A stretch of 64,000 bases of DNA. Source: Pseudolabrys sp. Lineage in GTDB: Bacteria; Pseudomonadota; Alphaproteobacteria; Rhizobiales; Xanthobacteraceae. Location: assembly GCA_035626335.1 (NCBI GenBank), contig DASPNW010000023.1, positions 14,738 through 78,737 on the forward strand, read 5' to 3'. Below are positions 1-64,000 of this stretch, one piece after another (within the stretch, counting starts at the first letter, position 1; each line of letters opens with the position of its first letter). The notes under the pieces are model-generated. The model saw only the letters and a list, made by a program, of their open reading frames with translations, was not told the origin of the DNA and ran no database searches. The position numbers and the translations under genes are program-made.

Positions 1-1
1 C

Positions 2-169
2 GAGACCGAGATTCTTCTTGCCTATGGCGGCGTATGCTTCGCCAGCAAGGTTGGCCAGCTCGCCGGCAATCATTTCCTGACGATCACATCGGATCTGGAC
101 AAGCTCGCCGCGGTCGGGCGCGCAGTACTGTGGGAAGGCGCCAAGACCATCCGTATCGAAAGCGCCTGA
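2..169 (+). CDS. DUF3830-like protein, 3' end only (runs off window start)
   Basis: Frame 2 reads ETEILLAYGGVCFASKVGQLAGNHFLTITSDLDKL...IRIESA*; TGA at 167-169. Confidence 0.7.
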   Translation, partial: ETEILLAYGGVCFASKVGQLAGNHFLTITSDLDKLAAVGRAVLWEGAKTIRIESA

Positions 170-236
170 CAGTTGAAAACAGCCGCGGCGATCTGTCATG
201 GTGACGATGTCCGGCCGCTAACCGGGGATTTCAACC

Positions 237-1433
237 GTGGATGTCGTCTTCACTGAATCGCTGAGTGCGATCTTGCGCTGGCTTCACGTCATTGCCGGCG
301 TCGCGTGGATAGGCTCCTCGTTCTACTTCATCCATCTCGACCTTAGTCTCAAAAAGCGCGCGGGCCTGCCAGAAGGCGTCAAGGGCGATGCCTGGCAGGT
401 ACACGGTGGCGGCTTCTACCAGATGATCAAGTTCTTGGTGGCGCCTGGAAAGCTGCCGGATGAGCTGACTTGGTTCAAATGGGAAGCCTACACAACCTGG
501 TTGTCCGGGTTTGCGCTGTTGGTGCTCGTCTATTACTTCAATGCCGATCTCTTCTTGATCGACAAATCCGTGCTTGCCATGAGTGCGCCGCAGGCCGCGG
601 CAATCGCGTTCTTCAGCCTGGCTGCGGCCTGGGGCGCTTACGAGGCGCTGTGCCGCTCGCCGTTAGGCAAGCACGAAGTTCCGCTGGCTCTGGTCGGCTA
701 TGTTTTCCTTGTCGCCCTCACGTACGCTTTCACTCACGTGTTCAGCGGACGCGGGGCTTTCACCCAGATCGGGGCGCTAATCGGCACCATTATGGTGGCG
801 AACGTCTTCGTCATCATAATCCCGTATCAGAAGAAGATCGTCGCCGCGATGATCGCCGGTCAAACTCCCGATCCGTTCTGGGGCACGATCGGGAAACAGC
901 GCTCGGTGCACAATAACTATCTCACCCTGCCCGTCATATTTCTGATGCTGAGCAACCACTATCCGCTTTTTTTTGGGACACGATTTAACTGGCTGATCGT
1001 CGCGATCGTGCTGCTTATCGGCCCCGTAATCCGCCATTTCTTTAATTCGCGTCACGAAGGAAGAGGGAACCCCTGGTGGACCTGGGTCGTGGCAGCTGCC
1101 GGCATGCTTGCGATTGCCTGGCTATCGGGAGCCGGTCCTTCCGGCGCAAAGAGCGGCGCGCTGCCCGCTACGCCTAAATTTGCCGATGTTCAGGACATCA
1201 TAATTTCCCGCTGCAGCATGTGTCACGCGAACGAGCCGGTTTGGGCAGGCATCGGCGCAGCGCCAGGCGGTGTGCGACTCGACGATGCTGAACAAATCAG
1301 ACTAAACGCAAGGTTGATCGAGATCTACGCTGTGCGCTCGCACGCCATGCCGCCTGGTAACGTCACAGAACTCGGTGACGAAGACCGGCGAATATTGGAG
1401 ACTTGGCTTCCCGCCAGCGCGTCGGGCAACTGA
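237..1433 (+). CDS. puuD: Urate hydroxylase PuuD (membrane domain plus C-terminal cytochrome c)
   Basis: RWLHVIAGVAWIGSSFYF, QVHGGGFY, WFKWEAYTTWLSGF, KQRSVHNNYLTLPV; heme motif CSMCH. Confidence 0.9.
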   Translation: MDVVFTESLSAILRWLHVIAGVAWIGSSFYFIHLDLSLKKRAGLPEGVKGDAWQVHGGGFYQMIKFLVAPGKLPDELTWFKWEAYTTWLSGFALLVLVYYFNADLFLIDKSVLAMSAPQAAAIAFFSLAAAWGAYEALCRSPLGKHEVPLALVGYVFLVALTYAFTHVFSGRGAFTQIGALIGTIMVANVFVIIIPYQKKIVAAMIAGQTPDPFWGTIGKQRSVHNNYLTLPVIFLMLSNHYPLFFGTRFNWLIVAIVLLIGPVIRHFFNSRHEGRGNPWWTWVVAAAGMLAIAWLSGAGPSGAKSGALPATPKFADVQDIIISRCSMCHANEPVWAGIGAAPGGVRLDDAEQIRLNARLIEIYAVRSHAMPPGNVTELGDEDRRILETWLPASASGN

Positions 1434-1565
1434 GACCCCTCTACTGCCGCGGTTATGTTCATTGGCCGTACAGTCGGAAGATCGCTAGCCTTTGCTGCTT
1501 TTAAAATCGGGCCGGAACGGGCATCGTTGCCACCTTGAAAATATAGCCGCTCTAGACACAACGCG

Positions 1566-2504
1566 ATGCCGACCTTTGAACCCACGCGCAATTTGCTGAT
1601 CATACAGACGGCACATCTTCAAGACCCTGCCGATTGGCTCGCCGTCAAACAACGAATAGACCGTGATGCGCCCGACATTGAGGTTCGTATAGCCGACAAT
1701 GGACATGCCAATTCGGTCACCGCTCGCTGGCAGGTCCGGCGTCCGTCTTTAGTATTCTCACCAATTCAATTGATTAACTTTGTCCCTCGCGGAGGCGCTA
1801 TTTTTTGCGGGCATATTCTAGGCAAGGATGAACAGCTACGTCGGCTATCTTCGATTGATATCTTGACGCCGAGGACAGCGATGCTTTCTTCGGTGCATTC
1901 CCTCGATCCTTCGGAATGGGGCGAATTCGTTGTCGTCAAGCCAAACAATTCAAATTCGAGCAAAGGGTTGAAGCTCGTTCGCTCCACCGATCTTGCCGCG
2001 CGTTACAACGAATTGACCGCACTTGCCGACGATCAAATCCTGGTTCAGCCCTACATCGACCATGCCGAAGATGGGTACCCGACTATCTATCGGGTTCTGA
2101 CCATGTTTGGCCGCGCCCTATATTGTGTCTGGAACCGGTGGGACAAGAAGCGCCCGCCACTTGCTCAAATCGCCGACGACCCGTCTGGGGTCATCGCCAC
2201 AAATGACAATTCGATGGGTCAGGTCCGTTCGCTCTGTAATGATCCCGGGATCGTTGCTCTCGGTGAACGTGCTCACGAAGCGTTCCCAGAATGCCCCGTA
2301 CTTGGAGTCGACATTATTCGCGACGTCCAAAGCGGACGACTCTATGTTCTGGAGGTCAACCCGCACGGTAACGTGTGGCATTTGTCGTCGCCATTCGCAA
2401 AAAAGGTTGATCCAGAATATGTGCGCGCTCGTTATGCCCAATTCAATGCGCTGGATCGCGCAGCCGACCTCTTGATCCAAAAAACTCGCAGCGAGGCCCG
2501 GTGA
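1566..2504 (+). CDS. Divergent ATP-grasp fold protein (RimK-like C-terminal half)
   Basis: VVVKPNNSNSSKG, LVQPYID, YRVLTMFG, GVDIIRD...YVLEVNP (E-x-N). Confidence 0.65.
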   Translation: MPTFEPTRNLLIIQTAHLQDPADWLAVKQRIDRDAPDIEVRIADNGHANSVTARWQVRRPSLVFSPIQLINFVPRGGAIFCGHILGKDEQLRRLSSIDILTPRTAMLSSVHSLDPSEWGEFVVVKPNNSNSSKGLKLVRSTDLAARYNELTALADDQILVQPYIDHAEDGYPTIYRVLTMFGRALYCVWNRWDKKRPPLAQIADDPSGVIATNDNSMGQVRSLCNDPGIVALGERAHEAFPECPVLGVDIIRDVQSGRLYVLEVNPHGNVWHLSSPFAKKVDPEYVRARYAQFNALDRAADLLIQKTRSEAR

Positions 2505-2624
2505 AGATCGATACCTGTCGCCGCCTCGTTGACGATTTCGATCTTCGAGGGCATGCTTTTACTATCTTGATGATGTTGCCAAGCTTTGTGGATTTCATAA
2601 CCGGATTAGCTAGCGGGCTTTGAA

Positions 2625-3134
2625 ATGTCCGAGGTCATGTTGCGCAAGTTGTCAGACAATGACCTGCCGCGGGTTATCGAAATCCTGTCGTACTGGAATA
2701 TGGCTCCGGTCGAGCCAACAGCGACAGTGCCTGTTGTCGAAACTACGGGGCTCGAGCCTGAGCGTACTACGATTGCAATCGTTCGGCATAAGATAGTGGG
2801 CGTCGCGAGTTACATCGTGTTGGACAACGGCTGGGCCGAAACGGTAAGCCTTGCTGTCGATCCGGCTTGGCGCGGCCACGGCATTGGTGAGAAATTACAA
2901 ATCGCCCGCCTCAAGGAAATGAAGAAGATCGGAATACAAAATGTGAAGACTGAATCTGATCGACCCGAGGTCATTGGTTGGTATATCCGAAAATTCGGCT
3001 ATCGGGTCGCAGGTACCTCACCAAAAAAACATGATTTTTGCAGACACGACGTGACGCACTGGACGGTGCTCAATCTCGATCTTCGAAAATGGCACCCGCG
3101 CGGGGCAGTTACTGCAAGTTCGGCAAATCCGTAG
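2625..3134 (+). CDS. GNAT family N-acetyltransferase
   Basis: SLAVDPAWRGHGIGEKL acetyl-CoA motif A; 169 aa. Confidence 0.85.
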   Translation: MSEVMLRKLSDNDLPRVIEILSYWNMAPVEPTATVPVVETTGLEPERTTIAIVRHKIVGVASYIVLDNGWAETVSLAVDPAWRGHGIGEKLQIARLKEMKKIGIQNVKTESDRPEVIGWYIRKFGYRVAGTSPKKHDFCRHDVTHWTVLNLDLRKWHPRGAVTASSANP

Positions 3135-3172
3135 CCATAGCCGTCGGAACAACCCTGTGCACGCACTGTTGC

Positions 3173-3200
3173 ATGTCCGCCTTGGGTCAAAAACGGACGT
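3173..3200. repeat. Palindromic intergenic repeat (GTCCG family)
   Basis: ATGTCCGCCTTGGGTCAAAAACGGACGT, 6 bp from the SBP stop codon. Confidence 0.85.
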
Positions 3201-3206
3201 GGCAAC

Positions 3207-4190
3207 CTATTCGATCACCTCGTCAGCGCGGGCGAGCAGCGACGGCGGCACGTTCAGGCCGAGTGCTTTCGCGGTCTTGAGATTGATGACCAATTCGTAT
3301 TTGTTCGGAGTTTGCACCGGCAAATCAGCGGGCTTTTCACCTTTAAGAATGCGGTCTACGTAGCCCGCCGCTTGCCGATACTGATCGACGCGATCCGGCC
3401 CATAGGACATCAGACCGCCAAGCGTCACAAAGATGCGGTCCACGTAAACGGTAGGCAGGCGATATTTTGCTGCAAGAGCAACAATCGACTTACGATGGAC
3501 GATCGCCCCGCCCCCTTGCCCAACGAGCATGGCGCTCGAGGGGCGCGCGAAGGCCGCCACCGCGCTTTCGAGGTCGGCGGGGCTGCGAAAGTTCATCACA
3601 GCCAACTCCAAGTGAAGCGAGGATGCAACGGTTTGGATGGCACTGACCTGACCGACACCGGCCGCTGTCGCGTTATCGCGAATTACCGCTACGCGCGTTA
3701 CACTTGGTGCGATCTCTTTGAGAAGTTCGAGCCACTTCCCGCCGATAGAATATTCAAAACTGGCAAATCCCGTGGCGTTGCCCCCCGGCCGCGACAAACT
3801 GTCGATATAACCAGCAGCGACCGGATCGGGGACAGTTGCAAATACGATTGGTATGCTGCTCGTCGCTTGAAGCAGAGGGCCCGTTGCCGAACTCCCCGGT
3901 GCCAGAATGACGTCGGGCGCAAGTGCTACCAATTCGGCGGCGAATTTGCGCGTCTGCTCGGTATTTCCCTTTCCCCAACGCTTCTCAATTTGGACATTTC
4001 GCCCTTCGACCCATCCCAGTTGGACGAGCCGCTCCGTAAACGCCTTCATGCGGGCTTCATACTCTGGATCATCAGCCCCGCTTGGCAACAGCACGCCGAC
4101 GCGCCGCACGCGCTCATTTTGCTGCGCACGCACCACAACCGGCCAAGTTGCAGCCCCGCCAAGTAGCGCGATGAATTGGCGCCGTCGCAT
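3207..4190 (-). CDS. ABC transporter substrate-binding protein (ABC_sub_bind type), orphan
   Basis: MRRRQFIALLGGAATWPVVVRAQQ leader; ends INLKTAKALGLNVPPSLLARADEVIE; start moved to MRRR. Confidence 0.9.
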   Translation of the reverse strand: MRRRQFIALLGGAATWPVVVRAQQNERVRRVGVLLPSGADDPEYEARMKAFTERLVQLGWVEGRNVQIEKRWGKGNTEQTRKFAAELVALAPDVILAPGSSATGPLLQATSSIPIVFATVPDPVAAGYIDSLSRPGGNATGFASFEYSIGGKWLELLKEIAPSVTRVAVIRDNATAAGVGQVSAIQTVASSLHLELAVMNFRSPADLESAVAAFARPSSAMLVGQGGGAIVHRKSIVALAAKYRLPTVYVDRIFVTLGGLMSYGPDRVDQYRQAAGYVDRILKGEKPADLPVQTPNKYELVINLKTAKALGLNVPPSLLARADEVIE

Positions 4191-4238
4191 GTAGCCCCCC
4201 TCATGCAAGGCTTAAAGGCTAGCACTTTGCGGCCCCTC

Positions 4239-4267
4239 ATGTCCGCTATGGGTATAACGCGGCTCAT
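4239..4267. repeat. Degenerate palindromic repeat (GTCCG family)
   Basis: ATGTCCGCTATGGGTATAACGCGGCTCAT. Confidence 0.65.
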
Positions 4268-4287
4268 GCGACGCGGCAAAACGACCA

Positions 4288-4428
4288 TTATTCGATCAGG
4301 GTGTCGGCGCGCAGCAAGAACTTTTCAGGAATCGTGAGGCCGATAGCTTTTGCGGTCCTTAGATTGATCGCTAGCTCAAACTTCGTAGGCTGCTCAATTG
4401 GAATATCTTTTGGCTTTTGGCCTTGCAA
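4288..4428 (-). pseudogene. C-terminal 46-codon fragment of an ABC_sub_bind SBP
   Basis: [46 protein letters not shown]; no upstream coding sequence, 5' break abuts a repeat. Confidence 0.85.
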
Positions 4429-4429
4429 A

Positions 4430-4454
4430 GTCCGCTTTGCCCAATAGCGGACAT
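4430..4454. repeat. Palindromic intergenic repeat (GTCCG family)
   Basis: GTCCGCT-TTGCCCAAT-AGCGGAC-AT, perfect 7-bp arms. Confidence 0.9.
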
Positions 4455-4461
4455 CACTGAC

Positions 4462-5877
4462 CTACTGTGCCGCGACCTTTTCGGCGTCCGGCAACTTCCA
4501 CACCTTGTCGAAGAATTCCTTCTTCGGCCCGTAGAAACGCGCCATCAGTTCGAACTTGCGAGCGGGATCGGTGGGGACCCAATTCGATTCCTTTCCCGCC
4601 GGAGCCTTTGGTCCGAAATAGACGTCGATTGAGCCATCGGCGTTCTTCTGAATCTCGGGAATTTGCGATGAGCGGCTCGCGCGCGGCATATTCTTAATTA
4701 ATGCGTGTGTCTCCCGGTCGTAGGCGGTCACCGACCAGTATTGGTCGACCGGCACGTTTGAGGGCACGTTGAGCCGATAGGTCTTGGCTCCGTCGAAGGA
4801 GTCGCCGTCCTTGTCCCGGATTGAGATCGAATAGAACTGTCCCGCTCCAAGCCGTTTGAGGCCTATAAAGGCATAACTGTAAGCCATCCCACGTTCGTCG
4901 ACGGGATACACATTTATGTCGGCATAGCCATCCTGCATCACTTTGATCAAGTCCGGAGGGGCCGGTGCCGTCCAGCGACTTGCAGCCGAGAAAAAGGGCG
5001 GGAGGCCCGCGTCATATTTGGCCTCGAGAAACGCGTGTGCTTCTCGCGCCGCGGAAGTAAGCAACGTCTTAGTCGCGTCACTGGGCGTAAAGGGCTTTCC
5101 CTTTTCAATTCCGAGGGTCTTGAGCTGGTCGATCATCGCGCGGTCGCGTTGCAGCCATGGCTCGTTCTGCACCATGCGGTCGAGATTGTTGAAGAAGCTC
5201 GCGTCGTAGCGAATCGTGGAGTCGAAGTCGATGTCCTTGACGTCCGTGAACACCGTTGGTGGCGGATTGGCGGCCTGCGCCAGTGGATAAATTTTCATCC
5301 TTTTGCCGTATGCGATTGCTGCATCGACATCGGCCGGGCTGTGGCTCTTGAGGTTCGCCCGGAACAGCATATAGCCGCCGAATGTATCGGACTGCCGTGC
5401 CGCGTAGCCTTTTGGCGGAGTCCGCTTGTAGCCCGGCGGCAAGATCAGAAGCTTGACGCCCTTTCCCTTGTCGATGCCGAACCGGCCGGCATCCTCAAGC
5501 GGCATCTGCCACACCGTGACGATATTGGCGTTGAACGAGCCGCCGGCGTCTGCGGGCGGCAAGTCGAGTACGATGGGGCCGTCCTTCGTGTTGTAGAAGG
5601 CCATGAAGTAGAGCGCGTCCGGGTTCGGCGTCAGCGTTTGGTTTTTAGAATCGAGTGGCCTGCCCCAATAGATGACCTGATTCACCTTGCCGTTCGTCTT
5701 GCTGAGCATTTCCTGAACCATCAAATCATAGTTCACGACCGGCATGCCCCAGACGACAGCTTCAAACGCGCGCCGCTCTAAAATTCGGCGGTTCAGTTCA
5801 TCAGGAGATGGGGTCTGCGCGTGTGATGACACCGCTGCGAAGATCAAGATTAAAGCAGAAATCAACGCGTTTCTCAT
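4462..5877 (-). CDS. DUF1254/DUF1214 domain exported protein
   Basis: Signal peptide MRNALIS...; LTPNPDALY; QYWSVTAYD; NWVPTDP...FELMARFYGP; RBS GGAGGGG. Confidence 0.85.
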   Translation of the reverse strand: MRNALISALILIFAAVSSHAQTPSPDELNRRILERRAFEAVVWGMPVVNYDLMVQEMLSKTNGKVNQVIYWGRPLDSKNQTLTPNPDALYFMAFYNTKDGPIVLDLPPADAGGSFNANIVTVWQMPLEDAGRFGIDKGKGVKLLILPPGYKRTPPKGYAARQSDTFGGYMLFRANLKSHSPADVDAAIAYGKRMKIYPLAQAANPPPTVFTDVKDIDFDSTIRYDASFFNNLDRMVQNEPWLQRDRAMIDQLKTLGIEKGKPFTPSDATKTLLTSAAREAHAFLEAKYDAGLPPFFSAASRWTAPAPPDLIKVMQDGYADINVYPVDERGMAYSYAFIGLKRLGAGQFYSISIRDKDGDSFDGAKTYRLNVPSNVPVDQYWSVTAYDRETHALIKNMPRASRSSQIPEIQKNADGSIDVYFGPKAPAGKESNWVPTDPARKFELMARFYGPKKEFFDKVWKLPDAEKVAAQ

Positions 5878-5966
5878 GGGGCACCCCCCTCCTGTGCGCA
5901 GGAAAGGTAAAGCGTCTAATCTTCTAAGATGCGCGAGCGGCGGTCGAGTTGGACCCAAGTCCAATA

Positions 5967-6040
5967 ATGATCCGCTTTACCCCCAAGAGCGGACATGTAG
6001 GTGCAATCCGTGGTGCCTGCTAAGGGCCAATAGCGGACAT
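5967..6040. repeat. Compound (two-unit) palindromic repeat
   Basis: TCCGCTTTACCCCCAAGAGCGGACAT-gtag-GTGCAATCCGTGGTGCCTGCTAAGGGCCAATAGCGGACAT. Confidence 0.85.
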
Positions 6041-6094
6041 TTCCAAAGGGTGAACTACCTCACTCAAAAGCGACGCGCGCACCGTTCACGGAAA

Positions 6095-6622
6095 TTAAAC
6101 CTCGTCCTGTCGCGAACGAATGGGTGCCGGTACCCGGCGAACCGGACGTTTGCCACTTTTCATATCAGCGAGTGATCCGTTAGACGGGAATCTGTTTGAT
6201 CCAAATCTCAGAACCAGAACGGCAAAAGACAACAAAAGAATTGCTCCCGAAACAATGAGGATATCCATCCCTGTTCTATGCTCTGCGCTAACGAGTTCTA
6301 TGAGAACTCGAGCCAAAGCGGTGATGGCAATATAAATCAGGTAACGGACTGGCAGCCTTGTCGTTTTGAAGTAAATTCCAACCATTGCGCCGATTTCTAG
6401 ATAGATAAACAGGAGCAGGAGATCTCCGAGATCGGCTCGCCCTCGATGCACCATGCCCAGGAAAGCCCCGACAGCGGACCACACGGTGGTCGCACCAAGC
6501 GCGAACAGCGCCAGATAATGAAAAGTATCGACCAACAGCGTTCCGAATGCATCAGAGAAAGTCCTCAGGTCCGCGTGAAGACTGGAGGCGAGCCGGTTAA
6601 ATCGGTGTGTGTATTCGGACAT
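6095..6622 (-). CDS. Phosphate-starvation-inducible PsiE family membrane protein
   Basis: DLLLLFIYLEIGAMVGIYFKTTRLPVRYLIYIAITALAR; RBS GGAGAA. Confidence 0.85.
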   Translation of the reverse strand: MSEYTHRFNRLASSLHADLRTFSDAFGTLLVDTFHYLALFALGATTVWSAVGAFLGMVHRGRADLGDLLLLFIYLEIGAMVGIYFKTTRLPVRYLIYIAITALARVLIELVSAEHRTGMDILIVSGAILLLSFAVLVLRFGSNRFPSNGSLADMKSGKRPVRRVPAPIRSRQDEV

Positions 6623-6664
6623 AAGCATTTCTCCCATCGGAGCCTGCATCGTTTAAATGACGCT

Positions 6665-6709
6665 GTGCGGTGCAATCCGAGATCTCTGCCAAGGGCCAAA
6701 AGCGGACAT
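6665..6709. repeat. Repeat unit, 34/40 identical to 6001-6040
   Basis: GTGCAATCCGAGATCTCTGCCAAGGGCCAAAAGCGGACAT at 6670-6709, 2 bp from the SBP stop. Confidence 0.85.
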
Positions 6710-6711
6710 GC

Positions 6712-7707
6712 CTAGTCGATCACCTGGTCTGCGCTCACCAGGATTGAAGACGGCACCTCAAGGCCAAGCGCCTTGGCGGTTTTGAGATTGACCGCAATCT
6801 CAAATTTGGTTGGCACCTGCACAGGTAGATTGGCCGGTTTCTCTCCGCGCAAGACGCGATCAACATAAGGCGCTGCGCGTCGGACGATATCCGCGAGATC
6901 GGGACCGTACGAAAGCAAACCACCCGCAACGACAACGTCGCGCCAGGGATAAACCGCCGGTACGTGGTTGCGGGCTGCCAGTGATATCGCCGTTTCTCGA
7001 TTGATGAATAAGAAAAAGTCCGCCATTGCGACAAAGCCACTTCCAGGCTCGCGCCCCAGATCGGTTATTACCGCTTCAAGCTCGGCAACACTGTGTATAG
7101 GCGCCGCAATCGGCCGCACATTGAGGGACCGCGCGGACGCTTCAAAATCAGGCATGTAATACTTGCCGTGTCCGGGCGCCGTGTCCGGATCGAAGATCAT
7201 GGCTGCCCGTGTCACTGAGGGTGCGATCTGCTTGAGCAATTCCATCCACTTGCCGCCAATCGAAGACTCGGAATTATGAAACCCCGTGATGTTTCCGCCG
7301 GGATGGGACAGGCTCGCGACAAAGCCTTCACCGACCGGATCGGAGACAATAGCGAAGACAATTGGAATTGTACGCGTTTCGCGTTGAAGGGCGGCGGTGA
7401 CGGGTGTTCCGAATGAGAGAATGACATCCGGCTGAAAGGCTACCAACTCCTTTGCAAACGTTCGCATGCGATCAACGTTGTCACCGGCCCAGCGAACGTC
7501 CGTGTGTGGCTTGCGACCTCCGCTCCAGCCCAACTTCGCGAGCTCATCGTCGAACAAAGAAAGCCAACTTCTCGCCCTGGCGTCAGTCTCATTGAACGCC
7601 ATAAGGACGCCGATACGTCGTGCACGGTCCGTCTGTTGTGCATGGGCGACAACAGGCCAGACGGGGGCGGCACTGCCGAGGAGTTTGATGAAATCGCGCC
7701 GTCTCAT
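6712..7707 (-). CDS. ABC transporter substrate-binding protein (ABC_sub_bind type), orphan
   Basis: MRRRDFIKLLGSAAPVWPVVAHAQQ; ends VNLKTAKALGLEVPSSILVSADQVID. Confidence 0.9.
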   Translation of the reverse strand: MRRRDFIKLLGSAAPVWPVVAHAQQTDRARRIGVLMAFNETDARARSWLSLFDDELAKLGWSGGRKPHTDVRWAGDNVDRMRTFAKELVAFQPDVILSFGTPVTAALQRETRTIPIVFAIVSDPVGEGFVASLSHPGGNITGFHNSESSIGGKWMELLKQIAPSVTRAAMIFDPDTAPGHGKYYMPDFEASARSLNVRPIAAPIHSVAELEAVITDLGREPGSGFVAMADFFLFINRETAISLAARNHVPAVYPWRDVVVAGGLLSYGPDLADIVRRAAPYVDRVLRGEKPANLPVQVPTKFEIAVNLKTAKALGLEVPSSILVSADQVID

Positions 7708-7770
7708 TGCCGCCCCAGAAGTCATAAGGCGCGCATCGTATCGATTCAAACCGGTATACCGGAAGGGGGG
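7708..7770 (-). promoter_or_regulatory. Conserved promoter/leader module
   Basis: CCCTTCCGG-N18-TACGAT-N27-ATG; same layout before genes starting at 19121, 38777, 61383, 62933. Confidence 0.6.
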
Positions 7771-7791
7771 CTTTGGAAGAGGCCGATTTCC

Positions 7792-7818
7792 ATGTCCGCT
7801 TTGGGCCAAAAGCGGACT
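7792..7818. repeat. Palindromic intergenic repeat (near-consensus copy)
   Basis: ATGTCCGCTTTGGGCCAAAAGCGGACT. Confidence 0.9.
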
Positions 7819-7833
7819 TGGGCCCGTTTTCGG

Positions 7834-8091
7834 TTAGCGGCGGTTTCCGTAAAGCGTATAGTTCGGACAGACGGCCACATCAAAACCGGTGGGTGTTCCG
7901 CCCGGTGTGTAGCCCATTTCGGGATGGCAGCCGCGCGGAACCGGGTTGCAGCCGACGACGGTGCAGGCAATCTGCGGCTGTTCAGCAGCGGCAGCCTTCG
8001 TGTGACGCTTTTTGTGCGCAGGCGCCGCGCTGGCCGGCATCAACGCAAGAGCAAGCACAACGGCCGAAGTAAGGGGTACGATTGTTTTCAT
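7834..8091 (-). CDS. Small secreted Cys-containing hypothetical protein
   Basis: Signal peptide MKTIVPLTSAVVLALALMPASA; CTVVGCNPVPRGCHP; RBS AGAGGA. Confidence 0.7.
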   Translation of the reverse strand: MKTIVPLTSAVVLALALMPASAAPAHKKRHTKAAAAEQPQIACTVVGCNPVPRGCHPEMGYTPGGTPTGFDVAVCPNYTLYGNRR

Positions 8092-8202
8092 CGCGATCCT
8101 CTGAGCCTTTCTGCAAGGCAATGCCATCAAAATCGCCGCCTTTCATTCATAGGTAAATGGTTCGCAGTTCTCGGGCGTGTATTCATGACGCCTCGCAATG
8201 AC

Positions 8203-8571
8203 TCACCGCGCGGCCAAGTTGATGTTGCCCATCAACCAGATTGCCAAGGCCGCAACGAGCCCTGCGCTGGCGAACACTCCCGATACTACGGCAGCGCTAA
8301 ACAGAATCACCCCTAATGCATACGCGATCCTATCGAGTGCCCATCGTATCACTCCGATGAAGCGGCCGAACACCCAATAGAATGCATACAGGAGGAGGAG
8401 GAGCACCAGAACGAGAACTACAATCTTCAGGATCGGAGCGCCCCCGAATTGCGTACCAAGAAGCCGCGAGATCTGGCTGATGCCCCATAAGCATCCGAAT
8501 ACAATCACGTCGACGAGCCAGCCAAATCCCTGCTTAAGCCATGCACCAAACTCCCGAATCAGGTGCTCCAT
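8203..8571 (-). CDS. Hypothetical membrane protein
   Basis: Several hydrophobic stretches; start uncertain. Confidence 0.5.
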   Translation of the reverse strand: MEHLIREFGAWLKQGFGWLVDVIVFGCLWGISQISRLLGTQFGGAPILKIVVLVLVLLLLLYAFYWVFGRFIGVIRWALDRIAYALGVILFSAAVVSGVFASAGLVAALAIWLMGNINLAAR

Positions 8572-8800
8572 ACGCAAGTCCCTTGTTTGGACTGCCCAGC
8601 CACCAACGCTACGGCAACGAATTTGTTTCAAGCGATGTTCCCGCAGTTTGCAGCCATTCACGGCGACTTGATTGCGGGTACAAAAACCTAATTAGCGACA
8701 CCCCGAGACATTTTTGCGGATGCGCGCGAGATTTCCCAAGACACGGCGGCATAGCCTGCCGTAGCTGGCGTGCCAATGCCAGCGGCGGGCCGGTCAACGA

Positions 8801-10024
8801 TCACCCAATGAGAGCCGCCAGCGCACTCGCCACATCAATCGACATGACGGCGATCTGAGCCATGACAAATGCCTGCCCCTGTGTCGTCGTCAGGCTGTCT
8901 ATTTCCTCGGTCGTGAGGCCGGCGATGGCATCCGTGCTTAGACCGGGGATGCCACTCGTACTCGACAATGCGCTGAAGTTGGTCGTCGTCATTCCGGCGA
9001 TCTGCGCACTCGTGAAGCCGCCGGCCTGGGTTGACGTGAAAGCGGCGATTTCGGTCGTCGAAAGGCTATTGACCCCGGCCGTTGTCAAGGCGCCGATGTC
9101 CGCCGCGGTCAGAGCACCAACCTGGGTCTCAGTCAGGTTAGTGATCGTGGTGGTGTTTAGCCCGACAACCTGCACCGGCAACAACAGTGCGAGCGCCAAA
9201 GCGTCAAGATTGTCTATCGACAGACCATTGAGCTGGGCCCAATAGAGGCCTTGCACCTGCGCCGCGGTCAGCGCCGCTACCTGCGCGGTGGTGAGATTGT
9301 TGAGCACCGTCATGTTCAGCGAGCCGATCTGGCCCGCGGTCAGTGCACCGGCCTGCGTGGTAGACAGGCTCTGCAGCTCGGTCGTGGTCAGCTGAGCGAT
9401 CTGGCTGGCATTTAGCGCCGCCACCTGCGTGGCCGCCAGTGCCGCCACCTGCGTGGTGGTCAGATCGCCAATCACTGTCGTGCTCAGGCCGGCGGTCTGC
9501 CCGGCGCCGAGCTTGGTGACGTCAAGCGCGCCCAGGTTGTCGATCGACAGCGCATTGAGCTGGGTCGTGGTCAGGCCCTGCACCTGCACCGTGCTCAGCG
9601 CCGCCACCTGCGTGGTGGTGAGATTGTTGAGGACTGTCGTGCTCAGCGAGCCGATCTGGGCCGCGGTCAGCGCGCTGGCCTGCGTGGTCGACAGGTTCTG
9701 CAGTTCCTCCGGCGACAATGCGCCGATCTCGCCGGCGGTAAGCGCGCTCACCTGCGTCGACGTCAGCTCGGTGATCTGGGTGGTGGTGAAAGCCTGTATC
9801 TGCGCCTCGATCAGACCGCCCATGGTCGTCGAGGAGATCGCCTGAAGCTGCGCCGTCGCCAGGTATTGCAGGGCGGTCGATGTGAGCGCATTGACCTGAT
9901 CCGCATTCAGGACCGCCAGCTGGGTCGTGGAAAAAGCCGCGATGCTGGTGGTTTTCAGCGAGCTGAAGGTTGTCGTCGAAAGACCGGCAATTTTTGCGGC
10001 GCTGATGAAGGGAATAACAGACAT
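8801..10024 (-). CDS. Thr/Ala/Leu-rich octapeptide-repeat protein
   Basis: About 45 units of L-[ST]-x-x-Q-[IVL]-x-[AG]; internal duplication at 327-nt spacing. Confidence 0.85.
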   Translation of the reverse strand: MSVIPFISAAKIAGLSTTTFSSLKTTSIAAFSTTQLAVLNADQVNALTSTALQYLATAQLQAISSTTMGGLIEAQIQAFTTTQITELTSTQVSALTAGEIGALSPEELQNLSTTQASALTAAQIGSLSTTVLNNLTTTQVAALSTVQVQGLTTTQLNALSIDNLGALDVTKLGAGQTAGLSTTVIGDLTTTQVAALAATQVAALNASQIAQLTTTELQSLSTTQAGALTAGQIGSLNMTVLNNLTTAQVAALTAAQVQGLYWAQLNGLSIDNLDALALALLLPVQVVGLNTTTITNLTETQVGALTAADIGALTTAGVNSLSTTEIAAFTSTQAGGFTSAQIAGMTTTNFSALSSTSGIPGLSTDAIAGLTTEEIDSLTTTQGQAFVMAQIAVMSIDVASALAALIG

Positions 10025-10217
10025 TCAGGCAACCCATTCCGACTGGCTGACGCGGTCCCGCCGCGGGACGAATGTAAGAATGCCGGGATGGGTGGAGTTT
10101 CACATTGATGCATTTATTGATTCTGACGATTTTTGGCTTTGGATATTGGTAGTTAAAGCGTTCAAAAAAATTCCGTCAAATTCAATCGCCCCGATTAGGA
10201 ATTCGTTCATGCCTAAC

Positions 10218-10239
10218 GTCGTTTTGGGCCAAAAGCGAC
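10218..10239. repeat. Variant palindromic repeat
   Basis: GTCGTTTTGGGCCAAAAGCGAC shares the TTTGGGCCAAAAGCG core. Confidence 0.6.
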
Positions 10240-10264
10240 CTTCTCTTCTCTTCTCTTCTCTTCT
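10240..10264. repeat. Simple sequence repeat (CTTCT)5
   Basis: Five perfect pentamer copies directly after the palindrome. Confidence 0.9.
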
Positions 10265-10301
10265 GGCATCAATAAAAAAGCGAATAACAATGCGTCAACG
10301 G

Positions 10302-11237
10302 CTAGCGGTATGCGATCAGCGATTGCAACTTGGCTTTCAACCTTGGCCGCCACTCGGCAAATTGTAGCGGCAGTGGCGCCGCGGGGATTTCGGTGGAGCT
10401 GTCATAGGGCAGCAAACGCACGCCCGGTTCAGGTGCATATTGATTAAGGGCGTCGCCCTGTCCTGCCTCCAGGCGGTCGATCGCTCGCATGAGCACGGCT
10501 TCGGTAACCTTCTCTTGCCGCGCAAGGCAGAGATTCCCCGCGCAGGAGTGATAAAGGTAGGTCTGGCCATAAAATCTCAAAACCTTTTCATCGTGCTCCG
10601 CCAAAGCACGAAGCAAGACCGGCGAAAATACAGCGACATGCGAGAACGTTGGAAACATCAGTGAATATTGCAAGCCACGAAGCAAGCGCACCCCAACCTG
10701 ATAGTTACTTACGATGTGCCGCTTAGAATCGATGTGACGGATAAGCGCGATCAGCATATCCAGATCAACAGCGTTCTGAGTAAAGAATGTCGCCGCATTA
10801 TGGGGAGCGGGCGAAATGGCGTGGGTCACACCAGCCCGACGGAGCAGGATAACTTCGCGACCAAAAGCATAGCCGGTGGTCAGGCTTTCGGCTGGAAAAT
10901 CGAATACAAGCCTGGCGGGGTCGAACACGAACACATCCGCGTCGAGCCAAATCACCCGTTGATAGCCGGCATCCAATCGCTCGCGCGTCGCGACTAGACG
11001 GGCGAGGTTGGTGATGGCTTGGGGATTCTTGCTGCCACGCGACAGATATTCCGGACCGCACAAATTGTAGAATTCGTCGCCCGCCAGCGAGTACTCGTAG
11101 TCACGCAACGCCGCCCATTTCTGCACGCTGTGCAGGCAACGCTGTATCCAGGCAGGGATGTTTTGGTTACGGAATGTCTGGATAACGATCGTATCCGATC
11201 GTCTTGACGGGCTCGACAAAAAACAACTCCTTTTCAA
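10302..11237 (-). CDS. Hypothetical protein, possible GT-A-like nucleotide-sugar transferase
   Basis: RVIWLDADVFVFD (DxD); start uncertain. Confidence 0.5.
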   Translation of the reverse strand: MKRSCFLSSPSRRSDTIVIQTFRNQNIPAWIQRCLHSVQKWAALRDYEYSLAGDEFYNLCGPEYLSRGSKNPQAITNLARLVATRERLDAGYQRVIWLDADVFVFDPARLVFDFPAESLTTGYAFGREVILLRRAGVTHAISPAPHNAATFFTQNAVDLDMLIALIRHIDSKRHIVSNYQVGVRLLRGLQYSLMFPTFSHVAVFSPVLLRALAEHDEKVLRFYGQTYLYHSCAGNLCLARQEKVTEAVLMRAIDRLEAGQGDALNQYAPEPGVRLLPYDSSTEIPAAPLPLQFAEWRPRLKAKLQSLIAYR

Positions 11238-11314
11238 GACCTGGCGAGTGGATCAATAAGCCGCGCGTTTGGCTCCGAACCGGTCAATCAAATCTCACAC
11301 CGTAATTCAATGCA

Positions 11315-11341
11315 ATGCCCGCTTTGCGCCGTTAGCGGAGT
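11315..11341. repeat. Degenerate palindromic repeat
   Basis: ATGCCCGCTTTGCGCCGTTAGCGGAGT. Confidence 0.6.
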
Positions 11342-11471
11342 GCATCACCTGTCAATCCGGTCGCATTTTTTTCGTTTGGTGCGCGAAAGCCATATAGCAG
11401 CGCCCACCAGTACGAAAACTATCACGAGCTTCAGGCCCATTTTTTTGCTTGTCGTACCTGGCACGCCAACA

Positions 11472-11645
11472 TCATGGCTGATTTTTTTTAGCCGTGTCTC
11501 TCTCAAATTCCAGTCTAAACCTAGTTTGCTCTTCTTCCAGAAGTCTCAAGATCTCCCTTCTTTTGGCGGCGCTTGTTCTTCTGTTTGCAAGAGCGCGGTA
11601 GAACGCAACATTGCTTCGGCTGAAGAATCTTTCCAGGCCGGTCAT
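11472..11645 (-). CDS. Small hypothetical protein
   Basis: MTGLERFFSRSNVAFYRALAN...ILRLLEEE resembles small rhizobial helical proteins. Confidence 0.4.
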   Translation of the reverse strand: MTGLERFFSRSNVAFYRALANRRTSAAKRREILRLLEEEQTRFRLEFERDTAKKNQP

Positions 11646-11863
11646 GCCGAGCCGAGAGCACAGCACGTTCTGCTGATTGATTTTTGTACTTTTCCCGCCC
11701 TTTCGGGCAGCTCGTTCTTTTGTGGGCGCGCCCATTCGTGTTCCCCAGGATGCGCCCGCCAACGATCTCAAAACGTTACTGCTCCAGGGAACCTGCGTTA
11801 ACGGAGGGTAATTTTTTAAATTACGCCAGCGTGCGATATGTCCGCGTGGCTAAAATGAGCGGC

Positions 11864-12223
11864 TCAAGAGAGCACATTATGCGCCAGTCGAGTGATAACG
11901 CCCGGACTGACATCGTGGGTTTGTGTGTGCTGACGTGAGAGGCGTTCGGGTCCAAAGGCGTCATTAAGACCGTTGAGCAGCCATACCCCGCTCGTCACAA
12001 GAAAGATCAAAAACAGAAATACCACCGCATTTGCTCTCATGCGGTCCCGGTAACTCGCGTCGGACCAAAACTCTTCTCCTCGGTCTCGCGACTGTCGCAA
12101 ATTGTGCATTGGCTGGAACGTCAACGAACGAGACGACCGGAGCTTTTTCTCCCGTCGATAAAACCCCAGATTTACAACGTTGGAACAATCTGCGAAGGGC
12201 GACGCCGGTCGACGGGCACGCAT
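11864..12223 (-). CDS. Small membrane hypothetical protein
   Basis: YRDRMRANAVVFLFLIFLVTSGVWL single TM segment; start uncertain. Confidence 0.5.
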   Translation of the reverse strand: MRARRPASPFADCSNVVNLGFYRREKKLRSSRSLTFQPMHNLRQSRDRGEEFWSDASYRDRMRANAVVFLFLIFLVTSGVWLLNGLNDAFGPERLSRQHTQTHDVSPGVITRLAHNVLS

Positions 12224-12421
12224 TTTATCCTCACTGGCATTTTATCCAGCGACCGCGCCCCGCGAAATAACGCCATCGTCCGGTATTTGTTTCGGACGTA
12301 GACACCCCTACCCCCGCTCGGGGTCAGGTTGAAAATAAATCCTGCATAAATTTTAGGCGAGGAACTGTCTGACTTATTTGTAACTTGATGGAACACAGGT
12401 TTTGGCCTGGCGGAACGTTGG

Positions 12422-13681
12422 ATGGATATCGATATCACGAACGGACCGCCTGCCGGCCGGCCCAGGAGAGATTTTTTGCTTTGGATCCACGCGTCACGGC
12501 TGCGCAGCGCGAAGGGTATCCTCGGCCTGACAGCGATGCTGCTTATCGCCGGATATGTCGGCTGGCGCTACGCCTCCGCGAGTCAAACCGATGCCGGCAA
12601 CCGCCAGGCAAAGGCGCCGGCCGCAATTCCCGTCACGACCCAGTCTGTCCAGAACGCCGACTTCCCTGTGTATCTCAACGGTCTCGGCACGGTGCAACCG
12701 TACAATACGGTCACCGTGCGGAGCCGGGTCGATGGCCAGGTGATCAAGGTCGGCTTTCGTCAGGGACAGATGGTGAATGAAGGCGATCTGCTGGTGCAGA
12801 TCGACCCTCGTCCATTTCAGGCAGCCCTCGAACAGGCGCAGGCCAAAAAGGCGCAGGACGAAGCCAATCTGAAGAATGCACAACTCGATCTCCAGCGCTA
12901 CAGCACCCTTGCCGTTCAGGATTATGCCTCAAAACAACAGCTCGATACGCAACAGGCGAAGGTCGACCAGCTCGTCGCCCAGATAAAAGGTGACCAAGCC
13001 GCGATTGATAACGCCGGAACGCAACTCAGCTACGCGAGCATCCGCTCTCCGTTATCCGGCAAAACCGGCTTTCGTCTCATCGATCCCGGCAACATCGTCC
13101 ACGCGAACGACCAGACGGGTATCGTAACGATTGTGAAGCTTCAGCCGATTTCCGTGGTCTTCACAGCGCCGGAGGCGAACATCGGACAGATCAACAGCGC
13201 GTTGGCTTCCGGAACCGTACCCGTTATCGCGTTGTCGTCGGATGGCACAAAAACTCTTGCCAATGGACATCTCGCGCTGGTCGACAACCAGGTCGATCAG
13301 GCCAGCGGTACAATTCGCATGAAGGCCACGTTTCAGAACACCGACAATGCGTTGTGGCCCGGACTCTCCGTTGCAACACGGCTCCTGGTCGACACAAGAA
13401 AAAACGTTCTCGTGATTCCCAACGATGCAATCCAGCATGGGCCGAACGGGCTCTTCGCCTTCGTTGTAGGCAAAGACAATAAAGTGACGACACACGATAT
13501 CAAAGTGGCCGACGAAGGTGCCACCCAGGCCGTTGTCCTCGATGGCCTGACCAATGGCGACCGTGTTGTGACCTCTGGCCAATATCGCTTGACGGAGGGC
13601 GCGATCGTTGACCCGCATACTGCAAACACACCGGCTTCGGCCGACAAGCAAGCCGCCAACACCTCGCAAAAAGCTCACTGA
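12422..13681 (+). CDS. RND efflux periplasmic adaptor (MdtA family)
   Basis: GLGTVQPYNTVTVRSRVDGQ, IRSPLSGKTG, NQVDQASGTIRMKA, LWPG. Confidence 0.92.
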   Translation: MDIDITNGPPAGRPRRDFLLWIHASRLRSAKGILGLTAMLLIAGYVGWRYASASQTDAGNRQAKAPAAIPVTTQSVQNADFPVYLNGLGTVQPYNTVTVRSRVDGQVIKVGFRQGQMVNEGDLLVQIDPRPFQAALEQAQAKKAQDEANLKNAQLDLQRYSTLAVQDYASKQQLDTQQAKVDQLVAQIKGDQAAIDNAGTQLSYASIRSPLSGKTGFRLIDPGNIVHANDQTGIVTIVKLQPISVVFTAPEANIGQINSALASGTVPVIALSSDGTKTLANGHLALVDNQVDQASGTIRMKATFQNTDNALWPGLSVATRLLVDTRKNVLVIPNDAIQHGPNGLFAFVVGKDNKVTTHDIKVADEGATQAVVLDGLTNGDRVVTSGQYRLTEGAIVDPHTANTPASADKQAANTSQKAH

Positions 13682-13683
13682 CC

Positions 13684-16600
13684 ATGGAAGGCGGAATCTC
13701 CGGGCCGTTTATACGCCTGCCGATCGCGACATCGTTGCTGATGGTGGGCGTCCTGTTCGTCGGCCTCGTTGCCTATCCGCACTTGCCGGTGGCCCCGCTA
13801 CCACAGGTGGACTTTCCGACCATTCAAGTCTCGGCGAACCTGCCGGGAGCTAGCCCCGACACAATGGCGTCGGCGGTTGCACAGCCGCTGGAAACACAGT
13901 TCGCGCAAATCCCTGGCGTTTCGCAGATGACGTCGACCAGCGTCGGCGGCTCAAGCGCCATCACCATCCAGTTCAACCTTGAACGCAACATTGACGCAGC
14001 CGCCAATGACGTGCAGGCGGCGATCAACGCCGCCGCCGGACAATTACCCAAGAATCTTCCCAGCCCGCCCACCTACCGCAAGGTCAACCCTGCGGACTCA
14101 CCAATCCTTTTGCTCGGCGCCACATCCGATACATTACCGTTGACGGAGGTCGACGATAATGTGGAGACCAAACTCGCCCAGCAAATCAGCCAGATTTCCG
14201 GCGTCGCACAAGTATTGATCGGCGGCCAGCAAAAGCCCGCGATCCGGGTTCAGCTTGACCCGGCCAAACTCGTTGCCAAGGGGCTTTCACTTGAGGACGT
14301 CCGAACACCGTTATCAATCGCAACGGTCGATAACCCGAAGGGCACCATTCGCGGCCAAACGCGTTCCTACACGATTTACACCAACGACCAGCTGACGCAT
14401 TCGAAGGATTGGAACGACGTCATTGTCGCTTACCGCAATGGCGCACCACTCCGTGTGCGCGACATCGGTCAGGCCGTCACAGGCCCGCAGGACACGACAC
14501 AAGCGGCCGTGGCGGATGGAAAACCAGGCATCGTTCTGGTGATCTTCAAACAGCCCGGCGCAAACGTCATCGAGACCGTCGACAAGATCAAGGACATGAT
14601 ACCGAGGCTGCGTGCCACGATGCCGCCGGCAATCGATATATTCACGCTGAGCGACCGAACGCAGACCATTCGGGCCGCTGTGGAGGACGTTCAATTCACG
14701 CTGCTCATCACGATCATACTCGTAGTGCTTGTGATTTTCGCCTTCCTCCGCAGCCTTTGGGCGACCATCATCCCAAGCATCACAGTTCCCCTTGCCTTGT
14801 TGGGCGCATGCGCGCTGATGTGGATGTTCGGCTACAGCCTCGACAACCTTTCGCTGATGGCGCTGACAATCGCGGTTGGTTTCGTTGTCGATGACGCCAT
14901 TGTCATGCTGGAAAACATAACCCGTTACGTCGAAGAGGGAGAAGCGCCGCTCAAAGCCGCGCTTCACGGATCCCGCGAGATCGCGTTCACGATCGTTTCG
15001 ATCAGCATTTCGCTTGTTGCCGTGCTTATCCCGCTGCTGCTGATGGGCGGCATCATCGGGCGTCTATTTCGTGAATTTGCTGTCACCCTTTCCATGACAA
15101 TCTTCATGTCGGCTTTAGTGTCGCTGACGTTGACGCCCATGATGGCGTCGCGCTTCCTCAAGCCACCGAAGGAAATACATCACGGAAAACTTTACGCGTG
15201 GAGCGAGCGTGCCTTCGACGCGCTGCTGCACGCTTATGAGCGCGGGCTCGACGTTGTCTTCCGGCACCAGTTCACGACACTTATCGTCTTTTTTTGCACC
15301 CTTGCACTTTCGGTTGCTCTGTTTGTTGTGATTCCAAAGGGCTTTTTCCCGCAACAGGATATCGGGCTGCTGACGGGAATCTCGGAGGCAGCGCAGGACA
15401 CCTCCCCAGAGCAAATGATGCGACACCAACTCGCGCTTGGAGAAATCGTCCGCAAAGATCCCGCCGTTGACCACGTCGCCATGTTCATGGGCGGAAATGG
15501 CAATCCGCCCAATACCGGACGCATGTTCATCACCTTGAAGCCCCGCAGCGAGCGCACGGCGAACGCCGATCAGATTATCGCGCGACTGCGTGGCCAGCTC
15601 GACAAGGTCGAGGGCGCCCGCCTCTTTCTTCAGGCCGCGCAGGATGTCCGCGTCGGCGGCCGCGCGTCGCGGACACAATTTCAGTACACTCTTCAGGGCG
15701 CAGACATCGAACAGCTCAATGAGTGGGCTCCAAAGATTCTTGCCAAAATTAAGGGGCTTCCGGAGTTGCGCGACGTTGCAACCGACCAACAGACAGAAGG
15801 CCTGACGTTGACCCTAAAAGTCGACCGCGACCAGGCCTCGCGCTACGGATTCACTGCGCAGATGATCGACGACACGCTTTATGATGCTTTCGGCCAGCGT
15901 CAGATAGCCCAGTATTTCACCCAGCTGTCGAGCTACTACGTGATTATGGAGGTACTGCCGTCCCTTCAGGGAGACCCCGCGACACTCGATAAGATTTTCC
16001 TGCGCTCGCCTATAACCAACGGCGAAGTCCCGTTGTCGGCGTTCGCCAAGTGGACCACGCATCCCATCGAACCGCTCTCGATAAGCCACCAGGGGCAGTT
16101 TCCGGCGATCACTATCAGTTTCAACCTTGCCCAGGGAGTTGCGCTTGGCCAGGCGACGGACGCAATCGAGAAGGCCAAAGCCCAATTAAATGTGCCGGCG
16201 ACGATCAATACCGCTTTTCAAGGTAATGCCCAGGCATTTCAGGATTCTCTTTCAACAGTTCCACTCCTGATTCTCGCTGCGCTGATTGTTGTCTATCTTA
16301 TTCTCGGTATTCTCTATGAGAGCTATATTCATCCTATCACAATTCTCTCCACGCTTCCCTCGGCAGGCGTCGGGGCCTTGTTGATGCTGATGCTATTTCA
16401 TTTCGATTTCAGTCTCGTCGCACTTATCGGGATCATCCTGCTGATCGGCATCGTCAAGAAAAACGGAATCATGATGGTCGATTTCGCGATCGTTGCTACA
16501 CGAGATGATGGCCTGTCACCCGCTGACGCTATCCGGCGCGCCGCTCTTTTGCGTTTCCGCCCAATCATGATGACAACGATGGCCGCAATGTTGGGTGGCG

Positions 16601-16821
16601 TACCGCTGATGCTAGGCCAGGGCACTGGCGCCGAGATTCGACAGCCGCTTGGCTACGCGATGGTAGGCGGCTTGCTGGTCAGTCAGGCATTAACGCTCTT
16701 CACAACACCCGTGATTTATCTCTATTTGGATCGAGTCTCGGCGTGGATTACGAACTGGGGCCGCTCCGCGCAACGCGAAAAAGCCGGTCGAGATCAGCTG
16801 ACCCAGCAAGCCGCCGAGTAA
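13684..16821 (+). CDS. RND efflux permease (MdtB/MdtC family)
   Basis: 1045 aa; GFVVDDAIVMLENI, GIVKKNGIMMVDFA, RFRPIMMTT; no outer-membrane factor gene nearby. Confidence 0.95.
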   Translation: MEGGISGPFIRLPIATSLLMVGVLFVGLVAYPHLPVAPLPQVDFPTIQVSANLPGASPDTMASAVAQPLETQFAQIPGVSQMTSTSVGGSSAITIQFNLERNIDAAANDVQAAINAAAGQLPKNLPSPPTYRKVNPADSPILLLGATSDTLPLTEVDDNVETKLAQQISQISGVAQVLIGGQQKPAIRVQLDPAKLVAKGLSLEDVRTPLSIATVDNPKGTIRGQTRSYTIYTNDQLTHSKDWNDVIVAYRNGAPLRVRDIGQAVTGPQDTTQAAVADGKPGIVLVIFKQPGANVIETVDKIKDMIPRLRATMPPAIDIFTLSDRTQTIRAAVEDVQFTLLITIILVVLVIFAFLRSLWATIIPSITVPLALLGACALMWMFGYSLDNLSLMALTIAVGFVVDDAIVMLENITRYVEEGEAPLKAALHGSREIAFTIVSISISLVAVLIPLLLMGGIIGRLFREFAVTLSMTIFMSALVSLTLTPMMASRFLKPPKEIHHGKLYAWSERAFDALLHAYERGLDVVFRHQFTTLIVFFCTLALSVALFVVIPKGFFPQQDIGLLTGISEAAQDTSPEQMMRHQLALGEIVRKDPAVDHVAMFMGGNGNPPNTGRMFITLKPRSERTANADQIIARLRGQLDKVEGARLFLQAAQDVRVGGRASRTQFQYTLQGADIEQLNEWAPKILAKIKGLPELRDVATDQQTEGLTLTLKVDRDQASRYGFTAQMIDDTLYDAFGQRQIAQYFTQLSSYYVIMEVLPSLQGDPATLDKIFLRSPITNGEVPLSAFAKWTTHPIEPLSISHQGQFPAITISFNLAQGVALGQATDAIEKAKAQLNVPATINTAFQGNAQAFQDSLSTVPLLILAALIVVYLILGILYESYIHPITILSTLPSAGVGALLMLMLFHFDFSLVALIGIILLIGIVKKNGIMMVDFAIVATRDDGLSPADAIRRAALLRFRPIMMTTMAAMLGGVPLMLGQGTGAEIRQPLGYAMVGGLLVSQALTLFTTPVIYLYLDRVSAWITNWGRSAQREKAGRDQLTQQAAE

Positions 16822-16856
16822 TAGCGTCGCAGCACTACAGTGGCTGTCCGAGCCGC

Positions 16857-16882
16857 GTGCGCCGAGGGCCATTAGCGGACAT
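16857..16882. repeat. Repeat unit (right-arm type)
   Basis: GTGCGCCGAGGGCCATTAGCGGACAT. Confidence 0.7.
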
Positions 16883-16914
16883 TCAAACGGATTAGGAGCG
16901 TTCTGCCGTGGATT

Positions 16915-17100
16915 TCAGACATACGCGGCAGAGCGCAGCAGAATAATCCTGATTTCGGTGAACTCGCCCACCTGTGTGTCGATCTCGATCGAGCCGGCAT
17001 GTTGCTTGACGAGGATGTCGTGGCTGATCGAGAGGCCGAGGCCGGTGCCCTCTCCCGTCGGTTTGGTCGTGAAGAACGGGTTGAACATCTTCTCTTTCAC
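16915..17100 (-). pseudogene. C-terminal HATPase_c fragment of a histidine kinase
   Basis: [31 protein letters not shown] nearly matches the kinase at 56593-59679; no HisKA domain or N box upstream. Confidence 0.85.
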
Positions 17101-17174
17101 CAGCGTGTGGTTGTCTATGTTTATAACATTTTTGATTTTCGCTGGAAATTATTAGAGTTCGAAGCCTCCGGGCG

Positions 17175-17202
17175 ATATCCGCATTGCGTCAAAGGCGGGC
17201 AT
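17175..17202. repeat. Degenerate palindromic repeat
   Basis: ATATCCGCATTGCGTCAAAGGCGGGCAT, 23/28 to ATGTCCGCTTTGGGTCAAAAGCGGACAT. Confidence 0.7.
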
Positions 17203-17920
17203 GCATGCTAATAGTTCTTCGGTGAACGATTTCGCTACAGCCTTCTTTACCGCGTTTGATTTGATCGGCGGATTCGACCCCGATCTGCGGGAAATTATAT
17301 TTCTGTCCGTCGAAGTAAGTCTGACTGCAAGTGCTTGCGCGTTTGCAATAGGCGCTCCACTGGGCGCGGCGTTGGCGGTGTATCAATTTCCCGGCAGAGG
17401 CGCGTTTATTGTTGTCGTCAACGCGCTTCTGGGCTTACCGCCTGTCGTGGTGGGGCTTGCAATTTACCTGCTGGTTTCGCGCTCCGGGCCGTTGGGGTCA
17501 CTCGGTATTCTGTTCACACCAGCGGCAATGATTGTTGCGCAATGCGTGCTTGCGACTCCGATTGTCATGGCACTGGTTCATCGCACGACTGCCGCATTAT
17601 GGAGCACTTACGGAGACGTTCTTTTGAGCGACGGCGCTACTCGATTTCGTAGCATTTGGTCGCTGATGAATATTGGCCGGGATGGGTTGCTTACGGCTTT
17701 TCTTGCCGCTTTTGGACGCGCCATCGCAGAAGTCGGCGCCATCATAGTCGTCGGCGGCAACATTCAAGGCTATACGCGGACTATGACAACGGCGATCGCG
17801 CTGGAAACGAGCAAGGGGGACTTAAGTTTGGCGCTCGCACTTGGGATCGTTCTCGTTGTTCTTTCCACGACGGTAAGTGCCATCAGCCTCTTTTTGGGAC
17901 GCGGCCTGAGCAATCGTTAG
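17201..17920 (+). CDS. tupB: Tungstate ABC transporter permease (TupB-like), orphan
   Basis: NALLGLPPVVVGL, RSGPLG, FGRAIAEVGA, GGNI.GYTRTMTTAIALETSKG; may start at GTG 17222. Confidence 0.8.
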   Translation: MHANSSSVNDFATAFFTAFDLIGGFDPDLREIIFLSVEVSLTASACAFAIGAPLGAALAVYQFPGRGAFIVVVNALLGLPPVVVGLAIYLLVSRSGPLGSLGILFTPAAMIVAQCVLATPIVMALVHRTTAALWSTYGDVLLSDGATRFRSIWSLMNIGRDGLLTAFLAAFGRAIAEVGAIIVVGGNIQGYTRTMTTAIALETSKGDLSLALALGIVLVVLSTTVSAISLFLGRGLSNR

Positions 17921-17941
17921 CGGTTGCGTTTATTCGAACCA

Positions 17942-17965
17942 GCCTGCCTTGGGTCAGAAGCGGCG
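17942..17965. repeat. Degenerate repeat
   Basis: GCCTGCCTTGGGTCAGAAGCGGCG, 21 bp after the tupB stop. Confidence 0.55.
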
Positions 17966-18053
17966 CGGCGACAATCCACTCGCGGGATTGTTGACAAACG
18001 GGCACGCTGACCTTCTCAGACATTATGGTGCTTTTCGCCATTCAGCCAATAGA

Positions 18054-18119
18054 GCGGCTTTTATCGCCGAAAGTGGCATTCGTGACTGGAGTTTCCGCTC
18101 AAGGGCCAGAAGCGGACAT
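18054..18119. repeat. Compound palindromic repeat
   Basis: GCGGCTTTTATCGCCGAAAGTGGCAT...TCCGCTCAAGGGCCAGAAGCGGACAT, 9 bp from the SBP stop. Confidence 0.75.
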
Positions 18120-18128
18120 CGCAGGACG

Positions 18129-19121
18129 CTATTCGATCACCTCATCAGCAAGCTGCAAAAATGAGCTGGGGACAGAAAGGCCAAGCGCCTTGGCTGTCCT
18201 AAGATTGAAGACGAGTTCGAATTTGTTCGGCGATTGCACCGGCAAATTGCCTGGCGGTTCACCTTTGAGAATGCGGTCGACATAGGAACTCGAACGTCGG
18301 AAGATGTCGGCGGTGTCAGGCCCGTAAGACATCAGACTTCCTTCAACGACGAATTGCCGATAGGGGGAAATGACCAGCACCCGGTGTTCTCCTGCCGACT
18401 TAACGATCGTTTTGCGGACGCCGACGATAAAGATATCCGACCCGGCGATCAGACCGCTGTCCGGATTACGGCCCAACTCTGCAATCGCGGATTCGACCTC
18501 GGCAACACTGCGAACGTGCGCGGCCCGCACCTCGACCGAGGTTTGCTGCTGCAACATTTTGAACGATCGCAGGAAGTCGTCAAAATAGGCCGAGGTATCA
18601 GGATTGAATATCAATGCGACCTGCGACAGGCTTGGCTTGACGTCGCCAAGCATGTTGATCCATTTGCCGACCATTTCGAAATCGATGAAATAGAACCCGG
18701 TAATGTTGGCCTCGGGGCGTGCGAGACTCGAAACGAATCCCTGACCGACCGGATCATTCACCATCGCGAATACGATTGGAGTCGTTCTCTTTGTTGAGCG
18801 CAGTGCGGCTACGATCGGGGTGCTGTTTGCAACAATGACGTCCGGTGCAAGTCGAGTTACTTCCGCGACATGCCTATTGATTGACTCAAGATCGCTCCCG
18901 GTAAATCGAATATCGACCTGAATGTTGCGTCCTTCGATCCACCCCAGATCGCGCATACCTAGCCGGAATGCCTTGACGCGCCTTTGTGCTTCGGCATCCG
19001 TTTCATCGAGGCCAACGAGAACGCTGACCCGACGCATCCGCTCGGATCGCTGTGCCCGTGCAGCAATAGGCCAGGTCGCCGCCGCGCCACCGACAAGCGT
19101 GACAAACTCGCGCCGTCTCAT
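18129..19121 (-). CDS. ABC transporter substrate-binding protein (ABC_sub_bind type), orphan
   Basis: MRRREFVTLVGGAAATWPIAARAQ; ends FNLRTAKALGLSVPSSFLQLADEVIE. Confidence 0.9.
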   Translation of the reverse strand: MRRREFVTLVGGAAATWPIAARAQRSERMRRVSVLVGLDETDAEAQRRVKAFRLGMRDLGWIEGRNIQVDIRFTGSDLESINRHVAEVTRLAPDVIVANSTPIVAALRSTKRTTPIVFAMVNDPVGQGFVSSLARPEANITGFYFIDFEMVGKWINMLGDVKPSLSQVALIFNPDTSAYFDDFLRSFKMLQQQTSVEVRAAHVRSVAEVESAIAELGRNPDSGLIAGSDIFIVGVRKTIVKSAGEHRVLVISPYRQFVVEGSLMSYGPDTADIFRRSSSYVDRILKGEPPGNLPVQSPNKFELVFNLRTAKALGLSVPSSFLQLADEVIE

Positions 19122-19185
19122 CGCCTCCCCCGAGGCCCATGACAAGGCATGGTACGGACTCAAACTAGCACACTAAAAGGAGGCG
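19122..19185 (-). promoter_or_regulatory. Conserved promoter/leader module
   Basis: CCTT...GTTTGAG..TACCAT-N27-ATG with RBS GGGGGAGG. Confidence 0.6.
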
Positions 19186-19223
19186 AACATGCCTTCAGCT
19201 GCGTTTGCCTGTCGCTACCGAGC

Positions 19224-20045
19224 TTAGGCCTTGATGAACGCCAGCAGGTCTTCGTTGACCTTATCCTTCAGCGTCGTGCACATGCCGTGCGGCGCGCCCT
19301 TATAGACCAACAGTTTCGCATTCTTGACGATTTTCGACGACAACATGGCGGCAGAAACGATCGGAACGATCTGATCGTCGTCGCCGTGCAAGATTAGAGT
19401 CGGGACATCGAATTTCTTTAGATCCTCGGTCGTGTCGGATTCGGAAAAAGCCTTGATGCAAAAATATGAGCCCGGGAAGCCGCACATCATCCCTTGCAGC
19501 CAGAACGAACGGCGCACGCCATCTGATATCTTGGCACCCGGCCTGTTGTACCCGTAAAATGGAAGGCTGAGGTCTTCCCAGAATTTCGAGCGGTCAGCCT
19601 GAACGCCGGCGCGCAGCCCGTCGAAGACCTCGATCGGTAAGCCCACAGGATTGGCCGTGGTTTTGAGCATCAGCGGCGGAATGGCGCTGACGAGCACGGC
19701 CTTGGCCACGCGCTTGGTGCCGTGGCGGCCGATATAGCGGGCGACCTCGCCACCGCCGGTGGAATGGCCGACATGAATTGCGTCGCTGATGTCGAGCTTC
19801 TGCATGAGTTCGGCGAGATCATCGGCATAGGTATCGAGGTCGTTGCCTTGCCAAGGTTGACTCGATCGCCCATGCCCGCGGCGATCATGAGCGATGCAAC
19901 GGTAGCCGCGCGAGGCTAGAAAATACATCTGGTCTTCGAAGGCATCGGCGCTGAGTGGCCAGCCGTGACTAAAAACAATCGGCTGCCCTTTGCCCCAGTC
20001 ATTGTAATAAATTTCAGTACCGTCTTTTGTGGTGATTCTGCTCAT
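19224..20045 (-). CDS. cpo: Non-heme chloroperoxidase-type alpha/beta hydrolase
   Basis: [26 protein letters not shown] nucleophile, [14 protein letters not shown]. Confidence 0.9.
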
Positions 20046-20142
20046 TGTAAGAACTCCACTGGTCGCAACACCCGGCAAATCAATACTATTACGGTACATA
20101 TGAAAATTAGATCACGCTCGTGTTACCTCGAGCGTACGTTGC

Positions 20143-20583
20143 TCAAGCGGCCAAGATCATTGCCCGGGAGATTGTGTATTCGTCGATGCGTCTTTGTTTA
20201 ATCAGAAGGCTGGCCAGCCGCTCCACCTCGGGCGCATTGCGCTTCACGATTTCGATGGCGCGGCGATAACCGGCGTTTCTCATTTCAAGCCAGTGATCCT
20301 CGGTCAGGCCTTCCATAAGTTTGCTGATCTCCTGGCGCTCGTCTGAAACAGCGAGCGCGCGACTGCGGCAATTGAAAACCGTTCGAGACGCCTGACCCGC
20401 GCAGTAAATCGCTACCCGATCGATGAGTGGCAAGACGTCGGTAGTGCCGGCGGTCTCGGTCTTGCCGCTCGCATCTTCACGAATCTCGATCTCTACAACC
20501 GTTAGCCCAAAGTATCGTGCCACGACGGCGTACCCGGCCTCGTGAAAGGCGGCACCGCAAATTGCATTGCTCGCATAACCCAT
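20143..20583 (-). CDS. Peptidase M41-like small protein with HEAGY in place of HExxH
   Basis: AAFHEAGYAVVARYFG...AGQAS...VERLASLL; may be degenerate. Confidence 0.5.
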   Translation of the reverse strand: MGYASNAICGAAFHEAGYAVVARYFGLTVVEIEIREDASGKTETAGTTDVLPLIDRVAIYCAGQASRTVFNCRSRALAVSDERQEISKLMEGLTEDHWLEMRNAGYRRAIEIVKRNAPEVERLASLLIKQRRIDEYTISRAMILAA

Positions 20584-20803
20584 TGGGACGCTCAGGGGTC
20601 GTCCCCAGCCATCTCCTTTGAATAAAAAAACTGCGTCTAAAGTGCGACCGCAGTGAGACACCTCCGCCAGCTGATCATCGAACGCCGAGACGGTACGTTA
20701 TTAGTCTCGCGCCAAATAAAATCATGTCCTCTTTACCGGAGCACCGTCATTCGTTTTGTGAAGAGAGATAATCTCAGCACCGGAGTATCGGGAGGTAATC
20801 GGA

Positions 20804-21190
20804 ATGGCGCGTGTTCTGAAATGCAGCGACTGCGACAGGACTCCCAAAGTTACAGAACTTGCGCCGATCTTGCGCGATGCGGTGTGGCGCAAGCTTGCCG
20901 CGTCGCACGAAATGCTCTGTGTGCAATGCATGTTCACGCGCGCGGCCGCGCAGGATATTTGTCTCTCGCTTGCAAGCTTGCAGCCGTGCGATTTCAACTT
21001 GATGTGTTCACCTGTTAGTTGGTTCGAATTATTCGCCTCCGTTGAAATAAGGGCCCCGGCAAATCTGGATGCATGGCGAGCAGCTGCGGCAGGGGTTCCA
21101 AACGCACCTGCCGCGCTAACAGGAGAAAAACTATCGCTGTGGCCAAATTCGCCGCGCGGCGAACATCGATTTGTTCGCGCGTCAGCATAA
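20804..21190 (+). CDS. Hypothetical protein with two CxxC motifs
   Basis: CSDC...LRDAVWRKL...LCVQC; RBS GGAGGT. Confidence 0.6.
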   Translation: MARVLKCSDCDRTPKVTELAPILRDAVWRKLAASHEMLCVQCMFTRAAAQDICLSLASLQPCDFNLMCSPVSWFELFASVEIRAPANLDAWRAAAAGVPNAPAALTGEKLSLWPNSPRGEHRFVRASA

Positions 21191-21251
21191 AGTGCGAAAC
21201 TCGCACGTGTCCTGAGGTCAACGCAGCGCTGAAAATCAGATCATCCCGCGC

Positions 21252-21695
21252 CTATTTGTCGGCGGTTTGCGAGAGCCGCCGTTGCTGGCGCGGGCTATGC
21301 GCGACACGCGCGGGCTCTTCTTGCCGGGTGAAATCGCAATAGGCAAAGCTCAGCCCCGAGATTGAGCCGCGAAAACTCTCGGCATTGGTGCGCTCGAGGT
21401 AAAAACACGGCTGGATGATCGAGTTCGGCAGATACGCGCAGATCCGCTCGCCGTCGACATACAGGGTCGTGGCGGGCATCATGCCATATCGCGTTGGGCC
21501 GGCCCCTCGAACCTGCATGGAGCCTTCTACTGAGCCATCGGGATGGACACGGGCCAACCCGCGAGTGCCATCATAACAGTTGTAGCTGAACAGTTTCCCG
21601 GTGACGAAATGGCGTGCCTCGCTCGCTGTCAGCTCTGCCCCCATCGCCGGTAAAGCGGATACCAACCCGACTAAAACCGCAATCTCACGAACCAT
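21252..21695 (-). CDS. Secreted hypothetical protein (rhizobial type)
   Basis: Signal peptide; FSYNCYDGTRG, PCFYL, FRGSISGLSFAYCDF. Confidence 0.7.
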   Translation of the reverse strand: MVREIAVLVGLVSALPAMGAELTASEARHFVTGKLFSYNCYDGTRGLARVHPDGSVEGSMQVRGAGPTRYGMMPATTLYVDGERICAYLPNSIIQPCFYLERTNAESFRGSISGLSFAYCDFTRQEEPARVAHSPRQQRRLSQTADK

Positions 21696-21841
21696 CTCTG
21701 CTGCTCCCGCTGACACCGCCAGCGAACCCTTAACCTATGGTCAAAACGTGGCAGGCACAGGAGCGAATCTCACAAAAGACGAAGAAAAATGGCGCGAGAA
21801 CTCGGCGGCAATTGAATACCGCCGCCGCGAACGTCAACCAC

Positions 21842-21990
21842 TTATCGATCACCTCACCGGAACGCGCAACGAGTGCCAGGGGAATTTCCAGCTCAGCTGA
21901 GACACCCAACAATCTCTTCATCTGTTGGAAAGCGACCGGTCGACTTCTTCGAGAACGCGAGCCGACCGTCAACTCTAACCTCGAAGACGC
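21842..21990 (-). pseudogene. Decayed 3' remnant of an ABC_sub_bind SBP
   Basis: ELEIPLALVARSGEVID resembles GLEIPxxLLARADEVIE; SRLELTV resembles TKFELVI; shares TCGATCACCTC with intact SBP ends. Confidence 0.45.
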
Positions 21991-22192
21991 CGCCACTGGA
22001 CCGACGCAGACTTATCTGCGCCGAAGGTTTCAGTTTCAGGATCAGTTCCCGCGCCGCACGGGCACGCGGTTCATAGCCTCATTGGCCACAGTATTCGATT
22101 TCGATTTTCATGAAACTGACCTCGCGAATTGGATCGATCTAAGTCACCGTACCAACGAACGGACCGAAGGGATAGCCCGCGCATCAGGGTGA

Positions 22193-22222
22193 TTGTCCGC
22201 TTTAGTTCCAAATAGCGGACAT
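22193..22222. repeat. Palindromic intergenic repeat
   Basis: GTCCGCT-TTAGTTCCAAAT-AGCGGAC-AT. Confidence 0.85.
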
Positions 22223-22265
22223 CCACGATGTTCACGGCCGCCGATAATGGCGCAAGTTGATTGAA

Positions 22266-23507
22266 TCAACCGATCTTGCAGGTGCCGTCTTTCGGCGGGG
22301 CGATAATTTCCATATCCACGTTGGGGTCGGGAACAGTACCAAGCGCATCGTAGATGTCCCATTGATCTTTCATCTTGGAAGGATCCTTCGCTCTCACCGC
22401 GTACATCTCCATGACCATCTGATTGTCGTATGGTCGGAAATACGCCTCGCGTACCTTCATCACGTCGAACTTCGGACCTTTGCGAAGGTACTCGGCGAGC
22501 TTCTGTGGATCAGCTGACTTGTTGTCATTCATTGACTGGGCGACGATCTTTAGCGAGTTGTAATCACCCCATGACTGGTTATCGGGCGGCTTGCCGTATT
22601 TCTTTTGGAACGCGTCGACGTATTTTTTCGAACTTGGTGTATCGACGAGGTGATGCCACACGAGCGGCCAGATGCCGGAAAAATTACCCTTGCCCGCACC
22701 CCAGGCGACGACCGTGTCGAAACCAAAACCGGCTACGGGAAATTTCAGCCCGAATTCAGAATATTGCTTGAGAAAAGTTGTGATCTGATTCCCGGCAAGG
22801 TTGGAAATAACGAGGTCGGGCTGTGCCTGCCTGATTTTCAGGAGATAGGGACTAAAGTCTGTGACATCGGTGGGCACGAGCTCATCAGCAGCAAATTGAC
22901 CGCCGTTCGCTTCCATAAACTTCTTGGCGACACGCAGAAGATCGTGACCGAAGGCGTAATCCGCGGTCAAGGAGAACCATTTCTTGCCCTTTACCATGTT
23001 CTCGCGGAGCAGATATTGGCCTACCGCCGTCACATACATCGAGTTGGCGCCCTCGATGTGAAACATGTACGGATTGCAGCTCGCGCCGCGCAGCGCATCT
23101 GAATTGCAACCTGTGTTGATGAACACCGTCTTCATTCGATTGGCCACCTGACCTATAGCAAGGCCGGAGGCCGACGAAATTTCGCCAATAATCATCACAA
23201 CCTTGTCGCGCTCGATCAGGCGTTCGGCCTTGGCGGAGGCTGTTTGCGGATTGACCGAATCCTCCATCACCAACTCGATTTTCCGCCCCAGTACGCCGCC
23301 GGCTGCGTTGATCTCGTCCGCCGCAAGCTTGATTCCCATGACTGCGTATTCGCCCAGTGATCCGAGGAATCCGGTGAGCGGCGTAAGGTGACCGATGCGG
23401 ATCGCGTCGGCCTGCGCTTTGACGATCGCCGGGGCGCCGATTCCAGCCAGGAGCGCCGAACCCGCTGCAGTCTTTAAAAGGCTTCGGCGAGATAGTTTGG
23501 AATTCAT
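22266..23507 (-). CDS. Branched-chain amino acid-type (HAAT/LivJ-like) SBP, orphan, Tat-like leader
   Basis: SRRSLLK leader; IRIGHLTPLTGFLG; GVLGRKIELVMEDS. Confidence 0.85.
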   Translation of the reverse strand: MNSKLSRRSLLKTAAGSALLAGIGAPAIVKAQADAIRIGHLTPLTGFLGSLGEYAVMGIKLAADEINAAGGVLGRKIELVMEDSVNPQTASAKAERLIERDKVVMIIGEISSASGLAIGQVANRMKTVFINTGCNSDALRGASCNPYMFHIEGANSMYVTAVGQYLLRENMVKGKKWFSLTADYAFGHDLLRVAKKFMEANGGQFAADELVPTDVTDFSPYLLKIRQAQPDLVISNLAGNQITTFLKQYSEFGLKFPVAGFGFDTVVAWGAGKGNFSGIWPLVWHHLVDTPSSKKYVDAFQKKYGKPPDNQSWGDYNSLKIVAQSMNDNKSADPQKLAEYLRKGPKFDVMKVREAYFRPYDNQMVMEMYAVRAKDPSKMKDQWDIYDALGTVPDPNVDMEIIAPPKDGTCKIG

Positions 23508-23701
23508 GTTGCCGCCTCCCTCTCCTTAAGTTTGTGAGCCGCTAGGTCGCGCTGACGCCAAATAGCGCCCGATACAGCGCGGCTTGCTGTATCGATAGCA
23601 TACCGCTCGGCGCCCGTTTCGCACATGCGTAAAAAGCCGCCTCGCCCTCGTTTAAAGTGCCTATTAAGGGCCGTCGCAGGCATTCGGAGTTAATCCGCGC
23701 G

Positions 23702-23716
23702 TTAATGGCTCATTAG
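23702..23716 (+). promoter_or_regulatory. Possible CtrA-like site
   Basis: TTAA-TGGCTCA-TTAG, one mismatch to TTAA-N7-TTAA, 85 bp before the DUF2336 start. Confidence 0.3.
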
Positions 23717-23800
23717 GCTTTCGCGTTACGGTAGAATTTACACCTCGTTTATAGGATCGACCGGTCCGCTTCCGCTGTTCGCGCAAATCCGAGTGCTCCT

Positions 23801-24883
23801 GTGCTGTCGCACAATCTTATTTCCGATCTAGAAAACGCAGTGGCTACTCGGTCAGTCGAAACCGGAACCATATTGCGTCGCGTAACTGACCTCTTCCTGG
23901 TAAATGCAGGGCACTATTCCGCTGATCAGCTCGAGCTATACGATGGCATTTTGAAAGTGCTTGTCGCTGCTGTCGAAGTCAGTGCTCGCACGGAGCTTGC
24001 CCAACGACTAGCACCGGTTGACGGCGCACCCCCGAATACAATCCGAACACTCGCGCTTGACGATGCCATTGAGGTGGCAGAGCCGGTTCTATCTCAATCC
24101 AATGCGCTGGACGACGAAACTCTCACCCATTGCATCACAATCAAGGGGCAGGAGCATCTGCTTGCCATTGCCACTCGCAACAAACTCAGCGAAACAGTCA
24201 GTGATCAGCTGGTAACGAAAGGCAACATTGAAGTCCTACGTACTCTGGCCAGCAATCCAGGCGCGGCAATCTCCGATCTGGGCTTTGGCATTCTCGTCAA
24301 AAAAAGCACCGACGATGACTGGTTATCAGAACGTGTCGCCAGGAGAATTGACATTCCTGAGCACCACCTTCGCGACCTCATTTCGAAAGCATCGGATATC
24401 GTTCGGCAAAGACTGATGACGGATATCCCGGAACTCGGCGAAACCATCAAAGACATTTTGCCCTATAGTGCACCAGCCGCCGAACGCCGGACCCCCGGAT
24501 TACCCAAGGACTACAGGACCGCGGAACTCGTTGTTAAATCACGACCGCTTACCGAAGCGGCTGTGAACGAATTTGCAAAAGCAAAAAAGCTTGAAGAAGT
24601 TATTGTCTCAGTTTCAAAGCTCTCGGGCCTTTCGGCGATCGAGATCGAACGATTGTTTATGGGTACTTGGTCGAGCCCGGTTGCCGTCATTCTCAAGGCG
24701 ATCGGTTTCCACTTGTCGACTGTGGAAGCGATTTATCGATCGCGGCTGTCGGCTGGCGAGGTAGTTCGGGACGATTTAATTCAGGCAAAAGCCGAATTTA
24801 TCGCGCTCCGTCGTCCCACCGCGGAGCGCATTATGCGTTTTTACTGTGCGAGAAAAGCAGCCAAACTCTCCGATCTCTCATAA
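23801..24883 (+). CDS. DUF2336 domain-containing protein
   Basis: LRRVTDLFL, LAQRLAP..APPNTIRTLALDDAIEVAEPVLSQS, HLLAIATR; GTG start. Confidence 0.85.
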   Translation: MLSHNLISDLENAVATRSVETGTILRRVTDLFLVNAGHYSADQLELYDGILKVLVAAVEVSARTELAQRLAPVDGAPPNTIRTLALDDAIEVAEPVLSQSNALDDETLTHCITIKGQEHLLAIATRNKLSETVSDQLVTKGNIEVLRTLASNPGAAISDLGFGILVKKSTDDDWLSERVARRIDIPEHHLRDLISKASDIVRQRLMTDIPELGETIKDILPYSAPAAERRTPGLPKDYRTAELVVKSRPLTEAAVNEFAKAKKLEEVIVSVSKLSGLSAIEIERLFMGTWSSPVAVILKAIGFHLSTVEAIYRSRLSAGEVVRDDLIQAKAEFIALRRPTAERIMRFYCARKAAKLSDLS

Positions 24884-24956
24884 GCCATGAGATGCGGGAC
24901 GTGCCTTACTAACGGTTGCCTCTCACCGTCGCGCATGCGTTTGGGCAAGACCGAGA

Positions 24957-25421
24957 TTATTTCTGCGCGTCCGAACCTACGAATTTACGTCCACTCGGAC
25001 CGGTGCCGCTGACTTGGATCACCGTGGGCTCACGAATTTCTACGTAATGAGCGATGTTTGCAGGCTCGGTATAGAAACTCCCGGCTAGCAACTCCTTGAG
25101 CCCAGAAGGCTCAGCTTTTTCGCCGTACCCGGTGTACCAGGTGCCGGAAAGGACTGTGACTTCACGTGAATCCGGGTGTGTATGTGGCGCCACCTTAAAA
25201 CCTGCAGGAAATTTAAGACGGATCGTATAAGGCCCTGGCTTGCTTGGATCGCCAATCAGGACGGTCTGCTCCAAACCGGGCAGCGCCAAACCGCCCTGCG
25301 CGCTCCATTTCATTTCCGATGGCGCAAGCGCCATCACGTCGGGTTCGGCGGAATATGCCGCCGCAGCAAAAGATAGAGAGGCCGCACAAATACTGACGGC
25401 AATAATCGCTTTAACCTGCAT
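24957..25421 (-). CDS. Exported cupin domain protein
   Basis: GDPSKPGPYTIRLKFPAGFKVAPHTHPDSREVTVLSG; HY motif. Confidence 0.85.
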   Translation of the reverse strand: MQVKAIIAVSICAASLSFAAAAYSAEPDVMALAPSEMKWSAQGGLALPGLEQTVLIGDPSKPGPYTIRLKFPAGFKVAPHTHPDSREVTVLSGTWYTGYGEKAEPSGLKELLAGSFYTEPANIAHYVEIREPTVIQVSGTGPSGRKFVGSDAQK

Positions 25422-25508
25422 GACATCCCTTTTTAACAAAATGTGGCTTTTAGAGGCGAGCAAGTATCGCATCGCTGACGTAATGAACATCCTCCATCTG
25501 TATGAATC

Positions 25509-25796
25509 TCATGGCGGACTGCTTGAGCTTTTCCAGATCCACAGCACGACGAGCACGATTAGCGATCCGATGACCGCGGCGACGATGTCGCGCAGTGAAA
25601 TAGCAATCTTGTCAAGCCCTGGAAACAGGCCGAAAACGCGGAACACAAAACCGCCGACGAGCGCGCCAGCAAGCCCAAGACCCAGATTGCGGATCATGCC
25701 GAAACCCCGGCGGTCCCAGGTGATCAGCAGCCCAGCAAGCCCGCCACCGATCAGGCCGACGACAATCCAGACGATCAGTTGGTCGACAGAAGGCAT
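25509..25796 (-). CDS. GlsB/YeaQ/YmgE family membrane protein
   Basis: WIVVGLIGGGLAG, NLGLGLAGALVGG, AAVIGSLIVL. Confidence 0.85.
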   Translation of the reverse strand: MPSVDQLIVWIVVGLIGGGLAGLLITWDRRGFGMIRNLGLGLAGALVGGFVFRVFGLFPGLDKIAISLRDIVAAVIGSLIVLVVLWIWKSSSSPP

Positions 25797-25857
25797 GACA
25801 ATCTCCCGGGGTTGTAAAAGTGTAACCGGTCACAACGAGTTGTTCGAAGGGAGAACG

Positions 25858-26217
25858 TTACGGGCACGGATGTCGGAAACCGTCATACCCGAGATAGGTT
25901 TGTGTCGTGGGATCGTAGGATCGAAAGCGCTGCATACAGTAAGCAATCGGATCGCCAGCGACCGCGGGCGCGGGCTCGTAATACCCGGCCGGACCATATC
26001 TGCGCCTTTGGCTCTCCGCGCCAATAATGGCACCGGTGGCGGCGCCGACTCCGGCGCCAATAGCCGCACCGCGACCGCCGCCTGCCACGCCACCGATAAT
26101 GGCGCCGGCGGCGCCTCCAAGTATCGCCCCGCCCAGCGGATCCTGAGCTGCCGCCTCATGAGCCGGCATGGCCGCAACCAGCGTCAATAAGGCCACCATT
26201 CCCGTTATGCGAAACAT
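25858..26217 (-). CDS. BA14K family / glycine-zipper exported protein
   Basis: GAILGGAAGAIIGG zipper; AYCMQRFRSYDP..QTYLGYDG.RHPCP; RBS AAGGAG. Confidence 0.85.
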   Translation of the reverse strand: MFRITGMVALLTLVAAMPAHEAAAQDPLGGAILGGAAGAIIGGVAGGGRGAAIGAGVGAATGAIIGAESQRRRYGPAGYYEPAPAVAGDPIAYCMQRFRSYDPTTQTYLGYDGFRHPCP

Positions 26218-26307
26218 GTACGTTCTCCTTCTGTGGTCTCTTAGAGTAGCGCGACTCAATCGCCGGCAAAACGCAGAAAATTGGACAGGCAACGTCATTA
26301 GCCCAGC

Positions 26308-26850
26308 CTATTTGGCATCCGTCCCTGCCACGGCTCCGAGCGAGCGCATAAACATCTGCATGCCGTAGTGGAAAGCTATAAAAGCTCCCAACTCCATGAT
26401 TTGAGATTCCGAATAATGCTTTTTGAGCTCGTTGTAAAAAGCTGAATCGATCTGCGTCGCATCGAGAAACATCAAGTCGGCATAACGTAGCGCCCACCTC
26501 TCGGCCTCGGTAAATGAGGCATCACTTTCATAGTCGTGACAGCCAGCATCGATGCGGGCCTCGGTGAGATCCATGTCGCGAGCTTTGCGCGAGCGCAGCG
26601 CCGCAAAATACTTGTCATTGGCGAAGCGCGCCAACAATACCCGAATGATTTCTTTCAGACGATGATCGACATTGCCTTCCGTGTGACTCATTAACAACGC
26701 GCGCATCAGTGGCTTCGCCTGCTCTGGCGCGCGTGCAACAATCCGTGGAAAAACATCGTCAGGCACGCCCAGTGCTTCACACTGTGCAATCAGCTCTACC
26801 ATTTCCGGATCGGCAATTGCGTCCCGGGGCAGCGGCGCGATGTAGCTCAT
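26308..26850 (-). CDS. AhpD/CMD-family protein lacking the CxxC motif
   Basis: HRLKEIIRVLLARFANDKYFAALRS, with DKYF at the CxxC position; ATGA overlap with the upstream gene. Confidence 0.8.
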   Translation of the reverse strand: MSYIAPLPRDAIADPEMVELIAQCEALGVPDDVFPRIVARAPEQAKPLMRALLMSHTEGNVDHRLKEIIRVLLARFANDKYFAALRSRKARDMDLTEARIDAGCHDYESDASFTEAERWALRYADLMFLDATQIDSAFYNELKKHYSESQIMELGAFIAFHYGMQMFMRSLGAVAGTDAK

Positions 26851-27470
26851 TTCGCAGCCTCTTCCGATTTCAATGACACCGGCGCCGCACCGTAAAGCTT
26901 TTCCGATTCTGCTTGCGTCAGTAGCCGACCATCAGGCGAGAAAAGCGGATAGAACTTCAGCGAGCCGAAAAATGTGTGATACCCAAGATTGAACCCGATG
27001 AAGGCGCCAAGCTCGACAATCTCGTCATCGCTGTAATATTTACGCAATTCATCAAAAAACGCGGAATCGACCTTGTCTGGGTCGGTCGCCATCAATTCGC
27101 TGTAACGCAGGGCCAATTTATCGGCTTCAGAAAACCGGGCACTCGCGGCATAGTTGTCGATGCCTTCATCCAGCATCGCCTCGGAAAGTCCCTGTCGCTT
27201 CGCCGAAGCAGACCGAACATTCCCTCAATAACTGCACGCTGCCATGCGTGATAGCTGGACGCGGATTACTTCCTTTATCGTGTGCGGAATACGGCCCTTG
27301 TTGAAGCAGGCGTCCCACGCAACAAACATCGCTTCGCAAAGGTCGATATTGTGCCCCATGATCGCATGGAAGCCCGGATCCGGCGCGCGGTGTTCAAGGC
27401 ACTTGTCGATGTATGGCCGAAGCTTCGTTTTCCGAAGCTCCTCTATGTCCAGCATCGTGATGTTTGGCAT
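26847..27470 (-). CDS. AhpD/CMD-family selenoprotein candidate, 207 aa, Sec at residue 82 (TGA 27227-27225)
   Basis: The 81-aa and 109-aa ORFs are in frame across one TGA (RMAACSY-U-GNVRS); colinear with the downstream paralog; SECIS-like hairpin follows. Confidence 0.85.
27183..27224 (-). promoter_or_regulatory. Bacterial SECIS-like element
   Basis: 11 nt after UGA: GUC-(U bulge)-GCUUC-[GGC]-GAAGC-GAC; lower stem GGAA.GUUC/GGAC.UUCC. Confidence 0.8.
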
Positions 27471-27669
27471 GGCTTGTCCTCAGGAAGACCGGAGACCCTC
27501 GAGAAATACTAGGTCACGACCCGGCAAATGAGGCAAGCGAGAATCGCGCCTCCGAGAACAAGTGGGTAACTGCAATCAAGAGTTCGTAGTAGTGATATCT
27601 GCGCGCCCGTACCAATGCAGGTCAGTCGTGCTGTCCTAAGTGCGACGCGACCTTTAGGCCGAGACAGAT

Positions 27670-27706
27670 CAAAAGCGAACATCATCGGACGCTTGCGTGT
27701 TGTCCG
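27670..27706. repeat. Degenerate repeat remnant
   Basis: CAAAAGCGAACAT followed by CGGAC-N11-GTCCG. Confidence 0.4.
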
Positions 27707-27748
27707 CCTAGACGTCACGATCACGGTTGGCGTCCTGCGGGAGAGGCC

Positions 27749-28591
27749 ATGATTACCGTTCCCGAATTGGCGGCTGAGGCATTGGGGTCTCATCTTGCCG
27801 AGCACATGGGCCGCCGGTTTGGCTCGACAAATCCGGATTTAATTGAACTCGTCCAGTCTGCCGCCAGACTCGCCATCGACTGTATTGGCAACAGTGACGC
27901 GCTCTATCACAACGTCGAGCACACGATGCTAGTAACTCTCGTTGGCTACGATATTTTGCGCGGAAAAAGGCTCTTAATTGAGACGAATGCCAGCGATTTC
28001 GCGCACCTCATCGTCGCTTGCCTGTTTCACGACATTGGTTACGTGCGCGGCATCGTTAACGGCGACGGCGATGACGGCTACGTCGTTGACGTTAAAGGCA
28101 ACAAGATCACGCTGCCGCGCGGATCGTCCGACGCCGCACTGATGCCGTTTCACGTCGATCGGTCAAAGCTGTTCGTAATGGATCGTATGGCCAAGATGAA
28201 ATTACTCGATGCGACACGCGTCGCCACTGCCATCGAGTTCACACGTTTTCCATCATCTCACGAGATTGACGATGCTGACAGCGAAGAGGGCTCGCTGGTA
28301 CGCGCCGCCAATCTTATCGGCCAACTTGGCGACCCTCATTATCTCCGCAAGGCCAATGCCCTCTATCGCGAGTTCGAAGAAGTCGGGATGAACGGACAAC
28401 TCGGCTATACCTCGCCGATTGATATTACCGATCTCTATCCGCGGTTCTATTGGGACAGTGTATCGGCGCAGATCCAGAGCGCGATCCGATATCTCAACGT
28501 CACATCAAGCGGACGGCGGTGGATTGCAAATCTTTACAGCAATGTTTTTCGCGCCGAGCGTGAGCTAAATCTGAGAGGTCCACAACGCTAA
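27749..28591 (+). CDS. HD-domain metal-dependent phosphohydrolase (Npun_R2479-like)
   Basis: YHNVEHT, LFHDIGYVRG, RAANLIGQLGDP.YLRK.NALY.EF.E. Confidence 0.8.
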   Translation: MITVPELAAEALGSHLAEHMGRRFGSTNPDLIELVQSAARLAIDCIGNSDALYHNVEHTMLVTLVGYDILRGKRLLIETNASDFAHLIVACLFHDIGYVRGIVNGDGDDGYVVDVKGNKITLPRGSSDAALMPFHVDRSKLFVMDRMAKMKLLDATRVATAIEFTRFPSSHEIDDADSEEGSLVRAANLIGQLGDPHYLRKANALYREFEEVGMNGQLGYTSPIDITDLYPRFYWDSVSAQIQSAIRYLNVTSSGRRWIANLYSNVFRAERELNLRGPQR

Positions 28592-28650
28592 GCCTGCGAT
28601 TCACTGGACCTCGACAACGTTGCGCCGGCTGATTCGGTGTGAACCCGGCA

Positions 28651-29145
28651 TCACATCGGCAAAGGCCGCAGCCTGAGCGACGACAATCCGGCCACCACGT
28701 TCAGTGCGATCGAACCCTGAAGCGAAAGTGGCTGAAGCGCGATGGTGCGGTTGGAACCGCCAAGGAGGACGTTCGCGCCAGCGCCAAGCCCAACGCCGAC
28801 ATCAGCGGAAGCGCCGACATATTCCCCGGCGAGCGCGCCAGCGGGCAGTCCGGTGGTCGGCGCGAACACGGCCCAGCCCAATACACCACCAGCGCTGATA
28901 CCGATGTTCAGACCCACAGTGTTTATGGCGCCCGCGTAGGCTTCGGTTGGCAACGCTGTGTTCGGTGTGAAGAGGCACCGCATCGACTGGTAACCGACTA
29001 TGATAAAGCCAACATTCGGGTCGACTTGGCAAGAAAGCCCACCCACCTGCGTCCACGATTGCGGGGCCTGAGCCGCGGCCGGCATTGCGAGCGTCGCAGC
29101 CAAGACGAGCGTCGCGAGCAATGTTCGAGGGTAATGCATGATCAT
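28651..29145 (-). CDS. DUF992 domain exported protein
   Basis: GGLSCQV...MRCLFTP, GALAGEYVGASA, GANVLLGGSNRTIALQPLS. Confidence 0.85.
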   Translation of the reverse strand: MIMHYPRTLLATLVLAATLAMPAAAQAPQSWTQVGGLSCQVDPNVGFIIVGYQSMRCLFTPNTALPTEAYAGAINTVGLNIGISAGGVLGWAVFAPTTGLPAGALAGEYVGASADVGVGLGAGANVLLGGSNRTIALQPLSLQGSIALNVVAGLSSLRLRPLPM

Positions 29146-29206
29146 CCGATCCTTCTGTGCACGCTAATCATATGCTTCCGCATACGCGTCCTAAAAAACC
29201 ATCTCT

Positions 29207-29551
29207 CTATTTGGCGATTGATGGCAGAGGCCCAAACGGGTCTGTCGGAGCCTTTTCCTCAATTTTTGCCGCCTGCAGGCATGTAAGCAATTCAACATAA
29301 CCTGGAGCACCCCCCGTGGTCGTTATCTGAACGCAACGCGAAGCATCCGATTCCTTGAATTGCGCCCACAGTTTTGCAAGTTGATCACGCGCTGCCTGTT
29401 CGTCCTGCATGCATTTCGCCGGTGTTTCCACCGCACCTGATGCCCGGCAGGTGGTTGTGATGTCGAATTTTGGCATCGCTCTTTCAGCGGCTACGGCTAT
29501 TTGCGAACCGAGAACGCTGACACATATTGAAAGCGGGATTTTAGATTTCAT
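29207..29551 (-). CDS. Small secreted Cys-rich hypothetical protein
   Basis: Signal peptide; CMQDEQAARDQLAKLW...RC...YVELLTCL. Confidence 0.7.
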   Translation of the reverse strand: MKSKIPLSICVSVLGSQIAVAAERAMPKFDITTTCRASGAVETPAKCMQDEQAARDQLAKLWAQFKESDASRCVQITTTGGAPGYVELLTCLQAAKIEEKAPTDPFGPLPSIAK

Positions 29552-29671
29552 GTGACGCTCGCTCTACGCCCCTTAACCAGCCGGATCTGTCTTCGCTACC
29601 TTAGAGTGCGGAAAGTAGTGAAATGTACGAACTATTTCGCCCGTACCGCAAGTAATATTGGTCAACATTGA

Positions 29672-30502
29672 TTATTGCGCGAATTTAAACAGGCGATTGG
29701 GGGTGTCCCAGAAAAGCTTGCGCCGATCGCTGGAATTCGGAAACAACTGACCGGCTAATTCAACCAGAGGCCCATAATCCTGCCGTTCCGGGGCGCGCAG
29801 ATAAGGCCAGTCCGACGCCCACATACAGTGATCAAGCGTGAACGCGTCGACAAGCGTTCGGACAAACGGCCAGCAATCCTGGAATGGATAAGATCCCTTG
29901 GTAAATTTCAAATAGCCGGAAATCTTTACGTTCACGCGTCCGGTCTTGGCCAATCGCAGCATGGCCTGAAATGCCGGCTGGTGAAATCCGGCTGGCGGCG
30001 TCGGCCGGCCGACATGGTCGATCAGGACTTTTACCGGAATCCTTTCGATCCACGGTGCGAACATTAACAGTTGATCATTCTCCACTTGGAGATTGAAGAA
30101 CATGTCGAGATCGGCAAGCCGTTTCATCAAGCTGTCGGCTTGCTCGTAATATTCGTTGCCATGAAAGGTCGGATTGATCGCTGCTCCGACGATTCCTTGA
30201 GTCTGGAATTCCTTTAGCGTCGCGACGTTGGCCTGAAGATCAATGATGGCGATACCCTTGAAGCGGCCCTTACCTTTCGCGATCGCATCGAGCATGCAGG
30301 AATTGTCGCTGCCATATCCGGAGTTCGGCTGCACCAGAAGCGCATGCTTGACCCCATAGGTTTTCATGACCTGAGTTAATTGCGCCGTCGTACCAATTTC
30401 CTGCCCGGCGGGCTTGTAGGCGATGTCTCTGCCATACGGAAAATTCGCCGGATCCAGCACATGCGCGTGGCAGTCGATCTTGGGTTCGTCGAAAATATGC
30501 AT
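29672..30502 (-). CDS. Amidohydrolase_2 family (LigI-like lactonase)
   Basis: IDCHAHV, LVQPNSGYG.DNS, IDHVGRP, VKISG, WASDWP. Confidence 0.85.
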   Translation of the reverse strand: MHIFDEPKIDCHAHVLDPANFPYGRDIAYKPAGQEIGTTAQLTQVMKTYGVKHALLVQPNSGYGSDNSCMLDAIAKGKGRFKGIAIIDLQANVATLKEFQTQGIVGAAINPTFHGNEYYEQADSLMKRLADLDMFFNLQVENDQLLMFAPWIERIPVKVLIDHVGRPTPPAGFHQPAFQAMLRLAKTGRVNVKISGYLKFTKGSYPFQDCWPFVRTLVDAFTLDHCMWASDWPYLRAPERQDYGPLVELAGQLFPNSSDRRKLFWDTPNRLFKFAQ

Positions 30503-30635
30503 CGCGTTGATGCGACCCGCCTTGAAAGACCGGATACGTTCAGGCGTGAGGATGCCCAGCACGGTCTGTTTCGGCAAGACAAAAGCCACGATTAGGCGTT
30601 CGATGCGCTAGGCGAGCAATTCGGACCGGACAAAC

Positions 30636-31523
30636 TCAACCGAGAGAGTGCGTGCATCCGTCGAATAGCTCATCGACAGAAAACTTTCGCGGGATCAGCT
30701 TCTGGCGAAAGCTGTAATCGATGATCATCTTAAGCGAGCCGCGATTGGCCTCGACCCCGAAACGCCACGGATCGAAGAGACTTCCGTCTGGCGGCGGCGG
30801 CGCCGCGCGCCGGCACTCGTGCAGCATTCGGTAAATCTCTCTTACGAGATCGGGCCGCGATTTTGAGATGGTATCTCGAATTACCATCATATGGTTGATG
30901 GGAATCCCTTCGTGCGTTTCTGCCCACCGGTGCGCCACTGCGTCGGCGTCGGGAATAAGGTGCGCCAGCCGCGGATCAGGCAATTTGTCTCCGACAATCG
31001 CGGCATCGAGATCGCCGTCAAGAAGCATCTGTACCAATGTTTTACCCTCAGGTGCGCGTGTAACGAAATCGGGGTCCTTGAACTCGGCGAGGTGCGGATC
31101 CTCAAATGTGACCCAGCGGACAGTCGCGGGATCGACGCCGTAGTCATCATTGAGAAAACCGCGCACCCAGGCGCCCGTCGTCTGCGTATAGGCGCGAACA
31201 CCGACCCGCTTGCCCTTAAGATCGGACGCACTTAGCGGGCCGCGCTGTGGATTGTAAGCGATCGTGTGGTGCTGACCGCGGCCGAGCACTGTTGCTGGAA
31301 TAAGCACATAAGGCTTGCCGTAGGCCTTCGCCTGCAAATAGGTAACGATCGCCAATTCACCGACATCAAACTTGGCGTCGCGCACAAGCGGCTTGAAGGC
31401 CGTGTTCGAAACCTTCACGTCGGCAAAGTCAAAGTCGACAAGACTGGACGACACTTTTCCTTTTTTGAGTGCCATCGTGTTCGGATAATCTCCAAGCAAA
31501 GTGTACAACTTGGCTTTTTCCAC
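30636..31523 (-). CDS. 4,5-dihydroxyphthalate decarboxylase-like protein (PBP fold)
   Basis: LGDYPNTMALKKG, FDVGELAIVTYLQAKAYGKP, RVGVRAYTQTTGAWVRG, PINHMMVI. Confidence 0.75.
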   Translation of the reverse strand: MEKAKLYTLLGDYPNTMALKKGKVSSSLVDFDFADVKVSNTAFKPLVRDAKFDVGELAIVTYLQAKAYGKPYVLIPATVLGRGQHHTIAYNPQRGPLSASDLKGKRVGVRAYTQTTGAWVRGFLNDDYGVDPATVRWVTFEDPHLAEFKDPDFVTRAPEGKTLVQMLLDGDLDAAIVGDKLPDPRLAHLIPDADAVAHRWAETHEGIPINHMMVIRDTISKSRPDLVREIYRMLHECRRAAPPPPDGSLFDPWRFGVEANRGSLKMIIDYSFRQKLIPRKFSVDELFDGCTHSLG

Positions 31524-31538
31524 GGTCGTCGCTTCTCC

Positions 31539-32393
31539 TCAATTCGCGAGCATCGGGTAGAGTGTCAGCGCAGTCTTGGCAAAGATGCAATCCTGATCGG
31601 CATTCGATAGGCTGGTCAGCGATTGTCGTGCCGTGGCCAAGAGCTGCGGCAGGCTACCTTCGCTGGAAGGGTAGTTCGATCCCCACGCCAGCCGCGACGC
31701 GCCGAACTCGGAAACGAGGCGCGGAAAAAACGTTTCCGGCGTGGCCTTGCCGCGCCGGGATTCGGCGAAAATGCGCGGCGTAAGCTTGAGGTAGATATTG
31801 GGGTAGCTCGCCAGGGCGAACAGGCCGGCGGCAGCACGGTAAGGCGGCCCGTCGGCCAGGTCGGGCCGGGCGCAATGATCGAGAATAATGTACACCTTTG
31901 GAAACCGTTCGGCCATGCGTGTCGCCTGCGAAATGGCCTTCGCTGACATTTGCAGGCAGATTGAAAGTCCAAGTTCACTTGCACACGACCAGGCGGGATA
32001 AGACTTCGGATCATCGAGCCAGTTGGCTTGCTCGGACATGGTGCTGCCGAAAGTGAAAAGGCGCATGCCAGTTAAGCCCTTGGCGCGCCAGTGGCGCATA
32101 AGTCGCGGCGCATCGTCCGCGAGCACGTCGACGGAGAACACGCCGGTGAACCGCTTTGGATAGGCGGAAACCGCGTCCGCGACATAGGAGTTGTCGTGCC
32201 CGTAACAGGTCGAGGCTTGCACGATCGCAGCCTTCTGCACGCCGGCCGTGTCCATCGCGGCAATCAATTGTTCCAGCGTGACGGGCCGCGTACGCGACCA
32301 GTCGGATTGGTGGCCGCCGAGCGGCGCCAAAGGGTAACGGGCGGCGTCGCCGGAGATGATGTGCGGATGGATATCGATGGCGGTCATTGACAT
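31539..32393 (-). CDS. Amidohydrolase_2 family protein
   Basis: IDIHPHI, VQASTCYGHDNSY, LDHCARP, WGSNYP. Confidence 0.85.
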   Translation of the reverse strand: MSMTAIDIHPHIISGDAARYPLAPLGGHQSDWSRTRPVTLEQLIAAMDTAGVQKAAIVQASTCYGHDNSYVADAVSAYPKRFTGVFSVDVLADDAPRLMRHWRAKGLTGMRLFTFGSTMSEQANWLDDPKSYPAWSCASELGLSICLQMSAKAISQATRMAERFPKVYIILDHCARPDLADGPPYRAAAGLFALASYPNIYLKLTPRIFAESRRGKATPETFFPRLVSEFGASRLAWGSNYPSSEGSLPQLLATARQSLTSLSNADQDCIFAKTALTLYPMLAN

Positions 32394-32555
32394 GGTGGCT
32401 GTCTTCCGTAGAGCAGTGGGTCGCCATCGTAAAGCTGCATCATTGACAGCCGGCAGGGAAATACGGGCGCGGATACTCGGATCCGGCTTCGACTCAACGC
32501 GTTAAAAGGATAGTGTTACGCAGCCTTCCTAATCGCCAAGCCAGCGCGTCTCGCC

Positions 32556-33581
32556 GTGAACGAAAAAATGCCCCCCTTTGTCATCCTCACCGCGAAGTAT
32601 TTCATGCAGTGTACAACATCGGCTCTTTGGGCAATGTCACTCGCCCTCGCTGTCGCGACGACTTTCGCGCCGGTACGGGCCGACACTTATCCGTCGAAGC
32701 CGGTGCGCATCATTGTGCCCTACGGCCCCGGTGGCATCGCCGACGTGACCATGCGACTTGTGGCGCAAGATCTCAGTAAACGTTTCGGCCAACAATTCTT
32801 TATTGAAAACCGGCCGGGCGCCGGTGGCGTTGTCGGCATGCAGTCGGCTCGGGACGCCCCGGCCGACGGATACACTCTTGTCATGGTCGGCGGCGGCCTC
32901 ACGATAGCAAAAGCGTTATTCAAGTCCTTGCCTTACAACATTGAAACTGATTTCACTCCGATCTCGACGACAGCATCATACGGGCTTGTTATCACGACGA
33001 AAGCCGGATCACCGTACCAAACGATCAAGGACGTGATCGCTGACGCCAAAGCCCACCCCGGCACGCTGAACTTTGGCACCATCAATGCCGGTAGTGCGCA
33101 AAACCTTTCCGCCGAGCTCTTTCGGACCATAGCCAATCTCGATGTCACGATCGTTCCATACAAGACGACGCCGGATCTGGCGAACGCCGTATTACGTGGC
33201 GACGTTGACGTCGCTTTCGAATATTTTGTCGGATTCCAATCGCCTATCGCCAGCAGCCAGATGGTCGTCCTCGCCACCACCGCGCGCGGGCGCGCGAGTA
33301 ACCTGCCAAATGTTCCGACTGTGATCGAAAGCGGTTTACCTGGTTATGAGGTGACGAGCTGGAATGGGCTCGCTGTACCCAAGGGAACGCCGTCTGACAT
33401 TGTCACCGAGCTCAACCGCGCCGTGGGTGAAGCACTTGAGTCTCCCGAGATACAAAAGTTTTCAAACGCTGCCGGGATGGATGCGCGCGGAATGTCGTCC
33501 GATGACTTGCATCAGCGCATCAAAAGTGACGTCGCCAAATGGTCGCAGGTGATCGAGGCAGCGGGCATTAAGAAGCGATAG
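32556..33581 (+). CDS. Tripartite tricarboxylate transporter SBP (Bug/TctC)
   Basis: YPSKPVRIIVPYGPGG, IENRPGAGG, PADGYTL, SWNGLAVPKGTP. Confidence 0.9.
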   Translation: MNEKMPPFVILTAKYFMQCTTSALWAMSLALAVATTFAPVRADTYPSKPVRIIVPYGPGGIADVTMRLVAQDLSKRFGQQFFIENRPGAGGVVGMQSARDAPADGYTLVMVGGGLTIAKALFKSLPYNIETDFTPISTTASYGLVITTKAGSPYQTIKDVIADAKAHPGTLNFGTINAGSAQNLSAELFRTIANLDVTIVPYKTTPDLANAVLRGDVDVAFEYFVGFQSPIASSQMVVLATTARGRASNLPNVPTVIESGLPGYEVTSWNGLAVPKGTPSDIVTELNRAVGEALESPEIQKFSNAAGMDARGMSSDDLHQRIKSDVAKWSQVIEAAGIKKR

Positions 33582-33624
33582 TGGAATGTCCGCTTCATAA
33601 TCCTGTTTGATTTTGAGTCTACCG

Positions 33625-34374
33625 CTAGCCCGGCTCCATGCCACGTTTTTTGAAAGCTGCGCCTGCTTCGGGGCTAGTCAGAAATTGGACCAGCGCCGCG
33701 GCCGCCTCAGCCTCCTTGCCGCCAACGATGATGCCGCTCGAGAACACGGTAGTCTGTTGCACCTCGGCCGGCAGCGGGCCGACATAGTCGACGCCGGGAA
33801 ATTCCGCAAGTTCGCTGACCTGCTGGAATCCGATCTCGACGTCGCGGTTGGCAATGATGGTGCCGACGAATACACCGGTCGGGGTCTGCTTGAGCTTGTC
33901 TTTGACCTGGTCAGCCACACCAAGCTTCTCGAACAGGCTGATGAGGTAAACGCCGCTCGGGCCGGTCGAATATCCGATGGACTTGGCGGCCAGCAAAGTT
34001 TTCTTGAGCGCCTCGACGCTGCCGATATCGGGCTTGGGAGCCCCCTTCGGGACACCAACTGCTACGCCAGATTTGGCGATATCGACACGACTGCCAGCCA
34101 CAACCTTGCCGGCTTTGATCTGCGCATCGATCGCCGGCCCGGCCATAATGATCATGTCGTAACTTTCGCCAGCCGCAAGCCGCTTCTGCACATCCAGCGT
34201 GCCGCTAAAAATGGTCGTGACTTTGTGACCGGTGGCCATTTCGAATTGCGGAGCCAGTTCGCGGTAGGTCCCCTCGGTTGCCTGAGTGGATAAAACCTTG
34301 ATTTCGGCGGCATTGGTAATGTCAGGCTGCATGAGCGTCACCGTCGTGCCAACAACAAGCAAAAGACCTTTCAT
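33625..34374 (-). CDS. ModA-like substrate-binding protein, orphan
   Basis: FEMATGHKV, SGVAVGV, YSTGPSG, EIGFQQVSEL, VGPLPAEVQ. Confidence 0.8.
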   Translation of the reverse strand: MKGLLLVVGTTVTLMQPDITNAAEIKVLSTQATEGTYRELAPQFEMATGHKVTTIFSGTLDVQKRLAAGESYDMIIMAGPAIDAQIKAGKVVAGSRVDIAKSGVAVGVPKGAPKPDIGSVEALKKTLLAAKSIGYSTGPSGVYLISLFEKLGVADQVKDKLKQTPTGVFVGTIIANRDVEIGFQQVSELAEFPGVDYVGPLPAEVQQTTVFSSGIIVGGKEAEAAAALVQFLTSPEAGAAFKKRGMEPG

Positions 34375-34491
34375 GTATTCCCCCTATGCACCTAAACAGA
34401 CAATCCCACATGAGTTTGGTTGCCGCGCGTAAAGCTGCTCCTATTCAGCGATGACGACAAGTAGTGGCCGCAACCACACCACCGGAACGCG

Positions 34492-34507
34492 TTAAAATGT
34501 GCTTACC
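34492..34507 (+). promoter_or_regulatory. CtrA-like motif, identical copy at 56111-56126
   Basis: TTAAAATGTGCTTACC = TTAA-N7-TTAC. Confidence 0.4.
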
Positions 34508-34602
34508 AAAATCTCCTGGACTGTGGCCGGCTGATTAGTCGGCAACGAAGGGCTTACCGCTATAGCTGCGTCGCCTCGACCCGGATCTTGGAGATTGATC
34601 CG

Positions 34603-34728
34603 ATGCGCGGATTTCTTTGGCTTCTCGTATTGTCTGGCTTAGCGCTTTGGCTGGACGATACTTATTGTAGCGGTCAATACACGCAGACTGCCATTCAAAT
34701 CGTCAACGAAATGACCCTCCATATGTAG
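34603..34728 (+). CDS. 41-aa membrane or secreted small protein (not in ORF track)
   Basis: RBS GGAGA; MRGFLWLLVLSGLALWLDDTYCSGQYTQ... Confidence 0.5.
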   Translation: MRGFLWLLVLSGLALWLDDTYCSGQYTQTAIQIVNEMTLHM

Positions 34729-34947
34729 CCGTCCGCCAACGGTCATATTGTCGGCGGGCGTCGACTAACTTCACTCGATCATCATCTCCGTGGTGCGTCC
34801 GCGCGGATCTCGAAAACGCGGCAACATTTTGCGGCACGTGGTCTGATTATACCGTCTTGATTGTGAGGATAACTGCAATTCTGACAAAATCCGGACAAGA
34901 ATTTTCTCGGTAATTCGCTCGGGCTAATTGGGACTGGGGGAAGTCAA

Positions 34948-35196
34948 GTGAACAGCGTATATCAGCTGCCACGGCGATTGCCTGTGGGGACGAAGTATAT
35001 TGTCGAAAGCTGCGGGGAATTCGTAAGGCGGTTTGTGGAGCTACCCAACGGCGCCAGAATTCCGCTGCGACAACGAAAAGCTCCGAGGGTGCATTTGCAC
35101 CGAAGTGGTCAGCGTCTTACCAGATCCACATTATCCCCAGTAGCGGGGCCTCGCGGCGCGCGGGGTAGCCAAAAGACCAAACGCGCGACCGACTGA
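34948..35196 (+). CDS. Small hypothetical protein
   Basis: LPRRLPVGTKYIVES...RFVELPNG; GGGGGAAG before the GTG start. Confidence 0.5.
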   Translation: MNSVYQLPRRLPVGTKYIVESCGEFVRRFVELPNGARIPLRQRKAPRVHLHRSGQRLTRSTLSPVAGPRGARGSQKTKRATD

Positions 35197-35227
35197 TAAC
35201 GCCCGACTTGTATTTGCGATCGTCAGC

Positions 35228-35241
35228 TTGATCTGAATCAA
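35228..35241. promoter_or_regulatory. FNR/FixK box
   Basis: Perfect TTGAT-CTGA-ATCAA; -10-like TATGCT at 35263-35268. Confidence 0.7.
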
Positions 35242-35274
35242 TCGCTCGCAGGTCAGCGTAGCTATGCTGAATAA

Positions 35275-35544
35275 ATGAGCGGGCGTATTGGCCTCCCAAA
35301 GTCTGGCCTCGTCGGCGGCATCTTATTAGGTGGCTGTCATTTGTGCTGGGCGGCACTGGTCGCATCGGGATGGGCCCAACCGGTCATCGATTTCATTCTC
35401 TGGATACATTTCATCAAGCCAGTTTACGTTATCGAGCCATTCTCGGTCGCAATAGCGGTCATTCTGGTCACCGTGACCGCCGCTATTGGCTTTATGATCG
35501 GGTCGATATTTGCGTTGGCCTGGAATGCGCTCCATAAGGCATGA
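35275..35544 (+). CDS. Small two-TM membrane protein, probably leaderless
   Basis: HLCWAALVASGWAQPVIDFILWIHFIKPVYVIEPF; no SD before ATG. Confidence 0.75.
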   Translation: MSGRIGLPKSGLVGGILLGGCHLCWAALVASGWAQPVIDFILWIHFIKPVYVIEPFSVAIAVILVTVTAAIGFMIGSIFALAWNALHKA

Positions 35545-35571
35545 GCGCGGCTGCCAGACGTCCTCATTTTA

Positions 35572-36219
35572 ATGCCGAAAAGGAGGTGGCTTTATTTTGC
35601 GCGACACAATGCGTATTCTGGACGACGCGATTTCCGAAGGCCGCCGATGACACGACCCTTGCTTGGATTTACGAAACTACGAGAAATACCAACGTCATTC
35701 GCTATCGTCTTTATTCTTTCTGCAAACGGGGCGTTCGCAAAAGACCGAATTGATGCTTCCTTTTCGTGGACTCAAGATCAACTTTTGCAGCTGCAGTTTT
35801 CGCCAAAATCCTATCAACAAAATCGGGTCGGCCTCGTTTTTACCGATCCGAGAGGAACCGGCGAAATTGAAAAAATTCTATTTGACGCAGTTTTCAAACC
35901 CAAGAAGAGGCCGTTGGAGGCAGATTTCATTGCCGAGACAATTATAAAGTCCACAAAAACGAAAAGGGACATCAGCGAAAGTGCTTCATGTGACTGGAAT
36001 GACAACAAATCTGCCGCAGAATGCTGGGTTGCAGATGACGGCGGCGCATTCAAGATAACCGCCTCATGGCGAGCCAAGGATTCCAAATCAGCTGTTCTTA
36101 ATTTTGTTATTCAACCAAATTCCGAATACAAAATATTCAGAATTGCCGCGGAAAAGGCAACTAAAGTTGAAGTGAGTACATCCGGTCCCGTCGTTGAGTC
36201 GCCTATCGCGTTCCGTTAG
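35572..36219 (+). CDS. Hypothetical protein, A/T-richer than flanks
   Basis: 215-aa ORF with a possible internal signal peptide (AIVFILSANGAFA); start uncertain. Confidence 0.5.
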   Translation: MPKRRWLYFARHNAYSGRRDFRRPPMTRPLLGFTKLREIPTSFAIVFILSANGAFAKDRIDASFSWTQDQLLQLQFSPKSYQQNRVGLVFTDPRGTGEIEKILFDAVFKPKKRPLEADFIAETIIKSTKTKRDISESASCDWNDNKSAAECWVADDGGAFKITASWRAKDSKSAVLNFVIQPNSEYKIFRIAAEKATKVEVSTSGPVVESPIAFR

Positions 36220-36257
36220 TACCCAGGCGGGCACATTCGCAATTCGGTCGCAAAATT

Positions 36258-36383
36258 CTATAGCCAGTCGATTCCGCCGCCCATTGTGGAAGCCAAAATT
36301 ATCGCGACAGAGGCCGAAACCACGATAACCCAAAGGAAGACAATTGCGGCGCTAAAAATCCGCTGTGAATATTCTTTGATCAT
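36258..36383 (-). CDS. Possible 41-aa single-TM protein (not in ORF track)
   Basis: MIKEYSQRIFSAAIVFLWVIVVSASVAIILASTMGGGIDWL*. Confidence 0.35.
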   Translation of the reverse strand: MIKEYSQRIFSAAIVFLWVIVVSASVAIILASTMGGGIDWL

Positions 36384-36607
36384 GATTTGCCGCATCCCAT
36401 TACCGATGGCGAGAATGCCGTCGACCGGATGCGGACCGCAACCAAACTCACTCGTTAAGATAAAACGTCAACCTTAAATTCAGGCACCCACAATTCGCCG
36501 CGCGCCACTTAGCGACGATTTTCATTTCGATCAGGGCAATGAGATCAGCGTCCGCGCCGCCACGAGCGATTTCATATTCGGTGGCCCAAATGGGCCGCGG
36601 TACGTGC

Positions 36608-37015
36608 TTAGGGTGCGTTGCTGCCTTCGATGGAGAAGTCGCGGCCTGCCCCTTCGCCACCACGACCGCCGCCGCCAATCTCCATCACCCAGTAACGACG
36701 CCCGCTGGCGGATCGCGCAGAGGCAATGGCTTGACATCCACCGAGCATCATGTTCGCACGATGATGCTGCGATTGCATCCACACACGCCTCGCACATTCC
36801 TCGGTCTCGCATCCGACCGCGACATTCTCGGCGACGGCGCCCGCTGGCCCGCGATGCCGCATGAAACCCGCATGATCGAGGCTATTGCGGCGAGCCATAT
36901 CGTTGGCGTGCTGCTGAGCGAGCGCGTAGAGCGCGGCACAATCGGCTTGACACAAGCTGGCCCCGACGACTGTGAATAACAACGCAAGCCCAAGGCAGAG
37001 AGCACGAAATTTCAT
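36608..37015 (-). CDS. Minimal CAP (SCP) domain exported protein
   Basis: AQQHANDMARRNSLDH, AENVA, WMQSQHHRANM, YWVMEIG. Confidence 0.8.
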   Translation of the reverse strand: MKFRALCLGLALLFTVVGASLCQADCAALYALAQQHANDMARRNSLDHAGFMRHRGPAGAVAENVAVGCETEECARRVWMQSQHHRANMMLGGCQAIASARSASGRRYWVMEIGGGGRGGEGAGRDFSIEGSNAP

Positions 37016-37131
37016 GATACGAACCTCGCATTTCAGCGAGCCTCTGCGGCACCTTCCTGCTATCACCGCAATGTATTTGGAGCGCGAATTCGCGTCAGCA
37101 AATAGCAACAGCTATTAGAACAACGCAATAG

Positions 37132-37338
37132 CTAACGCGACTTTGACTTGGAAGGCGGCGGCAGCGGGGGTAGCTGGCCGAATAAACGCCTGAACTCCGG
37201 CTCCCCGATAAGCTGCGCCTTGGTATACGCTTCGTTGCGATCGACTTCTTTCCACGCGCCCTTGACGAACGCCCATGCGCGGGTTTCGCCGACGATCGTC
37301 GGCACGCCGGCATAGTTACAGTAAAATGGTTTCTTCAT
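37132..37338 (-). CDS. Small hypothetical protein
   Basis: 68-aa protein-like ORF filling an intergenic gap. Confidence 0.45.
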   Translation of the reverse strand: MKKPFYCNYAGVPTIVGETRAWAFVKGAWKEVDRNEAYTKAQLIGEPEFRRLFGQLPPLPPPSKSKSR

Positions 37339-37378
37339 TTCTATGGCAAATTAGGACGCTTACGCCGACGATGCAGTG

Positions 37379-37681
37379 TCAGTTGGCGGGGCGTTGAATG
37401 AATCGCGAAACCGCCAGGCCGCTCTGACATCTAGGCGTCTCGGCGTCGAGTGATTTTCTTTGACTGCTGGACGTTCGGAAATAGCTAAATAAAAACACTC
37501 GAATTGCGGACGACAGATTATCGCTGATGCACTGCTGAGCAATCTTTCTTACCAGCGCCGACCTCGTCATGTTTTCGCTGTCCGCAATCTCGCGCAATCC
37601 ATCCCAAAATGGTTCCTCAAGCGAGACGCTTGTCTTGCGTCCGCCAAGTACAACTGAGCGCTTTATAACGGGCGTTTTCAC
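37379..37681 (-). CDS. Ribbon-helix-helix (RHH_4-type) DNA-binding protein
   Basis: KRSVVLGGRKTSVSLEEPFWDGLREIA...NLSSAIRVF; GTG start. Confidence 0.85.
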   Translation of the reverse strand: MKTPVIKRSVVLGGRKTSVSLEEPFWDGLREIADSENMTRSALVRKIAQQCISDNLSSAIRVFLFSYFRTSSSQRKSLDAETPRCQSGLAVSRFIQRPAN

Positions 37682-37742
37682 TTTGCTTGCCCCTCGCCAT
37701 GTAATTGCTTGCGACCACCTAGAAGAAAGCACCCCCGGTAGA

Positions 37743-37758
37743 TGTGATCCCCATCACA
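37743..37758. promoter_or_regulatory. CRP-family consensus box
   Basis: Perfect TGTGA-TCCCCA-TCACA in a divergent intergenic region. Confidence 0.5.
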
Positions 37759-37900
37759 AAAAATCTGATTTGCAGGTATGCGTGCACACAATTGAACGCA
37801 TCGCAAAATGATGCGTGCAGGGCAAAAAAAATCAATCTTTAGTCGAGTTATCTGCGATCTGATAGCGACATTTCAATCACGTGGGCGCTAACGTGGCCAA

Positions 37901-38227
37901 ATGAGCAAGCGTCTCGCGGACGTAATTTTGGAAGTGTTGGATGAGCTGGGTGCAGACGAAACGCACCCGCTACACAACTCAGTATTTAATCCGCTCATCG
38001 AAAGGCGTTGGAGAAGCTTGGTAAATAACTTCGATTCAACAAAAGATTTTCGTCAAACGATAAATGCAGAGCTACGGCGTTTTGGTCCAAGATCGACCGA
38101 GTGGAGCCCCAAGTTGTTTAGGATGCATGGTGGCGGTTATTGGTCCGTCCGCAATGACGCTCAGCGCGGCATCGAACAACAATGGCACAAGGAAGTCGCG
38201 GAGCTTTGGATTTTGGCTCACACCTAA
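37901..38227 (+). CDS. Hypothetical protein
   Basis: 108-aa ORF ending LFRMHGGGYWSVR, possibly winged-helix-like. Confidence 0.45.
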   Translation: MSKRLADVILEVLDELGADETHPLHNSVFNPLIERRWRSLVNNFDSTKDFRQTINAELRRFGPRSTEWSPKLFRMHGGGYWSVRNDAQRGIEQQWHKEVAELWILAHT

Positions 38228-38237
38228 TTATCGGTCG

Positions 38238-38266
38238 GTGTCCGGCTTGGGCCCACTAGCGGACAT
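38238..38266. repeat. Palindromic intergenic repeat
   Basis: GTGTCCGGCTTGGGCCCACTAGCGGACAT. Confidence 0.75.
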
Positions 38267-38315
38267 CACGGTAAATTTGCAACGCCCCGTCTACCGTCAA
38301 AAGCGCGCCGTCGCT

Positions 38316-38777
38316 TCACACTGGCTCTTTGAAGTACACACACCATTTTGGCCTGAATCGTTTCGCTACGTTCGGAGAACAGTTGATCTTGCAGGACGTC
38401 GTCACGCAATCCATCAATGATCTTCCGTTCCCCCCGCTCGAATCTGTTTTAGGTGCTGCGAATTTTGCTGCTGGAGACAAGTTTTGCGGAATAACCTGCT
38501 TAGGTTCGCAGAACCCGCCCCTTCCGCTGATGGTGGCGCGGCACTGTTCGATGGTGACGAAGCCGCAATTTGTGCCACCGCCGGTGCTATCAACTGAACA
38601 CCATCTATAAGGATCGGCAGAGCTCGCGCCGACCGCAAAGAACATTGATGCGCCCGCCACGACACCCAGCATCGATACGCCGGTGCGGCTGGGCCCCTTG
38701 ATTTGTTGCGCTTTTGCGGCGTTCGGCGACGCGGCGGCCACGCCGCCAAAAAAGGTACTGAACTCGCGTCGTCTCAT
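38316..38777 (-). CDS. Chimera: SBP-type MRRREF leader fused to a DUF3551-like Cys-rich protein
   Basis: MRRREFSTFFGGVAAASPNAAKAQQ, second hydrophobic signal, then YRWC...NCGFVTIEQCRATISGRGGFC. Confidence 0.75.
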   Translation of the reverse strand: MRRREFSTFFGGVAAASPNAAKAQQIKGPSRTGVSMLGVVAGASMFFAVGASSADPYRWCSVDSTGGGTNCGFVTIEQCRATISGRGGFCEPKQVIPQNLSPAAKFAAPKTDSSGGNGRSLMDCVTTSCKINCSPNVAKRFRPKWCVYFKEPV

Positions 38778-38840
38778 TGCCCCTCCATGGCTAGGGATAG
38801 GTGCATCGTACCAGCTCAAAGTAGTTTCCTTGAAGGGCGG
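38778..38840 (-). promoter_or_regulatory. Conserved promoter/leader module
   Basis: CCCTT-N22-TACGAT-N27-ATG; RBS GGAGGGG. Confidence 0.6.
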
Positions 38841-38965
38841 AAATGCCTTTTGCGGTACGCGAAGCGATATATTTTTGGCACCAGCCATTTAAACCTCTAG
38901 AGTCAAAGCACTATTCGACCGGACTGTCGCCATCATCGTGGCAAGGCGGGCTGAAGGACAACGTC

Positions 38966-40366
38966 ATGACCCCATCAACCCGCAGTTTAATTGTCGTCGG
39001 CCAGGGAGCGGCAGGGCTGGCCGCCGCGCTGACGGCCGCCGAAATGGCGCACGCCCGCAACTGGCCAGTCAAGGTCACGCTTGTCGACAAGGCCGACGAA
39101 AGCGAAGCCGGCGGCAACACTCGCTGGTCGCCGTCGTACATGCGGATGGCTTCGCCGACCCGTGTAGAGCCGGGCTTTGTGCACGACTTGCTGAAGGCGA
39201 CCAAATTCCATGGCGACGAGATCTATTTCGCGCTGCTTGCGGCCGAGGCTCCGGCGACCATCAAATGGATCGCTTCGCATGGCATCGAATTCATTCAACC
39301 GACATACTATTTGGCGAAGGGACCGCCGCGCATTCAGCCTTCCGGGGGCGGTCCAACCCTTGTGAAGGACTTGACCCGTGCAGCTCGACAGGCCGGTGTT
39401 GCACTCCGCTACGGCTGTGCTGCGCGTGAAATCGTCAACGATAACGGCAGTATCACTGGGCTCCTTATCGAGCGTGGCGAAGCGCGCGAGAGTTTGCCGG
39501 CAGACGCCATCGTGCTGGCTTGCGGCGGTTTCCAGGGCAACCGCGAGATGATGCGCGCGCAGTTCGGCGACGGCGCCGAGACCATGCGACTGATCTCGCC
39601 CGGCACACGTTTCAACACCGGTGACGGTATTCGCATGGCCATGCAGCTCGGCGCCGATCGCTCGGGCGACTGGAACGGCATGCATGCCGAGCCGGTCGAC
39701 GCGCGCAGCAAAAATTCCGCGCCAGTCGTGCTCGTCTATCCTTACGGCATTGTCGTGGATCGGAACGGTCATCGTTTTTTTGATGAAGGCGGCGGTCTCG
39801 TGCATGAGACCTGGGAATGGCTTGCGCGCGACATACACTTCAAGGCCCCGGATGCAATTGCCTACGCGATCCTCGACAGCCGCATGCTGGACATTGCCGA
39901 CTATCAGCGCGCCATCCGCTCCGAGATGCCGCCGATACGCGCAGAGACACTTGCCGGACTGGCGAAACTCATCGGCGTAGATGCGGACAATCTGGCAAGC
40001 ACGGTGGCAGCCTTTAACGCTGCCTGCACCGGCGATCCGAAACGTTTCGACCCTACACGCTGTGATGGCCTTTCTGCCGATCGCACGCTCAATCCGCCGA
40101 AATCGAATTGGGCGCGCGCGATTATTGTGCCGCCGTACCTCGCCTATCCGCTGGTCGGCGCCATCGCCTACACTTTCGGCGGACTTGCTACCGACGCATG
40201 CAGCCGCGTATTGCGCGATGGCGCCCCTATCCCCGGCCTATTCGCGGCTGGAGAAATTACCGGCCATTTTTATGCGACGGCACCGAACGCTGTTTCCGTC
40301 CTGCGCGCTTTCGTATTCGGCAGGATCGCAGGGCGCGAAGCGGTCGCAAGTTTGGCGCCGAGATAG
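38966..40366 (+). CDS. FAD-dependent oxidoreductase, TcuA/fumarate reductase flavoprotein family
   Basis: VVGQGAAGLAAA, GGNTRWS, LACGGFQGN, NTGDGIRMA, YTFGGL, GLFAAGE; RBS GAAGGA. Confidence 0.85.
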   Translation: MTPSTRSLIVVGQGAAGLAAALTAAEMAHARNWPVKVTLVDKADESEAGGNTRWSPSYMRMASPTRVEPGFVHDLLKATKFHGDEIYFALLAAEAPATIKWIASHGIEFIQPTYYLAKGPPRIQPSGGGPTLVKDLTRAARQAGVALRYGCAAREIVNDNGSITGLLIERGEARESLPADAIVLACGGFQGNREMMRAQFGDGAETMRLISPGTRFNTGDGIRMAMQLGADRSGDWNGMHAEPVDARSKNSAPVVLVYPYGIVVDRNGHRFFDEGGGLVHETWEWLARDIHFKAPDAIAYAILDSRMLDIADYQRAIRSEMPPIRAETLAGLAKLIGVDADNLASTVAAFNAACTGDPKRFDPTRCDGLSADRTLNPPKSNWARAIIVPPYLAYPLVGAIAYTFGGLATDACSRVLRDGAPIPGLFAAGEITGHFYATAPNAVSVLRAFVFGRIAGREAVASLAPR

Positions 40367-40419
40367 TCTGCGAACGCTGCGTTACATGGGGACGAACTTC
40401 GTCTCTCTGCTCACTTCAC

Positions 40420-41211
40420 TTAAGGCTCGGGAGCATATGAACGACGCTGAAGCCGCACCATCCCATCAATCCAGCGATCTCGATCTTCCATTTTTCTCCG
40501 AATGTAGCCCTCCACTTCGGCATGAGGCAGGATCAGGAATGTTTCATTCCTAAGACCTTCAATCGCGGCCTGCGCCACTTGCTCCGCCGACAAAATACCG
40601 TCTCCGGATTGTGGCCCCAAAGGAAGACTGTGGAGTAGTGGCGTATCAACGGCCTGAGGACAAAGAACCGATACCCTGATTCCATCATCTTTGTGAGCGA
40701 TCGCAATATTCTCTGCGAACCCAACTGCGGCGTGTTTCGTCGTTGAGTAAATCGCGCTGCCAATTTGAGTAAGCAGACCTGCCGCCGACACGGTGTTGAG
40801 TAGATAACCACCGCCGCGCACCTTCATGCGCGGTATAAGGTTACGTGCGGCGTAGACGTGCCCCATAACATTGACAGACCAGGCTCGCTGCCAAAGTTCG
40901 TCGGGACCTGCGGCCGCATTTTCTCCACGCGGATTGAAGCCGACCGCCACGCCCGCATTGGAGCAAAAAAGGTCAATCGGCCCGAACCGGGACTCAGTCT
41001 TTTCGATTAGCGATTTGATGTCCGCCTCCTGTGCCACATCACAAAGCAACGCAGCACCGCCGATCTCGACCGCAACCGCCTCGGCGGCCCGTCGATCGAT
41101 ATCGGAGACGATTATCGTCTTCGCGCCAGCTCTGTGAAACGCCTCGCAGAGCGCGCGTCCGATCCCGCTGCCTCCTCCGGTTACGACGACGACTTTGCCG
41201 GGCAGCTCCAT
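40420..41211 (-). CDS. SDR family oxidoreductase
   Basis: [20 protein letters not shown] (YxxxK). Confidence 0.92.
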
Positions 41212-41324
41212 TTTCGCTTCCTTGTGCCAGAAATGGACATGAATCACTAAATGAGCCGTCTAAAGCACGATACGGTTCGGACGATTCTCTGGAGTTTGAG
41301 ACGAATGAGACAAGCGTTAGGTGG

Positions 41325-42416
41325 TCACACACCAAAAATCTTTGAATAGCGCGCCTTGATCTCCTCGCTCTGCGCTTCTACTGCCACGGGGTCGCTCTTC
41401 ATGGTCTTGATCGCGGAAAGCGGCGGTCGGCCTGGCCTGTCTTTCACCTGTGCATGGAAAGAACGATGGGCAAAATCGACGAAGATTTGCTGACCCTCAA
41501 CGCTAAACAAAAAGTGCTGAAATAGCCGCGCGGCATTCGGATGCTGTGAGCTGCGGAATATACCAGTCTCGACAATGATCTGCGGCGTACCTTCACTCGC
41601 GTATACAGCTTCGACCGACCGCCCTGCATCTTTGTACAAAGCAAGGCTGTAATCGTTGCCGTCGGCCTGCACCGCACGTTCGCCAGCCGCGATCTTGCGT
41701 GGCGGTTCTGCCGCCGATTGCAACTGCAATACCTGCTGTTGCGCAAGTTTTTCGAAATATGACCAGCCGAGATCGCGAGAAATCTGGTAGGTCGCCGTCA
41801 GTATCGCCCCGCTATACCCCGGGTGACCCTTAGCGATTTTCCCTTTCCATTTCGGGTCTAGCAAATCCGCATAACTTTTCGGCGCGTCCTCAGCCTTGAC
41901 CAGTTCGGTGTTGTAGCCGATCACCGAGAACCAGGCGCACACTGTCGCGCTGGTGCCATCGGGATTTACCTGCTCGCGCGGCAGGTGCTTGGCCATATCC
42001 TCGGTCACGTAGGGCGCGACCCAGTCCTTGCGTTTCCAGAAGATGAAATGCGCGGGGTCGGTGCTGCAGACGAGATCGACCGCGTTGATGCGGCTCTCCT
42101 GCTCCTGTCCGATTCGCTGAAAGATTCGCTCTGCCCCGGAGCGCTCGACGCGCGCGGCAATGCCAGGATATCTCGCCTCGAATGTTCTCGCCAGTTTCTC
42201 GGATATATTCAGTTCGAGCGCACTGTAGAACGCAATCTTGCCCTCCTTGCGCGCGGCTTCTATCAACGCCGGGCTAACCACGACAGCTTCCGGTAGCGCG
42301 GCCCTGAGCGGCTGCGCAAAAACCACGCTTCCAACTCCGGCAACCGAGGCCTTTACCACTTCACGTCTGGACCACGTCCTCGGCATGGTGGTCGCCCTCG
42401 TGTTTGCCATCGTCAT
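41325..42416 (-). CDS. Fe3+/polyamine-type extracellular solute-binding protein, orphan, Tat-like leader
   Basis: SRREVVK; AARKEGKIAFYS; PKSYADLLDPKWKG; HPNAARLF. Confidence 0.85.
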   Translation of the reverse strand: MTMANTRATTMPRTWSRREVVKASVAGVGSVVFAQPLRAALPEAVVVSPALIEAARKEGKIAFYSALELNISEKLARTFEARYPGIAARVERSGAERIFQRIGQEQESRINAVDLVCSTDPAHFIFWKRKDWVAPYVTEDMAKHLPREQVNPDGTSATVCAWFSVIGYNTELVKAEDAPKSYADLLDPKWKGKIAKGHPGYSGAILTATYQISRDLGWSYFEKLAQQQVLQLQSAAEPPRKIAAGERAVQADGNDYSLALYKDAGRSVEAVYASEGTPQIIVETGIFRSSQHPNAARLFQHFLFSVEGQQIFVDFAHRSFHAQVKDRPGRPPLSAIKTMKSDPVAVEAQSEEIKARYSKIFGV

Positions 42417-42500
42417 CCGAACACGATGGCTTTAAAACTTTACCACAGCCAATAATTATTGCGACCATATTCGATCAAGCAGCAAACGGGAGGTTGGCAA

Positions 42501-43313
42501 ATGACTGTGCGAGTGGAAAAGGACGGACCGGTGTGGACCATCATTCACGACCGTCCGGAAGCACGTAATGCCATGGACCCCAAAAGTGCGGATGCGCTGA
42601 CAGCCGCATTTCTTGAATTCGATTCCCATAAGGATGCCTGCGTTGCAGTATTCTATGGCGCAGGCGGCGCCTTTTGCGCGGGCTGGGACCTCAAATACGT
42701 CAGCACGCTTAACGCGGATCATCCGCTCGGTGAGCTCGATATCCCTGTTGCCGGGCCGCGCGCTAACGGCGGAGAAATTCCTCGCGGCCCGCTGGGCCCT
42801 TCTCGACTTGAGTTGGATAAACCGGTTATTGCGGCAATAGAGGGCCCCGCGGTCGCCGGAGGCATGGAGTTGGGCCTCTGGTGCGATTTCCGAGTCATGG
42901 CGAAAGATTCGTACTTCGGCGTCTATTGTCGGCGTTGGGGAGTGCCGCTGATTGACGGAGGAACCGTGCGGTTACCTCGTATTGTTGGCCAAGGTCGCGC
43001 GCTGGAGATTATTCTCACGGGACGCAAAGTACCGGCGGAAGAGTGCTTGAGCATTGGCTTATGCGAATACATCACCCCCAAGGGAGGCGCCCGCGAGAAA
43101 GCGGAGGCGGTCGCGCGGGAGATCGCGCGCTTTCCTCAAGTGTGCGTGCGTGCCGATCGACGGTCTGCCATCAAGAGCCATGGGCTTAGCGTACGCGAAG
43201 CGCTAATTCAGGAATGGTACAATGGGCGACGTGCGCTGATTGAGGACGGCGTGACCGGAGCAAGTCGTTTCAAGGACGGCCTCGGCCGGCATGGCGATTT
43301 CGGGAAAATCTAG
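42501..43313 (+). CDS. Enoyl-CoA hydratase/isomerase family protein
   Basis: RPEARNAMD, FCAGWDLK, KPVIAAIEGPAVAGGMELGLWCD, GVPLIDGGTVRLPR. Confidence 0.92.
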   Translation: MTVRVEKDGPVWTIIHDRPEARNAMDPKSADALTAAFLEFDSHKDACVAVFYGAGGAFCAGWDLKYVSTLNADHPLGELDIPVAGPRANGGEIPRGPLGPSRLELDKPVIAAIEGPAVAGGMELGLWCDFRVMAKDSYFGVYCRRWGVPLIDGGTVRLPRIVGQGRALEIILTGRKVPAEECLSIGLCEYITPKGGAREKAEAVAREIARFPQVCVRADRRSAIKSHGLSVREALIQEWYNGRRALIEDGVTGASRFKDGLGRHGDFGKI

Positions 43314-43428
43314 TGCTCCTTAACGGGTTGGGCCACAGTCCAATAGTGTCCAAGTCAGCTATGAACTAAGACAACATTTAATGGGCCGATTGGGGCGCAG
43401 TTGCCGGAGATTGAAATTGGGTCATCAT

Positions 43429-43749
43429 GTGAAGCTCGTTGCCGCCGTCGCTCTCGTGATGCTTGGTTTTGCGTTGCCAATAAGAGCCGCTTCCGCCGCA
43501 TCACAATCACATTTTTGCCGAGCTTACGCCCGTGATTACTCCATGCGTTATTCGGCCGGCGGCGCCATGGGCGGCGTTGTGCGCGGCGCACTCGGTGGGG
43601 CCGCAATTGGCGGAATCGTGGATGGCGGTCGAGGGGCCCGGCGGGGCGCCGGCACTGGTGCGATTGTCGGCGGCGCGGCGCGTGGCGTTCAAAGGTCTAC
43701 GCTGTACAACAGGGCCTATGCACGTTGCATGAGCAGCCGATGGCCGTGA
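43429..43749 (+). CDS. Exported glycine-zipper protein
   Basis: Signal peptide; C..YA; GALGGAAIGG..GAGTGAIVG; C-terminal ARCM. Confidence 0.7.
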   Translation: MKLVAAVALVMLGFALPIRAASAASQSHFCRAYARDYSMRYSAGGAMGGVVRGALGGAAIGGIVDGGRGARRGAGTGAIVGGAARGVQRSTLYNRAYARCMSSRWP

Positions 43750-43908
43750 ATTTCTGACAGTCGGCACCCGCTAGATCGGACCAAGCTATAAAAGTCCCCA
43801 TTTCCACGCCAAGATGGGAATGACAATAATTATTCCGATCACGATCCCGATAAGTTTTAGTTTTAAAACACCAGCCTTATCTACTTGCGGTGAGTTCATT
43901 TTTTCCAC

Positions 43909-44067
43909 TCAGGGCCCCGGACAAAGGTCTAAAGCGGTGCAGAAATAAAGCGTGTAGCGCGCGACTCCCTCATTGCCCGCGCCCGCCGCAGTCTCCAGCG
44001 CTGCGTCAGGAACCTCGCGTGTGAGGATCTCATCAGCACGCTCCGGCTCGATGATGGTGACGGCCAT
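43909..44067 (-). CDS. 52-aa RiPP-precursor-like peptide
   Basis: Acidic leader EVPDAALETAAG plus core NEGVARYTLYFCTALDLCPGP; purine-rich RBS. Confidence 0.65.
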   Translation of the reverse strand: MAVTIIEPERADEILTREVPDAALETAAGAGNEGVARYTLYFCTALDLCPGP

Positions 44068-44313
44068 GGCATTGCCCCTTTCTTTTCCCAGCAACCTCGG
44101 CTGATCTTGGTGGATCAGGACGCTATCTCGACGTTCACTTTTCTCCGGCTGCAACGCATTCGTTCACTAAAACGCGCCCCAGCGGCTGCCGGACAAGGCA
44201 CTTGCAGGTGCAAACTAGCACAATAACAGGGTGTGAATATGCCATTTCGGCTGGCGGGCAGATTGCCGCCGCTGCTACAAAATTCCGCGCAATAATAGTG
44301 TATGGGGTCGGCA

Positions 44314-45168
44314 ATGCCTGCTGCGGTCCTTCATGACGTCTGCATCAACTACGAGGTCATTGGCAACAACGGCCCGTGGATCGCCCTCACGCCCGGTAGC
44401 CGCCGCTCCTACGGCGAATTGATCGACCTGTCGGCAGCCATTGCAGTATCCGGCTATCGCGTTTTGCTGCATGACCGGCGTAATTGCGGCGCCTCGGATG
44501 TTGCGTTCGATGGTTCTGCGTCCGAACACGAGGTTTGGGCCGACGACCTCTATGCGCTCGGCAAAGGGCTCGGTGCGCTACCGATGTATGTCGGTGGCTC
44601 CTCAGCGGGCGCGCGCCTGGCGATCCTTTATGCCATGCGGCATGCTGATGGTTTGCGCGGCCTGCTGCTCTGGCGAGTCACCGGCGGCCAGGAGGCCGTC
44701 GACCGACTGGCCGAAAATTACTACGGACAATTCATAAAAATAGCACGCGCCGGTGGCATGGAGGCGGTGTGCGAAAGCGAGCATTTCAGTGAATGCATCA
44801 AGGCGCGGCCGTCGAATCGCGACCGTCTATTGAAACTCGATGTCGCACAGTTCATCAACGTCATGACCTATTGGCGCGAGTGTTTTATTCAATCGGCAAA
44901 TTTGCCGATTGTCGGCGCCACCGAAGCCGATTTGCATGCAATCAAAGTGCCGGCGTGTCTGATCGCCGGCAATGACGTAATCCACACGCCAGCCACCGCG
45001 CGCAAGGCCGCGAGTCTCATTCCCCACGGCGAACTGCACGACGACGTCGTCGAGAAGCGATCGGATGACGGTTTGCTGAAGGAGTGGGACCGCAAGGAAT
45101 GGCGCGATGCTGAGCCACGCATCGCAGCCATATTCGTCGAATTCCTGAAGCGAACCGCAACCAGATAA
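44314..45168 (+). CDS. Alpha/beta hydrolase
   Basis: HDRRNCGAS, GGSSAG nucleophile elbow, AGNDVIH. Confidence 0.85.
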   Translation: MPAAVLHDVCINYEVIGNNGPWIALTPGSRRSYGELIDLSAAIAVSGYRVLLHDRRNCGASDVAFDGSASEHEVWADDLYALGKGLGALPMYVGGSSAGARLAILYAMRHADGLRGLLLWRVTGGQEAVDRLAENYYGQFIKIARAGGMEAVCESEHFSECIKARPSNRDRLLKLDVAQFINVMTYWRECFIQSANLPIVGATEADLHAIKVPACLIAGNDVIHTPATARKAASLIPHGELHDDVVEKRSDDGLLKEWDRKEWRDAEPRIAAIFVEFLKRTATR

Positions 45169-45203
45169 GCCACTCGCATTTTCGATCGAGAAGGAAAGTC
45201 TGC

Positions 45204-45683
45204 ATGAGTCTTCAGATCCGCCGTGTTGTGACCGGGCACAGCGCAGACGGCCGCGCCAAAGTTGAAGTCGACGAGATCGCAAAAAATGTCATCTCCAACA
45301 GGCCAGGCGCGTCATCCTGCGTGGTCTGGTCGACCAAGGGCTTTCCAGTCGACAACGACGGATTTCAAGACACTACCTCCGGGTCGTTCAAGACCACAAT
45401 CGAGGGCGGTACCGTGTTCCGCGTCGTGCGCTATCGGCCGGGCGTGACGCCGCGCAACCACCGCACCGATTCGATCGACTACGCCGCTGTCCTATCCGGA
45501 GCGATCGACATGGAACTCGACGACGGTGTAGTGGTGAAGTTGAAAGCCGGCGATGTGTTGGTGCAGCGCGGCACTATCCACAATTGGGTCAACCGCGGCA
45601 CCGAAGACTGCATTATCGCCTTCGTACTAATCAGCGCCAAACCGGTGACGGCAGGAGGCAAACCGCTACAAGCCGTCGGGTAA
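45204..45683 (+). CDS. Cupin domain protein
   Basis: RRVVTGH..DG; HRTDSIDYAAVLSG; GDVLVQRGTIHNW. Confidence 0.88.
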   Translation: MSLQIRRVVTGHSADGRAKVEVDEIAKNVISNRPGASSCVVWSTKGFPVDNDGFQDTTSGSFKTTIEGGTVFRVVRYRPGVTPRNHRTDSIDYAAVLSGAIDMELDDGVVVKLKAGDVLVQRGTIHNWVNRGTEDCIIAFVLISAKPVTAGGKPLQAVG

Positions 45684-45689
45684 TCTACA

Positions 45690-46649
45690 TCAATTCGGTT
45701 CAATGCCCGCGGCCTTCACTGCTTCGCCCATCAGCTTGACTTCCTGACGGAAGTAGGCGGCCGTTTCGCTAGCGTCCCGATTGTCCGGAATGTAGCCGTC
45801 GCGCTGCATAGCGGACGCGACTGCCGGGGCCTGCAAGGCCGCGCGCACCGCCGCATTGAGCTTTTCGACGATTTCGGGCGGTGTCTTCGCCGGCGCGAAA
45901 AACATGCCCCAGGAACCGATAGGCTCAAAGCCAGGCAAAATATCCTTCATAAGAGGTACGTTCGGGAACGCCGGAAACGGCTTGCTACCCGTGAAAGCGA
46001 GCGCGCGCACGCGTCCATCCTTGAGCAATCCTAAGACCGATGGTGGCGTTACAAACATCACTTCAATGCTGCCGCTGAGCATTCCGGTCATGACTTCCGA
46101 TGCCCCTTTGTAGGGAATGTGCTGCATCGTGATTCCAGCTTTTTTGCTGAAGATCTCGGCGGCGAGATGCAGGCCGTTGCCCACGCCCGGAGAACCGAAC
46201 ACCGCGCGATCCTTTTTCGCGTGATCGATAAATTCTTGGAGTGTTTTATAGGGCGATTTTTCGTCGACCAGCATAAACAGGCCGTCGAGAACCCCAATCG
46301 TTGCTATCGGCGTGAGATCAGTGAACACGTCGTAGCCAAGATTTTTATAGATAAACGGGGTCGGCGCAATTCCGTTTGAGGAGAACAGCAGCGTATAGCC
46401 ATCAGGCTTTGACTGGACGACCGCGCGCGCACCGATTGTTCCGTTCGCACCGACACGGTTCTCGACAAAGAATTGTTGCCCGAGATCAAGACTAAGCTGC
46501 GCGGCGAGCGTGCGCGCCTGAATATCCGGGCCGCCGCCTGCCGCGTAGCCAACGACGATCCTTACCGGATGGTCGGGATATTGCTGCGCCTGAGCCGTTA
46601 TCGACAACAGCGATAACGCCGCAGCCAAAAATGAAAAAAATCGAAGCAT
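45690..46649 (-). CDS. Tripartite tricarboxylate transporter SBP (Bug/TctC), orphan
   Basis: YPDHPVRIVVGYAAGG, ENRVGANG, KPDGYTLL, HIPYKG, FAPAKTP. Confidence 0.9.
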   Translation of the reverse strand: MLRFFSFLAAALSLLSITAQAQQYPDHPVRIVVGYAAGGGPDIQARTLAAQLSLDLGQQFFVENRVGANGTIGARAVVQSKPDGYTLLFSSNGIAPTPFIYKNLGYDVFTDLTPIATIGVLDGLFMLVDEKSPYKTLQEFIDHAKKDRAVFGSPGVGNGLHLAAEIFSKKAGITMQHIPYKGASEVMTGMLSGSIEVMFVTPPSVLGLLKDGRVRALAFTGSKPFPAFPNVPLMKDILPGFEPIGSWGMFFAPAKTPPEIVEKLNAAVRAALQAPAVASAMQRDGYIPDNRDASETAAYFRQEVKLMGEAVKAAGIEPN

Positions 46650-46845
46650 CGGCCAAACCGTATATTTCGAAGCGATGAAGAAAGGTAAATCTTTGCCAAC
46701 CCAGACGCTAGGCCTGGCAACATTTTCGATGAGGACTCGTAGGATAACGTACAAGTTTTTGCCGGCGGCACCACGCATTGCCAGTGCCGCAATCGGGAGT
46801 CTATCCTAACGGCGTGGTCTTGGCGCCTGCGTGAGGTATGATTTC

Positions 46846-47904
46846 ATGTCAAGGTTCTTCGCGGCTGCTGCATTCGCATGGTTGCTAATTTCGGTTGCGT
46901 CCAATGCAGTCCTGGCGCAGCAGCCGTCGCAAGCACAGCGCGAGGCCATCCGCGAATCGTGCCGTTCCGACTTTATAAGCAATTGTTCGGGTACTGAGCC
47001 CGGCGGCAAGGATGCGCTGGAGTGTCTCATGCGCAACGACGCCAAATTGTCTGTCTCTTGCAAGGCAGCCGTGGAAGCCCTTGCACCAGCGTCGACCGCT
47101 CACGATACTCCCGCCGGCGCGGTTGCCCCGACGCCAGCTAAGCCGACGCCGCAACCTGCAGCGGCGCAATCGCAAGAAGATCAACTCAAACTCGTCCGAC
47201 AAACCTGCACACTCAATGATTTCGCCGCGCACTGCTCTTGGATTGCGCCGAGCAGTCCCGAGTTGCTGCTCTGTCTGAAGGCAAACGCAGCCGAATTATC
47301 GCCAGCCTGTCGAAGGATGATGGAAACTCTTCCCGCCGCAGAAAAACCAACTACCACCGCCGAGCCTTCACCGGAAATTTCGCGACCGGCTTCGCCGTCG
47401 ACAAAAACAGAAAGTGCACCGAAGCCGACACAAACAAGCGCACCTTCGTCGCCCGCACCAGCGCAGGCGGCGACCGGAGCAAAAAAGCCAACCGCGCGGC
47501 AACTCAGTGCCATCCGAGCTGCCTGTCGATCCGATTTTATGGCCCACTGCACGGGCGTGCAGCCCGGAGGGGCCGCAGCGTTGCAGTGTCTGCAGAAAAA
47601 TTCCACTTTGCTGTCGGCCGGATGTCATAGCGCTGTAGCGGCAATTGACCGAAGCGCTCCCACATCACCTTCTGCGGCGCCGGGCGCGACCCCAGCGGCC
47701 CCGGCGGTAGCTTCGCTTGGCCCAATCCCGCCGATGCGCCCGCGCGTGGCGCTCGCTATATTGCGAATCTGCGATGCCGATCAGCGCTCGCTTTGCCCTG
47801 GCGTTGAGCCTGGCGCCGGCCGTTTGCTTTCCTGTTTATCGGACAATGCCGCGTCTCTCTCGCCGCGCTGTTATGCGGCACTGAGCGGGGCCGTCCGCCG
47901 ATAG
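46846..47904 (+). CDS. Exported protein with four 4-Cys repeats and Pro/Ala/Thr linkers
   Basis: Four units of C..D....C....P......CL..N...LS..C. Confidence 0.85.
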   Translation: MSRFFAAAAFAWLLISVASNAVLAQQPSQAQREAIRESCRSDFISNCSGTEPGGKDALECLMRNDAKLSVSCKAAVEALAPASTAHDTPAGAVAPTPAKPTPQPAAAQSQEDQLKLVRQTCTLNDFAAHCSWIAPSSPELLLCLKANAAELSPACRRMMETLPAAEKPTTTAEPSPEISRPASPSTKTESAPKPTQTSAPSSPAPAQAATGAKKPTARQLSAIRAACRSDFMAHCTGVQPGGAAALQCLQKNSTLLSAGCHSAVAAIDRSAPTSPSAAPGATPAAPAVASLGPIPPMRPRVALAILRICDADQRSLCPGVEPGAGRLLSCLSDNAASLSPRCYAALSGAVRR

Positions 47905-48278
47905 ATGGCAGGCGATTCAGCCTGGTACCTTAACGCCCCCGACTTGTTCTTGCCGATGGACCATCGGCTTGGCCGCCTTCTTGATCTTGTCCATCCCGGT
48001 TCTGGTGGGGCAATGCCGTGTCCACTACGTCTTGGTGTTGACGGGTTCAAGGGCTCGGCCACCCGCTGTCAATGAGCTCTATTTCGCAGAAACCGCAACC
48101 CGATATGCAAAGGGTCGCACACTGGATGATGACCCATTTGCGCGTGTTAGCGGTGAAGGGCACCGCGCAGGCTGCAATCATTGCGGTTATGGCGCGCTTC
48201 GCCGCGGGCTTCCCAAATCGACGCAATTGTTGTTTTGCTGACAAAAATAGATCAAATTCTGCTGGGGGAGCTGGATTG

Positions 48279-48629
48279 ATGGTCGATATTCGGACGATTC
48301 CGATCTTGCGCGGTATGACTCTGATCGCCGCGCTGATAGTAACCGGCGAAATTGCCTTTGCTCAAAACGATGCGACTTCTGCAAACTTCATTATACCCGG
48401 CTGCCGGGCATTCCTGGGACCCGCTCTGCAACAGGACCGTTGCGTCGGAATCGTCGAAGGAATCATCTTTGCGAGCAAGGGCGTTGTCTGTCCTCCCAAA
48501 ACATCGACGACGGTGCAATCTGTCCAGATCGTCGTCAATTACATCGACACCCGACCTACGAGGCAGAACGACAATTTTTTTGCATTGGCCCTTGACGCTC
48601 TAAAGACGACTTGGCCCTGTAAGAAATAG
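48279..48629 (+). CDS. Rap1a/Tai-like immunity protein, orphan
   Basis: Signal peptide; SANFIIPGC, CVGIVEG, CPP, VVNYIDTRP, ALDALKTTWPC; RBS GGGGGAG. Confidence 0.75.
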   Translation: MVDIRTIPILRGMTLIAALIVTGEIAFAQNDATSANFIIPGCRAFLGPALQQDRCVGIVEGIIFASKGVVCPPKTSTTVQSVQIVVNYIDTRPTRQNDNFFALALDALKTTWPCKK

Positions 48630-48686
48630 TCGACGCAAATTGCAGCTCGTTATCGGACCGAGCGCCAGATCGGCGGCACCAAAATG

Positions 48687-49073
48687 CTATGGCCGCAGCG
48701 GGGTATCTTTCCATTGCCGCAGGCTTTCGGCGATCACCTTCATCGCAGTTGTCGCAGCATGACTCAAGTTGGCAAAGCTGACGATTTCGCGGCTCACTCG
48801 CTCACCTTCAATGCGCAGCATTTCGCGCACGCTTTCCAGTTCGCGAATGACCCGGTCAATTTCCTCTATTGACGCGCCCGCGACCCGCCGGACGAGCTCA
48901 TTCGGCCTTTCCATGATCGGATCGTCGACAAGCTCTGCCTCGTTGCGCTGCCGGCGCAGAAACGCGACGTGACCGGCATCGCTTGGTTTTTCGGATACAC
49001 GCCGATTCTGCGGAGCGAAAACCTCCGGACCTGACTTGTTCGAATCAAGCCAGTCGGGTCTCACGATCGTCAT
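48687..49073 (-). CDS. Coiled-coil hypothetical protein (rhizobial type)
   Basis: VAGASIEEIDRVIRELESVREMLRIEGERVSREI..FANLS. Confidence 0.7.
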   Translation of the reverse strand: MTIVRPDWLDSNKSGPEVFAPQNRRVSEKPSDAGHVAFLRRQRNEAELVDDPIMERPNELVRRVAGASIEEIDRVIRELESVREMLRIEGERVSREIVSFANLSHAATTAMKVIAESLRQWKDTPLRP

Positions 49074-49380
49074 TATAATACCCCCCTACAACGCTACAGC
49101 TACGTTGATACTTCCCGCGGGATCAATTGCCTCACGCGACTGAGGCGGTATTGGGGCGCATTACGACAGGAATCCGATATCCACCGAATTAAAGTGTAGC
49201 ACCGGGAGACCCGATCAGCGCGTCTCCCTTTGGGCCAGAAGTGATTGCTGCGAATTCCGCTAAATTGATCGCCCCTTCAGACGCGCGATGGAGCCACGCC
49301 TTTGGTCAAAGCCCCGAACGGAGAGCCGGAAGGCAGCATCCGAGGGACGTGGATTCAGGCAAGGAATTGAACGGCTGGCG

Positions 49381-49435
49381 ATGTCTGCTTGGGTCGCAGA
49401 CGCGCCATGTCCAATTTGATCGTGAAAGCTGACAT
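49381..49435. repeat. Degenerate compound palindromic repeat
   Basis: ATGTCTGC-TTGGGTC-GCAGAC then ATGTCCAATTTGATCGTGAAAGCTGACAT. Confidence 0.55.
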
Positions 49436-49548
49436 TCCCGATCAATAGCGGATAAGTTTAGCCGCACGTTGCCGGAATTAATTTCATAGAATAGGACGCC
49501 TGGCCTTTGTGGTGCGCACCGGTCGGCGTGGCTCGACAGGAGGTTCAA

Positions 49549-50088
49549 GTGCAAAGCGTGACTCGTTTTGTCGAAGCGATCGTCTTTAACAGCCGGTGGC
49601 TGATAGCTCCGTTTTTGTTGGGATTGGTCGTCGGTCTCGCGGCGCTCGCGCTCAAATTTCTCACCAAACTGTTCGACTTTGTCATGCAGATCCCCACGAC
49701 TCCACCCGCGGATGTGATTGTCGGCATCCTCACCCTCGTGGACCTTACGCTCATCGCCAACCTCATCGTCATTGTTATTTGCTCGAGCTATGAAAATTTC
49801 CTCACTCAAATTGATCCCGCGAAGCACCCCGATTGGCCGGAGGGACTGATAAAAATTGGTTTTTCGGGGCTCAAACAGAAGTTGCTTGGCTCGATAGCCG
49901 CTATTGCTGCGGTCAATGTCCTGGAATGGTTCATGGATATCGAGCGACATGCTGACAACACAAAGTTGGCCTGGGTTGTCGGCATTCTGCTGACTTTCGC
50001 AGTCTCGATGCTCATTCTTGCAATCGCGGACCGATTAAGCCACCTGAACGAAACCAGCGCGCCAACAAAAGCGACTCGTCAACGTTAG
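49549..50088 (+). CDS. YqhA/UPF0114 family membrane protein
   Basis: FNSRWLIAPF, LTLVDLTLIANL, SYENF, LKQKLLGSIAAI; RBS AGGAGG, GTG start. Confidence 0.85.
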   Translation: MQSVTRFVEAIVFNSRWLIAPFLLGLVVGLAALALKFLTKLFDFVMQIPTTPPADVIVGILTLVDLTLIANLIVIVICSSYENFLTQIDPAKHPDWPEGLIKIGFSGLKQKLLGSIAAIAAVNVLEWFMDIERHADNTKLAWVVGILLTFAVSMLILAIADRLSHLNETSAPTKATRQR

Positions 50089-50148
50089 AAACAGGTTCAC
50101 GAAAACGTCTTGGCCTCATCTTCAACGCTCGCCTTAGTGGGGAAGAAC

Positions 50149-50382
50149 ATGGAGAAACTGGTCGATATCTTTTGTCACGCCATCCGCATCACAGATCCAC
50201 TTTCGATCAAGATTGCCGTCGGAGTTATTGGCGGCGGCTTGCCGCTGCTCTTCCTGCTCGCGCTTTTTGTCATGCTCGGTGAGCTTGCGGCCGCGCTGCG
50301 AGAAAACACGATGCCCGTCTCTCATCGGCCAATCCGACGCAAAGAACGCGCCGGACGACGCTCTGCCGCCACCCGTAAGTAG
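50149..50382 (+). CDS. Small single-TM hypothetical protein
   Basis: Hydrophobic core and basic tail. Confidence 0.4.
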   Translation: MEKLVDIFCHAIRITDPLSIKIAVGVIGGGLPLLFLLALFVMLGELAAALRENTMPVSHRPIRRKERAGRRSAATRK

Positions 50383-50418
50383 CCGAGACGCTCGAACGGC
50401 CACGCACGCAACGCCCAT

Positions 50419-51096
50419 CTAAATATTGCCGGTTAATCGGAGGACAATCCCGATAACGGCATCCGTACAGGTCGAGATAAGGCGTGACACAAAATCAAGC
50501 TCCAAACCCAATTGCGAACCCAGCAACGGCAGGAGAATGAGCAACCCGATAAGAATCATCATCCCGTAAGGCTCAAGACGGGCAAGTCGTGTCGCCAAAG
50601 CATTCGGAAGCAGGCCAACAGCGATGCGCCCCCCGTCCAGAGGCGGGAGCGGAAACAGATTGAAGACCGCGAGAACGACATTGAGGATTAGCGCATTCTT
50701 TAAATTCAACGCGGTCCACCGAGCTATTGTGGCCGGCAGGTAGGCGATCAAATGGAAACTCAGGGCGGCAACAACGGCCAGCCCGATATTCATTGCAGGT
50801 CCCGCCGCCGCGACAAGCACCATGCCCATGCGGGGATTGCGGAGTGCCTGAAAATTAACCGGTACCGGCCGCGCGTAGCCAAACAAGAACGGTGACCGCG
50901 CGAGCAGCAAGAGCCCAGGCAGAATAACTGTTCCAAAAGGGTCTATGTGCCGAAATGGGTTGAGGCTGACACGCCCGAGCCGTGAGGCCGTTTCGTCACC
51001 GAGGAAGCGCGCAACATATCCGTGAGCCGCCTCGTGGAACGTGATCGCGACAAGAACCGGCAATAGCCAGATTGAAACGGTATAAATCAGGTCCAT
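50419..51096 (-). CDS. Site-2 protease family (M50) protein
   Basis: HEAAHG, VAAAGPAMN, FNLFPLPPLDGG. Confidence 0.92.
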   Translation of the reverse strand: MDLIYTVSIWLLPVLVAITFHEAAHGYVARFLGDETASRLGRVSLNPFRHIDPFGTVILPGLLLLARSPFLFGYARPVPVNFQALRNPRMGMVLVAAAGPAMNIGLAVVAALSFHLIAYLPATIARWTALNLKNALILNVVLAVFNLFPLPPLDGGRIAVGLLPNALATRLARLEPYGMMILIGLLILLPLLGSQLGLELDFVSRLISTCTDAVIGIVLRLTGNI

Positions 51097-51180
51097 GTCA
51101 TCGTGTGTAGCCAGAAAACACGGCGCACGCTATGTCCCCGCCATCTATTTCCATGGCCGCGAGTGAACTAAAGTACGTGC

Positions 51181-51603
51181 ATGAGGAAATGGATCACTTA
51201 CTGGTTCACCGTGATTGTGCTGGCGGCGCTCTGCGTTGTTGCCCTCTATTTCAATTTTTCCCAGTCAACGCCTGAGGACGGCGGCACTTCCCTGTCTTTG
51301 CGATTTTCATGGGCCGGCATTCCGGCCTGCGCGTCGATCTCACCGGCTTTTGCACTGGCGAACGTTCCTGCCGGTACCAAAAGTTTGAACTTCATGATGA
51401 CCGACCTCAATATGCCGACTTTCCACCATGGTGGCTCAACCATCCCATATCAGGGGAATTTAGTGAGCCAGGGCGCCATCAGCTATACCGGCCCATGCCC
51501 GCCTCACGGCGAGCGCCACAACTACCGGTGGACGGTTCAGGCGCAGGATGCCGCGGGAAAAGTTTTGGACAAAGCCACCGCAGAGGCAACGTTTCCGCCT
51601 TAG
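51181..51603 (+). CDS. YbhB/YbcL (PEBP) family protein
   Basis: VPAGTKSLNFMMTDL, HGG, YTGPCPP, HNYRWTVQA. Confidence 0.8.
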   Translation: MRKWITYWFTVIVLAALCVVALYFNFSQSTPEDGGTSLSLRFSWAGIPACASISPAFALANVPAGTKSLNFMMTDLNMPTFHHGGSTIPYQGNLVSQGAISYTGPCPPHGERHNYRWTVQAQDAAGKVLDKATAEATFPP

Positions 51604-51634
51604 CGGCGTTTTGTCGTGCGAATTTACTTTTATC

Positions 51635-51874
51635 CTACGAATGACAATACCAATAATGACGCTGCCCTACCCGGCCCGTTGTCACGAATGAACTGAACCG
51701 CGTATGCAGCACTTTTTGTTTGTCAGCGCTTGCGTATTCTTGTTTGGAAACGGCGACGCACTTGTTCCTGGGAGGCTGATCCGCGTTCATTGACTGAGAA
51801 GGTGCCGCAATTAGCAGCAACCCGACCAAGCAAGTCGCGGCTGCAAGAAGTGCGATAAAGCTTCTCCGTTTCAT
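51635..51874 (-). CDS. Small secreted hypothetical protein
   Basis: MKRRSFIALLAAA leader; C..VSKQEY; YWYC. Confidence 0.6.
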   Translation of the reverse strand: MKRRSFIALLAAATCLVGLLLIAAPSQSMNADQPPRNKCVAVSKQEYASADKQKVLHTRFSSFVTTGRVGQRHYWYCHS

Positions 51875-51965
51875 CTGACGCTCTCACACTTCTTGCGCGC
51901 TGCTTACTTTTCTGAATACTCGCGCCTTTCGTGCGGAAAGCTTGTGAGCTAATTCACACAGCGCC

Positions 51966-51979
51966 TTGAATTGATTCAA
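51966..51979. promoter_or_regulatory. FixK2-like palindrome
   Basis: TTGAA-TTGA-TTCAA = TTGA-N6-TCAA. Confidence 0.35.
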
Positions 51980-52011
51980 CAGGCATCGCAGTGCGGCATG
52001 GCACGATGAGG

Positions 52012-52047
52012 AAAGGAAAAGGGGGCGAGTCTTCAAGGCTCGCCCCC
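52012..52047 (-). terminator. Rho-independent terminator
   Basis: GGGGGCGAG/CTCGCCCCC stem followed by TTTTCCTTT on the minus strand, after the 52066 stop. Confidence 0.8.
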
Positions 52048-52065
52048 TGCTTCTGTTCCTCGCCT

Positions 52066-52335
52066 TTAGTAGTTACGGAGCATTTCGTTGTAGCCGGGGC
52101 TGCCACCGCCCGTGCCTGCCCGGCCGTCTGAATTCAAGCCCCGCTCGGGTCTGGGCGCCATGGCGAAAGAATCCAAGCCAGTCTGACGGGCAGCAATTTT
52201 ACCGCTCTGAATAGCAGCTGACTTGTTTGCGAACACGAGCACGTTGCCGGTGCCGTCACAGGCGCAGAACGACTGCGCAAAGGCCGGCGCCGTGAAGACA
52301 GTGAATGCAGTTAAGATGGTCAGTAACCGTCTCAT
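52066..52335 (-). CDS. Small secreted hypothetical protein (rhizobial type)
   Basis: Signal peptide; GTGNVL, GLDSFAMAP, TGGGSPGYNE; RBS CAGGAG. Confidence 0.75.
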   Translation of the reverse strand: MRRLLTILTAFTVFTAPAFAQSFCACDGTGNVLVFANKSAAIQSGKIAARQTGLDSFAMAPRPERGLNSDGRAGTGGGSPGYNEMLRNY

Positions 52336-52341
52336 GGTAAT

Positions 52342-52369
52342 TCTCCTGTGATTGTTACTGCACAGGAGA
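52342..52369 (-). promoter_or_regulatory. Hairpin sequestering the Shine-Dalgarno
   Basis: TCTCCTGTG-N10-CACAGGAGA perfect 9-bp stem containing AGGAG. Confidence 0.6.
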
Positions 52370-52380
52370 TTGGAAAAGGC

Positions 52381-52491
52381 CGTCGCTTATTCCTGCCAGC
52401 GAAGGGCAAAACACCCCACCTGAGATAACGTTTTGCTGAACATAGATTGAAAGGCGTGCGGGAATAAATCGGGCAATTACCTTAAGCGACG
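52381..52491. ncRNA. Candidate structured RNA or 5' UTR
   Basis: Three nested stems: CGTCGCTTA/TAAGCGACG, TTCCTGC/GCGGGAA, GCAAAAC/GTTTTGC. Confidence 0.3.
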
Positions 52492-52903
52492 ACCTAGACG
52501 AGGATGCCGATTTTTTCGCCCCCAGCAGCAACCGGTCATTGCCGGCATAAAATACTTGAAGCACCGATTTCACACCTCTCGGGAGCGCGGTACCTCCGCT
52601 CTTCAATAGGCATCGCCGGTGCAGTGTTACTGCACTCTCACGACACGACTCATAGATAACGAAAGGCACCGGTTGGCGGGGCAGAGACACGCTGCATTTG
52701 ACAGGAGATGTTGATGGGCGCTCGAATTTATGCGGCATCTGCTAAAAAACTGGAATCGGGCACAGCGGAAGAAATCTGCAATTCGTTAGAGCAATCAGTT
52801 CTGAAATATTTTCCCCAAGGTGAAAACGATCGGCCGAAGCCTTGTTCCGTCCCCTTGGTCCCTCACCGACAGAAGGAACCACCAGCCTGAGAGTCCGGCG
52901 CAG

Positions 52904-53722
52904 TTACTGCGTATTGGGCGTGCTTGTCGCGGCGAGATTGATCTCCGCTATCGCGTGCCCGCCGTAACTCCTGAAGCGGGTCGAAACGACTTTCATGTTC
53001 AAGTTTTGAAACTCTTTCGGAAGTGCCGACTTGAGCTTCGCCGGGCTGATCGCGCTTTGGAGCGCATTGAACGCTTTCTTGTTTATATCCATTTTCGCAA
53101 CGTTCAGATTGGCATTTGTCAAAAGGGCGTTTTGCCCCTCCATCTTTATCTCGGGCTCGGCCAACTTAAACGTAACATTTTCGCCGTCTTTTTTTACCAA
53201 CTGGACCGGCAGATTTCCACGGAACGACTGACTGCCTTCCATCTTCTTCGTCACGGCCCTTACCGTACGCATGACCGGGACGTTTATTTTTAGGAATCCA
53301 ATTTTTTTCTTCTTCCATTCAATTTCGGACTTTGGCGATTTGGCGATACATGACCAAACGTCAACACGGCCATTAATAGACATCATAAGTTGATCGTCGA
53401 CCGGCCACAGCGCAGTGCTTTTGAGAGAGACAACCGGACTCTGTCGATCGGCGCCTCGGTTGGCGCAATTGTCCGCCGGGGGTCGGAAGGTGTCCATGAG
53501 GTTCGGGAATTTTCGCTGCAGATCTATCAGGTCGACAAAAATTCGGGCGTCCACTGTGCGCTCATTTTCAATGGCGCTGACAGTGACCGTCGAACTCGCG
53601 CTCACCGTAATTGGTATGCCATTTACGGTATTCGTTATTGCGATTGGTCCGACAGCCAATTGAGCCCCGGCTGTGGTTGCAGGACCAGCCACGAGCAACG
53701 CAGCCCAGAAAAGTGCTCTCAT
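52904..53722 (-). CDS. Exported hypothetical protein
   Basis: Signal peptide MRALFWAALLVAGPATTAGA; beta-rich; two Cys. Confidence 0.65.
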   Translation of the reverse strand: MRALFWAALLVAGPATTAGAQLAVGPIAITNTVNGIPITVSASSTVTVSAIENERTVDARIFVDLIDLQRKFPNLMDTFRPPADNCANRGADRQSPVVSLKSTALWPVDDQLMMSINGRVDVWSCIAKSPKSEIEWKKKKIGFLKINVPVMRTVRAVTKKMEGSQSFRGNLPVQLVKKDGENVTFKLAEPEIKMEGQNALLTNANLNVAKMDINKKAFNALQSAISPAKLKSALPKEFQNLNMKVVSTRFRSYGGHAIAEINLAATSTPNTQ

Positions 53723-53906
53723 GCCCCGCCCCGCTAAATGGTCGCCCCCCCAAAGAGTACCGCAAATTAGGGCGGGGATACCTCCATTGTGTCGGCTATC
53801 CCCCACAAAAAACGGGTATTCCCGAGCGCCCAGCGCGCCTGGTTCATGCAGCAATTAATATTGGATTTTCGAGATATCGAGAGGATCAAACGCCGGCGTG
53901 CGACCC

Positions 53907-54215
53907 CTAGGCCGGGCGATGTGCCGGCAACGCCGAGCGTTTTCGCCGGCTCGCATTTGGCGCCGGCCGAACGGCATTCGGAATTTCGATATCGACCTCG
54001 AGGATCGACACCTTGGCACCGCGGTTCATTTGCACGGTGACCCGGTCGGGGTCGATTTCGACGTGCCGACCCACGGCTGTGAGGATTTCTTCGCGCAATA
54101 TGACGAGAAGATCGGGTGAACCGCCCGCCGTGCGCTCATACGCGAGGAGAATCTGCAAGCGGTCGCGTGCCACCGGGGCGGACCCACGACGCTTGAACAG
54201 GCTGAACAGGCTCAT
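53907..54215 (-). CDS. minE: Cell division topological specificity factor MinE
   Basis: SAPVARDRLQILLAYER, LREEIL.AV.RHV, LEVDIEIP. Confidence 0.92.
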   Translation of the reverse strand: MSLFSLFKRRGSAPVARDRLQILLAYERTAGGSPDLLVILREEILTAVGRHVEIDPDRVTVQMNRGAKVSILEVDIEIPNAVRPAPNASRRKRSALPAHRPA

Positions 54216-55036
54216 GCCGCTCTCCGCCCGAACAGCTTGCCAAGAAAGCCCTGTTTGTCGGCGGGAATGGTCATTTCAATATCTTCGCCCATGAGCCGGC
54301 GCGCTGCATCACTATAGGCACGGGCGGCCCCGCTGTCTGGATTGTTGAGTGTCACTGGCGAGCCAAGATTCGAAGCACGCAATACCTCTTCACTCTCGGG
54401 GATGATGCCGAGGAGCGGGGTGGACAGGATCTCAAGAACATCGTCGATACTCAACATCTCGCCCCGCGCGGCGCGCGGCTGATCGTAGCGGGTAATGAGC
54501 AGGTGCTTGCCCACGCGTTCGCCGCGCTCGGCCCTGACGGTCTTGGCATCAAGGAGGCCAATAATGCGGTCTGAATCGCGCACCGACGACACCTCCGGGT
54601 TTGTAACAATGATAGCCTCATCCGCAAAACGCATCGCGAGCGTAGCGCCGCGCTCGATGCCCGCGGGGCTATCGCAGATGACCCAGTCGAACATTTTGCG
54701 GAGCGCGGTTATCACGCTCAAAACCCCCTCTTCGGTGAGGGCGTCCTTGTCGCGGGTCTGCGAAGCGGGAAGCAGCGCAAGCCGATCGAGCCGCTTGTCG
54801 CGGATCAGAGCTTGCGGAAGCTTGGCAACGCCCTGCGTCACGTTGATGAAATCGTAGACCACCCGACGCTCGGCGCCCATCACCAGGTCCAGGTTTCGCA
54901 GGCCGACGTCGAAGTCAACGATGACGACATTCTGTCCGATTTGCGCCAGCGCCGCTCCCAGGGCCGCAGTCGATGTGGTCTTGCCGACACCGCCCTTCCC
55001 GGAAGTAACAACTACGACCTTGGCCATTGTGTGCAT
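54212..55036 (-). CDS. minD: Septum site-determining ATPase MinD
   Basis: SGKGGVGKTT, DFDVGLRNLDLVMG, PASQTRDK, NPEVSSVRDSDR. Confidence 0.96.
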   Translation of the reverse strand: MHTMAKVVVVTSGKGGVGKTTSTAALGAALAQIGQNVVIVDFDVGLRNLDLVMGAERRVVYDFINVTQGVAKLPQALIRDKRLDRLALLPASQTRDKDALTEEGVLSVITALRKMFDWVICDSPAGIERGATLAMRFADEAIIVTNPEVSSVRDSDRIIGLLDAKTVRAERGERVGKHLLITRYDQPRAARGEMLSIDDVLEILSTPLLGIIPESEEVLRASNLGSPVTLNNPDSGAARAYSDAARRLMGEDIEMTIPADKQGFLGKLFGRRAA

Positions 55037-55053
55037 CTCCTGAGTGATCGCAT

Positions 55054-55830
55054 TCAGTCCAACGCGGTGATCTTGAGCTCATTGCCTTCAAGCCATGCCT
55101 GGACCGCCCTGTCGCGCAGGCCTTGGTCCATCGATTCCGCAGTCAGGTAGTAACCATCGATTGCCAGGAGTTCTGCTTCGATCCTGCTGCAGAAGATGCG
55201 GGCCCGCGTATTGCCATTCGAGCCCGCCATCGCGCGCCCGCGCAGCGCGCCATAAATGTGTATCGATCCACCGGCGATGAGTTCCGCGCCCGACCCTACC
55301 GATCCAAGAACCGTCACGTCGCCATCCGGAAAAAAGACCGATTGCCCGGAGCGTACCGGTTTATCGAGCAGGAGCGTCGCAGGTTTACGGGGCGAATCCG
55401 GCGCCGGCGCCGACGTTGGCGGTTCGGCGATATCGATACTTGTGCTCGCTCCCTTGCTGGAGCGCACCAAAGGCGGCAAACCATTGCCGGTGGCGGCGGC
55501 ATCAACATTCTCGAGCCCCATTGTCCGCACGCCGCGCTGTTCCAATTCAGCCAGCAGGTGTGCGATCGCCGACTTGCTGAGCTTTACAGCGGACAGGTCG
55601 AGAACGACTGGCGGCCCAATAAAGAAACATCCCGCGCCCTTGATCTTTTGGTCGATCTCGGCGATCCACTCGATAATTGGCGGCTTGGGCGCAAGAACCA
55701 CAGCCATGTACGAACGGCAAACAAATCGCGTTGCCTGTCCCGGCTGAACGTCGGACGTCACGGCCGCTCCTGGCTTTTCATGAGCGTGGGCGCGCAACGC
55801 CGTCGCTTTTCTCGTGGCAACGTCATTCAT
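55054..55830 (-). CDS. minC: Septum site-determining protein MinC
   Basis: PVRSGQSV, GDVTVLGSVGSGAELIAGGSIHIYGALRGRAMAG, EAELLAIDG. Confidence 0.93.
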   Translation of the reverse strand: MNDVATRKATALRAHAHEKPGAAVTSDVQPGQATRFVCRSYMAVVLAPKPPIIEWIAEIDQKIKGAGCFFIGPPVVLDLSAVKLSKSAIAHLLAELEQRGVRTMGLENVDAAATGNGLPPLVRSSKGASTSIDIAEPPTSAPAPDSPRKPATLLLDKPVRSGQSVFFPDGDVTVLGSVGSGAELIAGGSIHIYGALRGRAMAGSNGNTRARIFCSRIEAELLAIDGYYLTAESMDQGLRDRAVQAWLEGNELKITALD

Positions 55831-56110
55831 TTCCTCTGGAACACGTGAGGCCCGCAGTTCGCCCGTCGCGATTTAAGCGTGAGTCGCGCGATTGTTCTGA
55901 AGTGCGATGCTACCGGCAGCGGAAATGTTTTTGGCATCGGCCGCCGGCAAAGAAGACTTTCATGCTGCCGGATTGGATGGACTCTGGAACGCAATGGTCG
56001 CGTCATTAATCGCAGCCGGCGCGCGAGCACGAAAACGTGATCCTGCGCCGCTACCGCTTTACCTTTGCAGCGCCCTCAGCTGCCCGGATCGGAAAAATTC
56101 GAGGAGTCTA

Positions 56111-56126
56111 GGTAAGCACATTTTAA
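56111..56126 (-). promoter_or_regulatory. CtrA-like motif upstream of minC
   Basis: Reverse complement of TTAAAATGTGCTTACC, identical to 34492-34507. Confidence 0.4.
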
Positions 56127-56313
56127 GTCGCGGAAACTCATGATCACGAAATGCTGCGCTTGTTATTGGCAACGCTGGTCTTTGCGGTCAGCTTCGACGT
56201 TCTTCTGTTCGACGGCAAATATACAGATGCCGTCCACCAAATAGCTGTGGTCGCTGTTCAACACTTCTGAGCTTACGTCACGGCGACAAGTGTGCAAACG
56301 CGAAGGAGCGCCC

Positions 56314-56565
56314 ATGCAATTTCGTACCATGAGAAACGTCTCGGAATGTGCGCCCTTGCCCCAGGTCGCGAAATGCCCCCAGTGTGACGAAGAGATGATA
56401 GCGCCGGAGTGGCTGGAGTACTTTGGAGACAAGAGCCGCGTGCGTCACATCTGGAAGTGCGAGTCTTGCGGTCACGCCTTCGAGACCACCATGTCCTTTG
56501 CAGCGGACCGGGGACGGCGTCGATCCGACCAGCAGCGACCTTTAGCCAAAACGTGGTGGTGGTAG
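56314..56565 (+). CDS. Small Zn-ribbon protein
   Basis: CPQC...APEWLEY...RHIWKCESCGHAFET; RBS GAAGGAG. Confidence 0.75.
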   Translation: MQFRTMRNVSECAPLPQVAKCPQCDEEMIAPEWLEYFGDKSRVRHIWKCESCGHAFETTMSFAADRGRRRSDQQRPLAKTWWW

Positions 56566-56592
56566 GCAGGCTGAATCACGCAGCGCAGACAA

Positions 56593-59500
56593 TCACGCTT
56601 GTCCTGGTGACTTCGCAATGGTCGCGGCTGTACGCGGCAGGACGATCCTAAATTCGGTAAACTCGCCCGGCCGAGTGTCGACATCCACAGATCCGCCGTG
56701 TTGCTTGACGATGATGTCGTGGCTGATTGAAAGGCCAAGCCCGGTGCCTTCCCCGGCCGGTTTGGTCGTGAAGAACGGATTGAACATTTTGTCCCTCACC
56801 TCGGCCGGAATACCGGTTCCGTTATCGCGGATGCTGATTTCGACTCGGTCGCCGAGATCCTTTGTTGCAGCCGTGAGCGTAGGTTCGCAGTCGCCGCCGT
56901 TCGTTTCCGTTTTGCGCTTTATCGCTGCGTAGAAGCCGTTTGAGATCAGGTTGAGCAGCGCTCGTGTAATCTCCTGCGGAAAGAGATCGGCCTCGCCGGC
57001 GGCGGGGTCAAACGATCTCTCCAATGTGATATTGAAGTTCTGCTTCTCCGCCCGAGCCCCATGATACGCGAGGTTGAGGCTTTCCTCGACAAGGGTATTG
57101 ATCTCGACCGGCCGACGCTCGCCCGTGCCCTCGCGCGAATGCAACAACATATTCTTGACGATCGCGTCGGCTCGCCTGCCGTGCTGTACAACCTTGTCGA
57201 GATTGCCACGCAGGATCTTGGTCAGCCCGTCAATCTCCTCGCGCGCCTTGTCGTCGATCGATAGGCCGCTCAAGACATCTTGTAATTCATCGATCAATTC
57301 GCCGGAGATCCCCGAAAAGTTATTTACGAAATTGAGCGGGTTTTTGATCTCGTGCGCGATGCCGGCGGTCAATTGACCAAGTGAGGCAAGCTTTTCCGTC
57401 TGAACCAGGCGATCTTGCGCAGCGTGCAAATCCTCCAGCGACTTCGCCAGCTCACGCGTGCGGGTTTGCACGCTTTCGAACAATCGCACGTTCTCGATCG
57501 CGATTGCTGCCTGGTCGGCGAAAGTCGTCGCCAGCTCAATCTGCTTGTCAGTGAACGGACGAACGTCAGTGCGCGTCAAGCTCAGCACCCCGATCGCAAC
57601 GCCCTCGCGCAGCATTGGGACGGAGAGAACCGTGCGATAATCGCCTAATTTCTGCACCTCAGCCAAAGTGTACTCCGGATCGGCCTTCACGTCGGGGATA
57701 TGAACCGCGCGGCCCTCAAGCAAGGCGCGCCCGAACGCAGAGCCTCGCTCGGCCTTGATTGGAATGTCTTTGACGTAGTCCATGAAAGCCCGAGGGAAGC
57801 CGTGAGCCTCCGCGCGATAGAAGGCTCCACCTTTTTCGCGGGTAATGACGGTTTTTTCCGCATCGCAGAGCCGCGCAGCTGATTCAACGAGGGTTTGCAG
57901 CACCGCCCGTAAATCAAAGGTCGAGCGGCTGATAACCTTGAGCACATCGGCTGTGGCAGTCTGCTGCTGGAGGGACTCACGCAGTTCTTTTAGGAGCCGC
58001 GTATTTTCAATTGCGATCACCGCCTGCGCAGCGAAATTCTGTACCAGCTCAATCTCTTTGTCGCTGAACGGCCGTACCTCTTTGCGATAGATGGCGAATG
58101 CGCCGACAAAATCACCCTCCCGCAGCATCGGCACGACAAGCAATGCGCGCATGCCGGCAACATCAGCCGAGCCGACCGCCAACGGATGGCCGGCCAGGTA
58201 GGCGGAATCCTTTCTGACATCCGCTACTTGAATCGGTTTGCGTGTTACTGCGGTGCGAGTCGCGGGAACGTCCTGACTGAGCGGTATGACGGCCGTTTTC
58301 CATTGCTGCGTGAAAGCCTCCGGCATATCGCCCTGAAACGCAGCGTTGCGGAGCCCGCCTCCTTCGTTCAGCCACATTGCGCCATAATTTGCATCGCAGA
58401 TCTGTGTTGCCTTCTCCAGCATCGCGTTGAATACGGGCTCCAATTCCCCGGGCGAGCTGCTGATGACCTTCAGGACTTCGGATGTCGCAGTCTGCTGCTC
58501 CAACGATTCCCGCAGCTCATTGAGCAATCGGACATTCTCGATTGCAATCACGGCCTGGTCGGCGAAGGTTGTCACAAGTTCTATTTGCTTTTGGGTAAAT
58601 GGATTCACCTCATCGCGGGTGAGCACAAAAACGCCGATCGTCGTCCCCTCACGCAACAGCGGCACGCCTAGGCCAGTTCTGTGGCCGAAGGCCTTCTGGT
58701 AACCCGTCGCCTGGTACTCGGAATCGGCCACCACGTCCGGAACATGGATCGTCTTACCTTCCAGTGCCGCTCGGCCCGTGATGCTGCTTCGATCCAGTTG
58801 TAACGGGTGTGTGGACGCGTACTGCTCGGCCTCGCGCGAGAAGCCGTAGTTCGCGGCAAGCCAGTACAACTCTTCCTCGCGTTGAAAAATGACACCCTTG
58901 TCGGCCGCGCAAAGTTGGGCAGCCGACTTGGTCAGCGTATCAAGCACGGTTTGCAGGTCGAAGGTCGACCGGCTGATAACCTTTAGAACGTCGGCAGCGG
59001 CGGTCTGTTGCTGGAGGGATTCGCGAAGCTCGCTGAGCAGGCGTGTATTCTCGATCGCGATCACGGCTTGCGACGCAAAATTCTTGACCAATTCAATTTG
59101 TCTGACGGTGAACTGCCGTACCTCCTGGCGATAGATGCCAAAAATGCCTACAAGTTCATGATCCTTGAGCAATGGCACAAGCAGAAGCGTACGTGCGCCC
59201 GCATGTTTCGCGAGTGGATCGTCGGGATCTTCCGTTTGCAAGTCTGCAATATGGACAACTTTCTTTGTCGTCGAGAGCTGCTTTAGAGCGAGTGAAACAC
59301 TCGGTGTAACCGCTGGCATCCGTTCAGTGAACTTGAGAAATCCGAGTGGTGCATTGTGAACGGCGACGCGCCGAAATTGATCGCCTTGGCGAAGCAACAT
59401 GGAGCCAAAACTTGCCTCGCAGATTCGCGTCGCGTTCTCGAGCATGGTCTCGAAAACCGTCTTTAACTCGCCAGGTGACGAGTTGATGACCTTGAGAATT

Positions 59501-59679
59501 TCTGAGGCGGCCGCCAACTGTTGCAGCGCCTCGTCGCGCTCGCTGGTGAGTCGCGCGACACTCGTTTCCTTGCCGATAGCGAGAGAACCGCGGCGGCGCG
59601 CGACCCTCGGCCGGCGCGACAATGTCTTGCGGCGACGCCCTTTGGCCGTCTTCCTGCCTGCTTTGTCGCGCCGTCTCAT
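56593..59679 (-). CDS. Soluble sensor histidine kinase with four GAF domains
   Basis: Four units ending AVIAIEN.RL; AGIAHEIKNPLN; NLISNG; DNGTG; GEGTGLGL; start MRRRDKAG. Confidence 0.93.
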   Translation of the reverse strand: MRRRDKAGRKTAKGRRRKTLSRRPRVARRRGSLAIGKETSVARLTSERDEALQQLAAASEILKVINSSPGELKTVFETMLENATRICEASFGSMLLRQGDQFRRVAVHNAPLGFLKFTERMPAVTPSVSLALKQLSTTKKVVHIADLQTEDPDDPLAKHAGARTLLLVPLLKDHELVGIFGIYRQEVRQFTVRQIELVKNFASQAVIAIENTRLLSELRESLQQQTAAADVLKVISRSTFDLQTVLDTLTKSAAQLCAADKGVIFQREEELYWLAANYGFSREAEQYASTHPLQLDRSSITGRAALEGKTIHVPDVVADSEYQATGYQKAFGHRTGLGVPLLREGTTIGVFVLTRDEVNPFTQKQIELVTTFADQAVIAIENVRLLNELRESLEQQTATSEVLKVISSSPGELEPVFNAMLEKATQICDANYGAMWLNEGGGLRNAAFQGDMPEAFTQQWKTAVIPLSQDVPATRTAVTRKPIQVADVRKDSAYLAGHPLAVGSADVAGMRALLVVPMLREGDFVGAFAIYRKEVRPFSDKEIELVQNFAAQAVIAIENTRLLKELRESLQQQTATADVLKVISRSTFDLRAVLQTLVESAARLCDAEKTVITREKGGAFYRAEAHGFPRAFMDYVKDIPIKAERGSAFGRALLEGRAVHIPDVKADPEYTLAEVQKLGDYRTVLSVPMLREGVAIGVLSLTRTDVRPFTDKQIELATTFADQAAIAIENVRLFESVQTRTRELAKSLEDLHAAQDRLVQTEKLASLGQLTAGIAHEIKNPLNFVNNFSGISGELIDELQDVLSGLSIDDKAREEIDGLTKILRGNLDKVVQHGRRADAIVKNMLLHSREGTGERRPVEINTLVEESLNLAYHGARAEKQNFNITLERSFDPAAGEADLFPQEITRALLNLISNGFYAAIKRKTETNGGDCEPTLTAATKDLGDRVEISIRDNGTGIPAEVRDKMFNPFFTTKPAGEGTGLGLSISHDIIVKQHGGSVDVDTRPGEFTEFRIVLPRTAATIAKSPGQA

Positions 59680-59761
59680 CGCCTCCCCCGAGGCTGGAAC
59701 ACGGCACAAAGTAGCACACTGGAGGGAGTGGGATATGAGGTCGGCCAAAAGCCGTTTGGCC

Positions 59762-59789
59762 GTATCCGGCACCGGCCAAAAACGGACAC
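59762..59789. repeat. Degenerate repeat
   Basis: GTATCCGGCACCGGCCAAAAACGGACAC. Confidence 0.5.
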
Positions 59790-59837
59790 TAAGACTTGTC
59801 GCCTCGCCGGCGCGGCAACCGGGCCCGATCGGCGCGC

Positions 59838-60116
59838 TCAGAAATTGGTGTTCTGAATAGCTTTCGGACGTTCGTGGTCAACGCTTGCGCCGCGGGGACG
59901 ATTGAAAACGACCGTACAGGCGGGGCTGAGCTGGCGTTTGTTCTGGGCCAGGCAGTGGGTTACGCGAGTTGCATCCGGGATAGCGCTCAGGCAAAGCCGC
60001 ATCACATCCGGCGTGCAGGCCTCTACATCGGCCTGGCTGTAGGCGATTGCGGGGAGCGGAGCCATGGCTGCGACTACGAATGTGCCGGTGATTGCGGCGC
60101 ACGCAAGCTTACGCAT
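59838..60116 (-). CDS. Small secreted single 4-Cys-repeat protein
   Basis: ACTPDVMRLC...VTHCLAQNKRQLSPAC; RBS GGAGG. Confidence 0.8.
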   Translation of the reverse strand: MRKLACAAITGTFVVAAMAPLPAIAYSQADVEACTPDVMRLCLSAIPDATRVTHCLAQNKRQLSPACTVVFNRPRGASVDHERPKAIQNTNF

Positions 60117-60340
60117 GACAAACCTCCAAGACGAGCACAGAACTGCCTTCCGTTCCGTGGTGAATCCCGCGGCATATTTTCGAAATGGCGCGGCCGCGTA
60201 AGGCTCAATATTTGTAAGCACTCGCCTGCGTTGCGACGATCTGATCCGCCAATTAACCTGACCAGGTAACGTTAAGGTTGAGAGCGTTCGTGCTGCCAAT
60301 GCATACAGAATCACCGGGCGAAACTTGTCGCCTTGGCGGC

Positions 60341-60361
60341 TCCGAACGCATTAGCGGACAA
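60341..60361. repeat. Degenerate repeat
   Basis: TCCGAACGCATTAGCGGACAA. Confidence 0.45.
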
Positions 60362-60408
60362 TGAAGACGTTAAGTGCGCGTTGAGTCAGAGGCGGGAAAC
60401 GGCCCACC

Positions 60409-61383
60409 TCACTCAATTACCTCATCCGCCCGTAGCAGAAACGGTCCTGGGATCGTCAGGCCGAGCGCCTTGGCGGTCGTTAGATTGATGACAAGCTCGA
60501 ACTTCGTTGGCTGCTCGACAGGGATATCGCCAGGTTTCGTCCCCCGCAAAATCTTGTCCACGTAGTCTGCCGAATGTCGGAACAGATCGGAATAGTTTGG
60601 TCCGTAGGACATGAGGCCCCCGGCTTGAACAAAATCGCGGGTACTGAAGACCGTCGGCAGCTGCGCCCCAAGCGCAAGCGTGAGGACGCGCGTGCGGTTG
60701 GCAACAACGAGTTGATCGACCACGACGTAAAGAGCGTCCGCTTTGGACTTAAGCACCTCGAATCCAGGAGCGATATCCTCCGGCCGCCGGATTACGAGTG
60801 GTGCAACTTCGAGGCCCAACCTGCGAGCTGCGGCCTGGGTCTCGCCCATCTCCAGCACGGGCTGGGCGTTGTCAACATTGTACATAATTGCCAACCGGCG
60901 TAACCGCGGGACAACCTCACGCAAGAGTTCGATTCGTTTGCCGGCAAGTTCGCCCGCCTGGATCGATAGCCCGGTAACGTTGCCGCCCGGTTTGGCGAGA
61001 CTTGCGACCAAACCATTTCCGACCGGGTCGATCCCCACCGCAAAAACAATCGGGATGACCGTCGTCGCCTGCTTTACGATGGGGACGGCGGTTCCGACCG
61101 TGACAATAACGTCGACCTTAAGGCGAACAAACTCTGCCGCAATCTCGGCGTAGCGCTCGGAGCGGCCCTCCGACCAGCGATACTCTATCGCGACGGTGCG
61201 GCCCTCGATCCAGCCGAGTTCGCGCAGACGCGCCACAAAAGCAGCCGTCCATGGGCCAAAGGCCGAAGCATCCGCACCGAGGAACCCGATGGTCGGCAAC
61301 TTGCCCGATTGCTGCGCGCGCGCGGCGAGCGGCCATGCAGCCGCCGCCCCGCCGACAAGCGATATGAAATCGCGCCGCCTCAT
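60409..61383 (-). CDS. ABC transporter substrate-binding protein (ABC_sub_bind type), orphan
   Basis: MRRRDFISLVGGAAAAWPLAARAQQ; ends INLTTAKALGLTIPGPFLLRADEVIE. Confidence 0.92.
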   Translation of the reverse strand: MRRRDFISLVGGAAAAWPLAARAQQSGKLPTIGFLGADASAFGPWTAAFVARLRELGWIEGRTVAIEYRWSEGRSERYAEIAAEFVRLKVDVIVTVGTAVPIVKQATTVIPIVFAVGIDPVGNGLVASLAKPGGNVTGLSIQAGELAGKRIELLREVVPRLRRLAIMYNVDNAQPVLEMGETQAAARRLGLEVAPLVIRRPEDIAPGFEVLKSKADALYVVVDQLVVANRTRVLTLALGAQLPTVFSTRDFVQAGGLMSYGPNYSDLFRHSADYVDKILRGTKPGDIPVEQPTKFELVINLTTAKALGLTIPGPFLLRADEVIE

Positions 61384-61443
61384 CACCAACCCGAAGCTCA
61401 AAGGCGCATCGTAGCGGTTCAAACCGGCCAACCGGAAGGGGCC
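61384..61443 (-). promoter_or_regulatory. Conserved promoter/leader module
   Basis: CCCTTCCGG-N18-TACGAT-N24-ATG; very similar to 7708-7770. Confidence 0.6.
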
Positions 61444-61502
61444 TTGGCGCGCTTTTAGGCGAAGGTCTAGGTCGGTGCGGTCAGTCTTGCGAGACCGCGG
61501 CG

Positions 61503-62429
61503 CTAGCGTATCGGTTCATTTTTCTTCTGTTCGAATGGATTGAATTTCCGCAGTTTCTCGAGCAGACCGCCGCGTTGCGGGGCCTTCGGGTTGCCCTTTT
61601 GTTGACCGCGATTCTGCTGCTGCGGAGCGCCGGGCTGCCGGAGATTCTTCGGCCGCTGGTTGTTCGGCTGCGGGCGGTTCGGTCCGCGCAATTGGCGACG
61701 CTGGATCGTCATCTGCCGGCCAATATTGTGCGTAGCAAACAGCCGCTGCACCATGCCGCGGTCACGCGCCGCTTCCTGTGGCGAGATTCGAAACGGCAGG
61801 GCAGCGAACTGCCCGCCCAGGCCGCGCCGGATGGCAAATGCGCTCGACCCTTGTGTCAGCGCGCCGAGCCGCGCGCCCTGCGGATTGAAAACCTCTATCC
61901 GGCCCACACGCCCATCGGCATCCGGATAGAGTTTGATTTTGGCCTCACCTGCTGCGGCGTTGTCCGGAACATCGACGACCCCGGTTGTGCCGCGAATACC
62001 GAGATTGGCAGTCGGAGTCGAAATCGTCATATCGCCGGTCTTTGCAACCATGCTGGCGACAAACGCGACCGTGCCGCGGGCGATGTTGAGCACCGCTTTG
62101 TTGCCTTTGGCGCCCTCCTCGTAGACGAATTCGTTGACGACGACACGCGCATTTGCAGTGAGGCTGAGGGTCGTCTCGTCGTCGAAGGTAACGCCAAGCG
62201 ATGAGTTGGCGCCGGTCTGCAAGACGTCTTTTTTGTAGACAGCGTCGCTCACATTCAGCGTGGTGGGCGGCATGCTGCCGCGCGTCACCGTCGTAATGCC
62301 TTGCAGTGTCGCGATTTGTCCTATGGGGTCGTTGGCATCCTGACTCGCGTCCGTTTGATTTTGCGCGCGTGCCACGAATGGCCACGCAATCGCGCCGGTG
62401 GCAAGTGCGATAAACTTGCGGCGCCTCAT
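61503..62429 (-). CDS. FecR-domain exported protein with low-complexity Gln/Pro/Arg tail
   Basis: MRRRKF leader; VLQTGANSSLGVTFDDETTLSL.ANARV, G.VAFV, TPTANLGIRGT. Confidence 0.8.
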   Translation of the reverse strand: MRRRKFIALATGAIAWPFVARAQNQTDASQDANDPIGQIATLQGITTVTRGSMPPTTLNVSDAVYKKDVLQTGANSSLGVTFDDETTLSLTANARVVVNEFVYEEGAKGNKAVLNIARGTVAFVASMVAKTGDMTISTPTANLGIRGTTGVVDVPDNAAAGEAKIKLYPDADGRVGRIEVFNPQGARLGALTQGSSAFAIRRGLGGQFAALPFRISPQEAARDRGMVQRLFATHNIGRQMTIQRRQLRGPNRPQPNNQRPKNLRQPGAPQQQNRGQQKGNPKAPQRGGLLEKLRKFNPFEQKKNEPIR

Positions 62430-62453
62430 TCCCATTTCCATTCCCATTCCCAT
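62427..62453 (-). repeat. Hexamer repeat (ATGGGA)n giving five in-frame ATGs
   Basis: ATGGGA ATGGGA ATGGAA ATGGGA ATG. Confidence 0.85.
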
Positions 62454-62551
62454 TCTCGAACTTCAGGACGCATCTTAGCGACTCGAGCAGAGATATTGAA
62501 AGCGTTTGGCGATGTCAGGCTTGGGATGAGACTTTGCAACAGGACATTGGC

Positions 62552-62579
62552 ATGCCCGCTTCCTCCGAAAAGGGGACAT
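62552..62579. repeat. Degenerate palindromic repeat
   Basis: ATGCCCGCTTCCTCCGAAAAGGGGACAT. Confidence 0.6.
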
Positions 62580-62666
62580 TCGTCTGTGCGTTCGGCATGC
62601 TTGCTAACGGCGAGAAACGCTTGTCAACAGATGTGGCGCGCTAGGCAACGCTGTGTCGCGTTTTCA

Positions 62667-62933
62667 CTATTGCCCCTGCTTGGACGATGGCGTCTTGGCT
62701 GAACGAATGTTTCCCCACGGATCGGTCGATTTTTTCTGGTCGGGAAGTTTCTCCATCGTCGACCGATATGCGTCGTCCACGGCTTTACGCTTTTCTTTCT
62801 CCTCGGGGCTCAGCGGACGCTTGTCGGCATCGAGATTTATCCCGGGCATGAACTGCTGCGCGGAAACGCTTCCGGTCAACGCCATGATGATCGCAATAGA
62901 ACCGAATAACCCGAAGCATACCCGACGTCTCAT
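62667..62933 (-). CDS. Small secreted hypothetical protein (rhizobial type)
   Basis: MRRRVCFG signal; PGINL, EEKEKRKAVDDAYRS, DPWGNIR. Confidence 0.75.
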   Translation of the reverse strand: MRRRVCFGLFGSIAIIMALTGSVSAQQFMPGINLDADKRPLSPEEKEKRKAVDDAYRSTMEKLPDQKKSTDPWGNIRSAKTPSSKQGQ

Positions 62934-62996
62934 CGCCCTCCTCCCAAGCGCAGAAGAGGCATGGTAGCGCCGCGACCGAGCGCCCGGAAGGGGTCG
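62934..62996 (-). promoter_or_regulatory. Conserved promoter/leader module
   Basis: CCCTTCCGG-N17-TACCAT-N27-ATG; RBS GGAGGAGG. Confidence 0.55.
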
Positions 62997-63105
62997 AACA
63001 CAAATAGCAGCCAATGTCAGTTTTTTGCCATCAGCCTCCAGCCTTGCCGAAGGACATAAATTTCTGTCAGCTTCGCCACACCAAAATGGCTCTGGTGGGC
63101 AGATT

Positions 63106-63921
63106 GTGAGATCGCTGAAACGCTTATTGCGCCGTTTGCTGGTCCTGGGGCTGGGCATACTCACAGTCTGGCTGATCGTTTTTGTCTTTCGAGTAACGGA
63201 CCAGAGGCTCCCATGGGTGCTGGCTGTGGCCCTCACCTACGGCCTCGCGGCGTACATCATCCTGCCGCGTGCAGTTCGTATGGGTCTCAAAATCCTCCAG
63301 CGCAAAAGCGTCCCTCGTTACACAATTACCGGCGACGGCCTGCCTGGTGACCCCGTCAACCTGGTGCTTACGGGCACGCTGCAACAGCTTGAAGCCGCTT
63401 TTTCAGCTGCGGGGTGGTCAGGAGCTGACCGGCTTGGTTTGGCGAGCTCATGGGGCATGATCCGGGCATTCGTATTGAATACTCCCTACCCGACCGCCCC
63501 GTTTAGCACCCTCTATCTTTTTGGACGCGGCCAAGACATTGGTTTTCAGAAGGCGATCGATAACAGTCCACGAAAACGCCATCACATTCGATTTTGGGCT
63601 TTGAGTCTCGCGCGCGATGAGTCCGCACTTGGAAACGCGAGCTTCTGGCTCAACACCGACCGTCCCCCTGACGGCGCGCGCGTTCACTGGGTCGGAGCTG
63701 GCACGAAAGACACCGGTTTCTCCTTGACCCAGCTCACATTCCAGATCACCCATGCAACGGATTCGGACACGAATGCCGAACGGGACTACATCATTGCAGA
63801 GCTGAGAAAGCACCAGGTCATCGGCGAGATCACTTCGTATCAGGCCGGCCAACATCTGGGCGCTGATCCCGTCAATCACTACGTTACCGATGGCGAAGTG
63901 ACGGCCGCAAAACTGCTCTGA
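63106..63921 (+). CDS. LssY C-terminal domain-containing protein
   Basis: DGLPGDPVNL, YPTAPFSTLYLFGRGQDIGFQK, RHHIRFW, THATDSDTNAERD. Confidence 0.85.
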   Translation: MRSLKRLLRRLLVLGLGILTVWLIVFVFRVTDQRLPWVLAVALTYGLAAYIILPRAVRMGLKILQRKSVPRYTITGDGLPGDPVNLVLTGTLQQLEAAFSAAGWSGADRLGLASSWGMIRAFVLNTPYPTAPFSTLYLFGRGQDIGFQKAIDNSPRKRHHIRFWALSLARDESALGNASFWLNTDRPPDGARVHWVGAGTKDTGFSLTQLTFQITHATDSDTNAERDYIIAELRKHQVIGEITSYQAGQHLGADPVNHYVTDGEVTAAKLL

Positions 63922-64000
63922 CTGCCGGAATCTTCACGCGCATTTCCCGACCGCCGATGTCACGGTTGCATCACAGCCGCAAGTACGGCCGACCGGCCGT

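What the first reader, a model, noticed from the sequence alone, without database searches (positions are those of the whole stretch)
26847..27470. Hidden selenoprotein: AhpD/CMD-family enzyme with a CxxU motif, split by ORF callers
Seen: ORFs 27225-27470 and 26847-27176 share a frame and are separated only by one TGA (27227-27225) plus 16 sense codons. Readthrough gives 207 aa with ...RVQLSRMAA-C79-S-Y-U82-GNVRS. The adjacent paralog aligns without gaps across this point (HRLKEIIRVLLARFAN-DKYF-AALRS vs HTIKEVIRVQLSRMAA-CSY*-GNVRS) and on to the C-terminus, so the two halves are one gene. Known: AhpD/CMD proteins use a CxxC redox motif, and CxxU variants are the selenoenzyme form. Inference: the UGA encodes selenocysteine. 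Sec use in this lineage is mostly associated with formate dehydrogenase, so a Sec thiol-redox enzyme here is unusual and would be auto-annotated as a pseudogene.
Basis: partly seen in the sequence, partly recalled or inferred. Interest (0 to 1): 0.92.

Follow-up and report, generated by a model that had tools for sequence, protein, structure and literature searches.

The report
Known CMD-family selenoprotein gene, mis-split
The two short ORFs are one gene for a selenocysteine-containing AhpD/CMD-like redox protein; the call is correct, but this selenoprotein family was already predicted from ocean metagenomes in 2005, so this is a new member and not a new kind.

Summary
On the minus strand, 27470..26847 reads as one 207-codon frame, broken only by TGA at 27227-27225 inside a C79-S-Y-U82 motif.

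The TGA is not an error or a recent mutation:
- It stands in assemblies of several independent peat and wetland metagenomes.
- All 80 related genome loci examined have TGA there (67-92% protein identity). None has TGC or TGT.
- Both halves are under strong purifying selection.
- A hairpin (GCUUC-GGC-GAAGC) 15-30 nt downstream is nearly invariant. Its codons are frozen at synonymous sites.
- Fifteen of 80 loci carry tRNA-Sec, selA, selB or selD within 3 kb.
- Distant homologues and solved AhpD/CMD structures place the second Cys of CxxC at U82.

It is not new. Zhang, Fomenko and Gladyshev (2005) list "CMD domain-containing protein" selenoproteins with the same CxYuGNVRSASAK motif and the same hairpin, 63% identical over 87 residues.

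I found three points not mentioned in the papers I read:
- A Cys-less paralogue always follows the gene and is sometimes fused to it.
- The pair often sits beside or inside a sel gene cluster.
- In Betaproteobacteria it neighbours a Prx-like selenoprotein.

The sel genes of the window's own genome were not seen.

The parts
26847..27470 (-). Complete selenoprotein gene: 207 codons plus a TGA stop. It encodes a CMD/AhpD-like protein with a C79-x-x-U82 motif.
   Evidence: Single-frame translation. Orthologues are collinear in 80 loci. dN/dS against the window is 0.046 upstream and 0.07 downstream of the TGA. A model of the 76%-identical homologue P0001 has the AhpD fold.
27225..27227 (-). In-frame TGA, read as the selenocysteine codon (U82).
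   Evidence: TGA in 81/81 sequences, none TGC or TGT. Confirmed in independent metagenome contigs. It aligns to the second Cys of CxxC in Bmp8 and PA0269 and in 44 representative Cys homologues.
27234..27236 (-). Cys79 codon (TGC), the likely resolving partner of U82.
   Evidence: Cys in 81/81 sequences (TGC 72, TGT 9).
27183..27223 (-). SECIS-like hairpin inside the coding sequence. The conserved core is 27196-27210 (GCUUC-GGC-GAAGC plus a Y:G pair). The apical loop GGC is at 27202-27204, starting 20 nt after the UGA.
   Evidence: Window MFE fold is -16.3 kcal/mol, z -2.08. The RNAalifold consensus has 6 pairs. 94.9% of cells are paired against 37-58% when the partner is slid. There is one compensatory U:A->C:G change (L078) and several wobble variants. 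Codons 88-91 (GCT, TCG, GCG, AAG) are fixed in 79-81 of 81 sequences, the lowest codon entropy in the gene. The same sequence stands in the Sargasso Sea entries.
26308..26850 (-). Downstream CMD-like paralogue without redox residues (D-K-Y-F in place of C-S-Y-U). Its start overlaps the selenoprotein stop (ATGA).
   Evidence: ORF list and alignment. It lies directly downstream in 79/80 loci, and the 80th locus is truncated. An ATGA or GTGA overlap occurs in 55/79 loci. The two genes are fused into one ORF in L034 and in P0007, P0010, P0013, P0016, P0017 and P0029.

Best explanation
Window 27470..26847 (minus strand) is one intact gene for a selenoprotein of the AhpD/carboxymuconolactone-decarboxylase (CMD) superfamily. 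It belongs to the family published in 2005 as 'CMD domain-containing protein' (CxxU).

Shown or strongly supported:
- The UGA at codon 82 is decoded as selenocysteine.
- The signal is a hairpin 15-30 nt downstream, inside the coding sequence. It has the layout of a bacterial SECIS: an upper stem, a G-rich GGC apical loop 20 nt after the UGA, and a bulged or wobble pyrimidine.

Inferred mechanism:
- U82 lies in the first turn of a helix and C79 just before it, as the CxxC pair does in AhpD.
- U82 would be the attacking selenolate. C79 would resolve the intermediate into a selenenylsulfide, so the protein is a thiol/selenol oxidoreductase.
- The Cys-less paralogue encoded immediately downstream is translationally coupled, and fused in some lineages. 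It most likely forms a heteromer with the selenoprotein as a non-catalytic subunit.

The physiological substrate is unknown. The best guess is an AhpD-like reductant of a peroxiredoxin-type protein, because a Prx-like UxxC selenoprotein is encoded next to the pair in Betaproteobacteria. A Bmp8-like reductive dehalogenation is a weaker alternative.

My sub-confidences are:
- single gene with Sec at 82: about 0.93
- member of the 2005 family: about 0.95
- heteromer with the paralogue: about 0.6
- peroxide or disulfide reductase role: about 0.4
For: - TGA is real: six independent metagenomes hold the stretch and contigs cover the codon unchanged.
- TGA is conserved: 80/80 loci from Xanthobacteraceae/Pseudolabrys, Burkholderiales, Nitrospirota, Acidobacteriota and Gammaproteobacteria MAGs have TGA at codon 82 and Cys at 79.
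- The downstream half is translated: dN/dS is 0.046 upstream and 0.07 downstream, and GNVRSASAK right after the TGA is invariant. There is no in-frame ATG after the TGA in 77/81 sequences.
- TGA is still a stop in these organisms: it ends this same gene in the window and in 74/79 loci.
- The hairpin is conserved, with one compensatory and several wobble changes. Synonymous variation collapses at codons 88-91 (entropy 0.31 bit against about 1.0) and dS is halved over codons 83-97.
- Sec machinery is linked to the gene. tRNA-Sec lies within 3 kb in 8/80 loci. selB is confirmed by TIGR00475 in L001 and L047. selA+selB lie upstream and selD downstream in L002, L004, L005, L007, L008, L011 and L022.
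- CxxC equivalence: Bmp8 CMYC and PA0269 CAYC align on C79..U82. 44 representative homologues have C..C..R at positions 79, 82 and 86.
- Fold: the AF2 model of the 76%-identical homologue P0001 (pLDDT 76, pTM 0.71) matches Bmp8 and AhpD structures at TM 0.63-0.76. Residues 79-82 sit at the start of helix 80-92.
- Published family: AACY01716242 and AACY01688758 read ...CNYuGNVRSASAK... with TGA-GGCAACGTGCGGTCTGCTTCGGCGAAGC, and are 63% identical over 87 aa.
- Pairing: the paralogue is downstream in 79/80 loci, and fusions and start/stop overlaps occur.
Against: - No tRNA-Sec, selA, selB or selD was found in the 64-kb window. Sec competence of this particular genome is inferred from relatives and from the gene being under selection.
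- Hairpin stability alone is not distinctive. The z-scores are -2.08, +0.44 and -1.85 for three variants.
- Covariation support is thin, with one double change. Most pairs never vary, and the encoded peptide is itself invariant, which also constrains the first and second codon positions.
- No Rfam family matches. No RNA-seq run was available.
- There is no protein-level evidence of selenium.
- Pfam CMD scores 22.4, just under its 23-bit threshold.
- The His of the AhpD CxxCxxxH motif is Arg here, so the chemistry may differ from AhpD.
Confidence: 0.9

Rival explanations
1. Pseudogene or artefact: a recent nonsense mutation or a sequencing or assembly error truncated an ordinary CxxC CMD-family gene.
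For: Automatic callers split or truncate the gene. The window itself shows no Sec machinery.
Against: The TGA is identical in independent metagenomes, including in a variant strain. TGA stands in 80/80 orthologous loci down to 67% identity, and none has TGC or TGT. Selection downstream of the TGA is strongly purifying, with dN/dS 0.07.
Confidence: 0.01
2. Two separate polypeptides: translation normally ends at UGA82, and the C-terminal half is made from an internal start (ATG 27176 in the window), giving a split CMD protein.
For: The window has an in-frame ATG at codon 99. Gene callers find alternative starts for the second half in other genomes. Some termination at UGA is expected for any bacterial selenoprotein gene (general knowledge).
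Against: The ATG is absent in 77/81 orthologues. Codons 83-97, upstream of any such start, are the most conserved protein segment, with dN 0.03. The split would cut the redox motif and the helix that carries it. The linkage to selC, selB, selA and selD would be left unexplained.
Confidence: 0.03
3. UGA is read through without selenium, by a reassigned code (UGA=Trp or Gly) or by near-cognate suppression inserting Trp or Cys.
For: Some database entries translate the codon as W. Cys can replace Sec under selenium limitation in some bacteria (general knowledge).
Against: TGA is the ordinary stop of this very gene in the window and in 74/79 loci, so the code is not reassigned. The W entries are explained by callers choosing code 4 on short contigs. 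The position is a catalytic Cys in homologues. A conserved hairpin and physical linkage to tRNA-Sec and selB point to the SelB pathway.
Confidence: 0.03

Closest known systems
'CMD domain-containing protein' selenoprotein family of the Sargasso Sea (Zhang, Fomenko & Gladyshev 2005, PMC1088965). Reviews in 2022 and 2026 list it as 'CMD-like protein, PF02627, CxxU' (PMC9312934, PMC13188914).
   Same: The motif RVQLSR..C-x-Y-U-GNVRSASAK is the same. The nucleotides after the TGA are the same, including the GCTTCGGCGAAGC hairpin. Identity is 63% over the 87 residues available.
   Different: The published entries are short marine fragments. This one is a complete gene from a peat or wetland Xanthobacteraceae-like alphaproteobacterium. 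I did not find the obligatory paralogue partner, the fusions or the sel-cluster context in the papers I read.
AhpD-like (COG2128/YciW, TIGR01926) selenoproteins and NCBIfam NF053654 'YciW-related (seleno)protein'
   Same: Same superfamily, and the CxxU motif is at the same place. NF053654 is the best NCBIfam hit (61.9 bits) and TIGR01926 scores 36 bits.
   Different: Both scores are far below the curated cut-offs (310 and 81.8). The Sargasso AhpD-like sequences (..NECEYuIRAH....NQCHYuMVHH..) keep the His after the motif and are clearly a different subfamily.
Mycobacterium-type AhpD, the CxxC reductant of peroxiredoxin AhpC (mechanism from general knowledge), and solved AhpD/CMD structures (7XW1, 6K40, 2IJC, 2O4D)
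   Same: All-helical AhpD fold (TM up to 0.76). The redox pair is at a helix N-terminus. A peroxiredoxin-like gene is adjacent in Betaproteobacterial loci.
   Different: Sec replaces the second Cys. Arg replaces the motif His (CxxUxxxR), and the Cys relatives of this branch also have CxxCGNxRS. There is a ~45-residue conserved C-terminal extension (FYPxFSPDGRL). No Prx-like gene lies in the window.
Bmp8 tetrabromopyrrole debrominase (PDB 6OHI/6OHJ)
   Same: It is the closest solved structure both by sequence (E 6e-10, residues 35-160) and by fold (TM 0.64/0.72). Its C-M-Y-C aligns on C-S-Y-U. From memory, it was proposed to share a reductive dehalogenation strategy with the selenoenzyme iodothyronine deiodinase.
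   Different: Identity is only about 22%. Bmp8 uses Cys, sits in a bromopyrrole biosynthetic cluster, and has no paired paralogue. No halogen-metabolism genes were seen beside the window gene.

Membership tests
Bacterial selenoprotein gene (SelB/SECIS-dependent UGA recoding) | In-frame UGA conserved among orthologues, with coding conservation on both sides | tested here: met
   81/81 sequences have TGA. dN/dS is 0.046 upstream and 0.07 downstream.
Bacterial selenoprotein gene (SelB/SECIS-dependent UGA recoding) | Stem-loop shortly 3' of the UGA with G in the apical loop. The bSECIS criteria (loop roughly 16-37 nt after the UGA) are recalled from memory. | tested here: met
   The hairpin GCUUC-GGC-GAAGC is conserved, and its loop starts 20 nt after the UGA. 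94.9% of cells are paired, there is one compensatory change, and synonymous sites are frozen. Stability alone is not significant. bSECISearch itself was not run.
Bacterial selenoprotein gene (SelB/SECIS-dependent UGA recoding) | Cys-containing homologues align Cys with the UGA | tested here: met
   44 representative homologues have C-x-x-C at positions 79 and 82. Bmp8, PA0269 and 2O4D have CxxC there.
Bacterial selenoprotein gene (SelB/SECIS-dependent UGA recoding) | selA, selB, selC and selD present in the same genome | tested here: inconclusive
   None was found in the 64-kb window. They are present within 3 kb of the orthologue in 15/80 related genomes, including the closest relative, L001. 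The rest of the window's genome is not available.
Bacterial selenoprotein gene (SelB/SECIS-dependent UGA recoding) | Selenium actually incorporated at the UGA position | not testable with these tools
   This needs 75Se labelling or mass spectrometry.
'CMD domain-containing protein' selenoprotein family (Zhang et al. 2005) | Sequence similarity, including the C-x-Y-U-GNVRSASAK motif and the same SECIS region | tested here: met
   63% identity over 87 aa. The motif and the GCTTCGGCGAAGC hairpin are identical.
AhpD/CMD superfamily (Pfam PF02627) | Pfam CMD domain at the gathering threshold | tested here: inconclusive
   22.4 bits against a cut-off of 23. Homologues P0001, P0002, P0004 and P0006 carry precomputed PF02627 hits.
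AhpD/CMD superfamily (Pfam PF02627) | All-helical AhpD fold with the redox pair at a helix N-terminus | tested here: met
   AF2 model of the 76%-identical homologue P0001 (pLDDT 76). Foldseek finds Bmp8, AhpD and PA0269 at probability 1.00 and TM 0.5-0.76. Residues 79-82 sit at the start of helix 80-92.
AhpD/CMD superfamily (Pfam PF02627) | CxxCxxxH proton-relay His after the motif (AhpD proper; recalled from memory) | tested here: not met
   Position U+4 is an invariant Arg (GNVRS) in 81/81 sequences. PA0269 has CAYCVNMH in the alignment.
NCBIfam NF053654 YciW-related (seleno)protein, and TIGR01926 peroxidase-related enzyme | Score at or above the curated cut-off | tested here: not met
   61.9 against 310 bits, and 36 against 81.8 bits.
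Bmp8-type thiol debrominase | Dehalogenase activity or a halogenated-metabolite gene context | not tested
   Only fold and sequence resemblance are shown. The neighbours in the window are DUF992, amidohydrolases, a cupin and BA14K.

The most novel reading that the evidence does not exclude
The selenoprotein and its Cys-less paralogue form an obligate heteromer that is a functional part of a mobile 'selenium island' (selA-selB-selC-selD plus cargo). One possibility is an all-selenium counterpart of the AhpC/AhpD peroxidase couple, working with the adjacent Prx-like UxxC selenoprotein. Another is a Sec-dependent reductive dehalogenase related to Bmp8, a bacterial analogue of deiodinase chemistry on an AhpD scaffold.
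Probability: 0.2. Interest if true: 0.6.

Novelty: new member of a known kind. Interest (0 to 1): 0.3.

Why it matters
For annotation: this gene, and hundreds of orthologues in soil, groundwater and freshwater Alpha- and Betaproteobacterial MAGs, are currently recorded as fragments, 'hypothetical' halves or code-4 artefacts. No NCBIfam model reaches its cut-off. A dedicated model would repair many records.

For biology: genomes sequenced by 2006 gave FdhA as the only selenoprotein of Alpha- and Betaproteobacteria (PMC1794560). This gene adds a thiol-redox selenoprotein that often travels with the sel genes.

The strict pairing with a redox-dead paralogue, and the fusions, give a concrete handle on the unknown function of CMD-like selenoproteins. 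None of this changes the basic picture of selenoprotein biology.

Tried and rejected
- Plasmid collection, megablast of 14 kb around the gene: only an unrelated ABC-transporter hit in Microvirga.
- First search for related loci with the mixed alignment A1 failed because it had no conserved stretch. It was repeated with full-length sequences only.
- Rfam at permissive E-values over 26200-27800: only chance hits to epsC and isrG, and no SECIS family.
- RNA-seq runs holding the stretch: none served, so there is no transcription evidence.
- Hairpin free energy against shuffles is not convincing by itself. I rely on conservation instead.
- Promoter and terminator scan: nothing above expectation.
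- Search for sel genes and tRNA-Sec in the window was negative. It used ARAGORN, NCBIfam on ten candidate-sized ORFs, and tblastn with SelA, SelB, SelD and the Prx-like protein from related loci.
- The L001-specific neighbours (a GcvH-like protein and three small ORFs between selB/selC and the gene) suggested a lipoyl-protein link as in mycobacterial AhpD. They occur in no other locus or in the window, so I dropped the idea.
- All-vs-all clustering of flank ORFs was noisy because of GC-rich spurious ORFs. It served only as a pointer to selA, selD and the Prx-like gene.
- A literature search for Bmp8 found no paper in the library. Statements on its mechanism are from memory.

Full report
**1. 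The observation**

On the minus strand, ORF 27470..27225 ends ...RMAACSY-TGA, and ORF 27176..26847 is in the same frame. Translating 27470..26847 in one frame gives 207 sense codons with a single internal stop at codon 82. The local sequence is C79-S-Y-*-G-N-V-R-S, and 16 codons separate the TGA from the ATG of the second ORF.

The next gene downstream (26850..26308) overlaps the stop by ATGA.

**2. The TGA is real**

The 1.3-kb stretch is present with all sampled 31-mers in six independent peat and wetland metagenome runs. Contigs from three of them cover 27225-27227 unchanged. A second, variant X4 contig has ten nearby substitutions and none in the TGA. No read-level pile-up was possible, because these runs are held only as contigs.

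**3. It is conserved, so it is not a lesion**

A protein search returned 271 relatives. Most are 113-130-aa C-terminal halves or N-terminal pieces ending ...C-x-Y. The few full-length entries have W at position 82, which is what a caller produces when it reads TGA with code 4.

A scan of one genome per species found 167 genomes with a relative. All 80 loci kept have TGA at the homologous codon and Cys three codons before it. None has TGC or TGT. The loci come from these MAG groups:
- Pseudolabrys and other Xanthobacteraceae, 81-92% identity
- Burkholderiales and other Betaproteobacteria, 67-79% identity
- single Nitrospirota, Acidobacteriota and Gammaproteobacteria MAGs

Evidence that the downstream half is translated:
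- Measured against the window gene, dN/dS is 0.046 for codons 1-81 and 0.07 for codons 98-195.
- The 15 codons between the TGA and the supposed second start have the lowest dN of all (0.03).
- 77 of 81 sequences have no in-frame ATG after the TGA.
- TGA also terminates this same gene in the window and in 74 of 79 loci, so the organisms use the standard code.

**4. A recoding signal**

Directly 3' of the UGA, every sequence can form the hairpin GCUUC-GGC-GAAGC, extended by a C/U:G pair and further pairs. Its apical loop begins 20 nt after the UGA.

On the 81-sequence alignment, 94.9% of cells in my 11-pair structure are paired. The figure is 37-58% when the 3' partners are slid by 1-3 columns. 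One sequence (L078) shows a U:A->C:G double change, and others show G:U intermediates.

The strongest evidence is at synonymous sites. Codons 88-91 are GCT (80/81), TCG (81/81), GCG (81/81) and AAG (79/79). Neighbouring Gly, Leu and Ser codons use 4-6 synonyms. Six-codon entropy falls to 0.31 bit against about 1.0 elsewhere, the minimum of the gene. dS over codons 83-97 is half that of the flanks.

Some evidence is weak or missing:
- Folding energy alone is not distinctive, with z between -2.1 and +0.4.
- Rfam has no matching family.

**5. The Sec machinery travels with the gene**

- ARAGORN finds tRNA-Sec (anticodon tca) within 3 kb in 8 of 80 loci.
- In L001, the closest relative, tRNA-Sec lies inside the 3' end of an ORF that matches selB (TIGR00475). 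L047 has selB next to tRNA-Sec.
- tblastn shows selA+selB divergently upstream and selD immediately after the paralogue in seven Alphaproteobacterial loci. selB is present in 13 loci.
- In all, 15 of 80 loci carry a sel gene within 3 kb, in three different arrangements. I estimate roughly 0.2 would be expected by chance.

The window itself has none of these. This is the main gap in the case.

**6. What the protein is**

- NCBIfam's best hit is NF053654 'YciW-related (seleno)protein' at 61.9 bits against a 310-bit cut-off.
- Pfam CMD scores 22.4 against 23.
- Against solved structures, the best sequence match is the debrominase Bmp8 (6OHI, E 6e-10). PA0269, 2O4D and AhpD entries follow. Their C-x-Y-C aligns on C79..U82.
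- An AlphaFold model of the 76%-identical homologue P0001 (pLDDT 76, pTM 0.71) is all-helical. Residues 79-82 lie at the N-terminus of helix 80-92. Foldseek returns Bmp8, AhpD and 'peroxidase-related' proteins with TM up to 0.76.
- A search of 1.8 billion representatives shows that Cys relatives exist only at about 24-38% identity, with C-x-Y-C-G-N-Q-R-S. The other common class is the D-x-Y-F paralogue type.
- The branch has Arg where AhpD proper has the motif His.

**7. It is already known**

The supplement of Zhang, Fomenko and Gladyshev 2005 (PMC1088965) lists 'CMD domain-containing protein' selenoproteins AACY01716242 and AACY01688758:
- Protein: VDHKLKEVIRVQLSRAADCNYuGNVRSASAKQQGL...
- DNA after the TGA: GGCAACGTGCGGTCTGCTTCGGCGAAGC...

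These are 63% identical to the window protein over 87 residues and have the same hairpin.

Later literature is consistent with this:
- The 2022 and 2026 reviews list 'CMD-like protein, PF02627, CxxU'.
- The GOS study lists AhpD-like 1 and 2 with CxxU, and calls AhpD-like 2 more abundant in non-marine samples.
[quoted passage not shown] The 2026 review mentions operonic clustering of Prx-like and AhpD-like selenoprotein genes.

**8. What may be new**

- The paralogue follows the selenoprotein gene in 79 of 80 loci, and the 80th is cut off.
- Stop and start overlap as ATGA or GTGA in 55 of 79 loci.
- In L034, and in database proteins from SAR324 and Betaproteobacteria (P0007, P0010, P0013, P0016, P0017, P0029), the two are fused through a low-complexity linker. 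This points to a physical complex.
- In eight Betaproteobacterial loci, a Prx-like selenoprotein gene (GHW-U-PYC, in-frame TGA) follows the pair, before selC and selB. This recalls the AhpC/AhpD couple.

**9. Verdict**

It is a new member of a family catalogued since 2005 whose function has never been tested. Interest is modest.

Noticed in passing
L041:2976-3455 (+), L062:4433-4903 (+); also L036, L045, L047, L061, L063, L069: A second selenoprotein gene lies about 1.1-1.3 kb after the TGA of the CMD gene. It is peroxiredoxin-like, with an in-frame TGA in ...FYRGHW-U-PYC... (a UxxC motif). tRNA-Sec and selB follow it on the opposite strand. No homologue lies in the window.
   Followed up: partly
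L001:8-1219 (+) and L001:1103-1198 (+): In the closest relative (a Pseudolabrys MAG), the tRNA-Sec gene lies inside the 3' end of the selB reading frame. This is the nested arrangement described for Alphaproteobacteria by Mukai 2021, as cited in PMC13188914.
   Followed up: partly
window 27180-27223: Metagenome unitigs break here, and word depth jumps (for example to 55 against about 8 in run X8). Several co-occurring strains or species seem to share this short stretch exactly. That fits the nucleotide-level invariance of the hairpin region.
   Followed up: partly
P0237 (CSYWGSVRT) and P0172 (CEYWATHRS) from the representatives search: Other, more distant members of the same superfamily branch carry W at the position of the second Cys. 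They may be further TGA-containing (Sec) subfamilies translated with code 4.
   Followed up: no
L002:400-2600 (-): The selA gene upstream of the CMD pair is spread over two reading frames in this long-read MAG. This is probably an indel error of the assembly and not a real frameshift.
   Followed up: no
L072, L074 (record titles): MAGs titled 'Bordetella parapertussis' and 'Klebsiella pneumoniae' carry loci that resemble those of environmental Betaproteobacteria. L074 has a hairpin region almost identical to that of the Lake Baikal MAG L073. The species labels look unreliable.
   Followed up: no
L001:2467-2907 (+): A GcvH-like lipoyl-carrier protein gene lies directly upstream of the selenoprotein gene in this one locus (NF002270, 72 bits, below cut-off). 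It is not found in any other locus or in the window.
   Followed up: yes
window 27749-28591 (+): The divergently transcribed 280-aa ORF upstream of the selenoprotein gene has no Pfam family. Synteny with the closest relatives is limited to the two CMD genes (about 1.15 kb).
   Followed up: partly

What the first reader, a model, noticed from the sequence alone, without database searches (positions are those of the whole stretch)
27183..27224. SECIS-like hairpin at the expected distance after the UGA
Seen (minus strand, numbered after UGA): G12-U13-C14 pair with G29-A30-C31, U15 is bulged, GCUUC(16-20) pairs with GAAGC(24-28), and the apical loop is GGC. A lower stem pairs GGAA.GUUC (2-10) with GGAC.UUCC (34-42). 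Known: the E. coli fdhF SECIS has an 11-nt UGA-to-upper-stem spacing, a bulged U and a G in the loop, all matched here. This supports recoding independently of the protein evidence.
Basis: partly seen in the sequence, partly recalled or inferred. Interest (0 to 1): 0.75.

Follow-up and report, generated by a model that had tools for sequence, protein, structure and literature searches.

The report
Selenocysteine insertion hairpin in AhpD-like gene
The hairpin after the in-frame UGA is very likely a real bacterial selenocysteine-insertion (SECIS) signal, but it sits in a type of AhpD-like redox selenoprotein known since 2005, so it is a sound annotation and not a discovery.

Summary
Its stability alone proves nothing: z = -1.35, and 4% of all TGA triplets in the window are followed by folds at least as stable.

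The comparative evidence is strong:
- All 163 related genes examined, from several bacterial phyla in soil and marine samples, keep the in-frame TGA.
- The four codons that form the apical stem and GGC loop (GCT TCG GCG AAG) are the only codons with no synonymous variation. This holds in two separate gene sets.
- The next base pair covaries (C-G, U-A, U·G, never unpaired), with at least about 7 changes on a tree.
- Two divergent TGA-bearing clades keep a hairpin at the same distance, through compensatory or loop changes.
- The neighbouring paralog without Sec shows no such constraint, and five Cys-type homologs lack the core.

The element meets the published bacterial SECIS consensus.

The lower stem is not conserved. 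The "bulged U" is paired in the family consensus.

The host gene belongs to the known CxxU AhpD-like selenoprotein kind. SelB and tRNA-Sec could not be checked in this genome.

The parts
26847..27470 (-). AhpD-like/CMD-family selenoprotein gene, 207 codons, active-site motif C79-S-Y-U82. It ends at a genuine TGA stop, 26849-26847.
   Evidence: Translation. Pfam CMD scores 22.4 bits. It has 163 homologs with the same in-frame TGA. Its CxxU aligns with the CxxC of Cys homologs and of Bmp8, PDB 6OHI.
27225..27227 (-). In-frame TGA, the proposed Sec codon 82.
   Evidence: TGA is present in 81 of 81 genes in the soil set and 80 of 80 in the marine set. Public gene calls either split the gene here or read it as W.
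27214..27224 (-). 11-nt spacer between the UGA and the base of the upper hairpin.
   Evidence: There are no indels in this stretch in any of 124 distinct homologous sequences.
27194..27213 (-). Upper hairpin GUCUGCUUCGGCGAAGCGAC, the proposed SelB-binding part of the SECIS. In the window's MFE it is 3 bp, a bulged U15 (27210), 5 bp, and a GGC loop.
   Evidence: The RNAalifold consensus hairpin covers nt 15-29.
27197..27209 (-). Core GCUUCGGCGAAGC: a 5-bp apical stem plus the GGC loop (27202-27204). Its first 12 nt (codons 88-91) are identical in 160 of 161 genes.
   Evidence: It occurs only once in the window.
27188..27191 (-). 3' strand (GGAC) of the middle stem, which pairs with GUUC at 27215-27218. 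It is partly conserved, and the pairing is largely forced by the codons.
   Evidence: the four pairs are formed in 124, 68, 101 and 113 of 124 sequences.
27183..27186 (-). 3' strand (UUCC) of the lowest stem, which pairs with GGAA at 27220-27223. It is specific to the window and its closest relatives and is not conserved.
   Evidence: paired in 65, 29, 19 and 10 of 124 sequences.
26308..26850 (-). Downstream paralog (180 aa), translationally coupled through an ATGA overlap. It lacks both redox residues (NDKYF in place of ACSYU). It served as the internal negative control.

Best explanation
The hairpin is a bacterial SECIS element inside the coding region of an AhpD-like (CMD-fold) selenoprotein gene.

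Proposed mechanism, inferred from the E. coli paradigm: when the ribosome reaches UGA-82, the lower pairings have been melted. The upper hairpin, which begins 11 nt after the UGA, remains at the mRNA entrance. Its apical stem and GG-containing loop are bound by the C-terminal domain of SelB, which delivers Sec-tRNA(Sec) to the A site. UGA is then read as selenocysteine, producing a CxxU redox centre.

Shown here: the structure, its position, strong nucleotide-level purifying selection confined to it, covariation, and its restriction to TGA-bearing genes.

Inferred, not shown: SelB binding and actual Sec insertion.
For: (1) The fold and the 11-nt spacing are as described.

(2) The TGA is conserved in frame in all 163 related genes. 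It aligns with the second Cys of CxxC in distant homologs and in Bmp8, PDB 6OHI.

(3) Codons 88-91 (GCT TCG GCG AAG) are the only single-codon columns among 112 conserved degenerate columns in the soil set, and again among 101 in the marine set. GCT is used for only 5.6% of Ala codons elsewhere in these genes. The 12-mer is identical in 160 of 161 genes.

(4) The pair nt15-nt29 reads C-G 68, U-A 37, U·G 19, with 0 unpaired among 124 distinct sequences. It changed state at least about 7 times on an NJ tree built without the hairpin-coded residues.

(5) Amino-acid changes inside the stem keep the pairing: AAG to AGG gives U·G, and CGG to UGG gives G·U.

(6) The divergent clade L082 (its protein, P0172, is 29% identical to the search query, homolog P0001) has TGA followed by CCGCCUC-GGC-GAGGCGG at the same spacing, with a U-A to C-G compensatory change. 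The clade of L167 and L168 has an 8-bp stem with loop CGUGC at the same place.

(7) Controls. In 41 loci the non-Sec paralog shows ordinary synonymous variation at the equivalent codons. Five Cys homologs lack the core. The gene's real stop TGA is followed by weak structure.

(8) The element meets the published bSECIS consensus: a 3-9 nt loop, G in the first two loop positions, 16-37 nt from UGA to the loop (here 20), and MFE at or below -7.5 kcal/mol (PMC13188914).
Against: No experiment supports it. SelA, SelB, SelD and tRNA-Sec were not found in the 64-kb window, and the rest of the genome is not available.

Stability alone is unremarkable. The paralog sites fold even more stably on average.

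The apical stem is invariant, so it carries no covariation within the main family. In the first 81 sequences alone, the covariation measures did not exceed shuffles.

One Cys homolog (L163) has a different strong hairpin at the same place.

No Rfam family matches.
Confidence: 0.88

Rival explanations
1. The hairpin is a chance fold in G+C-rich coding sequence. The UGA may still be recoded, but this structure plays no part.
For: z = -1.35. 4% of TGA sites in the window fold as well. The paralog's equivalent sites average -19.0 kcal/mol against -16.4 for the Sec sites.
Against: Chance does not explain zero synonymous change in exactly these four codons in two independent gene sets. It also does not explain the use of the rare GCT codon, the fully paired covarying position, or the retention of a hairpin in divergent clades.
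Confidence: 0.03
2. The conserved 13-mer serves a different nucleotide-level function. It could be a DNA inverted repeat bound by a regulator, or an RNA element that controls pausing, stability or coupling to the downstream paralog, without being a SelB site.
For: GCTTCGGCGAAGC is a near-perfect inverted repeat. Its invariance is stricter than E. coli SelB is reported to need for most stem positions (PMC8659212). The paralog is translationally coupled.
Against: The element is found only in TGA-bearing genes, at a fixed distance from the TGA. Variation is tolerated as G·U pairs, which pair only in the sense-strand RNA. In L167 and L168 the loop sequence changes while the hairpin and a G in the first two loop positions are kept.
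Confidence: 0.06
3. The TGA is a true stop. The locus is two small genes or a pseudogene, and the hairpin is an intercistronic structure.
For: Public gene callers split the gene at this point.
Against: Both halves form one CMD domain, aligned across the TGA to full-length CxxC proteins and to a solved structure. Frame and TGA are kept in 163 of 163 genes at 60-90% identity. There is no start codon or ribosome-binding context conserved for a second gene.
Confidence: 0.02

Closest known systems
Bacterial SECIS consensus (bSECIS model of Zhang and Gladyshev, as summarised in PMC13188914)
   Same: It is a stem-loop immediately downstream of an in-frame UGA inside the coding region. It has a 3-nt apical loop with G in its first two positions (GG), an upper stem of 5 to 8 bp, 20 nt between the UGA and the loop, and MFE below -7.5 kcal/mol.
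   Different: Nothing structural differs. The core is unusually invariant: the 12-mer is identical in 160 of 161 genes across phyla.
E. coli fdhF SECIS (PMC8659212): 17-nt upper stem-loop 11 nt after UGA, bulged U17, loop G23 and U24
   Same: The spacer is 11 nt. The upper hairpin is short (20 nt against 17). In the window's own MFE, a bulged U lies on the 5' side (position 18, counting from the U of UGA). The loop begins with GG.
   Different: The loop is GGC, not GGUC, so there is no U after the G. The stem above the bulge is 5 bp, not 4. The bulged U is not conserved: the family consensus pairs it, and 58 of 161 relatives have no bulge.
AhpD-like CxxU selenoproteins from the Sargasso Sea and GOS surveys (PMC1088965; PMC2398784, 'AhpD-like 1' COG2128 and 'AhpD-like 2' pfam02627)
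   Same: It has the CMD/AhpD fold, a CxxU motif, a predicted SECIS directly after the UGA, and wide occurrence in marine and non-marine metagenomes.
   Different: This gene comes from a soil Xanthobacteraceae-like alphaproteobacterium; its best match is a Pseudolabrys MAG at 92%. It scores below the cut-offs of the curated models TIGR01926 and NF053654. I could not confirm that it falls in the same subfamily as the published sequences.
Debrominase Bmp8 (PDB 6OHI), a thiol-dependent CMD-family enzyme
   Same: It is the best solved-structure match (E = 6e-10). Its C-M-Y-C aligns with C-S-Y-U here.
   Different: It is a Cys enzyme and only distantly related. No functional inference beyond a CxxC-type redox site is justified.

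Membership tests
Bacterial SECIS element (consensus model) | Apical loop of 3-9 nt on an upper stem of 4-16 bp | tested here: met
   The loop is GGC. The stem is 5 bp plus 3 bp in the window, and 6-9 bp in relatives.
Bacterial SECIS element (consensus model) | At least one G in the first two loop positions, usually followed by G or U | tested here: met
   GG is invariant in 161 of 161 genes. In L167 and L168 the loop is CGUGC.
Bacterial SECIS element (consensus model) | [quoted passage not shown] | tested here: met
   The distance is 20 nt, with no indels in 124 distinct sequences.
Bacterial SECIS element (consensus model) | MFE at or below -7.5 kcal/mol | tested here: met
   The 42-nt structure gives -17.9 kcal/mol. 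The 20-nt upper hairpin alone gives only -6.6.
Bacterial SECIS element (consensus model) | Follows an in-frame UGA that aligns with Cys in homologs | tested here: met
   CxxU aligns with CxxC.
Bacterial SECIS element (consensus model) | Evolutionary constraint on the RNA beyond the protein code | tested here: met
   Synonymous invariance, covariation, and controls.
Bacterial SECIS element (consensus model) | Binds SelB and directs Sec insertion | not testable with these tools
   This needs a biochemical or reporter assay.
Bacterial SECIS element (consensus model) | The genome carries selA, selB, selD and tRNA-Sec | not testable with these tools
   None were found in the 64-kb window. The rest of the genome is not available.
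E. coli fdhF-type SECIS | Upper stem-loop begins 11 nt after UGA | tested here: met
   G12 is the first paired base of the upper hairpin.
E. coli fdhF-type SECIS | Conserved bulged U on the 5' strand | tested here: inconclusive
   U15 is bulged in the window's MFE (-17.9 against -12.5 kcal/mol for the alternative register). Across the family, U13 is bulged in 76 genes, U15 in 27, and none in 58. Position 15 covaries with position 29 as a pair.
E. coli fdhF-type SECIS | Loop G followed by U (G23, U24) | tested here: not met
   The loop is GGC. The G is present, but no U follows it.
AhpD-like / CMD CxxU selenoprotein | CMD (PF02627) domain | tested here: inconclusive
   The score is 22.4 bits against a cut-off of 23. 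Many homologs carry a precomputed PF02627 hit. Solved CMD proteins match at E = 6e-10 to 1e-6.
AhpD-like / CMD CxxU selenoprotein | CxxU motif at the position of the family's CxxC | tested here: met
AhpD-like / CMD CxxU selenoprotein | Passes a curated NCBIfam model (TIGR01926 or NF053654) | tested here: not met
   The scores are 36 against 81.8, and 61.9 against 310.

The most novel reading that the evidence does not exclude
The hairpin may be more than a generic SelB landing site. Its core 12-mer is frozen in 160 of 161 genes across several phyla and in both soil and marine habitats. The peptide it encodes (SASAK) occurs only in the Sec clade. No Cys ortholog above about 40% identity turned up in the top 150 of 880 hits from a search of 1.84 billion representative proteins. 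The gene almost always travels with a redox-dead paralog. Together these would fit an obligately Sec-dependent two-gene module that spreads horizontally with its own SECIS, or a hairpin under a second constraint such as control of translation into the coupled paralog.
Probability: 0.12. Interest if true: 0.5.

Novelty: new member of a known kind. Interest (0 to 1): 0.25.

Why it matters
It fixes the annotation of this locus. One 207-residue selenoprotein (C79-x-x-U82) replaces the two fragments, or the Trp read from TGA, that public gene callers produce for its homologs.

It gives a well-controlled example of how to validate a coding-region SECIS. Single-sequence stability fails as a test. Synonymous-site invariance, covariation, and paralog and Cys controls succeed.

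It also shows that the bulged U of the E. coli model is not a general requirement in this family. It does not change what is known about selenocysteine decoding.

Tried and rejected
- Thermodynamic significance failed as evidence: z = -1.35, and the site ranks 77th of 2003 TGA sites.
- Rfam gave no SECIS hit at gathering thresholds or at E <= 10.
- Covariation in the first 81 genome-derived sequences was no better than shuffles. The signal appeared only after adding 80 more divergent marine sequences.
None above about 40% identity were found. The apparent full-length hits are TGA read as W or frameshifted calls.
- I tried to test whether the strong hairpin in Cys homolog L163 (P0159) is conserved, but that protein has almost no relatives.
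- I looked for Sec machinery in the window and found none.
- An alternative cUUCGg tetraloop fold of GCUUCGGC was considered and rejected. It has only 2-3 bp and is lost in L082, whereas the GGC-loop hairpin is kept.

Full report
**What is in the sequence.**
On the minus strand, an ATG at 27470 opens a frame that runs to a TGA at 27227-27225. The same frame then continues for another 125 codons to a stop at 26849-26847.
- a lower stem, GGAA/UUCC;
- a middle stem, GUUC/GGAC;
- an upper hairpin starting at nt 12, made of GUC, a bulged U15, GCUUC, the loop GGC, GAAGC, and GAC.

The upper 20 nt fold the same way on their own.

**Is the fold more than chance?**
By stability alone, no.
- The z-score against dinucleotide shuffles is -1.35.
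- Of 2003 TGA triplets on both strands of the window, 4% are followed by a 48-nt fold at least as stable, and 19 of these also satisfy a loose SECIS-like rule.
- The equivalent position in the non-selenoprotein paralog folds even more stably on average across 41 loci (-19.0 against -16.4 kcal/mol).

A single-sequence hairpin in this G+C-rich genome is not evidence.

**The gene.**
- Pfam CMD (carboxymuconolactone decarboxylase/AhpD fold) scores 22.4 bits, just under its cut-off of 23.
- NCBIfam gives sub-threshold hits to "YciW-related (seleno)protein" and TIGR01926.
- The best solved structure is the CMD-family debrominase Bmp8 (6OHI). Its C-M-Y-C aligns with C-S-Y-U here.
- An exhaustive HMMER search of 1.84 billion representatives, using homolog P0001 as the query, found many full-length homologs at 25-38% identity that carry CxxC at this site.
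- Every closer hit falls into one of four classes: an N-terminal fragment ending at ...CxY, a C-terminal fragment starting just after the TGA, a "full-length" call with W at the site (TGA read under another genetic code), or a frameshifted call.
- No Cys ortholog above about 40% identity was seen.

**Comparative test of the hairpin.**
I collected 80 genomic loci, from Xanthobacteraceae and other Alphaproteobacteria, Burkholderiales and other Betaproteobacteria, and MAGs labelled Nitrospirota and Acidobacteriota. I also collected 80 more divergent metagenomic loci, mostly marine. All 160, plus the window, have TGA in frame at the same codon.

In a codon alignment of the first set, 112 columns have a conserved, degenerate amino acid, with a mean codon entropy of 0.97 bit. 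Only four columns use a single codon, and they are consecutive: codons 88-91, GCT TCG GCG AAG. These are exactly the apical stem and loop. GCT makes up only 5.6% of Ala codons elsewhere in these genes.

The second set reproduces the result independently. Of 101 conserved degenerate columns (mean entropy 1.37 bit), the same four are the only ones with entropy below 0.3. The 12-mer is identical in 160 of 161 genes. The one exception, AAG to AGG, turns a U-A pair into U·G.

**Covariation.**
Within the first 81 sequences the stem is so invariant that covariation measures do not exceed shuffles. With all 124 distinct sequences:
- The pair nt15-nt29 (alignment columns 18 and 32) reads C-G 68, U-A 37, U·G 19, and is never unpaired.
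- RNAalifold predicts this 6-bp hairpin with the GGC loop as the consensus.
- The change couples a synonymous Ser codon (TCT or TCC) with the following Arg/Gln codon (CGG, CAG or CGA) without exception: 72, 53 and 31 genes, plus minor pairing-compatible forms.
- On an NJ tree built from the protein without the hairpin-coded residues, the pair changed state at least about 7 times.
- G·U pairs at three positions show that the constraint acts on the sense-strand RNA.

**Divergent clades.**
- L082 encodes P0172, which is 29% identical to P0001. It has TGA followed by CCGCCUC-GGC-GAGGCGG at the same spacing, with a U-A to C-G double change inside the otherwise invariant stem.
- L167 and L168 carry the motif CNYUGNVRAASCKQQG. 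They have an uninterrupted 8-bp stem, UGCUGCUU/AAGCAGCA, with loop CGUGC at the same place.

**Controls.**
- The gene immediately downstream (26850..26308) overlaps by ATGA. It is a paralog with N-D-K-Y-F in place of A-C-S-Y-U. In 41 loci, every conserved codon after its Phe shows ordinary synonymous variation.
- Five Cys-type homologs lack the core.
- One of them, L163, has a different strong hairpin at this position. Its protein has almost no relatives, so conservation there could not be tested.
- The gene's real stop TGA is followed by less structure than shuffles give.
- The 13-mer occurs once in the window.

The 11-nt spacer, the loop G's and the apical stem hold throughout the family. 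The lowest stem does not: it is paired in 8-52% of sequences, depending on the pair. The middle stem is partly maintained, but largely by codon constraints.

The bulged U is the window's best fold: -17.9 kcal/mol against -12.5 for the alternative register. The 31 genes with the TCT/CGA codon combination, the alphaproteobacterial group that includes the window, all use the rare CGA codon that makes this register possible. Across the family, however, the MFE bulges U13 in 76 genes, U15 in 27, and nothing in 58. Position 15 behaves as a paired base.

**Comparison with known systems.**
A 2026 review gives the bacterial SECIS consensus as a 3-9 nt loop on a 4-16 bp stem, G in the first two loop positions (mostly G followed by G or U), 16-37 nt from the UGA to the loop, and MFE at or below -7.5 kcal/mol (PMC13188914). 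All four criteria are met here.

The E. coli fdhF element is described as a 17-nt upper stem-loop 11 nt after the UGA, with a bulged U17 and loop G23/U24 as SelB contacts (PMC8659212). The spacing and the loop G match. The U after the G does not, and the bulge is not conserved.

AhpD-like CxxU selenoproteins with predicted SECIS elements were reported from the Sargasso Sea in 2005 (PMC1088965). They were among the most abundant selenoprotein families in the GOS data (PMC2398784). This finding is therefore a new member of a known kind.

**Limits.**
No tRNA-Sec, selA, selB or selD lies in the window, and the rest of the genome could not be searched. No Rfam model matches. SelB binding and Sec insertion are inferred, not shown.

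Noticed in passing
window 26308-26850 (-): This paralog of the selenoprotein gene lacks both redox residues (NDKYF in place of ACSYU). Its ATG overlaps the selenoprotein's stop (ATGA). The pair is conserved in at least 41 loci. In two loci the pair forms a single 422-433 codon frame, and L082 is a two-domain fusion. Several public gene calls (P0007, P0010) run from just after the TGA into the paralog.
   Followed up: partly
homologs in public databases (P0001-P0120): This family is systematically mis-called. Genes are split at the TGA into 'hypothetical' or 'CMD family' fragments, the TGA is translated as W, or a frameshifted product is reported (for example ...LLRECPVCFGEATG... in P0009, P0011 and P0124).
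   Followed up: partly
L163:741-788: A Cys-type homolog (P0159, motif CGYCGQLRS) has a strong hairpin, CGCCGU-GCC-ACGGCG, at the position equivalent to the SECIS (-23.3 kcal/mol). It could be a fossil SECIS or chance. The protein has almost no relatives, so this could not be tested.
   Followed up: partly
L168:478-804: In one divergent Sec-clade locus, a thioredoxin gene sits immediately upstream and overlaps the selenoprotein's start by 4 nt. This hints at a thiol-redox partnership. The ORF upstream in the window (27509-27805, minus strand) has no Pfam hit.
   Followed up: no
window 26847-26849 (-): The same gene uses TGA twice: as Sec at codon 82 and as its real stop at codon 208. The second TGA is followed by less structure than shuffled sequence gives (z = +1.57).
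   Followed up: yes
window 23801-29145: The neighbours are typical of Hyphomicrobiales: DUF2336, a ChrR-like cupin, a BA14K/glycine-zipper protein and DUF992. Four ABC_sub_bind solute-binding genes and a TctC receptor lie elsewhere in the window. The best match for the selenoprotein is a Pseudolabrys MAG (92% amino-acid identity).
   Followed up: partly
window 8801-10024 (-) and 46831-47904 (+): Two repeat proteins were seen during the Pfam sweep. One has five ALTTAQ repeats. The other hits the Cys-rich FGFR repeat family. Neither relates to the finding.
   Followed up: no
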